This document shows, piece after piece, positions 1-64,000 of a DNA stretch of 64,000 bases. The DNA comes from Escherichia coli. Its GTDB lineage: Bacteria > Pseudomonadota > Gammaproteobacteria > Enterobacterales > Enterobacteriaceae. The translations under genes and the position numbers were made by a program. The first letter of the stretch is position 1; every line of letters starts with the position of its first letter. Under the pieces are notes generated by a model, which made no database searches, had not been told where the DNA came from, and worked only from the letters and a program-made list of their open reading frames with translations. Location of the stretch: assembly GCF_003334405.1 (NCBI RefSeq), contig NZ_QOWM01000005.1; one strand, given 5' to 3'.

Positions 1-32383: not shown

Positions 32384-33171
32384 ATGCAAACCATCACCAT
32401 CGCCCCACCCAAGCGCAGCTGGTTCTCGCTTCTGAGCTGGGCCGTTGTACTCGCCGTGTTGGTCGTCTCGTGGCAGGGCGCGGAAATGGCCCCGCTTACG
32501 CTGATCAAAGACGGCGGCAACATGGCGACGTTCGCCGCCGACTTCTTCCCGCCCGATTTCAGCCAGTGGCAGGATTACCTCACCGAAATGGCCGTCACGC
32601 TGCAAATCGCCGTCTGGGGCACCGCGCTGGCGGTGGTTCTCTCCATCCCCTTTGGCCTGATGAGCGCCGAAAACCTGGTGCCGTGGTGGGTTTACCAGCC
32701 CGTTCGCCGCCTGATGGACGCCTGCCGCGCCATTAACGAAATGGTCTTCGCCATGCTGTTCGTGGTCGCCGTCGGCCTCGGCCCGTTCGCTGGCGTGCTG
32801 GCGTGCTGGCGCTGTTTATCCACACCACCGGCGTGCTCTCCAAGCTGCTTTCCGAAGCGGTGGAAGCGATTGAACCCGGCCCGGTGGAAGGCATTCGCGC
32901 CACCGGTGCCAACAAGCTCGAAGAGATCCTCTACGGCGTGCTGCCACAGGTGATGCCACTGCTGATCTCCTACTCCCTCTATCGCTTCGAATCCAACGTC
33001 CGCTCGGCGACCGTCGTCGGCATGGTCGGCGCAGGCGGGATCGGCGTCACCCTGTGGGAAGCGATTCGCGGTTTCCAGTTCCAACAAACCTGCGCCCTGA
33101 TGGTGCTTATCATCGTCACGGTCAGCCTGCTGGATTTCCTCTCTCAACGGTTGCGTAAGCACTTTATCTGA
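32384..33171 (+). pseudogene. phnE: phnE, phosphonate ABC transporter permease, inactivated by a frameshift (K-12 cryptic allele)
   Basis: N-terminal part [19 protein letters not shown]... is in frame with ATG 32384 and stops at 32953; the C-terminal permease portion continues in another frame to 33171; the frame switch coincides with a triple tandem 8-mer (gctggcgt gctggcgt gctggcgc) at 32789-32812. Confidence 0.88.
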
Positions 33172-33191
33172 TAAGCGAGGCATTGATATCT

Positions 33192-33917
33192 ATGCACTTG
33201 TCTACACATCCGACCAGCTACCCAACACGCTATCAAGAGATAGCCGCAAAACTTGAGCAGGAGCTTCGTCAACACTACCGCTGCGGCGACTATCTTCCCG
33301 CCGAGCAGCAACTGGCAGCGCGCTTTGAGGTGAATCGCCACACCCTGCGCCGCGCCATCGACCAACTGGTGGAAAAAGGCTGGGTACAGCGCCGTCAGGG
33401 CGTCGGCGTGCTGGTGCTGATGCGCCCGTTCGATTACCCGCTCAACGCCCAGGCGCGTTTTAGCCAGAATCTGCTGGATCAGGGCAGCCATCCCACCAGC
33501 GAAAAACTGCTTTCGGTATTGCGCCCCGCGTCCGGCCACGTCGCTGACGCACTGGGGATTACCGAGGGGGAGAACGTCATCCACCTGCGCACCCTGCGTC
33601 GTGTCAACGGCGTCGCGCTCTGTTTAATCGACCACTACTTCGCGGACCTCACCCTCTGGCCGACGCTGCAACGCTTCGACAGCGGCTCGCTGCACGATTT
33701 TCTGCGCGAGCAAACCGGAATTGCGCTGCGCCGCAGCCAGACGCGGATCAGCGCCCGCCGCGCCCAGGCCAAAGAGTGCCAGCGTCTTGAAATCCCGAAT
33801 ATGTCGCCGCTGCTGTGCGTGCGCACCCTTAACCACCGTGACGGTGAAAGCAGCCCGGCGGAGTACTCCGTCAGCCTGACGCGCGCCGACATGATTGAAT
33901 TCACTATGGAGCACTGA
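33192..33917 (+). CDS. phnF: GntR-family repressor PhnF (241 aa)
   Basis: N-terminal winged HTH plus UTRA domain; start at internal ATG 33192. Confidence 0.92.
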   Translation: MHLSTHPTSYPTRYQEIAAKLEQELRQHYRCGDYLPAEQQLAARFEVNRHTLRRAIDQLVEKGWVQRRQGVGVLVLMRPFDYPLNAQARFSQNLLDQGSHPTSEKLLSVLRPASGHVADALGITEGENVIHLRTLRRVNGVALCLIDHYFADLTLWPTLQRFDSGSLHDFLREQTGIALRRSQTRISARRAQAKECQRLEIPNMSPLLCVRTLNHRDGESSPAEYSVSLTRADMIEFTMEH

Positions 33918-34370
33918 ATGCACGCAGATACCGCGACCCGCCAGCACTGGATGTCCGTGCTGGCGCACAGCCAACCGGCTGAACTGGCAGCACGCCTGAA
34001 CGCGCTAAACATCACCGCCGACTATGAGGTGATCCGCGCCGCTGAAACTGGCCTGGTACAGATTCAGGCGCGGATGGGCGGCACCGGCGAACGTTTTTTT
34101 GCCGGCGACGCCACGCTGACCCGCGCCGCCGTGCGCCTGACTGACGGCACGCTCGGCTACAGCTGGGTGCAGGGGCGTGATAAACAGCACGCCGAACGCT
34201 GCGCGCTGATTGACGCGCTGATGCAGCAATCTCGCCACTTTCAAAACTTATCAGAAACCCTTATTGCCCCGCTGGACGCTGACCGTATGGCACGCATTGC
34301 CGCACGCCAGGCCGAAGTGAACGCCAGCCGGGTCGACTTCTTTACGATGGTTCGCGGAGACAACGCATGA
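33918..34370 (+). CDS. phnG: C-P lyase core complex subunit PhnG (150 aa)
   Basis: Operon position and length; start directly abuts the phnF stop. Confidence 0.93.
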
Positions 34371-34951
34371 CCCTGGAAACCGCTTTTATGCTTCCCGTGC
34401 AGGATGCCCAGCACAGTTTTCGTCGCCTGTTAAAGGCCATGAGCGAGCCGGGCGTGATTGTCGCCCTGCATCAGCTCAAACGCGGCTGGCAACCGCTGAA
34501 TATCGCCACCACCAGCGTGCTGCTGACGCTGGCCGATAACGACACGCCGGTGTGGCTTTCTACCCCATTAAATAACGATATCGTCAACCAGAGCCTGCGT
34601 TTTCATACCAACGCGCCGCTGGTCAGCCAGCCGGAACAGGCGACCTTCGCGGTGACGGATGAGGCGATTTCCAGCGAACAGCTCAACGCCCTTTCCACCG
34701 GCACCGCCGTTGCGCCGGAAGCGGGTGCGACGCTGATTTTACAGGTCGCCAGCCTGAGCGGCGGACGCATGTTGCGCCTTACTGGTGCGGGTATTGCCGA
34801 AGAACGAATGATCGCTCCGCAGCTGCCGGAGTGCATTCTGCACGAACTCACCGAGCGCCCGCATCCGTTCCCGCTCGGCATCGACCTGATCCTGACCTGT
34901 GGCGAGCGCCTGCTGGCTATTCCGCGAACCACTCATGTGGAGGTGTGCTGA
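34367..34951 (+). CDS. phnH: C-P lyase core complex subunit PhnH (194 aa)
   Basis: Operon position and length; overlaps the phnG stop by 4 bp. Confidence 0.93.
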
Positions 34952-36015
34952 TGTACGTTGCCGTGAAAGGGGGCGAGAAGGCGATCGACGCCGCCCACGC
35001 CCTGCAAGAGAGCCGACGCCGAGGCGATACCGATTTGCCCGAACTGAGCGTCGCCCAGATTGAACAGCAGCTTAACCTCGCGGTAGATCGCGTGATGACC
35101 GAAGGCGGCATTGCCGACCGCGAACTGGCGGCGCTGGCGCTGAAACAGGCCAGCGGCGATAACGTTGAAGCGATTTTCCTGCTGCGCGCCTACCGCACCA
35201 CGTTGGCGAAGCTGGCGGTAAGCGAGCCGCTCGACACCACCGGGATGCGTCTCGAACGCCGTATCTCCGCCGTTTATAAAGACATTCCCGGCGGCCAGCT
35301 GCTTGGCCCAACCTACGACTACACCCATCGCCTGCTCGATTTTACCCTGCTGGCAAACGGCGAAGCGCCGACGCTGACCACCGCCGACAGCGAACAGCAG
35401 CCGTCGCCGCACGTTTTCAGCCTGCTGGCGCGTCAGGGGCTGGCGAAGTTTGAAGAGGATAGCGGCGCACAGCCGGATGACATCACCCGCACGCCGCCGG
35501 TTTACCCCTGCTCACGCTCCTCCCGTTTGCAGCAGTTGATGCGCGGCGACGAAGGCTATTTGCTGGCGCTGGCCTACTCCACCCAACGCGGTTACGGGCG
35601 CAATCACCCGTTCGCAGGCGAGATCCGCAGCGGCTATATCGACGTGTCGATTGTGCCGGAAGAGCTGGGATTTGCGGTGAACGTCGGCGAACTGCTGATG
35701 ACTGAGTGTGAAATGGTTAACGGTTTTATCGACCCGCCGGGTGAGCCGCCGCACTTCACGCGCGGCTACGGGCTGGTGTTCGGCATGAGCGAGCGCAAAG
35801 CGATGGCGATGGCGCTGGTCGACCGCGCTCTGCAAGCCCCGGAGTACGGCGAGCACGCGACAGGCCCGGCGCAGGATGAAGAGTTCGTGCTGGCACATGC
35901 CGACAACGTCGAAGCCGCAGGCTTTGTCTCACACCTCAAACTCCCCCACTACGTCGATTTCCAGGCCGAACTGGAGCTACTCAAACGTCTGCAACAGGAG
36001 CAGAACCATGGCTAA
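34951..36015 (+). CDS. phnI: C-P lyase subunit PhnI, nucleosidase/ribosyl-transfer step (354 aa)
   Basis: Translation [26 protein letters not shown]...; start ATG 34951 shares a base with the phnH stop codon; the ORF-track start at 34831 is an extension. Confidence 0.92.
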   Translation: MYVAVKGGEKAIDAAHALQESRRRGDTDLPELSVAQIEQQLNLAVDRVMTEGGIADRELAALALKQASGDNVEAIFLLRAYRTTLAKLAVSEPLDTTGMRLERRISAVYKDIPGGQLLGPTYDYTHRLLDFTLLANGEAPTLTTADSEQQPSPHVFSLLARQGLAKFEEDSGAQPDDITRTPPVYPCSRSSRLQQLMRGDEGYLLALAYSTQRGYGRNHPFAGEIRSGYIDVSIVPEELGFAVNVGELLMTECEMVNGFIDPPGEPPHFTRGYGLVFGMSERKAMAMALVDRALQAPEYGEHATGPAQDEEFVLAHADNVEAAGFVSHLKLPHYVDFQAELELLKRLQQEQNHG

Positions 36016-36853
36016 TCTGAGCGGCTACAACTTTGCCTACCTCGACGAGCAGACCAAACGCATGATCCGCCGCGCCATCTTAAAAGCGGTGGCGATCCCC
36101 GGTTATCAGGTGCCGTTTGGCGGGCGCGAGATGCCGATGCCGTACGGCTGGGGAACCGGCGGCATTCAGCTTACCGCCAGCGTGATTGGCGAAAGCGACG
36201 TGCTGAAGGTGATTGACCAGGGCGCGGATGACACCACCAACGCCGTGTCGATTCGCAACTTCTTCAAGCGCGTGACCGGGGTAAACACCACGGAACGTAC
36301 GGACGATGCGACGGTTATCCAGACGCGTCACCGCATCCCCGAAACGCCGCTGACCGAAGATCAGATAATTATCTTCCAGGTGCCAATCCCCGAGCCGCTG
36401 CGCTTTATCGAGCCGCGCGAAACGGAAACCCGCACCATGCACGCGCTGGAAGAGTACGGCGTGATGCAGGTGAAACTGTATGAAGATATCGCCCGCTTCG
36501 GTCATATCGCCACCACCTACGCCTATCCGGTGAAGGTAAATGGGCGCTACGTGATGGACCCGTCGCCGATCCCGAAATTCGATAACCCAAAAATGGACAT
36601 GATGCCCGCCCTGCAACTGTTCGGCGCGGGGCGCGAGAAGCGCATCTATGCGGTGCCGCCGTTTACCCGCGTGGAAAGTCTCGATTTCGACGATCACCCG
36701 TTCACCGTTCAGCAGTGGGATGAGCCATGCGCCATCTGCGGATCGACCCACAGCTATCTTGATGAAGTGGTGCTGGATGACGCCGGAAACCGCATGTTTG
36801 TCTGCTCCGATACCGATTATTGCCGCCAACAGAGCGAGGCAAAAAACCAATGA
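36008..36853 (+). CDS. phnJ: C-P lyase catalytic subunit PhnJ, radical-SAM-like enzyme (281 aa)
   Basis: Translation MANLSGYNFAYLDEQTKRMIRRAILKAVAIPGYQVPFGG...; four-Cys cluster CAICGSTHSYLDEVVLDDAGNRMFVCSDTDYC near the C-terminus. Confidence 0.93.
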   Translation: MANLSGYNFAYLDEQTKRMIRRAILKAVAIPGYQVPFGGREMPMPYGWGTGGIQLTASVIGESDVLKVIDQGADDTTNAVSIRNFFKRVTGVNTTERTDDATVIQTRHRIPETPLTEDQIIIFQVPIPEPLRFIEPRETETRTMHALEEYGVMQVKLYEDIARFGHIATTYAYPVKVNGRYVMDPSPIPKFDNPKMDMMPALQLFGAGREKRIYAVPPFTRVESLDFDDHPFTVQQWDEPCAICGSTHSYLDEVVLDDAGNRMFVCSDTDYCRQQSEAKNQ

Positions 36854-37608
36854 ATCAACCGTTACTTTCGGTCAATAACCTGACCCACCTTTACGCGCCG
36901 GGCAAAGGCTTTAGCGATGTCTCTTTTGATTTATGGCCGGGGGAAGTGCTGGGCATTGTCGGGGAATCCGGCTCCGGGAAGACCACGCTGCTGAAGTCGA
37001 TCTCCGCGCGCCTGACGCCGCAGCAGGGGGAAATTCACTACGAGAACCGTTCGCTGTATGCAATGAGCGAGGCCGACCGCCGTCGCCTGCTGCGTACCGA
37101 ATGGGGCGTGGTGCATCAGCATCCACTCGACGGCCTGCGCCGCCAGGTGTCGGCGGGCGGCAATATCGGCGAGCGGCTGATGGCGACCGGGGCACGTCAT
37201 TACGGCGATATTCGTGCCACCGCGCAGAAGTGGCTGGAAGAGGTGGAGATTCCCGCCAACCGGATCGACGACCTGCCGACCACCTTTTCCGGCGGTATGC
37301 AGCAGCGTTTGCAGATTGCCCGCAACCTGGTGACGCATCCGAAGCTGGTGTTTATGGATGAACCGACCGGCGGGCTGGATGTGTCGGTGCAGGCCCGCCT
37401 GCTCGACCTGCTGCGCGGCCTGGTGGTGGAGCTGAACCTCGCGGTGGTGATTGTCACCCATGATTTAGGCGTCGCCCGCCTGCTGGCGGACCGTTTGCTG
37501 GTGATGAAGCAGGGGCAAGTGGTGGAGAGTGGGTTAACCGACCGCGTGCTCGACGACCCGCATCATCCGTATACACAGCTGCTGGTGTCATCGGTTTTGC
37601 AGAATTGA
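36850..37608 (+). CDS. phnK: C-P lyase associated ATP-binding protein PhnK (252 aa)
   Basis: Walker [10 protein letters not shown], signature FSGGMQQR; start [15 protein letters not shown] overlaps the phnJ stop. Confidence 0.93.
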
Positions 37609-37610
37609 GC

Positions 37611-37700
<90 letters not shown>

Positions 37701-37718
37701 CGAACCACGAGGCGAAAA

Positions 37719-38399
37719 ATGATTAACGTACAAAACGTCAGTAAAACCTTCATCCTGCACCAGCAAAACGGCGTGCGCCTGCCCGTCCTCAATCGCGCCT
37801 CGCTCACCGTCAACGCGGGCGAATGCGTGGTGCTCCACGGCCATTCCGGCAGCGGCAAATCAACTCTGCTACGCTCGCTGTACGCCAACTATCTGCCCGA
37901 CGAAGGTCAAATCCAGATCAAACACGGTGACGAGTGGGTAGACCTGGTCACCGCGCCAGCGCGCAAAGTGGTGGAAATCCGCAAAACCACCGTCGGCTGG
38001 GTGAGCCAGTTTCTGCGCGTCATCCCGCGTATCTCAGCACTGGAAGTGGTGATGCAGCCGCTGCTCGATACCGGCGTTCCGCGTGAAGCCTGCGCCGCTA
38101 AAGCCGCGCGTCTTCTCACCCGCCTGAACGTGCCGGAACGCCTGTGGCACCTGGCACCATCGACATTTTCCGGTGGCGAACAGCAGCGCGTCAACATCGC
38201 CCGCGGCTTTATCGTCGACTACCCCATTCTGCTGCTTGACGAACCTACCGCCTCGCTGGACGCCAAAAACAGCGCCGCGGTGGTGGAACTGATTCGCGAA
38301 GCCAAAACCCGTGGCGCAGCCATCGTAGGCATCTTCCATGACGAAGCTGTACGTAATGACGTCGCCGACCGCCTGCACCCAATGGGAGCCTCTTCATGA
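37719..38399 (+). CDS. phnL: C-P lyase associated ATP-binding protein PhnL (226 aa)
   Basis: Translation [21 protein letters not shown]..., Walker [10 protein letters not shown]; the ORF-track start at 37605 runs through the REP element. Confidence 0.93.
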
Positions 38400-39532
38400 T
38401 TATCAATAACGTTAAGCTGGTGCTGGAAAACGAGGTGGTAAGCGGTTCGCTGGAGGTGCAGAACGGCGAAATCCGCGCCTTTGCCGAAAGCCAGAGCCGC
38501 CTGCCGGAGGCGATGGACGGCGAAGGCGGCTGGCTGCTGCCGGGGCTGATTGAGCTGCATACCGATAATCTGGATAAATTCTTCACCCCGCGCCCGAAAG
38601 TTGACTGGCCTGCCCACTCGGCGATGAGCAGCCACGACGCGCTGATGGTGGCGAGCGGCATCACCACCGTACTGGATGCCGTGGCAATTGGCGACGTGCG
38701 CGACGGCGGCGATCGGCTGGAGAATCTGGAGAAGATGATCAACGCCATCGAAGAGACGCAGAAACGCGGCGTCAACCGCGCCGAGCACCGTCTGCATCTG
38801 CGCTGCGAACTGCCGCATCACACCACGCTGCCGCTGTTTGAAAAACTGGTGCAGCGCGAGCCGGTGACGCTGGTGTCGCTGATGGACCACTCGCCGGGCC
38901 AGCGCCAGTTCGCCAACCGCGAGAAGTATCGCGAATATTATCAGGGCAAATACTCCCTCACTGATGCGCAGATGCAGCAGTACGAAGAAGAGCAACTGGC
39001 GCTCGCCGCACGCTGGTCGCAGCCGAATCGCGAATCCATCGCCGCCCTGTGCCGCGCGCGAAAAATTGCGCTTGCCAGCCACGATGACGCCACCCACGCC
39101 CACGTTGCTGAATCTCACCAGCTTGGCAGCGTGATCGCCGAATTTCCCACCACGTTCGAAGCGGCGGAAGCCTCGCGCAAGCATGGCATGAACGTGCTGA
39201 TGGGCGCGCCGAATATTGTGCGCGGCGGCTCGCACTCCGGCAACGTGGCGGCCAGTGAACTGGCGCAGCTTGGCCTGCTGGATATCCTCTCTTCCGACTA
39301 CTACCCCGCCAGCCTGCTCGATGCGGCATTTCGCGTCGCCGATGACCAGAGCAACCGCTTTACGCTGCCGCAGGCGGTGAAGCTGGTGACTAAAAATCCA
39401 GCGCAGGCGCTTAATCTCCAGGATCGCGGGGTGATTGGCGAGGGCAAACGCGCCGACCTGGTGCTGGCGCATCGCAAGGACAATCATATTCATATCGACC
39501 ACGTCTGGCGTCAGGGTAAAAGGGTGTTCTGA
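38396..39532 (+). CDS. phnM: PhnM, amidohydrolase-family pyrophosphohydrolase of the C-P lyase pathway (378 aa)
   Basis: Amidohydrolase-type metal-binding motifs (ELHTDN); operon position. Confidence 0.93.
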
Positions 39533-40089
39533 TGATGGGAAAACTGATTTGGTTAATGGGGCCGTCCGGCTCCGGGAAAGACAGCCTGCTGGCGGAACTC
39601 CGCCTGCGGGAACAAACTCAGTTACTGGTGGCGCATCGCTACATCACGCGCGATGCCAGCGCCGGAAGTGAAAACCATATCGCCCTGAGCGAGCAGGAGT
39701 TTTTTACCCGCGCGGGGCAAAATCTGTTGGCCTTAAGCTGGCACGCTAACGGTCTGTATTATGGCGTCGGCGTCGAGATTGATCTCTGGCTGCACGCCGG
39801 ATTCGACGTGCTGGTCAACGGCTCACGCGCCCATCTGCCGCAGGCGCGGGCGCGCTATCAATCGGCGCTGCTGCCCGTCTGTTTACAGGTTTCGCCGGAG
39901 ATCCTCCGCCAGCGCCTGGAAAACCGTGGCCGTGAAAACGCCAGTGAAATTAACGCCCGCCTGGCGCGCGCCGCCCGCTATACTCCACAGGATTGCCATA
40001 CGCTCAACAATGACGGCAGCCTGCGCCAGTCGGTCGACACGCTGCTGACGCTGATCCATCAGAAGGAGAAACACCATGCCTGCTTGTGA
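39532..40089 (+). CDS. phnN: Ribose 1,5-bisphosphate phosphokinase PhnN (185 aa)
   Basis: P-loop GPSGSGKDS; start ATG shares one base with the phnM stop. Confidence 0.93.
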
Positions 40090-40510
40090 GCTTCGCCCGG
40101 CCACGCAGTACGACACCGACGCGGTTTACGCGCTGATTTGTGAGCTAAAACAGGCGGAGTTTGACCACCACGCGTTTCGCGTGGGTTTTAACGCCAATCT
40201 GCGCGACCCAAACATGCGCTACCATCTGGCGCTGCTTGATGGCGAAGTTGTCGGCATGATCGGCCTGCATTTGCAGTTTCATCTGCATCATGTCAACTGG
40301 ATCGGCGAAATTCAGGAGTTGGTGGTAATGCCGCAGGCGCGCGGTCTGAACGTCGGCAGTAAGTTACTGGCGTGGGCAGAAGAAGAAGCCCGCCAGGCCG
40401 GGGCCGAAATGACCGAACTTTCGACCAACGTGAAGCGCCACGACGCGCACCGTTTCTATCTGCGCGAAGGCTACGAGCAGAGCCACTTCCGCTTCACCAA
40501 GGCGCTGTAA
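40076..40510 (+). CDS. phnO: Aminoalkylphosphonate N-acetyltransferase PhnO (144 aa, GNAT)
   Basis: GNAT fold; overlaps the phnN end by 14 bp. Confidence 0.93.
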
Positions 40511-40511
40511 C

Positions 40512-41270
40512 ATGAGCCTGACCCTCACGCTCACCGGCACCGGCGGCGCACAGGGCGTTCCGGCATGGGGCTGCGAGTGTGCGGCCTGCGCCAGAGCGCG
40601 GCGCTCGCCGCAGTATCGCCGCCAACCGTGCAGCGGCGTAGTGAAGTTTAACGACGCAATCACCCTGATCGACGCCGGGCTGCACGATCTCGCCGATCGC
40701 TGGTCGCCCGGATCGTTCCAGCAGTTTTTGCTGACGCATTATCATATGGATCACGTCCAGGGGCTGTTTCCGCTGCGCTGGGGCGTTGGCGATCCGATCC
40801 CGGTTTACGGCCCGCCGGATGAACAGGGCTGCGACGATCTGTTTAAACATCCGGGCCTGCTTGATTTCAGCCACACGGTGGAACCGTTTGTGGTGTTTGA
40901 TTTGCAGGGGTTACAGGTCACGCCCCTGCCGCTCAACCACTCAAAACTGACCTTCGGTTATCTGCTGGAAACGGCACACAGCCGGGTGGCGTGGCTGTCT
41001 GACACCGCAGGCTTGCCGGAAAAAACGCTGAAATTTTTACGCAATAATCAGCCGCAGGTAATGGTGATGGATTGCAGTCACCCGCCGCGCGCGGATGCAC
41101 CGCGTAATCACTGTGATTTAAATACCGTGCTTGCGCTGAATCAGGTTATCCGCTCGCCACGGGTGATTCTGACCCATATCAGCCACCAGTTTGATGCGTG
41201 GCTGATGGAAAACGCACTACCGTCAGGGTTTGAGGTGGGGTTTGATGGGATGGAGATTGGGGTGGCGTGA
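40512..41270 (+). CDS. phnP: PhnP, metallo-beta-lactamase-fold cyclic phosphodiesterase (252 aa)
   Basis: HxHxDH motif (THYHMDH); last gene of the operon. Confidence 0.93.
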
Positions 41271-41292
41271 TGAGAGGGAATGTGCGCGCTGG

Positions 41293-41395
41293 CCCCCTCA
41301 CCCTAACCCTCTCCCCAGAGGGGCGAGGGGACCGATTGTGCTCGATATTGAATATTGCGCTCGTTTTCTCCCTCTCCCCATTGGGGTGAGGGGCG
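41293..41395. repeat. Two copies of a GC-rich palindromic repeat between convergent phnP and yjdP
   Basis: caccctaaccctctccccagaggggcgaggggacc (41293-41331) and ctccctctccccattggggtgaggggcga (41367-41395); same family as the element at 14077-14115. Confidence 0.65.
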
Positions 41396-41416
41396 ATGCC
41401 TGCTCCATACCCAACC

Positions 41417-41746
41417 TCATCGCCCATACTCATCTTCCATTCTCCGCTCTTCATCCTCCAGTTGCCGACGCTCCTGATCAAGCTGGCGCTGGCGATCGTC
41501 CAGCTGCCTGCGGCGATCTTCAAACTGGCGGCGGCGGTCGTCATATTGTCTGCGCCGATCGTCGCTCACTTCACGCTGCCAGCCGTCGTCGCGCGAATCT
41601 TCATAGTCTCGCCCACGGTCAGGGTTATAAGCGTCATTAATCGCCTGCTGAATATTGCCAATGGTGTCGTCGATAATATCGGCCTGGGCCGGAACGGTGG
41701 ACAGCGTGAGCAGGGTGAATAAAAGAAATAGCGGAAAGCGTTTCAT
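41417..41746 (-). CDS. yjdP: Secreted low-complexity protein YjdP (109 aa) with charged R/Q/D/E repeats
   Basis: Signal peptide MKRFPLFLLFTLLTLSTVPAQA followed by repeats of the form DDRRRQ(Y/F/L); function unknown. Confidence 0.8.
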   Translation of the reverse strand: MKRFPLFLLFTLLTLSTVPAQADIIDDTIGNIQQAINDAYNPDRGRDYEDSRDDGWQREVSDDRRRQYDDRRRQFEDRRRQLDDRQRQLDQERRQLEDEERRMEDEYGR

Positions 41747-41814
41747 TAGCCAACCTCAAAAAGAAACTCTATCCACATTAATCATTACTCATCCATGCAA
41801 GTAGTGGATGAATC

Positions 41815-42264
41815 TCAATTTCTCCGCTGCTCTATTGCCGTAATCGCCTCCACGCGTTGTTGATGACGACCGCCTTCGTACTGTGCGCCCAGCCACGCAT
41901 CCACAATCATTTTTGCCAGTTCGAGGCCAACCACTCGTGAACCAAAAGCCAGCACGTTGGTGTCGTTATGCTGCCGCGAAAGTTGCGCGGAATAAGGTTC
42001 GCTACAGACGACCGCGCGAATTCCGGCAAACTTGTTCGCCGCTATCGAAATACCGACGCCAGTACCACAAATCAAAATCCCGCCATCAACCTCTCCGCCA
42101 GCAACAGCCAGTGCGACTTGACTGGCGTAATGTGGATAATCAGTACGCTCTGACGACCAGGTTCCTTTATCAATCACTTCAACGCCACGCTCAACTAAAT
42201 GTGCCACTATTTCATGTTTTAAAATGAAACCGACATGATCACAGCCAAATGCAATCTTTTTCAT
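41815..42264 (-). CDS. rpiB: Ribose-5-phosphate / allose-6-phosphate isomerase B (149 aa)
   Basis: Translation MKKIAFGCDHVGFILKHEIVAHLVERGVEVIDKG... (RpiB/LacAB family). Confidence 0.95.
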   Translation of the reverse strand: MKKIAFGCDHVGFILKHEIVAHLVERGVEVIDKGTWSSERTDYPHYASQVALAVAGGEVDGGILICGTGVGISIAANKFAGIRAVVCSEPYSAQLSRQHNDTNVLAFGSRVVGLELAKMIVDAWLGAQYEGGRHQQRVEAITAIEQRRN

Positions 42265-42622
42265 TCATCTTCCCCGTCCGTGCAAAACTTCACAATCAAA
42301 AAACATTTGTGATGTTAATGAATTAAAAACACCCAAAATCGATGAATTACGCCTTCCTGATCTGTTTTACAGAGTTACATCTGACAGCGCAATAGCGTTA
42401 AAGACACTCACCATCCAGCAACATCTATCATCTAAAAAACCAGAAAAACAAATAACATCATGTTTTTAAACTAATTAAATGAAATAAAATTTTAAGCCAC
42501 TCGCCATTGTTCACAATAAAATAAACTTTATAAATTTTATTTTTTTGTGAAGTCGCCAGCATCTTTTCTGTTCTTGCTGTGGTGATATAGTGGCGTCTTC
42601 AATTCAAGGACAAGAGAACGTG

Positions 42623-43513
42623 ATGAGCCAGTCAGAGTTTGATTCAGCGCTTCCGAACGGTATAGGGTTAGCGCCTTACCTGCGAATGAAGCAGGAAGGA
42701 ATGACAGAAAATGAAAGCCGCATCGTGGAGTGGTTACTCAAACCCGGTAACCTGAGTTGTGCACCCGCAATTAAAGATGTCGCAGAAGCTCTGGCGGTAT
42801 CTGAAGCGATGATAGTTAAGGTATCAAAGCTGCTGGGGTTTAGCGGCTTTCGTAACTTACGCAGTGCGCTGGAAGATTATTTTTCTCAGTCAGAACAGGT
42901 ATTGCCTTCCGAGTTGGCTTTTGATGAAGCGCCGCAGGATGTGGTGAATAAGGTATTTAACATCACTTTACGCACCATTATGGAAGGTCAGTCGATCGTC
43001 AACGTTGATGAGATCCACCGTGCCGCCCGCTTTTTCTATCAGGCCAGACAGCGGGATTTGTACGGTGCCGGAGGATCAAATGCTATCTGTGCTGATGTAC
43101 AGCACAAGTTCTTGCGCATTGGCGTACGCTGTCAGGCCTATCCTGATGCTCACATCATGATGATGTCCGCTTCGTTGTTACAGGAAGGAGATGTTGTGCT
43201 GGTAGTGACCCATTCCGGGCGAACCAGTGATGTAAAAGCGGCCGTAGAACTGGCAAAAAAGAACGGGGCAAAGATTATTTGTATAACCCATAGCTACCAT
43301 TCACCGATAGCGAAACTGGCCGATTATATTATTTGCTCACCAGCCCCGGAAACGCCGTTATTAGGTCGTAATGCCTCGGCAAGAATATTACAACTAACTT
43401 TGCTGGACGCTTTTTTTGTCTCTGTCGCCCAGCTCAACATTGAACAAGCTAATATTAATATGCAAAAAACCGGCGCAATTGTTGATTTCTTCTCACCAGG
43501 CGCGCTGAAATAA
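42623..43513 (+). CDS. rpiR: RpiR/AlsR transcriptional repressor, HTH plus SIS domain (296 aa)
   Basis: Translation from MSQSEFDSALPNGIGLAPYLRMK; start at internal ATG 42623. Confidence 0.9.
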   Translation: MSQSEFDSALPNGIGLAPYLRMKQEGMTENESRIVEWLLKPGNLSCAPAIKDVAEALAVSEAMIVKVSKLLGFSGFRNLRSALEDYFSQSEQVLPSELAFDEAPQDVVNKVFNITLRTIMEGQSIVNVDEIHRAARFFYQARQRDLYGAGGSNAICADVQHKFLRIGVRCQAYPDAHIMMMSASLLQEGDVVLVVTHSGRTSDVKAAVELAKKNGAKIICITHSYHSPIAKLADYIICSPAPETPLLGRNASARILQLTLLDAFFVSVAQLNIEQANINMQKTGAIVDFFSPGALK

Positions 43514-43571
43514 GAAAAAGGTAATTCCGCCATCGCGGAGTTACCTGTCCCCTTACCGTGAGAACATTATT

Positions 43572-44507
43572 ATGAATAAATATCTGAAATATTTCAGCGG
43601 CACACTCGTGGGCTTAATGTTGTCAACCAGCGCTTTTGCTGCCGCCGAATATGCTGTCGTATTGAAAACCCTCTCCAACCCATTTTGGGTAGATATGAAA
43701 AAAGGCATTGAAGATGAAGCAAAAACACTGGGCGTCAGCGTTGATATTTTTGCCTCTCCTTCAGAAGGCGATTTTCAATCTCAATTGCAGTTATTTGAAG
43801 ATCTCAGTAATAAAAATTACAAAGGTATCGCCTTCGCTCCATTATCCTCAGTGAATCTGGTCATGCCTGTCGCCCGCGCATGGAAAAAAGGCATTTATCT
43901 GGTTAATCTCGATGAAAAAATCGACATGGATAATCTGAAAAAAGCTGGCGGCAATGTGGAAGCTTTTGTCACCACCGATAACGTTGCTGTCGGGGCGAAA
44001 GGCGCGTCGTTCATTATTGACAAATTGGGCGCTGAAGGTGGTGAAGTCGCAATCATTGAGGGTAAAGCCGGTAACGCCTCCGGTGAAGCGCGTCGTAATG
44101 GTGCCACCGAAGCCTTCAAAAAAGCAAGCCAGATCAAGCTTGTCGCCAGCCAGCCTGCCGACTGGGACCGCATTAAAGCACTGGATGTCGCCACTAACGT
44201 GTTGCAACGTAATCCGAATATTAAAGCGATCTATTGCGCGAATGACACGATGGCAATGGGTGTTGCTCAGGCAGTCGCAAACGCCGGAAAAACGGGAAAA
44301 GTGCTGGTCGTCGGTACAGATGGCATTCCGGAAGCCCGCAAAATGGTGGAAGCCGGACAAATGACCGCGACGGTTGCCCAGAACCCGGCGGATATCGGCG
44401 CAACGGGTCTGAAGCTGATGGTTGACGCTGAGAAATCCGGCAAGGTTATCCCGCTGGATAAAGCACCGGAATTTAAACTGGTCGATTCAATCCTGGTCAC
44501 TCAATAA
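43572..44507 (+). CDS. alsB: D-allose ABC transporter periplasmic binding protein AlsB (311 aa)
   Basis: Signal peptide plus sugar-binding protein fold; context. Confidence 0.95.
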   Translation: MNKYLKYFSGTLVGLMLSTSAFAAAEYAVVLKTLSNPFWVDMKKGIEDEAKTLGVSVDIFASPSEGDFQSQLQLFEDLSNKNYKGIAFAPLSSVNLVMPVARAWKKGIYLVNLDEKIDMDNLKKAGGNVEAFVTTDNVAVGAKGASFIIDKLGAEGGEVAIIEGKAGNASGEARRNGATEAFKKASQIKLVASQPADWDRIKALDVATNVLQRNPNIKAIYCANDTMAMGVAQAVANAGKTGKVLVVGTDGIPEARKMVEAGQMTATVAQNPADIGATGLKLMVDAEKSGKVIPLDKAPEFKLVDSILVTQ

Positions 44508-44515
44508 AACTGAAT

Positions 44516-44600
44516 GATGCCGGATGATGATGCTAATGAAGTGTCTTATCCGGCCAACAAAATAACCTGAACGTAGACCTGATAAATGTAGCCATCAGGC
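44516..44600. repeat. REP-type palindromes between alsB and alsA
   Basis: gatgccggatga...gtcttatccggcc and cctgataaatgtagccatcagg. Confidence 0.7.
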
Positions 44601-44633
44601 AATAATACGATATTTCGTGCAGAGAGGTTATTT

Positions 44634-46166
44634 ATGGCCACGCCATATATATCGATGGCGGGGATCGGCAAGTCCTTTGGTCCGGTTCACGCATTAAAGT
44701 CGGTTAATTTAACGGTTTATCCTGGTGAAATACATGCATTACTAGGAGAAAATGGCGCGGGTAAATCCACGCTAATGAAAGTTTTATCCGGAATACATGA
44801 GCCGACCAAAGGCACCATTACCATTAATAACATTAGCTATAACAAGCTGGATCATAAATTAGCGGCACAACTCGGTATCGGGATTATTTATCAGGAACTC
44901 AGCGTTATTGATGAATTAACCGTACTGGAAAATTTATATATTGGTCGTCATCTGACGAAAAAAATCTGTGGCGTCAATATTATCGACTGGCGAGAAATGC
45001 GTGTCCGCGCCGCCATGATGTTATTACGCGTGGGCTTGAAAGTTGATCTAGATGAGAAAGTGGCGAATTTATCTATCAGCCACAAGCAGATGCTAGAAAT
45101 TGCCAAAACGCTGATGCTCGATGCCAAAGTCATCATCATGGATGAACCCACCTCCTCACTCACCAATAAAGAGGTGGACTATCTGTTTCTGATCATGAAT
45201 CAGTTGCGTAAAGAGGGTACGGCCATCGTCTATATCTCGCATAAGTTGGCGGAAATTCGCCGTATTTGCGACCGCTATACGGTGATGAAAGACGGCAGCA
45301 GCGTTTGCAGCGGCATAGTAAGCGATGTGTCAAATGACGATATCGTCCGTCTGATGGTAGGCCGCGAACTGCAAAACCGTTTTAACGCGATGAAGGAGAA
45401 TGTCAGCAACCTTGCGCACGAAACGGTTTTTGAGGTGCGGAACGTCACCAGTCGTGACAGAAAAAAGGTCCGGGATATCTCATTTAGCGTCTGCCGGGGA
45501 GAAATATTAGGCTTTGCCGGACTGGTCGGTTCCGGACGTACTGAACTGATGAATTGTCTGTTTGGCGTGGATAAACGCGCTGGCGGAGAAATCCGTCTTA
45601 ATGGCAAAGATATCTCTCCACGTTCACCCCTGGATGCCGTGAAAAAAGGGATGGCTTACATCACTGAAAGCCGCCGGGATAACGGTTTTTTCCCCAACTT
45701 TTCCATCGCTCAGAACATGGCGATCAGCCGCAGTCTGAAAGACGGCGGCTATAAAGGCGCGATGGGCTTGTTTCATGAAGTTGACGAGCAACGTACCGCT
45801 GAAAATCAACGCGAACTGCTGGCGCTGAAATGTCATTCGGTAAACCAGAATATCACCGAACTCTCCGGGGGAAATCAGCAGAAAGTCCTGATCTCCAAAT
45901 GGCTGTGCTGTTGCCCGGAAGTGATTATTTTCGATGAACCTACCCGCGGCATCGACGTTGGCGCGAAAGCCGAAATTTACAAAGTGATGCGCCAACTGGC
46001 GGACGACGGAAAAGTCATCCTGATGGTGTCATCTGAACTACCTGAAATTATCACCGTCTGCGACCGCATCGCCGTGTTCTGCGAAGGACGACTGACGCAA
46101 ATCCTGACGAATCGCGATGACATGAGCGAAGAGGAGATTATGGCATGGGCTTTACCACAAGAGTAA
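44634..46166 (+). CDS. alsA: D-allose ABC transporter ATP-binding protein AlsA, duplicated ABC domains (510 aa)
   Basis: Walker A GENGAGKST in the first half, LSGGNQQK signature in the second half. Confidence 0.95.
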   Translation: MATPYISMAGIGKSFGPVHALKSVNLTVYPGEIHALLGENGAGKSTLMKVLSGIHEPTKGTITINNISYNKLDHKLAAQLGIGIIYQELSVIDELTVLENLYIGRHLTKKICGVNIIDWREMRVRAAMMLLRVGLKVDLDEKVANLSISHKQMLEIAKTLMLDAKVIIMDEPTSSLTNKEVDYLFLIMNQLRKEGTAIVYISHKLAEIRRICDRYTVMKDGSSVCSGIVSDVSNDDIVRLMVGRELQNRFNAMKENVSNLAHETVFEVRNVTSRDRKKVRDISFSVCRGEILGFAGLVGSGRTELMNCLFGVDKRAGGEIRLNGKDISPRSPLDAVKKGMAYITESRRDNGFFPNFSIAQNMAISRSLKDGGYKGAMGLFHEVDEQRTAENQRELLALKCHSVNQNITELSGGNQQKVLISKWLCCCPEVIIFDEPTRGIDVGAKAEIYKVMRQLADDGKVILMVSSELPEIITVCDRIAVFCEGRLTQILTNRDDMSEEEIMAWALPQE

Positions 46167-47125
46167 AAAGCGAAGCGAGCGAGAAGAAACCGTTCAACTT
46201 TGCGCTGTTCTGGGATAAATACGGCACCTTTTTTATCCTGGCGATCATCGTCGCCATCTTTGGTTCGCTGTCACCAGAATATTTTCTGACCACCAATAAT
46301 ATTACCCAGATTTTTGTTCAAAGCTCCGTGACGGTATTGATCGGCATGGGCGAGTTTTTCGCTATCCTGGTCGCTGGTATCGACCTCTCGGTTGGCGCGA
46401 TTCTGGCGCTTTCCGGTATGGTGACCGCCAAACTGATGTTGGCAGGTGTTGACCCGTTTCTCGCAGCGATGATTGGCGGTGTACTGGTTGGCGGCGCACT
46501 GGGGGCGATCAACGGCTGCCTGGTCAACTGGACGGGGCTACACCCGTTCATCATCACCCTTGGCACCAACGCGATTTTCCGTGGGATCACGCTGGTGATC
46601 TCCGATGCCAACTCGGTATACGGCTTCTCATTTGACTTCGTGAACTTCTTTGCCGCCAGCGTAATTGGGATACCTGTCCCCGTTATCTTCTCACTAATTG
46701 TCGCGCTCATCCTTTGGTTTCTGACAACGCGTATGCGGCTCGGGCGCAACATCTACGCACTGGGCGGCAACAAAAATTCGGCGTTCTATTCCGGGATTGA
46801 CGTGAAATTCCACATCCTGGTGGTGTTTATCATCTCCGGTGTTTGTGCAGGTCTGGCAGGCGTCGTCTCAACTGCACGACTCGGTGCCGCAGAACCGCTT
46901 GCCGGTATGGGTTTTGAAACCTATGCCATTGCCAGCGCCATCATTGGCGGCACCAGTTTCTTCGGCGGCAAGGGGCGCATTTTCTCTGTGGTGATTGGCG
47001 GGTTGATCATCGGCACCATCAACAACGGTCTGAATATTTTGCAGGTACAAACCTATTACCAACTGGTGGTGATGGGCGGATTAATTATCGCGGCTGTCGC
47101 CCTTGACCGTCTTATCAGTAAGTAA
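46145..47125 (+). CDS. alsC: D-allose ABC transporter permease AlsC (326 aa)
   Basis: Polytopic permease; overlaps the alsA end by 22 bp. Confidence 0.95.
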   Translation: MGFTTRVKSEASEKKPFNFALFWDKYGTFFILAIIVAIFGSLSPEYFLTTNNITQIFVQSSVTVLIGMGEFFAILVAGIDLSVGAILALSGMVTAKLMLAGVDPFLAAMIGGVLVGGALGAINGCLVNWTGLHPFIITLGTNAIFRGITLVISDANSVYGFSFDFVNFFAASVIGIPVPVIFSLIVALILWFLTTRMRLGRNIYALGGNKNSAFYSGIDVKFHILVVFIISGVCAGLAGVVSTARLGAAEPLAGMGFETYAIASAIIGGTSFFGGKGRIFSVVIGGLIIGTINNGLNILQVQTYYQLVVMGGLIIAAVALDRLISK

Positions 47126-47135
47126 GGAATTGAAC

Positions 47136-48744
<1,609 letters not shown>

Positions 48745-49016
48745 GTAAAACGTTGGCACAGTAGCGCAATGTCCCGCTGTGCCAACGACAGGTACAATAT
48801 ATATAATAAACACATAAAACGACTCATATTATTTTCTGCAATGATAGTTTTACTGTAATTTTCCCTCTTCAGCACAAATGCCTAATAAAATGGCGCGTTC
48901 CGCTCACACTTCCACTTATTAAAGTCGCAATTTCCCAATTATGATAACGCCAGCTTTAAATGACGTATTTTGCATGGATTACATATTTACGACATAAATG
49001 ATAAATGGAGATTTAT

Positions 49017-51002
49017 ATGAATAACTCTCGGTTATTCCGTTTGAGCAGGATTGTTATTGCGTTAACTGCCGCCAGCGGCATGATGGTAAATACCGCTAAC
49101 GCGAAAGAGGAAGCGAAAGCCGCCACTCAATATACCCAACAGGTTAATCAGAATTACGCCAAATCATTACCGTTTAGCGATCGTCAGGATTTTGACGATG
49201 CCCAGCGTGGATTTATCGCCCCGCTGCTGGATGAAGGTATTCTGCGTGATGCGAACGGTAAAGTTTACTACCGCGCGGACGATTACAAATTTGATATTAA
49301 TGCCGCAGCGCCGGAAACCGTAAACCCCAGCCTGTGGCGTCAGTCGCAAATCAACGGTATTTCTGGCCTGTTCAAAGTCACCGATAAAATGTATCAGGTG
49401 CGCGGCCAGGATATCTCTAACATTACGTTCGTTGAGGGCGAGAAAGGCATTATTGTTATCGACCCGCTGGTGACGCCGCCTGCCGCAAAAGCCGCACTTG
49501 ACCTTTACTTCCAGCATCGTCCGCAAAAACCGATTGTTGCCGTTATCTACACTCACAGCCACACCGACCACTATGGTGGCGTGAAAGGCATTATCTCTGA
49601 AGCCGATGTTAAATCCGGCAAAGTTCAGGTGATTGCCCCTGCAGGCTTTATGGACGAAGCCATCAGCGAAAACGTGCTGGCGGGTAACATCATGAGCCGC
49701 CGTGCGCTCTACTCTTACGGTCTGTTACTGCCGCACAACGCGCAAGGCAATGTGGGTAATGGCCTTGGCGTGACGCTGGCAACGGGCGACCCGAGCATTA
49801 TTGCACCGACGAAAACTATCGTCAGAACTGGCGAGAAGATGATTATCGACGGCCTGGAGTTTGACTTCCTGATGACCCCAGGTAGCGAAGCGCCAGCCGA
49901 AATGCACTTCTATATTCCGGCCCTGAAAGCCCTGTGTACCGCCGAGAACGCCACGCATACCCTGCACAACTTCTACACTCTGCGCGGCGCGAAAACCCGC
50001 GACACCAGCAAGTGGACCGAGTATCTGAACGAAACGCTGGATATGTGGGGTAACGACGCGGAAGTGCTGTTTATGCCGCACACCTGGCCGGTCTGGGGCA
50101 ATAAGCATATCAATGATTATATTGGTAAATACCGCGATACCATCAAGTACATTCACGACCAGACCCTGCACCTGGCGAACCAGGGCTACACCATGAATGA
50201 AATCGGCGACATGATTAAGCTGCCGCCTGCACTTGCCAATAACTGGGCCAGCCGCGGCTATTACGGTTCTGTCAGCCACAACGCCCGCGCGGTGTATAAC
50301 TTCTATCTTGGCTATTACGACGGTAACCCGGCTAACCTGCATCCGTATGGTCAGGTGGAGATGGGTAAACGTTACGTGCAGGCGCTGGGCGGTTCTGCCC
50401 GTGTCATCAACCTGGCGCAAGAAGCGAACAAGCAAGGTGATTACCGCTGGTCGGCAGAACTGCTGAAACAGGTGATTGCCGCCAACCCGGGTGACCAGGT
50501 CGCGAAGAATCTGCAAGCGAATAACTTTGAACAGCTGGGCTATCAGGCCGAGTCCGCCACATGGCGCGGTTTCTACCTGACCGGCGCGAAAGAGCTGCGC
50601 GAAGGGGTGCATAAGTTCAGCCACGGCACCACCGGTTCCCCGGACACCATTCGCGGGATGTCGGTCGAAATGCTGTTCGACTTTATGGCCGTTCGCCTCG
50701 ATAGCGCGAAAGCTGCGGGTAAAAATATCAGCCTGAACTTCAATATGAGCAACGGCGATAACCTCAACCTGACGCTGAACGATAGCGTGCTTAACTACCG
50801 GAAAACGCTGCAACCGCAAGCCGACGCCTCTTTCTACATCAGCCGTGAAGATCTGCACGCCGTGCTGACCGGACAAGCCAAAATGGCGGATCTGGTAAAA
50901 GCGAAGAAAGCCAAAATTATTGGCAATGGCGCGAAACTGGAAGAAATTATCGCCTGTCTGGATAATTTCGATTTGTGGGTGAATATCGTAACCCCAAATT
51001 AA
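49017..51002 (+). CDS. yjcS: YjcS, secreted metallo-beta-lactamase-fold alkyl/aryl-sulfatase-like protein (661 aa)
   Basis: Signal peptide, HxHxDH motif ([11 protein letters not shown]), C-terminal SCP2-like region; start chosen at MNNSRLF. Confidence 0.88.
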
Positions 51003-51011
51003 TGTCACTCG

Positions 51012-51050
51012 CTTTTGGGGGCGCTGAAGCCCCCAAAAGTATTTATTTTA
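51012..51050 (+). terminator. Rho-independent terminator after yjcS
   Basis: cttttggggg-cgctgaa-cccccaaaag hairpin followed by tatttatttt. Confidence 0.8.
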
Positions 51051-51210
51051 AAAATATATACAGCCAATTAATAAATAAAATATATAAGTTATGAATGCGG
51101 TGGCTGAATAAAGCTATTTTTATTCATCAAGAAAATAGCCATACTGACGCCTTCAATGGATATTGATATTCACTACAGATATTGTTCGCAGCAGACAGGA
51201 TGTATTTAAT

Positions 51211-51486
51211 ATGCCAACAGTTCTCTCTCGCATGGCGATGCAACTCAAAAAAACAGCCTGGATAATTCCCGTCTTCATGGTTTCGGGATGCTCATTATCT
51301 CCGGCAATCCCGGTGATCGGCGCTTATTATCCCAGCTGGTTTTTCTGCGCCATTGCCAGCCTTATTTTGACGCTCATCACGAGGCGAGTTATTCAGCGGG
51401 CAAATATCAATCTGGCATTTGTCGGAATTATTTATACCGCCCTTTTTGCTCTCTACGCCATGCTGTTCTGGCTGGCATTTTTCTAA
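51211..51486 (+). CDS. ytcA: Small lipoprotein YtcA (91 aa) preceding mdtNOP
   Basis: Translation from MPTVLSRMAMQLKKTAWIIPVFMVSGCSL (lipobox VSGC) then a hydrophobic segment; start at internal ATG 51211. Confidence 0.75.
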   Translation: MPTVLSRMAMQLKKTAWIIPVFMVSGCSLSPAIPVIGAYYPSWFFCAIASLILTLITRRVIQRANINLAFVGIIYTALFALYAMLFWLAFF

Positions 51487-51504
51487 TCTATTTGAGACGC
51501 GCTC

Positions 51505-52536
51505 ATGGAAAGTACGCCGAAAAAAGCTCCTCGCAGTAAATTCCCTGCTCTGTTAGTGGTTGCGTTGGCGCTGGTTGCCCTTGTTTTCGTTATCTGGCGC
51601 GTAGACAGTGCGCCATCAACTAATGACGCTTACGCGTCAGCAGATACCATTGATGTGGTACCGGAAGTCAGCGGCCGCATTGTAGAACTGGCGGTCACCG
51701 ACAACCAGGCAGTCAAACAGGGCGATTTGCTGTTCCGCATCGACCCGCGCCCGTACGAAGCCAATCTGGCGAAAGCTGAAGCCTCCCTCGCGGCGCTGGA
51801 TAAGCAAATTATGCTCACCCAGCGTAGCGTTGACGCGCAACAGTTTGGTGCCGACTCGGTTAATGCCACGGTAGAAAAAGCCCGTGCCGCCGCGAAACAG
51901 GCCACAGATACATTACGCCGCACCGAGCCATTACTGAAAGAAGGTTTTGTCTCAGCGGAAGATGTTGACCGTGCAAGAACGGCGCAGCGCGCCGCAGAAG
52001 CGGATCTTAATGCCGTATTGTTACAGGCGCAGTCAGCCGCCAGCGCCGTCAGCGGCGTGGATGCATTAGTTGCCCAGCGTGCGGCGGTCGAAGCGGATAT
52101 TGCCCTGACCAAACTGCATCTGGAAATGGCGACCGTTCGCGCGCCGTTTGATGGCCGGGTCATTTCCCTCAAAACCTCCGTCGGGCAATTTGCTTCTGCC
52201 ATGCGCCCTATTTTTACCCTAATCGACACTCGTCACTGGTATGTGATCGCCAACTTCCGCGAAACCGATCTGAAAAATATTCGCTCAGGTACACCCGCAA
52301 CGATTCGCCTGATGAGTGACAGCGGCAAAACCTTCGAGGGTAAAGTGGATTCGATTGGCTACGGCGTGCTACCGGATGACGGCGGCCTGGTGCTGGGCGG
52401 CCTGCCGAAAGTGTCTCGTTCTATTAACTGGGTCCGCGTTGCCCAGCGTTTTCCGGTCAAAATCATGGTCGATAAACCTGACCCGGAAATGTTCCGCATC
52501 GGCGCTTCGGCAGTCGCTAATCTTGAGCCGCAATAA
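51505..52536 (+). CDS. mdtN: Multidrug efflux membrane-fusion protein MdtN (343 aa, HlyD family)
   Basis: N-terminal TM anchor plus HlyD-like periplasmic domain; context. Confidence 0.93.
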   Translation: MESTPKKAPRSKFPALLVVALALVALVFVIWRVDSAPSTNDAYASADTIDVVPEVSGRIVELAVTDNQAVKQGDLLFRIDPRPYEANLAKAEASLAALDKQIMLTQRSVDAQQFGADSVNATVEKARAAAKQATDTLRRTEPLLKEGFVSAEDVDRARTAQRAAEADLNAVLLQAQSAASAVSGVDALVAQRAAVEADIALTKLHLEMATVRAPFDGRVISLKTSVGQFASAMRPIFTLIDTRHWYVIANFRETDLKNIRSGTPATIRLMSDSGKTFEGKVDSIGYGVLPDDGGLVLGGLPKVSRSINWVRVAQRFPVKIMVDKPDPEMFRIGASAVANLEPQ

Positions 52537-54587
52537 TGAGCGCGCTCAACTCCCTGCCATTACCGGTGGTCAGGCTGCTGGCGTTCTTTCATGAAGAGTT
52601 AAGCGAGCGGCGACCAGGTCGCGTGCCGCAGACCGTGCAACTCTGGGTAGGCTGCCTGCTGGTGATTCTGATCTCGATGACCTTTGAGATCCCTTTTGTG
52701 GCGTTATCGCTGGCAGTGCTGTTTTACGGTATTCAGTCGAACGCGTTTTACACCAAATTTGTCGCGATCTTGTTTGTGGTTGCCACGGTGCTGGAGATCG
52801 GCAGCCTGTTTTTGATCTACAAATGGTCATACGGCGAACCGTTGATCCGATTGATCATCGCCGGACCGATCCTGATGGGCTGCATGTTTTTGATGCGCAC
52901 CCATCGCTTGGGGCTGGTCTTTTTCGCCGTCGCCATTGTCGCTATTTACGGGCAAACCTTCCCCGCCATGCTCGACTATCCGGAAGTGGTCGTGCGCTTA
53001 ACGCTGTGGTGTATCGTTGTTGGCCTCTATCCAACCTTGCTGATGACGTTAATCGGCGTGCTGTGGTTTCCCAGTCGTGCCATTTCGCAAATGCATCAGG
53101 CGCTTAATGATCGGCTTGATGATGCCATTAGTCACCTGACAGACAGCCTCGCACCGCTACCCGAAACGCGGATTGAAAGAGAGGCGCTGGCGCTACAAAA
53201 ACTCAATGTCTTTTGCCTCGCGGACGATGCCAACTGGCGAACTCAAAACGCATGGTGGCAAAGCTGCGTGGCAACGGTAACCTACATTTACTCGACGCTG
53301 AATCGCTACGATCCCACCTCTTTTGCTGATTCTCAGGCAATTATTGAATTCCGACAAAAATTAGCTTCAGAAATCAACAAGCTGCAGCATGCCGTTGCTG
53401 AAGGTCAGTGCTGGCAAAGCGACTGGCGGATCAGTGAAAGTGAAGCGATGGCGGCACGGGAATGTAACCTGGAGAATATCTGCCAGACGTTGTTACAACT
53501 GGGTCAGATGGACCCGAATACGCCGCCAACGCCCGCAGCCAAACCGCCATCAATGGCCGCCGATGCTTTTACCAATCCAGACTATATGCGCTACGCGGTA
53601 AAAACGCTGCTCGCCTGTTTGATCTGTTACACCTTTTACAGCGGCGTGGACTGGGAAGGCATTCACACCTGTATGCTGACATGCGTGATCGTCGCTAACC
53701 CAAATGTCGGTTCGTCGTACCAGAAGATGGTGCTGCGTTTTGGCGGGGCCTTTTGCGGCGCGATTCTGGCGCTGTTATTCACGCTACTGGTCATGCCCTG
53801 GCTGGACAATATTGTCGAATTGCTGTTTGTGCTGGCACCGATTTTCCTGTTGGGCGCATGGATTGCCACCAGCTCTGAACGCTCTTCTTATATCGGCACA
53901 CAGATGGTGGTCACCTTCGCGCTCGCCACGCTCGAAAACGTTTTTGGCCCAGTGTACGACCTGGTGGAAATTCGCGATCGCGCCCTGGGTATCATCATTG
54001 GTACCGTGGTGTCCGCGGTGATTTACACCTTTGTCTGGCCTGAAAGTGAAGCGCGCACACTGCCGCAAAAACTGGCTGGCACGCTGGGTATGTTAAGTAA
54101 AGTAATGCGGATCCCACGCCAGCAGGAAGTCACGGCTCTGCGCACTTATCTGCAAATTCGTATCGGTCTGCATGCGGCGTTTAATGCCTGTGAAGAGATG
54201 TGCCAACGCGTGGCGCTGGAGCGTCAACTGGACAGCGAAGAACGCGCATTACTGATTGAACGTTCGCAAACGGTTATTCGTCAGGGCCGCGATCTTCTTC
54301 ACGCCTGGGATGCCACCTGGAACTCGGCGCAGGCGCTGGATAACGCACTACAGCCGGACAGAGCAGGTCAGTTTGCCGACGCCCTGGAGAAATACGCTGC
54401 CGGTCTGGCAACCGCACTCAGCCGTTCTCCTCAAATAACGCTTGAAGAGACACCCGCCTCTCAGGCCATCCTGCCCACCTTATTAAAACAGGAGCAACAC
54501 GTCTGCCAGCTTTTCGCCCGCTTGCCAGACTGGACAGCCCCGGCATTAACGCCCGCCACGGAACAGGCACAAGGAGCCACGCAATGA
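52536..54587 (+). CDS. mdtO: Efflux inner-membrane component MdtO (683 aa)
   Basis: Two hydrophobic blocks separated by a soluble region; start shares a base with the mdtN stop. Confidence 0.93.
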   Translation: MSALNSLPLPVVRLLAFFHEELSERRPGRVPQTVQLWVGCLLVILISMTFEIPFVALSLAVLFYGIQSNAFYTKFVAILFVVATVLEIGSLFLIYKWSYGEPLIRLIIAGPILMGCMFLMRTHRLGLVFFAVAIVAIYGQTFPAMLDYPEVVVRLTLWCIVVGLYPTLLMTLIGVLWFPSRAISQMHQALNDRLDDAISHLTDSLAPLPETRIEREALALQKLNVFCLADDANWRTQNAWWQSCVATVTYIYSTLNRYDPTSFADSQAIIEFRQKLASEINKLQHAVAEGQCWQSDWRISESEAMAARECNLENICQTLLQLGQMDPNTPPTPAAKPPSMAADAFTNPDYMRYAVKTLLACLICYTFYSGVDWEGIHTCMLTCVIVANPNVGSSYQKMVLRFGGAFCGAILALLFTLLVMPWLDNIVELLFVLAPIFLLGAWIATSSERSSYIGTQMVVTFALATLENVFGPVYDLVEIRDRALGIIIGTVVSAVIYTFVWPESEARTLPQKLAGTLGMLSKVMRIPRQQEVTALRTYLQIRIGLHAAFNACEEMCQRVALERQLDSEERALLIERSQTVIRQGRDLLHAWDATWNSAQALDNALQPDRAGQFADALEKYAAGLATALSRSPQITLEETPASQAILPTLLKQEQHVCQLFARLPDWTAPALTPATEQAQGATQ

Positions 54588-64000: not shown

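Follow-up and report, generated by a model that had tools for sequence, protein, structure and literature searches.

The phn operon and the frame break in phnE

The window, by which we mean the whole 64 kb stretch of Escherichia coli DNA that was analysed, carries the complete 14-gene phnCDEFGHIJKLMNOP operon, in order, at 30449-41270, and the arrangement is syntenic with that of MG1655. The relevant features are listed below by window position.

30449-31237, + strand: phnC, ATP-binding subunit; intact, upstream of the frameshift
31262-32278, + strand: phnD, periplasmic binding protein; intact, upstream of the frameshift
32384-32953, + strand: 5' part of phnE; residues 1-140 are genuine PhnE, followed by a 49-aa out-of-frame tail with its stop codon at 32951-32953
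32789-32812, + strand: tandem octamer array, the slippage site; GCTGGCGT twice and GCTGGCGC once, three copies in all, at nt 406-429 of the phnE ORF
32797-33171, + strand: 3' part of phnE in the post-array frame; PhnE residues 136-259, TIGR01097 positions 131-251
33192-41270, + strand: phnF to phnP, eleven genes; the regulator, the C-P lyase genes and accessory genes, all intact

The 13 phn genes besides phnE are full length and have 100% amino-acid identity to their counterparts in ETEC1732, whose phnE has two octamer copies. Because these 13 genes are intact, phnE is the only lesion in the operon. A Pho-box scan with CTGTCATNNNNCTGTCAT, allowing up to three mismatches, found nothing upstream of phnC and gave only chance-level matches elsewhere. 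The region upstream of phnC reads ctgttagtcacttttaat at 30373-30390, which may resemble the published phnC Pho box. The spacer between phnD and phnE is occupied by a REP/BIME-like palindromic element (32290-32375). The MG1655 annotation begins phnE at an upstream ATG within this element (window position 32333), but PGAP and the alignment to TIGR01097 favour the ATG at 32384.

From the ATG at 32384, the N-terminal frame of phnE belongs to an ORF spanning 32321-32953, and the C-terminal frame corresponds to a mechanical ORF at 32803-33171. With intact PhnE as the query, tblastn aligns amino acids 1-142 to 32384-32809 and amino acids 136-259 to 32797-33168, in a different frame. The two halves meet at the array, and the frame break therefore maps inside it. 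The first-pass annotation had put the break at this point, with a stop at 32953 and a C-terminal part running to 33171; the ORFs and tblastn both bear this out, and tblastn places the break within the array and not elsewhere. The NCBIfam model TIGR01097 (PhnE, equivalog) matches the native N-terminal product over residues 16-140 (profile positions 8-133, 127.7 bits) and the C-terminal ORF over profile positions 131-251 (176.5 bits). Both scores are under the curated cut-off of 216.7 bits, and the matches of the two fragments meet at profile positions 131-133.

Deletion of one 8 bp unit in silico gives a 780 nt ORF encoding 259 aa, which is the single permease ORF that had been predicted from the sequence. 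Loss of two units or gain of one leaves phnE out of frame, and gain of two units puts it in frame with eight extra residues. The repaired 259-aa protein scores 311.5 bits against TIGR01097 (profile positions 8-251). The alignment to phnE of E. coli B that had been proposed as a check was run: BL21(DE3) has two octamer copies and a phnE annotated as intact, and the repaired protein is identical to its functional PhnE (WP_001193500.1), the two genes differing at 16 nucleotides, all synonymous. Pfam BPD_transp_1 (PF00528) covers residues 88-258 of the repaired protein, so the frameshift removes about two thirds of the permease domain. The lost C-terminal part presumably includes the cytoplasmic EAA-type loop, which docks the ATPase, and the last membrane helices.

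There is a GTG at 32803, inside the array, which opens the mechanical ORF covering the whole C-terminal part, and both halves of phnE retain a strong TIGR01097 family signal. The three-copy gene might on these grounds still be expressed, through ribosomal frameshifting or through separate translation of its two halves, and the allele would then not be truly off. We regard this as highly improbable, as the split falls within the BPD_transp_1 domain and K-12 with the three-copy allele is reported neither to import phosphonates nor to grow on them before 8 bp are lost (PMC6469041, PMC3463581).

The letters at 32789-32812 are GCTGGCGTGCTGGCGTGCTGGCGC, that is, GCTGGCGT GCTGGCGT GCTGGCGC. Tandem Repeats Finder reports the array at 32789-32811 with period 8, 2.9 copies and 100% matches, in agreement with the triple tandem 8-mer first noted there. 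It is the sole period-8 run with at least 15 matched bases in the 64 kb window, and in 30 first-order Markov simulations of the window there were no period-8 runs of at least 15, the longest being 10. Period-8 runs of the size expected of two copies (at least 7 matched bases) are at chance level, with 4 observed versus 3.9 expected. As two-copy runs occur at chance level and a three-copy run is absent from the simulations, the two-copy state is ordinary coding sequence, and what departs from chance is the third copy. Slippage assisted by a hairpin was considered and rejected, because the array and its flanks fold no better than shuffled sequences (z = +1.5). The likely mechanism is simple mispairing between direct repeats, as stated in PMC4759930.

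The phn(EcoK) allele and the relatives of the window

MG1655 has the same three-copy array, matches the array and 24 nt of its left flank perfectly, and has phnE (b4583) annotated as a pseudogene. Phosphonate transport in K-12 is cryptic through an 8 bp insertion in phnE and revertants arise by slippage; one such revertant lost 5'-GCTGGCGT at position 407-414 of the phnE ORF (PMC6469041), a deletion with which the array unit and its position in the window agree. The 8 bp deletion is reported to occur by slippage between direct repeats at high frequency (PMC4759930), and the phn(EcoK) allele is defined by three, not two, tandem copies of the 8 bp unit (PMC7566553). These three papers and PMC3463581 cite Makino et al. 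1991 (J Bacteriol 173:2665) and/or Iqbal et al. 2004 (J Bacteriol 186:6118) which, as far as the citing papers convey, describe the cryptic allele; the title of the latter, as cited, indicates high-frequency switching in both directions.

In the window, the array lies at the same place in the operon, is present in three copies and causes a frameshift that is repaired by loss of 8 bp. Gene, octamer (GCTGGCGT), copy number, ORF position, frameshift and repair are all as in phn(EcoK) of K-12. The three-copy array is thus the known phn(EcoK) cryptic allele, correctly rediscovered here from the sequence but already described since 1991 and 2004. The first-pass annotation had called it the slipped-strand switch of the cryptic phn operon, and this is upheld by the 8 bp lesion, slippage loss and revertants described in the four papers, as well as by a RefSeq genome of a two-copy MG1655 derivative, MG1655 itself having three copies and a pseudogene. 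The window allele differs from phn(EcoK) of MG1655 in one synonymous SNP in phnE and in being common to hundreds of natural isolates.

Outside two REP-type tandem arrays, the window and MG1655 differ at eight positions (seven SNPs and one 1 bp intergenic indel). These positions and the two arrays are as follows.

6763: SNP, intergenic
10180: 1 bp indel, intergenic
21948: SNP, basR
32874: SNP, phnE
37155: SNP, phnK
56039: SNP, mdtP
58245: SNP, fdhF
60130: SNP, gltP
29430-29809: REP/BIME-like tandem array with a 100 bp period between yjdM and yjdN; 3.8 copies, 97% identity (5.8 copies in MG1655)
59181-59668: REP-like tandem array with a 113 bp period between gltP and yjcO; 4.3 copies, 96% identity (5.3 copies in MG1655)

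The phnE SNP at 32874 is synonymous, since the MG1655 revertant and the repaired window encode one protein accession. Judging from alignment overlaps, the yjdM-yjdN array has about 5.8 copies in ETEC1732 and about 4.8 in Z217-2. There is also a 21 bp tandem repeat at 41491-41563 (3.5 copies, 75% matches) in the yjdP region ('DDRRRQL repeat protein'), and yjdP of ETEC1732 is annotated with an internal stop. Over 28000-36000 the window is identical to N18-04097, a natural three-copy isolate whose annotation marks crfC/rdcA as frameshifted.

The phnE of K-12 derivatives is 99.9% identical to that of the window, and several natural isolates have 100% identity. The best 25 kb match to the window is NCTC9104, followed by pig and chicken isolates; clinical isolates also rank among the best matches. 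Judged by these comparisons, the window is a very close natural relative of K-12 that is distinct from MG1655. The array had also been read as the mark of a K-12-type genome. This stands in so far as the window is very close to K-12 and MG1655 has the same array, but the window is not MG1655 and the allele is found in about 1,000 genomes, mostly natural, so it marks a clade that includes K-12 and not K-12 itself.

Copy number of the octamer across E. coli

The 2004 paper is said to have regarded the three-copy allele as peculiar to K-12. We surveyed 5,426 complete E. coli genomes, using a flank-neutral 31-mer to detect alleles with at least three copies. The results were as follows.

At least 3 copies: 1,014 records in 1,012 genomes (18.7%), from the flank-neutral 31-mer
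2 copies: about 4,370 genomes, essentially all the remaining ones
3 copies: about 1,000 records, each with 99% identity or more to the 121 nt of window sequence
4 copies: 12 records, VR50 among them
7 copies: one genome, OkiPb01713
10 copies: one genome, 2013C-4974

No one-copy phnE alleles were found in the 5,426 genomes; apparent 100% one-copy matches were rejected, being two-piece joins on four-copy alleles. No alleles with 5, 6, 8 or 9 copies were seen among the matches listed, in which a five-copy allele with a divergent left flank could rank lower. In the retrieved loci the arrays lie at 631-690 in VR50 (4 copies), 631-720 in OkiPb01713 (7 copies) and 631-745 in 2013C-4974 (10 copies). 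As 4, 7 and 10 are all congruent to 1 modulo 3, none of these alleles is in frame; PGAP labels the 3-, 4-, 7- and 10-copy alleles 'frameshifted'.

All three-copy alleles are on a single haplotype, with at least 99% identity over 121 nt and over 787 nt. The roughly 1,000 three-copy, 12 four-copy and two longer alleles account for the 1,014 records, so the flank-neutral 31-mer finds no three-copy allele on any other haplotype in the 5,426 genomes. The 7- and 10-copy alleles are on a flank haplotype different from that of the window, which makes them independent expansions.

Some sequencing technologies make errors at short tandem repeats, and a real two-copy genome could have been misread or misassembled at the array. 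Nothing specific to this genome pointed to such an error. It is scarcely credible, because the same three copies appear in about 1,000 independently assembled complete genomes, the MG1655 reference included, and three copies have also been reported from Sanger and Illumina data (PMC6469041, PMC7566553).

From the 1,014 records with at least three copies we drew 60 at even spacing and sorted them by source label and strain name. Human, animal, food or environmental labels were found on 39 of the 60, 10 were recognisable laboratory K-12 derivatives and 11 were unclear; the 39 labels suggest that the 'K-12' allele is mainly natural. Five phnE matches, three of them with at least three octamer copies, are on records labelled as plasmid, which may be wrongly assigned replicons or pieces of chromosome carried by plasmids. 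A different phnE lesion is present in 2014C-3011, where an 82 bp deletion joins two CCCGTTCGC direct repeats (at about 590-610 of the locus). These repeats are equivalent to window positions 32700-32708 and 32782-32790, the second abutting the octamer array, and the lesion is another repeat-mediated frameshift in phnE.

An exact 23-mer scan of one genome per species (GTDB) found 45 loci with perfect tandem arrays of GCTGGCGT, from 2.9 to 22.9 copies, in 45 unrelated and mostly GC-rich species such as Haematobacter and Sphingomonas. None of the matches in the species representatives was in Enterobacteriaceae and none was near a phnE homologue. As all these loci are away from phnE, the three-copy phnE array is not shared by the representatives of other species.

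On the window haplotype, the two-copy allele is found in only five genomes. Four of these have an allele with 100% identity to the repaired window: ETEC1732/1734, from pig in Belgium, and Z217-2/-4, from a hospital in China. The fifth allele belongs to a Sao Paulo derivative of MG1655 and has 99.9% identity; partly on the basis of its origin, this strain is probably the revertant RI57 of PMC6469041. The next-best two-copy alleles are about 6 SNPs away (99.2% identity). Over their 40 kb flanks, ETEC1732 and Z217-2 have 99.8-99.96% identity to the window, which is as close as MG1655. The simplest reading of these sequences is that the third copy had one origin and spread clonally, with rare 3-to-2 reversions and occasional 3-to-4 gains, although the natural two-copy strains could in principle reflect ancestral retention or recombination instead of reversion.

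A reversible switch or an inherited lesion

We consider it very probable that an 8 bp slipped-strand duplication in phnE abolishes the PhnCDE importer and makes an otherwise intact C-P lyase pathway cryptic, and that the pathway is regained when one unit is lost. The anatomy, the in-silico repair, the identity of the allele and the copy-number polymorphism were computed here, and the Phn-minus phenotype, slippage and rates are taken from the literature. The membrane permease of this phosphonate/phosphate ABC importer is encoded by phnE, and the functional allele has two tandem copies of GCTGGCGT encoding part of the sequence AGVLAL in a membrane segment. The third copy adds 8 bp and shifts the frame after residue 140, with a stop 49 codons on. 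The importer would be unable to form with the truncated permease and, as phosphonates cannot enter the cell without it, they would be kept out although the other phn genes are intact. Slippage can shorten the array from three units to two (ON), or lengthen it from two to three or from three to four (OFF). Because the lesion is a perfect tandem repeat, from which units can be lost or gained by replication slippage, it would act as a reversible, heritable on/off switch.

On the window haplotype there are about 1,000 three-copy and 12 four-copy records versus 4 natural two-copy genomes. The OFF form dominates, so that in nature the site looks closer to a lesion passed on stably than to a switch that flips rapidly. 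The main alternative is that phnE is a decaying pseudogene, in which a one-off 8 bp duplication was inherited by a large clade and there is no reversible switch in nature. The presence of about 1,000 three-copy records on a single haplotype, with no others found by the 31-mer, and of two copies in only 4 natural genomes of that haplotype, fits such a single origin with clonal inheritance. We nevertheless think decay unlikely. There are no secondary lesions in the window, where both halves of phnE and the other 13 phn genes are intact, and the phn genes within the retrieved 8 kb of N18-04097 are also intact. Copy number is still changing on the window haplotype and on another (4, 7 and 10 copies), and two-copy alleles are present in ETEC1732/1734, in the unrelated natural pair Z217-2/-4 and in the laboratory derivative of MG1655. 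Additionally, reversion in the laboratory is documented (PMC6469041, PMC4759930).

It is possible, and we put this forward only tentatively, that the three-copy OFF form is a naturally maintained state of a contingency locus, fixed in a large global clade with rare reversions and further expansions. Well-known contingency loci include the tetranucleotide repeats of lic and mod in Haemophilus influenzae and the pentanucleotide CTCTT of opa in Neisseria. As in these slipped-strand loci, phnE has an intragenic tandem repeat whose copy number sets the frame and whose gains and losses are heritable and reversible, and we found 2, 3 and 4 copies among near-identical strains of the window haplotype and 7 and 10 copies on another. 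In contrast with the tens of 1- to 5-mers typical of contingency loci, however, the phnE array is very short, with 2-3 copies of an 8-mer, and phnE is a nutrient-uptake gene rather than one for a surface antigen. The phnE population also differs in being dominated by two stable states, each tied to a haplotype background, and switching in nature is putative.

Other strain-specific frameshifts and cryptic operons of K-12 include ilvG, rph-1, bgl and chb/cel. In these, as in phnE, an intact pathway is silenced by a single small lesion and is recoverable under selection. They are activated by point mutations, single-base changes or IS insertions, whereas phnE is activated by loss of a repeat unit; to our knowledge they have not been described as reversible in both directions.

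In annotation, both phnE fragments are best recorded as a single frameshifted gene, and the strain is predicted to be phosphonate-negative yet readily revertible. This is relevant to phosphorus-source phenotypes and to experimental evolution under phosphate starvation, and possibly to studies of fosfomycin or glyphosate. Beyond the known lesion, these data make a modest addition: about 1,000 complete genomes, mostly wild, carry it and the allele is not K-12-specific. The wide spread of the lesion, together with the longer arrays, suggests that the locus may deserve a population-genetic look. The clade with the three-copy OFF form accounts for about 19% of complete genomes, most of them from humans, livestock or the environment. 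If the OFF state is indeed maintained, this would imply selection against PhnCDE import, for example through the cost of the importer or the uptake of toxic phosphonates, and would contradict the early view of the switch as peculiar to K-12.

Follow-up and report, generated by a model that had tools for sequence, protein, structure and literature searches.

Two blocks of tightly packed genes in the phn operon of Escherichia coli flank a phnK/phnL gap occupied by a REP pair

Termination-reinitiation coupling has been shown in E. coli gene pairs with the -4, -1 and -8 overlap configurations (PMC10666635). According to the same survey 707 of 2987 genome-wide E. coli pairs (24%) lie within -8 to +6 nt, and such short-distance pairs are 4.5-fold enriched among the genes of heteromeric complexes. 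In the three native pairs tested, hyfHI, ydbH-ynbE and menDH, re-initiation was reduced by 80-100% at a distance of +38 nt (PMC10666635). The phn genes share with the coupled pairs of Huber et al. (2019, 2023) the ATGA, TGATG and -8 overlaps, a Shine-Dalgarno (SD) motif within the upstream gene and the enrichment among complex subunits; PhnGHIJK(L) form a complex, Phn(GHIJKL)2 (PMC9947105). The supplementary tables of Huber et al. 2023 (PMC10666635) themselves list the phn distances. Yet the experimentally tested E. coli pairs did not include phn, and phnN/phnO with a distance of -14 falls outside their -8 to +10 class.

The phnK/phnL gap resembles two other described systems. As cited in PMC12306157, the intercistronic REP/BIME elements of malE-malF and hisJ-hisQ (Higgins et al. 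1982; Newbury et al. 1987) are REP pairs between cistrons of one operon, placed directly after a stop codon and forming a stable hairpin without U-tract. All of this is shared by phnK/phnL, where the hairpin is predicted, but there another repeat family takes the site in about 10% of E. coli genomes. REPs less than 16 nt from a stop codon can reduce translation upstream of them (Liang et al. 2015, summarised in PMC12306157), and structures just past stop codons insulate against re-initiation (PMC7518266). With the ribosome termination structure (RTS) of Chemla et al. (2020) the gap has in common a stable structure a few nt past the stop and a spacer of more than 25 nt, so that re-initiation would be blocked. 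However, the RTS was defined statistically and in a synthetic operon, whereas the predicted phnK/phnL structure comes from a mobile repeat.

The window, i.e. the whole stretch of 64,000 nt of E. coli DNA that was analysed, aligned collinearly with the annotated record (99.9% identity). Positions 33192-41270 correspond to phnF-phnP with 1 mismatch in 8079 nt to K-12 MG1655, and many E. coli chromosomes matched the region at 100% in megablast. The genes follow the order phnF-G-H-I-J-K-L-M-N-O-P of the E. coli phn C-P lyase operon with orthologous proteins, and G, H, K, L, M, N, O and P matched NCBIfam equivalogs above cut-off. The segment is thus phnF-phnP of the 14-gene Pho-regulated phnCDEFGHIJKLMNOP operon in a K-12-like allele. 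The operon of K-12 and B has the same genes, order and annotated junction distances as the window, with no substantive difference. Outside the operon, the yjdM-yjdN REP325 repeat has 4 copies in the window versus 6 in MG1655. Gene coordinates were taken from the PGAP and the MG1655 annotation and the junctions were then read from the sequence.

33192-33917, plus strand: phnF, GntR-type regulator (annotation and sequence)
33918-34370, plus strand: phnG, core complex subunit (NCBIfam TIGR03293)
34367-34951, plus strand: phnH (annotation, sequence and NCBIfam profile)
34951-36015, plus strand: phnI, equal to PDB 4xb6_C over residues 1-354 (4xb6/7z15 chains 1-354)
36008-36853, plus strand: phnJ, C-P lyase radical-SAM subunit (PF06007)
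36850-37608, plus strand: phnK, ABC ATPase bound to PhnJ (TIGR02323), closing the first tight block
37609-37718, plus strand: phnK-phnL spacer of 110 nt with two inverted REPs, then the phnL SD and ATG
37615-37648, plus strand: REP copy 1, GCCGGATGCGGCGTAAACGCCTTATCCGGCCTAC, arms 37615-37628 and 37631-37644
37662-37697, plus strand: REP copy 2, inverted, GTAGGTCGGATAAGACGCGTCAGCGTCGCATCCGAC, arms 37666-37679 and 37684-37697
37719-38399, plus strand: phnL, second ABC ATPase (TIGR02324, residues 1-218 on profile 1-218; PDB 7z15_K 1-226)
38396-39532, plus strand: phnM (NF011981, residues 1-378 on profile 1-378)
39532-40089, plus strand: phnN, tandem ATGATG start, alternative 39535
40076-40510, plus strand: phnO (NF007530, residues 1-144 on profile 1-144)
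40512-41270, plus strand: phnP (TIGR03307), final gene of the operon

The sequence-only reading had described a dense chain of start/stop overlaps, and sequence and annotation bore this out at each tight junction. phnF and phnG abut (TGAATG, distance 0), G/H and L/M overlap by 4 bp (ATGA, -4), H/I and M/N share one base (TGATG, -1), I/J overlap by 8 bp (ATGGCTAA, -8), N/O overlap by 14 bp (ATGCCTGCTTGTGA, -14) and O/P are separated by 1 bp (TAA-C-ATG, +1). The overlap of J/K, previously given without a number, is ATGA (-4). Hence the distance was 1 or less at 9 of 10 junctions, the exception being K/L with +110, compared to 10 of 40 other same-strand junctions of the same 64 kb (Fisher p = 2.9e-4). 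Eight of the ten lie within -8 to +6, with N/O (-14) and K/L (+110) outside; at least 8 of 10 at the genome-wide rate has a binomial p of 2.8e-4. Two blocks result, F-G-H-I-J-K and L-M-N-O-P, inside which each start lies -14 to +1 nt from the upstream stop. As in coupled pairs, the genes are co-directional, with stop and start about -8 to +10 nt apart at eight of the ten junctions, and within the blocks the downstream SD lies inside the upstream coding sequence. The phn overlaps were reportedly already remarked on in the original sequencing papers. Their recovery here is correct but ordinary and carries little weight beyond confirmation, since genes with co-produced proteins are typically laid out in this way. 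The gene boundaries and overlap distances are known from the curated K-12 annotation and the 2023 survey tables (PMC10666635).

Conservation of the junctions was assessed in 80 other species, counted per genus with a distance of 1 or less as the criterion. Overlaps were conserved at G/H (28/43), H/I (36/43), I/J (39/43), J/K (40/44), L/M (32/42) and M/N (23/37), while F/G was tight in 26/30 genera. K/L was tight in 2/44 only; this low figure was obtained by the same start-calling method and shows that the method is not biased towards overlaps. A survey of 1,695 prokaryotic species provides an independent match, with a median of +9 for PhnK@PhnL and of -4 or -1 for the other phn COG pairs (PMC10666635 supplement). 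Some junctions drift between taxa, i.e. F/G from 0 to between +11 and +14 in Pseudomonas, I/J from -8 to -4 and N/P from -10 to -4, and several marine genera have open L/M and M/N junctions.

The earlier claim that only the REP between phnK and phnL breaks the chain holds as a description of E. coli, where the spacer measures 110 nt and contains not one but two inverted REPs. It misleads as to cause. K/L was non-overlapping in 42/44 genera, consistent with the survey median, and REP-less Enterobacteriaceae have a K/L spacer of 7-10 nt, 'TAA GAGGCGAAC ATG', that carries an SD. Therefore the K/L break is older than the REP pair and was not caused by it. On these comparisons the pair sits in a pre-existing K/L gap and no overlap was interrupted, a useful correction to the earlier reading.

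The K/L element has the properties of a REP/BIME: an imperfect palindrome, about 35 nt long, that agrees with the E. coli REP consensus, many dispersed extragenic copies, a location after the phnK stop and ahead of the phnL SD, and two inverted REPs that pair with each other as a composite element. REP copy 1 had 11 matches in the 64-kb window versus 0 expected by chance, and three REP325 units there have exactly the K/L REP sequence. A 410-nt query comprising the REPs and flanking phnK/phnL sequence matched a median of 27 places per E. coli genome. The predicted fold of the spacer RNA had -62.7 kcal/mol (z = -6.7); its stem begins 2-4 nt past the phnK stop and leaves the phnL SD and AUG free. 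No U-tract was found after the REP hairpin. An Rfam scan of 29000-43000 returned only hits to naRNA4 (REP-derived), sub-threshold at REP copy 2; a scan of the alternative E. coli spacer gave no meaningful hit. This alternative, a different palindromic element of 176 nt, was present in 546 of 5387 phn-positive E. coli genomes (about 10%), the REP pair in 4842. Elements were acquired independently at the site in several genera and comprise REP pairs, a single REP, a triple REP and a CCCTCTCCC/GGGAGAGGG-type element. A new minor detail is that palindromic repeats have landed in the K/L gap repeatedly and that its content varies among E. coli genomes, which makes the gap a handy natural test bed for effects of intercistronic REPs on the output of neighbouring proteins.

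Taken together, we consider it highly probable that the operon segment consists of two tight, coupled blocks separated by an ancient K/L gap with its own SD, in which a REP pair was gained secondarily. Within the blocks a ribosome ending at a stop codon would re-initiate at the adjacent AUG or would clear structure so that the embedded SD becomes usable. The synthesis of each protein would then depend on, and scale with, translation of its upstream neighbour, which would help to balance the subunits of Phn(GHIJ)2K2(L2). Termination-reinitiation coupling within the phn blocks can soundly be expected from other E. coli gene pairs; a full-text literature search for phn and translational coupling found no phn-specific experiment. 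As an indirect hint of such dependence, a delta-phnO::kan mutation was polar on phnP, transcriptional and translational effects not being separated (PMC3463581). Tight junctions are also found between enzymes outside the complex (M/N, N/O, O/P) and between PhnG and the regulator PhnF, so subunit stoichiometry is not the whole reason for the layout. At the ancient non-overlapping K/L junction PhnL is probably initiated de novo from the SD in the spacer. The inverted REP pair acquired later in E. coli would form a very stable hairpin right after the phnK stop, should block residual re-initiation and may shield the mRNA upstream of it or reduce the amount of PhnK. Such a regulatory effect at K/L may exist by analogy with other systems.

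Could the REP pair be a selected regulatory device and not just a tolerated insertion? It would divide the operon into a higher-expressed phnC-K and a lower-expressed phnL-P by protection from 3'-exonucleases, by partial termination or by stalling ribosomes at the phnK stop. The very stable hairpin predicted 2-4 nt past the stop fits this proposal, as do the independent gains at the same site and some palindromic element in all phn-positive E. coli, the two counts adding up to about the total. A REP located no more than 15 nt from a stop is also reported to reduce upstream translation (PMC12306157). Furthermore, phosphate-starvation RNA-seq found one large transcript for the phn operon with coverage dropping along it, and in one sample assembly also yielded a phnGHIJK sub-transcript (PMC3734233); a consensus scan for internal promoter- or terminator-like sites in the operon gave no excess over shuffles. 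On the other hand, a bare spacer of 7-10 nt suffices in close relatives, and even within E. coli one element type can stand in for another, as would fit opportunistic insertion at the sole non-coding gap of an otherwise gap-free chain. We therefore hold a selected device to be possible but rather unlikely. A related proposal, which we put forward only tentatively, is that K/L is a conserved, selected decoupling point between coupled blocks GHIJK and LMN(O)P with separable outputs. Since the chain has no other non-coding gap, K/L would also be a hotspot for insertion and replacement of repeats, seen as the 90:10 polymorphism in E. coli, and each element could adjust how much PhnK is made relative to PhnL or how long the upstream mRNA persists.

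The overlaps might also be real but neutral, a product of compaction and drift of stop and start codons with each cistron initiated independently at its own SD. Every junction indeed has its own SD-like motif, -4 and -1 overlaps are the commonest configuration genome-wide (PMC10666635), and the junction type drifts as described, at F/G for example from 0 to +14. In addition, L/M, M/N, N/O and O/P are labelled 'CMPLX not' in the supplement of PMC10666635, i.e. they are tight without a listed shared complex. Against this, H/I, I/J and J/K are tight in 36-40 of 43-44 genera while K/L is open throughout, a junction-specific pattern that is hard to obtain from neutral drift, and downstream translation at native E. 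coli overlaps depends strongly on nearby upstream termination (PMC10666635). We consider neutrality improbable and favor the coupled blocks.

These blocks presuppose correct start codons. All starts from phnF to phnP are ATG with SD-like motifs 4-12 nt upstream, which within the blocks fall inside the 3' end of the gene before; N-termini were conserved and the MG1655 annotation was concordant. The GGAG of phnH is encoded by the conserved C-terminal PhnG codons cgc gga gac, phnO has a strong AAGGAG, and the GAGG of phnL lies in the spacer at 37708-37711. Across genera SD-like 4-mers preceded 81% of junction starts as compared to 8.8% of random internal positions, a statistic that is partly circular since starts in other species were called by a simple scoring model that rewards SD motifs. 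Homologue alignments began at query residue 5 or below in 80-100% of loci for H to P and in 60% for phnG, at residue 1 in 74/74 loci for phnI and at residue 1-2 in 79 loci for phnL. The NCBIfam profiles of L, M and O aligned from residue 1.

The sequence-only reading had named reassigned starts, with loss of the overlaps, as its refutation. When all in-frame ATG, GTG and TTG codons were listed the starts held, and an overlap was lost only at the cost of conserved residues or an SD. That the overlaps are annotation artefacts, with true starts downstream and normal spacers between genes, is thus most improbable: phnH has an in-frame ATG at +21, phnI a GTG at +12 and phnN a second ATG 3 nt downstream, with the PRK10078 profile aligned from residue 2, but SD motifs are absent at the alternative starts, the homologue alignments extend to residues 1-5, relatives have T, N or P in place of Met8 of PhnH (ATG 34388) but keep the ATGA start and GGAG, the next in-frame starts of J, K, O and P lie 54-129 nt downstream within conserved sequence, and phnN stays tight with either start (39532, -1; 39535, +2). 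A longer PhnL reading through the REP was rejected as well. The frame is open from TTG 37605, in a 4-nt overlap with the phnK stop, and includes ATG 37620, but homologues and the TIGR02324 profile begin at the annotated Met, and REP-less relatives have the phnK stop in frame 9 nt upstream.

Upstream of the segment, phnE in the window carries the 8-bp triplication typical of cryptic K-12 alleles, and this frameshift makes the present copy of the operon cryptic for growth on phosphonates. The phnD-phnE spacer of the operon has the classical binding-protein/permease REP arrangement.

At least 80% of window 33000-41400 was present in 5387 of 5426 complete genomes by megablast, and many E. coli chromosomes matched the interval at 100% identity. 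Over the 8079 nt from phnF to phnP (33192-41270), a single nucleotide separates the window from MG1655. Two annotations, that of PGAP for one identical record and the curated one for MG1655, agree on the names phnF through phnP. NCBIfam equivalog models confirmed PhnG, H, K, L, M, N, O and P, PF06007 was found in PhnJ, and PhnI and PhnL matched PDB chains 4xb6_C and 7z15_K, respectively, end to end.

Translation of the annotated coordinates yielded eleven clean ORFs, all with an ATG start. Ahead of each ATG is an SD-like motif, located within the 3' end of the preceding gene. The junction distances claimed by the sequence-only reading for phnF-phnP were all correct when read directly from the sequence.

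Junctions from phnF to phnP: motif; distance from stop to start as read from the sequence (negative, overlap); genera with a median distance of at most 1 nt
F/G: TGAATG; 0 nt; 26/30
G/H: ATGA; -4 nt; 28/43
H/I: TGATG; -1 nt; 36/43
I/J: ATGGCTAA; -8 nt; 39/43
J/K: ATGA; -4 nt; 40/44
K/L: spacer; +110 nt; 2/44
L/M: ATGA; -4 nt; 32/42
M/N: TGATG; -1 nt; 23/37
N/O: ATGCCTGCTTGTGA; -14 nt
O/P: TAA C ATG; +1 nt

Distances of at most 1 nt occurred at 9 of the 10 phnF-P junctions versus 10 of 40 other same-strand junctions of the window (Fisher p = 2.9e-4); the background junctions came from the annotated record, with which the window is collinear at 99.9% identity. Outside phnF-P tight junctions in the window never run longer than two. 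Across the E. coli genome, 24% of unidirectional gene pairs (707 of 2987) fall within -8 to +6 (PMC10666635), a rate at which at least 8 of 10 junctions would have p = 2.8e-4. The overlap density is real, yet such operon-level properties are familiar. The supplement of Huber et al. 2023 gives distances of +1, -14, -1, -4, 110, -4, -8, -1, -4 and 0 for b4092-b4102, the same ten as read here (PMC10666635). The COG-pair table of 1,695 species in that work has medians of -4 for PhnI@PhnJ, PhnJ@PhnK and PhnL@PhnM, of -1 for PhnG@PhnH, PhnH@PhnI and PhnM@PhnN, and of +9 for PhnK@PhnL. Because these tables list both, the overlap layout and the special status of K/L were already on record, and our observation is a confirmation.

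Conservation was assessed in 80 loci of 44 genera obtained by PhnJ alignment (Gamma-, Beta- and Alphaproteobacteria and one Desulfovibrio MAG). Each phn gene was placed by tblastn and its start was called by a simple model using the distance to the extrapolated N-terminus, the start-codon type and the SD. The model recovered all eleven E. coli starts. The same procedure gave 2/44 for K/L, thus it is not biased towards overlaps. SD-like 4-mers were found upstream of 81% of junction starts versus 8.8% at random internal positions, a figure that is partly circular because the model rewards SD motifs.

Reassignment of start codons, which would make the overlaps vanish, was checked by listing every in-frame start candidate for each gene; conserved N-termini and alternatives lacking an SD back the annotated starts. 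The next candidates of phnJ, K, O and P lie 54-129 nt downstream within conserved sequence, while those of phnG, H, I and M have no SD. Where phnH has the alternative Met8, Enterobacter, Leclercia, Cedecea and Citrobacter have Thr, Asn or Pro; relatives retain the ATGA start as well as the GGAG that the conserved C-terminus of PhnG encodes. In tblastn alignments of the E. coli proteins with 80 other species, the first aligned query residue was 5 or lower at 80-100% of the loci for H to P; for phnG the share was 60%. The sole true ambiguity is a tandem ATGATG at phnN (39530-39537), which permits -1 or +2. Most relatives have a single TGATG there, and the extra ATG seems to have been gained in E. 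coli. For phnL, starts at TTG 37605 (4-nt overlap with the phnK stop) or ATG 37620 were rejected. Its frame is open across the whole REP-bearing spacer (37605-37718), which we regard as coincidental because homologues and profiles place the start at the annotated ATG 37719.

It had been proposed that only the REP between phnK and phnL breaks the chain. K/L is indeed the only non-coding site available from phnF to phnP. The REP as the cause of the break did not hold up, since REP-less Enterobacteriaceae keep a spacer of 7-10 nt. Leclercia, for instance, reads TAA GAGGCGAAC ATG and an Enterobacter MAG reads TGA GGCCAAC ATG; the spacers of Pseudomonas and Alphaproteobacteria span roughly 10-30 nt. 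The 110-nt E. coli spacer (37609-37718) retains the flank next to the SD, ...CACGAGGCGAAAA ATG, and holds two inverted REPs (37615-37648 and 37662-37697) between the phnK stop and the phnL SD. The REPs pair as an RNA hairpin of -62.7 kcal/mol (z = -6.7) that starts 2-4 nt past the phnK stop; the SD and AUG of phnL stay unpaired, and no U-tract was found after the hairpin.

In other genera, other insertions occupy the same place: Enterobacter asburiae carries three REPs, strain RIT691 a single one and Citrobacter werkmanii a pair, and in Pseudocitrobacter a CCCTCTCCC/GGGAGAGGG-type element forms an array of 298 nt. The REP-pair allele is carried by 4842 E. coli genomes. In 546 complete genomes (about 10%) a 176-nt palindromic CCCTCTCCC...GGGAGAGGG element of the family that fills the Pseudocitrobacter spacer replaces it, e.g. 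in strain EC21Z-048 (positions 251-426 of locus L082, equivalent to window 37609-37718). Together the two alleles account for essentially all phn-positive E. coli. Given the relatives' spacers and the repeat insertions at the same place, the REP pair sits in a gap older than itself and interrupted no overlap.

Coupling by termination and reinitiation, the other part of the earlier interpretation, is plausible by analogy with other systems, alongside the directly observed geometry, embedded SDs, junction-specific conservation and hairpin. In three native overlapping E. coli pairs, downstream translation fell by 80-100% once the stop of the upstream gene had been shifted to +38 nt, and complex subunits are 4.5-fold enriched among short-distance pairs (PMC10666635). 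PhnG, H, I, J, K and L form Phn(GHIJKL)2 (PMC9947105). Under phosphate starvation the phn operon is one transcript with coverage falling along it, and one sample yielded an assembled phnGHIJK sub-transcript (PMC3734233). Stable structure right after a stop codon insulates against re-initiation (PMC7518266), and REPs at most 15 nt from a stop reportedly reduce upstream translation (Liang et al. 2015, as summarised in PMC12306157). The delta-phnO::kan allele is polar on phnP, where transcription and translation are not separable (PMC3463581). A full-text literature search found no phn-specific coupling experiment. Most probably the operon is translated as two coupled blocks (F-K and L-P), PhnL being initiated de novo; the REP pair would strengthen insulation at K/L and may also shape mRNA decay.

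The first K/L REP had 11 matches in the window versus 0 expected, three identical ones lying in the yjdM-yjdN array. That spacer (29433-29809) contains four tandem 100-bp units matching Rfam naRNA4 (REP325) with 95-111 bits; spacer lengths and alignment offsets imply five copies in FORC_081 and six in MG1655. The yjcO-gltP spacer (59223-59595) has four REP copies with a 113-nt period, and a difference of about 226 nt from FORC_081 suggests that its copy number also varies. A second intercistronic REP pair of the phn operon occupies the phnD-phnE spacer (32279-32383; naRNA4 69 bits, minus strand), its first stem about 4 nt past the phnD stop. The order of binding-protein gene, REP and permease gene is that of the classical malE-malF.

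phnE (32384-33171) is a frameshifted pseudogene with three tandem 8-bp units (GCTGGCGT) at 32788-32811, the cryptic K-12-type allele. For this operon copy to support growth on phosphonate, one repeat would first have to be lost. At the operon's other end, a CCCTCTCCC/GGGAGAGGG-type element (41285-41400; exact 22-mer at 41294-41315, minus strand) lies about 15 nt past the phnP stop. The region folds with -67.6 kcal/mol (z = -3.0) and may be the 3' structure of the operon.

Follow-up and report, generated by a model that had tools for sequence, protein, structure and literature searches.

BoxC is said to have been described by Bergler in 1992 and in the survey of Bachellier in the 1990s, and to be the same family as the ‘PIT elements’ of Hoyne and Maher (2000, 2002). 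In the literature, the element is ~ 50 nt long and strictly intergenic, and consists of three G/C blocks of 9-10 nt; when single-stranded, whether as DNA or as RNA, it can take on a hairpin, intrastrand purine-triplex or G-quadruplex fold. Petrillo 2008 (PMC2267715) listed 22 ‘BoxC’ members in E. coli, eco:21 among them. Holder 2015 (PMC4666352), where the elements are called ‘TMECO’ intrastrand triplex motifs and BoxC and then the PIT elements of Hoyne and Maher are given as the earlier names, counted 23 copies in MG1655, all of them intergenic, and a total of 3610 among 262 genomes of proteobacteria, with none in Salmonella. Kaplan 2016 (PMC5100583) never named BoxC and reported no counterpart of the motif among the known binding motifs of transcription factors. 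BoxC, PIT element, TMECO and HPG1/HPG2 are four names, given independently, of one element (PMC2267715, PMC4666352, PMC5100583).

REP/BIME (PU) sequences resemble BoxC in that they are short, intergenic, imperfectly palindromic, dispersed in enterobacteria and often located at the 3′ ends of genes. Nevertheless, they belong to another sequence family: BoxC has three blocks and ~ 20 copies, whereas REP is present in several hundred. RAYT transposases explain the REP elements, whose role in RNA 3′-end protection is established.

The locus described here lies in a 64-kb stretch of E. coli DNA (the window, whose numbering is used throughout), between two convergent genes, phnP (40512-41270, plus strand) and yjdP (41417-41746, minus strand). 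The intergenic region covers 41271-41416, which is 146 nt in K-12. Positions 41164-41514 are 100% identical to NC_000913.3 4314100-4314450, reverse strand, so the sequence of the locus is that of E. coli K-12 MG1655. We also observed that in NZ_CP032667.1, an ‘MG1655’ record, the offset relative to the window shifts by 200 nt from the melA/melR anchor to the phnP anchor (window 13903-41270), meaning that this record carries an indel relative to the window somewhere between the two anchors.

The original prediction placed two related imperfect palindromes, ~ 35 bp apart, between the convergent genes. On direct reading, caccctaaccctctccccagaggggcgaggggacc occupies 41299-41333 and ctccctctccccattggggtgaggggcga occupies 41368-41396; both strings are therefore present between phnP and yjdP, separated by 34 nt, and the second ends one base past the position 41395 that had been given for it. 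Their relatedness was seen in a repeat search, which returned a 24-nt direct match with 88% identity (41307-41330 and 41370-41393), as well as inverted arms within the copies and between copy 1 and copy 2. The view that they are not REP elements held as well, as direct reading of 41271-41416 revealed no REP core of the GCCGGATG/GCCTGATG or the GCCGGATGCGGCGT/GCCTGATGCGAC type. An Rfam scan of 40500-42500 (E ≤ 10) gave only noise, namely miRNA and snoRNA models far under their gathering scores. The family, which the original prediction had left unnamed, is BoxC (equal to the PIT element, TMECO and HPG1/HPG2). The extent and orientation of the copies had to be revised: copy 1 is longer (41290-41340, which takes in a further C-rich arm upstream, 41295-41303), and copy 2 is best regarded as truncated and running in the opposite sense.

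When up to two mismatches were allowed, the core pattern CCCTCTCCCCNNNGGGG matched six times in the 64-kb window, compared to 0.24 matches expected. Copies 1 and 2, each matching on both strands, account for four of these, and the other two belong to a third copy, degenerate in sequence, at 14085-14107. The published family patterns had one match (three-block) and two matches (two-block) in the window, with 0.00 expected for each. The third BoxC-like palindrome, TTTTCACCCTCTTCCCAGAGGGGCGAGGGGAC on the minus strand, is located in the intergenic region between the divergent melA and melR; it has two blocks and the first C-rich arm is absent.

Copies elsewhere in the genome, which had been anticipated, were abundant. 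With the 146-nt intergenic region as the query, all 5426 of 5426 complete E. coli genomes matched, at a median of 18 places per genome (range 1-33), which identifies a dispersed repeat; one MG1655 record had 20 such places. Only 43 of the 87,363 places were plasmid-borne.

Copy 1 (41290-41340) is a full-length type A BoxC with the C-rich strand, as published, on the plus strand. It corresponds base for base to eco:21_BoxC, TGGCCCCCTCACCCTAACCCTCTCCCCAGAGGGGCGAGGGGACCGATTGTG, in the supplement of Petrillo 2008. Its minus strand at 41294-41329 is TMECO #22, type ‘A mm’, CCCTCGCCCCTCTGGGGAGAGGGTTAGGGTGAGGGG, in Table 1 of Holder 2015 (PMC4666352), where the position is 4,314,285-4,314,320. The element includes the first C-rich arm, CCCTCACCC (41295-41303, plus strand), which the sequence and the family alignment delineate as the third triplex block or outer arm. 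The arm is followed by the TAA loop that defines type A (41304-41306 on the plus strand; TTA on the minus strand) and by the core hairpin CCCTCTCCCC / AGA / GGGGCGAGGGG (41307-41330, plus strand), which was recovered by the repeat search, by folding and by the two-block pattern. The core hairpin contains the single T·C mismatch that is typical of the family and is denoted by ‘mm’ in the Holder type name. The three-block family pattern, 5′-CCCTCNCCC N3-6 GGGNGAGGG N3 GGGNGAGGG-3′ (Holder 2015), matched copy 1 at 41295-41329 on the minus strand. Moreover, copy 1 agrees with the consensus of 20 published BoxC copies at every conserved position.

We also scanned both strands of the window with a regular expression for canonical G-quadruplexes, i.e., four tracts of G3+ with loops of N1-7. 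The only such motif in the 64 kb was GGGGAGAGGGTTAGGGTGAGGGGG, which belongs to copy 1 and is read from its minus strand (41293-41316). It is listed by Kaplan 2016 (PMC5100583) as HPGQ #51, class HPG1, between yjdP and phnP at 4314309, and the minus strand of copy 1 is also the 21-nt HPG1 sequence of Kaplan, GGGAGAGGGTTAGGGTGAGGG; HPG1/HPG2 is the same element under another name. Compared to the BoxC/PIT/TMECO descriptions, copy 1 shares the three-block architecture, the intergenic site, the A/B types, the inverted A+B pairing and the instability among strains, and we noted no difference.

An AT-richer spacer (41341-41363) separates copy 1 from copy 2. The latter (41364-41393, plus strand) was delineated from its sequence and the family alignment as a decayed type B BoxC opposite to copy 1, with a TTTTCT head followed by CCCTCTCCCC / ATT / GGGGTGAGGGG. 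In K-12, copy 2 keeps two of the three blocks; it matches the two-block pattern at 41370-41392 and leaves the three-block pattern unmatched. In consequence, it is absent from the published BoxC lists. At the same site, strain 32A22CPO009 carries TTTTCTCCCTCGCCCCATTGGGGAGAGGGCCGGGGTGAGGGG, a complete type B element opposite to copy 1 that matches the three-block pattern and has a CCG second loop and the type B TTTTC/GAAAA end. Relative to this intact allele, the K-12 copy has lost 12 nt (AGAGGGCCGGGG) between GGGG repeats and carries one substitution. The phnP-yjdP region of K-12 is an inverted, tail-to-tail BoxC pair, composed of an intact type A element and a type B element that is missing its middle G block.

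Types A and B in inverted orientation were reported at five other K-12 sites (Holder 2015, PMC4666352). With copy 2 recognised as a decayed type B partner, phnP-yjdP becomes the sixth A+B site in K-12; the same A-spacer-B arrangement is found at lldD-trmL. Pairs of type B followed by type A are present in K-12 at ygfF-gcvP (L140:85-230), alx-sstT (L141:85-230), fepB-entC (L139:85-215, reverse complement) and hrpB-mrcB (L138:83-200). The B-spacer-A pairs at ygfF-gcvP, alx-sstT and fepB-entC have in common a conserved spacer of ~ 27 nt, TAAATNTTCGCRCCAGTGCYGGCCTGTTC, so that the B+A pair behaves as one composite repeat of ~ 125 nt.

We must also note some shorter similarities. TGTTC, which stands ahead of many solo type A copies, is the end of the TAAATNTTCGCRCCAGTGCYGGCCTGTTC spacer. 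In the stretch 41256-41292, the last phnP codons include ATTGGGGTG, identical to 41380-41388 inside copy 2, and ahead of copy 1 lies AATGTGCGCGCTGGCC, whose likeness to the conserved pair spacer is weak. These similarities could be a trace of an older BoxC partner that extended into the phnP 3′ end, or could have arisen by chance. A third BoxC remnant inside the phnP 3′ end was considered and set aside, as AATGTGCGCGCTGGCC aligns only weakly with the conserved spacer, and we make no claim for it.

For a view beyond E. coli, contigs from one genome per species were scanned with the pattern CCCTCACCCYRRCCCTCTCCC. Among the matches listed, the pattern accompanied by a complementary G-rich third arm was found in Mitsuaria (at least 88 copies), Contendobacter, Afipia, a Hyphomicrobiales MAG, a delta-proteobacterial MAG and an unclassified MAG; the two C-rich arms are fixed by the pattern, which leaves the third arm and the loop as the independent part of the observation. 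The three-block core, including the GGGCGAGGG mismatch variant, was present in alpha-, beta-, gamma- and delta-proteobacteria with different flanking repeats, again among the matches listed. In this set, the core was embedded in genome-specific flanks of its own in GL140_5 (L010-L037), Contendobacter (L110-L115) and the delta-proteobacterial MAG (L127-L129). The repeat unit of the MAG GL140_5 is ~ 110 nt long and comprises, besides the core, a separate hairpin on the upstream side, GCGGGCGGAGCCCGC, and a T-rich tail that is conserved.

The phnP-yjdP region varies in length among E. coli strains, and the fetched loci comprised alleles of 158, 146, 95, 76, 42, 34 and 27 nt. The K-12 length was found in ~ 22 of 40 evenly spaced records, and a 446-nt query across the locus was covered by ≥ 80% in 3,595 of 5,424 genomes. 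In the 95-nt allele, copy 1 is fused to copy 2 at their common GAGGG, whereas in the 76-nt allele (O55:H7 and O157:H7) two GGGGCGA repeats are joined. Only the end of copy 2 is left in the 34-nt allele, and the 27-nt allele contains no BoxC sequence. The end points of several alleles fall in repeated GGGG, GAGGG or GGGGCGA tracts. Most of the length alleles are deletions whose ends lie in short repeated G/C tracts; for the 27-nt allele, an empty site and a deletion are both conceivable.

Comparable losses were observed at two other loci. At zntA-tusA of ATCC 25922, 8 nt of the third BoxC block are lost, and at fimH-gntP of many strains the BoxC core is missing and a tail-like sequence remains. 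Neither a target-site duplication nor a clean insertion junction was seen at phnP-yjdP, zntA-tusA or fimH-gntP, and the variants look like decay or deletion. As reported by Holder 2015 (PMC4666352) for 56 strains, intergenic changes occurred in 39% of the TMECO-locus comparisons, whereas > 90% of control regions were unchanged; slippage or stalled forks were proposed there as the cause. The allelic variation at phnP-yjdP agrees with this TMECO instability.

The original prediction went on to interpret the palindromes as stable hairpins that act as terminators. The hairpins themselves were reproduced by RNA folding, with -23.0 (plus strand) and -32.3 kcal/mol (minus strand) for copy 1 (56-nt stretches) and -18.6 and -16.3 kcal/mol (plus and minus) for copy 2, and the whole intergenic RNA was more stable than its shuffles (z = -3.35 and -3.03). 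If the copies were Rho-independent terminators, transcription of the phn operon would stop at the copy-1 hairpin and that of yjdP at the copy-2 hairpin, a role that fits these GC-rich structures and their placement between convergent 3′ ends and in which they would resemble intrinsic terminators, with a GC-rich stem-loop downstream of the stop codons. BoxC differs from such terminators, however, in having no 3′ U-tract. Direct reading found no T-tract 3′ of either stem on either strand, the tails after the stems being ACCGATTG and CGATGCCT on the plus strand and AGAAAACG and CCAGCGCG on the minus strand. There is a single T-run (TTTTCT, 41364-41369), which on the plus strand lies ahead of the copy-2 stem and on the minus strand reads as A’s beyond it. 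A terminator and promoter scan gave no site in 41271-41416. We also considered the spacer hairpin with TTTTCT (41331-41372) as a weak phnP terminator and rejected it, since at -5.4 kcal/mol and z = -0.7 it was no better than shuffles. Furthermore, family members are also located upstream of genes and inside operons, at inconsistent distances and orientations, and about one third of E. coli genomes are without most of this stretch. As summarised in Holder 2015 (PMC4666352), the reporter assays of Hoyne and Maher 2002 showed no promoter or terminator activity for the family, and RNA polymerase was unaffected. Our literature search returned nothing relevant on the mapping of phnP or yjdP 3′ ends. 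The missing T-tract, the negative scan, the inconsistent positions and the reporter work cited by Holder 2015 do not support the terminator reading, which we consider the most improbable of those weighed here. The same hairpins, which lie 24 nt past the phnP stop and 23 nt past the yjdP stop, could instead act on RNA in the manner of REP, blocking 3′-5′ exonucleases in the 3′ UTRs of phnP and yjdP and thereby stabilising the upstream mRNA without termination. Against such protection stand the inconsistent position and orientation of the family relative to genes and the natural alleles without the elements; as these alleles are common, any protective effect would be dispensable, and we consider this role unlikely. 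A further proposal, made by Kaplan 2016 (PMC5100583), is a G-quadruplex / hairpin / duplex switch, in which the G-rich strand of copy 1 would toggle between G-quadruplex and hairpin and modulate transcription of the neighbouring genes. That strand holds the sole canonical motif of the window, and circular dichroism of oligonucleotides gave evidence for both the G-quadruplex and the hairpin forms in that study. However, ViennaRNA with G-quadruplex folding enabled still preferred the hairpin, at -32.3 kcal/mol, so the G-quadruplex gains no support as the ground state. Copy 2 has only two G-tracts per strand, and its G-quadruplex potential is lost in K-12; moreover, the flanking genes of the family have no common functional theme. 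The NMR data of Holder 2015 (PMC4666352) argue for a triplex over a G-quadruplex, and the in vivo footprint is that of a duplex. The triplex itself was observed in that work by CD and NMR in vitro, on isolated single strands only, and was not detected by in vivo DMS footprinting. We thus rate the switch as highly improbable at this locus.

The reading we prefer, with a probability of roughly 65%, is that of an inverted BoxC pair that is neither terminator nor promoter but a structure-prone, non-coding repeat, tolerated in the 3′-3′ gap and prone to deletion. The best-supported effect of BoxC is on DNA stability, and it is local and deletion-prone in nature. Once the strands come apart in replication or repair, the short repeated G/C tracts and fold-back structures would promote slippage and misalignment, by which the locus would decay through small deletions. 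The link to instability is a correlation, and weak constraint on these intergenic sites could account for it instead. Passive decay also does not explain the near-identity of most copies or the uniformity of the core across proteobacterial classes, and the latter, lying beyond passive decay, keeps open a minority reading with a trans-acting partner. BoxC may be a mobile or protein-recognised element (MITE or REP/RAYT-like), copied or inserted by a dedicated enzyme that acts on the BoxC fold, and its uniform sequence and wide distribution would then be explained. Such mobility would be consistent with the wide taxonomic spread of the core described above for the matches listed, with its lineage-specific flanks in at least the GL140, Contendobacter and delta-proteobacterial MAGs, with the K-12 B-spacer-A composite and its conserved 27-nt spacer, and with a copy number that varies from 1 to 33 matching places among E. 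coli genomes. To our knowledge, there is no candidate enzyme acting on BoxC. The three loci compared yielded no target-site duplication or clean empty site, the elements are nearly absent from plasmids, and no link to transposons or phages was reported (Holder 2015, PMC4666352), which together make a mobile origin distinctly unlikely in our judgement. In a related view, which we hold to be just as doubtful, BoxC would form the core, shared across these classes, of a composite structured unit such as the K-12 B-spacer-A pair, and a trans-acting partner (a structure-specific nuclease, a transposase or a binding protein) would maintain or spread it, as RAYT does for REP; if this were true, phnP-yjdP would represent the unit in a decaying state.

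In terms of classification, the phnP-yjdP palindromes are an already known element, BoxC, and the pair adds no new kind of element. What is new here is small, and comprises the identity of K-12 copy 2 as a decayed type B partner, the allelic deletion series at the locus across 5,426 E. coli genomes, and the conserved spacer common to the B-spacer-A pairs. For annotation, ‘BoxC (TMECO) repeat pair’ is the appropriate label for the region, and not ‘terminator’. The locus is a convenient natural allelic series for the question of whether BoxC pairs provoke deletions, with intact A+B, K-12 decayed B, collapsed hybrid and near-empty alleles.

Three mechanically called ORFs of 40 aa run across the repeats, at 41267-41389 (plus strand), 41298-41420 (minus strand) and 41355-41477 (plus strand), with translations that include ...PLTLTLSPEGRGD... 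(in 41267-41389) and ...GPLTLTLSPEGRGD...; RefSeq has nothing annotated at these ORFs. They are most likely repeat artefacts, and ORFs of this kind are a possible source of spurious ‘hypothetical proteins’. We also observed that the zntA-tusA gap of ATCC 25922 (L135:201-460) contains, beside its decayed BoxC, a REP/BIME-type cluster of ~ 160 nt (GCCGGATGCGGCGTGAAC..., GCCTTATCCGGCCTAC...), meaning that two unrelated repeat families reside in one intergenic gap.

Follow-up and report, generated by a model that had tools for sequence, protein, structure and literature searches.

The yjdP locus and its family

The window analysed here, a stretch of 64,000 nucleotides of Escherichia coli DNA, is K-12-like, with 100% identity to K-12 strains, and the open reading frame (ORF) that is our subject is annotated there as 'yjdP: DDRRRQL repeat protein YjdP' (Table 1). 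This ORF opens with an ATG codon, encodes 109 amino acids and has the same translation as that given in the original prediction, which described yjdP as the gene of a secreted protein made of charged DDRRRQ-type repeats; the ORF list, the translation and the periodicity at lag 7 that is described below all indicate that the ORF and its repeats are real. The gene phnP (40512-41270, plus strand) is convergent with yjdP, and the convergence with phn that had likewise been pointed out is found both in the window and in 62 of the 74 related loci that we compared.

Table 1. Features of the yjdP locus (positions refer to the window; residue numbers refer to the YjdP precursor)
Feature	Position	Strand	Basis or remark
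yjdP coding sequence	41417..41746	-	109 codons plus stop at 41417-41419; ORF list and sequence
Predicted Sec signal peptide, residues 1-22 (MKRFPLFLLFTLLTLSTVPAQA)	41681..41746	-	predicted cleavage before D23
Acidic amphipathic helix, residues 23-40 (DIIDDTIGNIQQAINDAY)	41627..41680	-	best-conserved segment within the family
Variable acidic linker, residues 41-61 (NPDRGRDYEDSRDDGWQREVS)	41564..41626	-	length and sequence variation among genera
Six phased heptads, residues 62-103, [D/E][D/E]R[R/Q]R[Q/R][L/Y/F/M]	41438..41563	-	periodicity, TRF, AlphaFold2
Acidic C-terminal tail, residues 104-109 (EDEYGR)	41420..41437	-	sequence
Shine-Dalgarno sequence GAGG	41754..41757	-	7 nt 5' of the ATG; read from sequence
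Inferred transcription start, ~41768	41766..41770	-	placed relative to the -10 hexamer as in rprA
Predicted -10 hexamer TAATGT	41775..41780	-	offset from the box
Putative RcsB-box-like site TGAGATTCATCCAC	41804..41817	-	the stop codon of rpiB makes up its first three bases

Neither the gene nor its repeat is new to the databases. YjdP scores 147.9 bits against the NCBIfam equivalog model NF041443 (cutoff 90), in a match that covers residues 1-103 of the protein and positions 1-101 of the 101 in the model; Pfam family PF28054 is precomputed for all close YjdP homologues; and the K-12 protein is the founding sequence of the NF041443/PF28054 family. In RefSeq, yjdP is annotated in 5,400+ E. coli genomes, that is, in nearly all of them. 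Thus, the observation of a charged repeat adds, on its own, nothing new: the repeat is genuine but its DDRRRQL unit already gives the family its official name. That name is all that the family has, given that the sources searched contained nothing on its function, structure or regulation, and the description of yjdP as uncharacterised still applies: we found no functional study in the searchable literature, where the papers that name the gene do not study it, and no occurrence of yjdP in those supplementary tables of the iModulon papers and of a study of an rcsB mutant of O157 that are searchable. Sequence searches with YjdP yielded no Pfam-A match of any kind with E<=0.001, no NCBIfam family other than YjdP that reached its curated cutoff, and nothing informative among Pfam-A, PHROGs and PDB sequences beyond weak coiled-coil or low-complexity matches; an Rfam scan of positions 41000-42600 found nothing either.

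All homologues found belong to Enterobacteriaceae, with 69 ORF-bearing loci from approximately 25 genera; the hits outside this family of bacteria (P0168-P0171, E ~1e-4) seem to be compositional and were left out. In comparisons with Citrobacter and E. fergusonii, the dN/dS of yjdP is approximately 0.05-0.07 and the synonymous sites are saturated, which points to strong purifying selection. We considered and rejected a gene-specific divergence of the E. fergusonii gene, because its DNA identity to K-12 (74.5%) is close to that of the neighbouring rpiB (75.5%), so that the effect is regional.

Could such a low-complexity frame nevertheless be devoid of function as a protein gene, or could the real gene be the 108-amino-acid ORF on the plus strand (41396-41722)? 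Charged repeats often leave several frames open, and in K-12 the antisense frame is indeed open for 101-108 codons. This interpretation is effectively refuted by the conservation of the amino acids among genera over saturated synonymous sites, by the retention of the start codon, Shine-Dalgarno sequence, signal peptide and stop codon in 69 species, by the detection of a regulated yjdP transcript (see below), and by the existence of the curated NCBIfam and Pfam families. The antisense frame, for its part, contains two to three stops per species, the longest open stretch being 101 codons in K-12, 87 in Citrobacter and 80 in E. fergusonii.

Predicted export signal and domain architecture of YjdP

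The N-terminus of YjdP shows the canonical layout of a Sec signal peptide cleaved by signal peptidase I, with a positively charged n-region (MKR), a hydrophobic h-region (FPLFLLFTLLTL) in the usual range of 10-15 residues, and a c-region (STVPAQA, followed by D) with small residues at positions -3 and -1. The AxA site followed by D or N is kept in 69 of 69 orthologues although the sequence of the h-region drifts, and the length of the signal peptide is 22 residues in 53 of these 69. This segment evolves faster than the rest of the protein, with a dN/dS of 0.27-0.38 versus approximately 0.06 elsewhere. We also considered a bacterial lipoprotein and rejected this identity: there is no L-x-x-C lipobox at the AxA site in any of the 69 orthologues, and K-12 YjdP lacks cysteine altogether. 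The signal peptide that had been proposed earlier is well founded as a motif, and YjdP is probably exported and cleaved, as predicted from the sequence.

The signal peptide, the segment that follows it and the heptads can all be aligned across the 69 orthologues. The predicted mature protein consists of 87 residues (~11 kDa, pI ~4.6) and starts with an invariant acidic head of the consensus DIIDDxIGNIQQAINDAY, in which hydrophobic residues are spaced by three to four positions (I25, I29, I32, I36, A39; hydrophobic moment 0.52), with a mean net charge of -3.5 across orthologues; AlphaFold2 (AF2) models this block as a helix at low confidence (pLDDT 56-65). The linker varies between 12 and 31 residues among orthologues, with a mean charge of -3; in the AF2 model, residues 41-52 are coil with low pLDDT and residues 53-61 form the start of a long helix. 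The tail, a conserved end segment rich in Glu and Asp, carries an aromatic residue in most orthologues. Hydrophilins and LEA-like proteins combine more than 6% Gly with very high hydrophilicity; mature YjdP has a GRAVY of -2.28 and only four Gly among 87 residues (4.6%), and this identity was rejected.

A charged heptad repeat in a predicted long helix

The repeat, which had been described as a low-complexity array, is indeed present, but this description undersells a heptad of strict phase, on which purifying selection acts strongly. In K-12, the units from residue 62 onwards read DDRRRQY, DDRRRQF, EDRRRQL, DDRQRQL, DQERRQL and EDEERRM, after which the tail ends the protein at residue 109. 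The repeat analysis that had been suggested with the original prediction reveals a seven-residue periodicity far beyond shuffled sequences: residue identity amounts to 57% at lag 7, 45% at lag 14 and 42% at lag 21, against approximately 17% in shuffles, none of which (0/2000) reached these values. At the DNA level, TRF detects a 21-nt period with 3.5 copies at 41491-41563. Of 69 species, 64 have six heptads. Among the 411 units compared, 377 carry Arg at heptad position 5, and the residue at position 7, a nearly invariant Leu, is hydrophobic without exception. The common alleles (102, 109 and 123 amino acids) differ by whole heptads in the repeat region, with five or six heptads in common E. 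coli alleles and eight in one protein of E. albertii.

AF2 predicts one helix for residues 53-108 (~56 residues), with pLDDT 90-97 for residues 61-100 and a monomer pTM of 0.37. Compatible with such a helix, opposite charges are paired at i/i+3-4 in 36 instances where 21.8 are expected, whereas like charges are so paired in only four instances versus 21.2 expected; neither count was reached in 5000 shuffles (P<1/5000). The model and the charge-pair statistics fit the long single alpha-helix or coiled coil that had been proposed. Single alpha-helix (ER/K-type SAH) domains, which occur, for example, in myosins, resemble YjdP in their dense i/i+3-4 opposite charges, the paucity of like-charge pairs and a predicted extended helix without tertiary contacts. 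YjdP differs from these domains in having Asp and Arg where they have Glu and Lys, in carrying one hydrophobic residue per heptad, and in being, as predicted, a stand-alone, bacterial, periplasmic protein, as opposed to a spacer inside a large eukaryotic one. The resulting seam of Leu, Tyr, Phe or Met every seven residues along the helix is atypical of textbook single alpha-helices and speaks against assigning YjdP to this class without reservation.

The seam suggests the alternative, that the heptads form a true coiled coil and that mature YjdP is a homo-oligomeric (dimeric, trimeric or tetrameric) structural or spacer rod in the periplasm, in the manner of Braun's lipoprotein (Lpp). The strict heptad phase with one invariably hydrophobic position speaks for a coiled coil, and so do the whole-heptad indels and the canonical a/d hydrophobic pattern of the N-terminal helix; furthermore, the charge gradient along the rod, from approximately +1 in the first half to approximately -3 in the second, would favour antiparallel pairing, and a tandem fusion of two mature copies through a linker has a slightly higher pTM (0.44) than the monomer. 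However, a canonical coiled coil has hydrophobic residues at both a and d, and YjdP has them at heptad position 7 alone; three or four positions away from the Leu stand Arg, Gln, Glu or Asp, which would bring like charges together in the layers of a parallel assembly. In the fusion, helix confidence fell to pLDDT 74-88, with no confident packing of the long helices or docking of the N-terminal helix, and Foldseek returned no meaningful structural matches; no solved coiled coil in the PDB matched the YjdP sequence below E=0.04; and the variation in heptad number implies that a fixed length is not required. Lpp itself, a trimer with a lipobox and a full a/d hydrophobic core, shares with YjdP a short periplasmic heptad-repeat helix (~56 residues, ~80 A) but differs from it in that YjdP has an AxA site for signal peptidase I, no Cys and a single hydrophobic position per heptad. 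On balance, we regard the coiled coil as the less probable state, although one to be taken seriously, and the rigid single helix as the state that the model and the charge pattern suggest for the heptad region.

A family-wide RcsB-box-like promoter element

A new observation of this work is a family-wide RcsB-box-like promoter element of yjdP with a geometry like that of rprA. Each of the 69 loci in which an ORF could be identified has the motif TGAGAwTynTCC approximately 72 nt 5' of the ATG (-63 to -74). The box reaches 1.71 bits per column, whereas the sequence upstream of it has 0.30 and the spacer 0.36. The consensus of RcsB, as defined from structures, is TN(G/A)GAN4TC(T/C)NA (PMC7913699); in K-12 and in each of the 69 loci the box matches it at eight of nine specified positions, the exception being the last, where all loci have C in place of A. 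The pattern as such is not rare, with two matches in the window and 5.2 expected by chance, and the match of one sequence taken by itself is not significant. A TAnnnT hexamer follows 37 nt after the start of the box in 62 of 69 loci, and at 38 nt in five more. The same 37-nt offset separates the box TGAGACGAATCTGA of E. coli rprA from its -10 hexamer TACTAT, 7 nt past which the annotated RNA starts, and the rprA site of RcsB spans -53 to -33; if this analogy holds, the centre of the yjdP box would lie near -43 relative to the start of transcription. The likeness to rprA-type promoters extends to the (G/A)GA-N4-TC(T/C) pseudo-palindrome, the ATTGAGA left arm, the weak -35 and the predicted placement of the box next to the -35 region. 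The differences, apart from the last consensus base, are the right arm, TCC(G/A)C instead of TCTGA, and the conservation that runs on into GCTAC, beyond the RcsB contacts.

A simple sigma-70 scan detected no promoter between rpiB and yjdP, as expected for an activator-dependent promoter, a result that would also accommodate read-through from rpiB in K-12. With the strict RcsB pattern, the promoter of bdm, known to depend on Rcs, was missed and that of osmC gave only a site with one mismatch, with TAGTCT at +37, so that this control is uninformative. The motif GAG(G/A)CTGG is kept in the 5' untranslated regions (UTRs) of most yjdP orthologues. Two other candidate elements were discarded: a hairpin that sequesters the Shine-Dalgarno sequence appears in single-sequence folds, but RNAalifold found no consensus pair among 30 UTRs, and the terminators returned by a scan are artefacts that all lie within the repeat on the wrong strand.

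Published RNA-seq data show that, 30 min or less after inhibition of LolCDE, yjdP is induced 9.5-10.6-fold, its expression value rising from 10.6 to about 100-112, alongside osmB, bdm, wca, ivy, rcsA and yjbEFGH, a response that the authors of that study attribute to Rcs, Cpx and sigma-S. The induction is not Rcs-specific, because the same response includes Cpx and sigma-S genes. A search of the accessible literature for delta-rcsB, ChIP or EMSA data that would tie RcsB to yjdP retrieved none.

These facts have to be weighed against the possibility that the box is not that of RcsB, yjdP being controlled by another protein of the FixJ/NarL type, by sigma-S, by Cpx or, in K-12, by read-through from rpiB, with an indirect induction upon Lol inhibition. 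Such control would be in keeping with the mixture of regulons in the inhibitor response and with the last box position, which never fits the consensus; moreover, the DNA read-out of RcsB has been described as weak and promiscuous (PMC7913699), which means that a sequence alone cannot assign the factor. In addition, yjdP fell 3.5-fold upon overexpression of CsiR, a ChIP peak being located within the gene, and rpiB ends within the box, 68 nt from the ATG. On the other hand, the half-sites, their 4-bp spacing, the left arm and the distance to the -10 hexamer all coincide with those of rprA, and neither a CpxR repeat (GTAAA N5 GTAAA) nor a sigma-E promoter or a Pho box was seen by eye in the K-12 intergenic region or in the 69-locus consensus. 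Read-through is not a general mechanism, given that rpiB precedes yjdP in no more than 13 of 74 loci, its place being taken in the others by a hybrid kinase, a divergent transporter or further genes, and that the motif is kept where the upstream gene is divergent or unrelated. The restriction of the homologues to Enterobacteriaceae, which carry Rcs, is compatible with Rcs but does not single it out. Taken together, control by a factor other than RcsB seems rather improbable to us, and we infer that RcsB is the likely activator of yjdP.

The relationship with phn

The proximity of the phosphonate genes suggests another connection, namely that YjdP is an Arg-rich periplasmic binder of phosphonate, or that the convergent unit modulates the 3' end of phn. 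In support of such a link, phnP is convergent downstream in the same 62 of 74 loci, which span approximately 25 genera and in many of which the two genes are only tens of nucleotides apart or overlap at their 3' ends, and phn transcripts rise in the LolCDE-inhibitor data in an order that decays away from yjdP (phnP 2.9-fold, phnO 2.2-fold, phnN 1.8-fold, phnD 1.4-fold). This gradient is small, and the source does not state whether its read counting was strand-aware. The two units are, however, convergent and not co-transcribed; the element kept in the promoter looks like an RcsB box, and no Pho box was evident by eye in the 69-locus consensus; plain ancestral synteny would equally produce a conserved adjacency on one side and a variable island on the other; and yjdP is kept where phn is absent or a remnant, as in E. 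fergusonii, Cronobacter, a Klebsiella metagenome-assembled genome and Entomohabitans. Thus, a role in phosphonate or phosphate metabolism, for which the conserved position beside phnP and the gradient could be invoked, appears very improbable. Expression under phosphate starvation, which had been put forward as a check, seems to point the wrong way, because the promoter carries an RcsB-box-like element and envelope stress is the sole condition with a published response.

A possible role in the envelope stress response

The explanation that we favour, with some reserve, is that YjdP is a periplasmic effector of envelope stress under the control of RcsB. Under this scenario, envelope damage would lead phosphorylated RcsB to drive the activator-dependent promoter of yjdP itself, and the Sec pathway would export a small soluble protein to the periplasm with removal of the 22-residue signal peptide. 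The acidic amphipathic head might then serve as the binding end and the variable, disordered acidic linker as a tether, whereas the six heptads would make up a rod approximately 80 A long, whose helical state would be maintained by salt bridges between Asp or Glu and Arg at i/i+3-4, with the invariant Arg of position 5 at their centre. The Leu/aromatic seam, flanked by Arg and Gln, would be free for a partner or for weak self-association.

A functional analogy, and nothing beyond that, can be drawn with Spy, CpxP and ZraP, which, as is predicted for YjdP, are Sec-exported, all-helical and highly charged proteins of ~10-15 kDa; Spy and CpxP were induced in the same LolCDE-inhibitor experiment as yjdP. 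In contrast to the helical hairpin cradle of these proteins, YjdP is modelled as a single extended helix and is net acidic, and membership in the CpxP/Spy/ZraP (LTXXQ) family was rejected, with no Pfam-A match at the threshold given above, no PDB match and no LTXXQ seen in YjdP. As for what YjdP does, it is tempting to speculate, although the chances are well short of even, that it is a stress-induced periplasmic binder or a holdase-like protector, or else a modulator akin to other small helical proteins of the envelope stress response, and not an enzyme or a protein linked to phosphonate. A bolder scenario, which we deem a long shot, is that YjdP is the first stand-alone periplasmic protein formed by a charged single alpha-helix, induced by Rcs, whose head binds IgaA or RcsF and feeds back on stress signalling, as CpxP does on CpxA, or whose ~80 A rod tunes a periplasmic distance through the number of its heptads.

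If the favoured explanation is confirmed, a conserved periplasmic effector of unusual design, in which a salt-bridged rod of Asp and Arg bears an acidic amphipathic head, would join the regulon of Rcs, a system that bears on virulence, the production of capsule and tolerance of antibiotics. What is new is a testable assignment for an orphan y-gene whose promoter matches the best-characterised RcsB-activated promoter and which responds to a block of lipoprotein trafficking. YjdP would also provide a natural protein of bacteria on which ideas about the stabilisation of helices by charge patterns can be tested. The practical value is modest: the yjdP promoter is a candidate reporter of envelope damage, and the protein is small and well defined enough to be of use in biophysics.

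Identity, distribution and constraint

The repeat singled out in the original prediction is already known, as annotation: NCBIfam NF041443 ('DDRRRQL repeat protein YjdP'), against which the window protein scores 147.9 bits (cutoff 90), Pfam PF28054, to which YjdP belongs in precomputed annotations, and the RefSeq name yjdP, given in essentially all of 5,426 complete E. coli genomes, show that both gene and repeat are catalogued. The window is 100% identical to E. coli K-12, and the translation initially quoted is indeed that of the yjdP ORF (see the table). The gene was also rightly called uncharacterised, as a full-text literature search returned mentions only and no functional study of yjdP. 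As far as the searchable literature shows, its regulatory assignment and structural description are new; they would assign yjdP to a class already known, that of small envelope-stress proteins belonging to the Rcs regulon.

Features at the yjdP locus
Feature	Coordinates	Strand	Details
yjdP ORF	41417-41746	-	109 codons; ATG start; GAGG Shine-Dalgarno 7 nt before ATG
Box, K-12	41817-41804	-	TGAGATTCATCCAC
Predicted -10 hexamer	41780-41775	-	TAATGT
Two GC-rich palindromic copies	41294-41393		CCCTCTCCCCAGAGGGGCGAGGGG and CCCTCTCCCCATTGGGGTGAGGGG
Antisense ORF over yjdP	41396-41722	+	108 aa
Second antisense-side ORF	41230-41640	+	136 aa

Among 1.84 billion representative proteins, searched exhaustively without a profile, only 53 matched, and the convincing ones all share the YjdP architecture, with named members in Escherichia, Shigella, Citrobacter, Klebsiella, Cronobacter, Buttiauxella and Entomohabitans. 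When one genome per species was scanned, at least 65 yjdP loci were found, all those listed being from Enterobacteriaceae, in some 25 genera, among them Enterobacter, Kosakonia, Kluyvera, Raoultella, Leclercia, Lelliottia, Atlantibacter, Yokenella, Trabulsiella, Phytobacter, Pluralibacter, Cedecea and Franconibacter; neither Salmonella nor any genus outside the Enterobacteriaceae is among the matches listed in this one-genome-per-species scan.

That yjdP is not a gene at all is practically inconceivable: compared with Citrobacter and E. fergusonii, dN/dS is 0.05-0.07, with synonymous sites saturated, and the most constrained part is the repeat region itself (dN 0.06-0.10). The two plus-strand ORFs are rejected as genes; they are kept open by the codon composition of the repeat, and since the antisense frames are broken in Citrobacter and E. 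fergusonii, the 108-aa ORF of K-12 is a by-product of that composition.

The heptad repeat and protein architecture

The repeat is real, phased and constrained. Self-identity of YjdP is 57%, 45% and 42% at lags of 7, 14 and 21 residues, compared to about 17% in shuffles (0 of 2000 reach these values), and TRF detects a 21-nt period in the DNA. The units read DDRRRQY, DDRRRQF, EDRRRQL, DDRQRQL, DQERRQL and EDEERRM, followed by the tail EDEYGR. The heptad consensus drawn from 69 species-level orthologues is [D/E][D/E]R[R/Q]R[Q/R][L/Y/F/M], with Arg at position 5 in 377 of 411 units and a hydrophobic residue at position 7 in every one; 64 of the 69 species have exactly six heptads. Within Escherichia, the length of the region varies by whole heptads: a 102-aa allele with five units occurs on at least 1000 contigs, separate 102-aa alleles that lack different units arose independently, and eight units are present in one 123-aa protein of E. 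albertii. In E. coli GN04133 (NZ_CP147561.1; 1508-1864 of locus L078), the product is 118 aa long owing to expansion of a 9-nt unit for Leu-Phe-Thr within the signal-peptide h-region (LFTLFTLFTLFTLFT), a second tandem-repeat polymorphism that is independent of the heptads.

The first 22 residues show the n/h/c organisation of a Sec signal peptide, with AQA|D at its end, and A-x-A followed by D or N is retained in all 69 orthologues while the h-region sequence drifts, in agreement with the signal peptide originally predicted; no lipobox was found in the signal peptides of these orthologues. Given the predicted cleavage, mature YjdP would comprise 87 aa (11.0 kDa, pI 4.6, GRAVY -2.28), and the average charge of the whole mature protein among orthologues is -8. 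Its N-terminal segment, DIIDDxIGNIQQAINDAY, is the best-conserved part of the family and a predicted acidic amphipathic helix with hydrophobic residues spaced by 3-4; an acidic, variable linker comes next (12-31 residues in the 69 orthologues).

The long helix anticipated from the repeats is recovered by AlphaFold2 (25-sequence alignment), which models residues 53-108 as one unbroken helix (pLDDT 90-97 over 61-100), predicts an N-terminal helix at low confidence and shows nothing compact in the overall fold (pTM 0.37). Along this rod, whose first half is slightly positive and whose second half is negative, i/i+3-4 pairs are opposite in charge in 36 cases (21.8 expected) and like in 4 (21.2 expected), values that 0 of 5000 shuffles reach. 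On a helical wheel, the invariant Arg5 faces away from the Leu seam, and lies between the acidic residues at positions 1 and 2 of the same heptad and of the following one, an arrangement that in the model gives a continuous salt-bridge ladder along the rod. So could YjdP be a true coiled-coil oligomer? This appears possible but doubtful: the Leu seam would offer one core position, flanked by heptad positions 3 and 4 (Arg/Gln), whereas the would-be second core positions are charged, and AlphaFold2 of a tandem fusion gave no confident packing of either the rods or the N-terminal helix (pTM 0.44). The predicted helix, its charge pairs, the charged core positions and the lack of confident packing in that model thus speak for an extended helix that is stabilised by salt bridges and has one seam to bind a partner, rather than for a classical homo-oligomeric coiled coil. 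A Foldseek search with the tandem-fusion model returned nothing meaningful, and no solved structure related to YjdP by sequence was found. YjdP is well supported as a real, conserved, exported, helical heptad-repeat protein.

A conserved promoter and its candidate activator

A site of the form T-N-(G/A)-G-A-N4-T-C-(C/T), starting 63-74 nt before the ATG, precedes yjdP in 69 of 69 loci with an identifiable ORF, even with differing upstream genes (consensus ATTTGAGATTCCTCCGCTAC). The 14-nt box carries 1.71 bits per column, compared to 0.30 for the preceding 25 nt and 0.36 for the spacer that follows, and the interval from the box start to a TAnnnT hexamer is exactly 37 nt in 62 loci and 38 nt in a further 5. 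That yjdP has its own conserved activator-type promoter is well supported. The box agrees at 8 of 9 specified positions with the RcsB consensus TN(G/A)GAN4TC(T/C)NA derived from crystal structures and EMSA (PMC7913699); this pattern alone is not rare (2 matches in the window, 5.2 expected), and the weight of the evidence is in conservation and geometry rather than in the pattern match.

The rprA site, which in RcsB structures spans -53 to -33 (PMC7913699), reads TGAGACGAATCTGA in MG1655, where the -10 hexamer TACTAT lies 37 nt from the box start and the annotated RNA start is 7 nt past the hexamer. In the yjdP promoter, the ATTGAGA left arm, the 4-bp spacing and the distance from box to -10 are all identical to those of rprA, and by analogy this geometry implies that transcription starts near 41768, with the box centred near -43.

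Upon inhibition of LolCDE in BW25113 delta-acrB, yjdP rose 9.5-fold and 10.6-fold within 30 min (tabulated value from 10.6 to 100-112), and the top of the induced list contains osmB, bdm, wca/wza, ivy, mliC, rcsA and yjbEFGH (PMC5105897). The gene is thus expressed and responsive to envelope stress, and the induction fits Rcs control, short of proof: the list also includes the Cpx genes cpxP, spy and degP along with sigma-S genes, and the response was ascribed by its authors to Rcs, Cpx and sigma-S (PMC5105897). RcsB is the probable activator, and control by another regulator is unlikely. When CsiR was overexpressed, yjdP fell to 0.28-fold, and a ChIP-seq peak was called within the gene (PMC5217608 Table 1). 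In functional terms, YjdP might be a periplasmic stress effector that would bind through its invariant acidic amphipathic helix, with the charged rod as a rigid, soluble handle offering a partner one Leu/Arg seam.

Genomic neighbourhood

As originally proposed, yjdP is convergent with phn: phnP lies downstream in convergent orientation in 62 of 74 Enterobacteriaceae loci (the pair spans 40512-41746 in the window); the median gap is about 70 nt, and in some loci the 3' ends overlap. In the window, the spacer is filled by a 13-nt inverted arm and the two GC-rich palindromes, most likely the hairpin/G-quadruplex element reported between yjdP and phnP in a genome-wide survey (PMC5100583), and probably a bidirectional terminator or insulator. 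E. coli GN04133 is devoid of the GC-rich spacer, and its phnP-yjdP gap is 27 nt.

The conserved position beside phnP could indicate a role of YjdP tied to phn, as could the small gradient, decaying away from yjdP, that accompanies its 9.5-fold rise under the LolCDE inhibitor (phnP 2.9-fold, phnO 2.2-fold, phnN 1.8-fold, phnD 1.4-fold; PMC5105897, supplementary tables; phnN-phnP, 39532-41270). Such a role is very improbable; the gradient might come from yjdP transcripts that read antisense through the repeat spacer. The library was directional, its counting mode unstated.

On the other side, rpiB is the upstream neighbour in only 13 of 74 loci, and elsewhere a hybrid histidine kinase, an HSP90-like protein, a nitroreductase or a divergent transporter is found; in EHEC, yjdP is at the border of the OI167 island (PMC10128022). 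Because phnP is a conserved neighbour and the upstream gene variable, yjdP marks the conserved side of a junction at which the island varies (als/rpiB in K-12, OI167 in EHEC). The first three bases of the box (41815-41817) are the rpiB stop codon TGA, and in many other genera an unrelated upstream gene likewise ends at the box or a few bases away, which suggests that island replacements broke repeatedly just upstream of the yjdP promoter. In E. fergusonii (3484-4330 of locus L003), the DNA of rpiB and yjdP is in each case only about 75% identical to K-12, and as the usual similarity between E. coli and E. fergusonii DNA is far higher, the whole als-rpiB-yjdP segment of this species seems to have a history of its own.

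Follow-up and report, generated by a model that had tools for sequence, protein, structure and literature searches.

The window analysed here is a stretch of 64 kb of Escherichia coli DNA, and in the region comparison it proved 100% identical to the K-12 derivatives W3110, DH5a, MC4100 and ER1709. The six-frame list of open reading frames places a plus-strand frame at 49005..51002, with in-frame ATG codons at 49005 and 49017. The second of these is favoured, as it is preceded by GGAG at a spacing of 5 nt, and RefSeq also starts the gene at 49017: the ER1709 gene named "alkyl sulfatase YjcS" (6318..8303 in the ER1709 region, L001) maps to window positions 49017..51002. Residues 30-661 of the product are identical to PDB entry 4PDX, "Putative alkyl/aryl-sulfatase YjcS". 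The locus 49017..51002 on the plus strand is E. coli K-12 yjcS, the same gene as in 4PDX, and both the gene name and the coordinates given by the first-pass annotation exactly match RefSeq. Among complete E. coli genomes yjcS was matched in 5357 of 5426 (98.7%). The gene is already described, as its fold, structure and in vitro activity have been published and annotated. Its features are as follows.

49008..49011, plus strand: Shine-Dalgarno sequence GGAG ahead of ATG 49017
49017..51002, plus strand: yjcS coding sequence, 661 aa plus stop, alkyl sulfatase YjcS (WP_001066019.1), from the ORF list, RefSeq and the PDB match
49017..49103, plus strand: predicted Sec (signal peptidase I type) signal peptide, aa 1-29, from hydropathy and the start of the 4PDX chain
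49404..50081, plus strand: metallo-beta-lactamase-fold catalytic domain (Lactamase_B, PF00753), aa 130-355, Pfam E 7.8e-27
49554..49571, plus strand: metal-binding motif HSHTDH (HxHxDH), aa 180-185
50190..50606, plus strand: alkyl sulfatase dimerisation domain (Alkyl_sulf_dimr, PF14863), aa 392-530, Pfam E 2.2e-56
50631..50996, plus strand: alkyl sulfatase C-terminal SCP2-like domain (Alkyl_sulf_C, PF14864), aa 539-660, E 6.4e-37

Upstream of yjcS lie alsR and alsBACEK, with the end of alsK at 48744, and downstream RefSeq lists ytcA (51211..51486), a small lipoprotein gene, followed by mdtN, mdtO, mdtP and fdhF. Hence the earlier placement of yjcS between the als and mdt operons is correct, with the addition of ytcA, unmentioned there, in front of mdtN. 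The spacer between alsK and yjcS is 272 bp long and A+T-rich (GC 0.38-0.43). Three elements flank the coding sequence.

48751..48787, plus strand: perfect 11-bp inverted repeat CGTTGGCACAG / CTGTGCCAACG, 15 nt between the arms, -21.6 kcal/mol, z -3.9
48779..48807, plus strand: sigma-70-like promoter candidate GTGCCA-17 nt-TATAAT, 10/12 matches
51011..51050, plus strand: intrinsic terminator, a 12-bp stem (7 G-C pairs) with a 6-nt loop at 51011-51040, then ATTTATTTTA

The inverted repeat begins 7 nt past the alsK stop codon. It is not followed by a T-tract and hence is not a canonical terminator; it probably forms a hairpin at the 3' end of the als transcript and belongs to the surroundings of yjcS rather than to the gene. 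As for the sigma-70-like site, five such sites were found in the region against 5.1 expected, that is, at the chance level, and therefore this promoter is treated as a candidate only. Transcription from it would give yjcS an A+T-rich leader of about 200 nt. The terminator claimed to follow yjcS is indeed strong: its hairpin has a folding energy of -23.2 kcal/mol (z -5.8), and none of 200 shuffled sequences folds as well. It acts in one direction, since the T-run is absent after the stem on the minus strand. Given the upstream hairpin, the candidate promoter of its own and the strong terminator, yjcS looks monocistronic.

A scan of positions 48600-51600 against Rfam at E<=1 yielded no riboswitch or small RNA, the one sub-threshold match, to a frameshift element, falling on the terminator hairpin. 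An antisense reading frame at 49725..51008 (427 aa) was considered as a gene and rejected, as it is interrupted by stop codons in the SE11 allele and by four of them in the ECCNB12-2 allele; both alleles are described below.

The regulatory data that we found in the literature examined are limited to two reports. The RpoN holoenzyme and NtrC bind the alsK-yjcS spacer in vitro, as observed by gSELEX and gel shift (PMC8743547), and yjcS is one of the genes whose expression differed in cusS mutants grown in LB (PMC10920338). Neither of them indicates sulfur metabolism. Because of the reported RpoN/NtrC binding, we searched for the sigma-54 consensus TGGCAC-N5-TTGCW with at most two mismatches, and found none in the spacer. 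The nearest match (48675-48690) is inside alsK, and the window as a whole contains 34 matches against 43 expected. Each arm of the 48751-48787 repeat includes TGGCAC, the -24 element of sigma-54 promoters; for the TGGCAC at 48754 the GC element is one base too near to fit the consensus. These repeat arms may be the source of the RpoN binding to the spacer.

The two flanks of yjcS differ in their conservation. The als operon (window 42600-48744, alsR to alsK; D-allose) is accessory, the alsC/E/K stretch being present in 3385 of 5426 complete E. coli genomes, and thus yjcS is located at the edge of a variable region; mdtNO is found in 5406 of the same genomes, compared to 5357 for yjcS. Insertion sequences (IS1, IS5 and the IS10-like ISVsa5) occur in or beside yjcS in several strains, making it a repeated target. 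In W3110 (L002), IS5 truncates alsK just upstream of yjcS, and in strain MB50 (L004) an IS1-associated deletion extends from alsB nearly to the end of yjcS.

The YjcS protein has the three-domain architecture of type III alkyl sulfatases, with PF00753, PF14863 and PF14864 in the expected order; the C-terminal domain also has a weak match to SCP2 itself (Pfam, E 0.048). Each match to a solved type III member covers approximately 630-650 residues. The closest of these is SdsAP (PDB 4NUR; E 1.3e-214, 51% identity over 629 aligned residues), followed by Pisa1 (E 3.9e-185 for the variant chain 4AV7 and 1e-182 for the wild-type 2YHE) and SdsA1 (PDB 2CFU; E 6.8e-182), and 7TL5 is a further solved full-length homologue. 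The proposed membership in the MBL-fold alkylsulfatase family, for which a domain search had been suggested and which an absence of homology would have contradicted, is thus borne out by strong homology and by the Pfam domains; such an absence is clearly not the case. Based on this homology and on the solved structure of the same protein, YjcS is an enzyme that forms dimers, has three domains and holds two zinc ions.

The HxHxDH metal site noted earlier is found as HSHTDH inside the Lactamase_B domain, and it is one of only three matches to this pattern in the six-frame translation of the window. The zinc ligands known for SdsAP, namely H192, H194, D196, H197, E303, E322 and H367 (PMC5426288), were transferred to YjcS through an ungapped HMMER alignment. 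They correspond to H180, H182, D184, H185, E291, E310 and H355, respectively, with all seven residues identical. Hence the binuclear site composed of HxHxDH, two acidic ligands and a distal histidine is present in the YjcS sequence. Glutamate ligands near the zinc ions have been described as unique to alkyl sulfatases (PMC5426288).

The N-terminus has all elements of a Sec-exported protein: a charged n-region (R5, R8, R11), a hydrophobic core (aa 12-24) and A27-N-A29 at positions -3/-1 before K30. The predicted cleavage is ANA|KE, leaving KEE immediately after the cut, and the crystallised chain 4PDX begins at K30. YjcS is thus predicted to be exported by Sec to the periplasm. The first-pass annotation had called the enzyme secreted; the Sec-type signal peptide upholds this in part, although export to the periplasm, rather than release from the cell, is the better reading.

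Taken as a whole, we estimate at roughly 0.9 the probability that yjcS encodes a type III (MBL-fold) alkyl sulfatase, apparently from its own transcription unit, that acts by the following proposed mechanism of export, dimerisation and hydrolysis at a dizinc site. The precursor would be exported by Sec and cut after Ala29, as suggested by the sequence and the crystallisation construct, and the mature periplasmic protein would dimerise via its middle domain. By homology with the SdsAP ligands, one Zn2+ would be held by H180, H182 and E291, and the other by D184, H185 and H355, with E310 binding both. A zinc-activated water or hydroxide would then hydrolyse SDS and other linear primary alkyl sulfates at the sulfate ester, releasing the alcohol and inorganic sulfate, while the long alkyl chain would be accommodated by the SCP2-like C-terminal domain and a pocket formed by Y234 and G251. 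This scheme follows what has been described for the family, where the attack on the sulfate ester comes from an activated water molecule and the alkyl chain is housed in a hydrophobic channel (PMC3920027, PMC5426288); in Pisa1, the water is activated by the binuclear zinc cluster (PMC3920027). In the cell, YjcS could serve for scavenging sulfur from alkyl sulfates or for their detoxification.

The work on YjcS by Liang, Gao, Dong and Liu (2014, Protein Sci 23:1442) reportedly goes no further in its title than "likely an alkylsulfatase". YjcS is counted among SDS-active enzymes in PMC6107682 and is listed in PMC10340364, in both cases with reference to Liang 2014. The earlier statement that the physiological substrate in E. 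coli is not well defined holds, while the biochemical activity, SDS hydrolysis, has already been reported.

If YjcS were mainly a secondary-alkyl sulfatase, inverting as Pisa1, or an aryl sulfatase, the activity towards SDS would be a side reaction. The name "alkyl/aryl-sulfatase" used in the PDB entry and in some RefSeq records agrees with this possibility, as does the fact that Pisa1 is nearly as similar to YjcS as SdsA1 is (E 3.9e-185 vs. 6.8e-182). However, the substrate pocket points in the other direction. Mutation of Y246 or G263 in SdsAP abolishes SDS hydrolysis (PMC5426288), and the alignment places Y234 and G251 of YjcS at these two positions, so that the Tyr/Gly pair of the primary-alkyl (SDS-type) subgroup is retained, whereas wild-type Pisa1 (the 2yhe row) has Ser and Phe in the same columns. 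The second acidic ligand is Glu in YjcS (E310), SdsAP and SdsA1, but Asp in Pisa1. Moreover, the closest solved relative of YjcS, SdsAP, is a primary alkyl sulfatase. By sequence, YjcS is of the primary-alkyl (SDS) type, and we consider a mainly secondary-alkyl or aryl specificity very improbable.

It is scarcely credible that YjcS naturally acts on something other than a sulfate ester, as a different kind of MBL-fold hydrolase (for example, a lactonase, beta-lactamase or glyoxalase II): the matches to MBL-fold families in NCBIfam that would favour it (aa 119-223) are weak and fall far under the curated cut-offs (bla_class_B_core, 28.2 bits vs. 100; GSH_gloB, 21.6 vs. 200.8), which places YjcS in neither the class B metallo-beta-lactamase nor the glyoxalase II family, while the protein has two alkyl-sulfatase-specific domains (E 1e-37 to 1e-56) and the Glu ligands described as unique to alkyl sulfatases (PMC5426288).

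Returning to the type III alkyl sulfatase assignment, we compared YjcS with three characterised members of this class. In SdsAP, a primary alkyl sulfatase from Pseudomonas sp. S9 that is thermostable, the three domains are those seen in YjcS, as are all seven zinc ligands and the Y/G pair of the pocket. Whereas the host of SdsAP, a pseudomonad, degrades SDS, yjcS stands alone on the chromosome of an enteric bacterium and is not known to be linked to surfactant catabolism. The founding member of the third sulfatase class, SdsA1 of P. aeruginosa, is a full-length homologue of YjcS. SdsA1 is secreted and enables P. aeruginosa to grow on SDS, whereas in the literature examined we found no such phenotype for E. 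coli; neither there nor in the present analysis was yjcS tied to sulfur starvation or growth on this detergent. Like YjcS, SdsAP has an N-terminal signal peptide, and SdsA1 has a binuclear zinc site with glutamate ligands and a substrate site superimposable on that of SdsAP (PMC5426288). Pisa1, an inverting sec-alkyl sulfatase of Pseudomonas sp. DSM6611, has the same fold and domain order as YjcS, but it prefers secondary alkyl sulfates and differs from YjcS at the three positions given above (Asp at E310, Ser/Phe at Y234/G251). 

The following comparison of alleles concerns other E. coli strains with complete genomes rather than the K-12 sequence of the window. The identity of the yjcS coding sequence to K-12 is at least 99% in 1415 genomes, 95-99% in 2299, 90-95% in 1469 and 80-90% in 174. 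By comparison, only four genomes fall below 95% identity to K-12 for an mdtN-mdtO stretch of equal length. We observed two divergent types of yjcS alleles.

In the first, SE11-type, a segment of approximately 630 bp (window ~49200-49835; 7184-7819 in the SE11 region, L003) is replaced by a sequence with about 85-86% identity to K-12; outside it, both the gene and its flanks match K-12 at 97-100%. The dS in this segment is 0.69, compared to 0.06-0.08 in the remaining gene, and its dN/dS is 0.067. The segment spans the substrate-pocket half of the catalytic domain. It is present in approximately 1640 of 5355 complete E. coli genomes (~30%), with a bimodal distribution (only 21 intermediates). 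A close donor of the segment was not found, a protein search yielding only fragment proteins and no donor above 91% identity.

The second, ECCNB12-2-type (4818-6803 in the ECCNB12-2 region, L005), was found in 178 genomes (~3%). It has 70-85% nucleotide identity to K-12 over nearly all of the coding sequence (window positions ~49217-50917), with flanks at 97-100%, and its dS relative to K-12 is 0.9-1.0 with dN/dS about 0.1. Residues 273-633 of this type are 95-96% identical to Pseudocitrobacter proteins, compared to 83-84% for the K-12 type. Judging by the sequences, this allele seems to have come from another species, a Pseudocitrobacter-like donor, through allelic replacement in which the crossovers lay a short way inside the two ends of the gene. 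Gene conversion from an intragenomic paralogue is not supported as the source of the divergent alleles, as megablast with the ECCNB12-2 allele gave 5362 places in 5357 records and no near-identical second copy.

The zinc ligands and Y234/G251 are kept in all alleles compared. Since dN/dS between the divergent alleles is 0.07-0.10 and all catalytic residues are retained, yjcS is under purifying selection. One could speculate that the three haplotypes (K-12, SE11 and Pseudocitrobacter-like) are non-neutral, with differing substrate ranges kept by niche-specific selection, but we regard this as rather unlikely. If the haplotypes do differ in substrate range, the real substrates would be not SDS but sulfated lipids or alcohols that occur naturally in certain hosts or environments. 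The allele replacement at yjcS also provides natural variants that can be used for substrate-range tests.

Apparent occurrences of yjcS on E. coli "plasmids" were discarded, as most of the records measure 0.37-4.9 Mb and resemble parts of chromosomes more than mobile plasmids. Strain HCP4S3_I4 (L006, 1318-3303) has a recombinant of the SE11-type and K-12-type yjcS, with the switch near window positions 49600-49800; in this copy codon 410 is an internal stop, and the annotation treats the gene as a pseudogene. Finally, about 96 genomes have a second, more distant match to the yjcS segment. Probably, this is the yreP-linked yjcS paralogue reported from E. coli SMS-3-5 and CE10 and from extraintestinal Salmonella serovars (PMC9426430).
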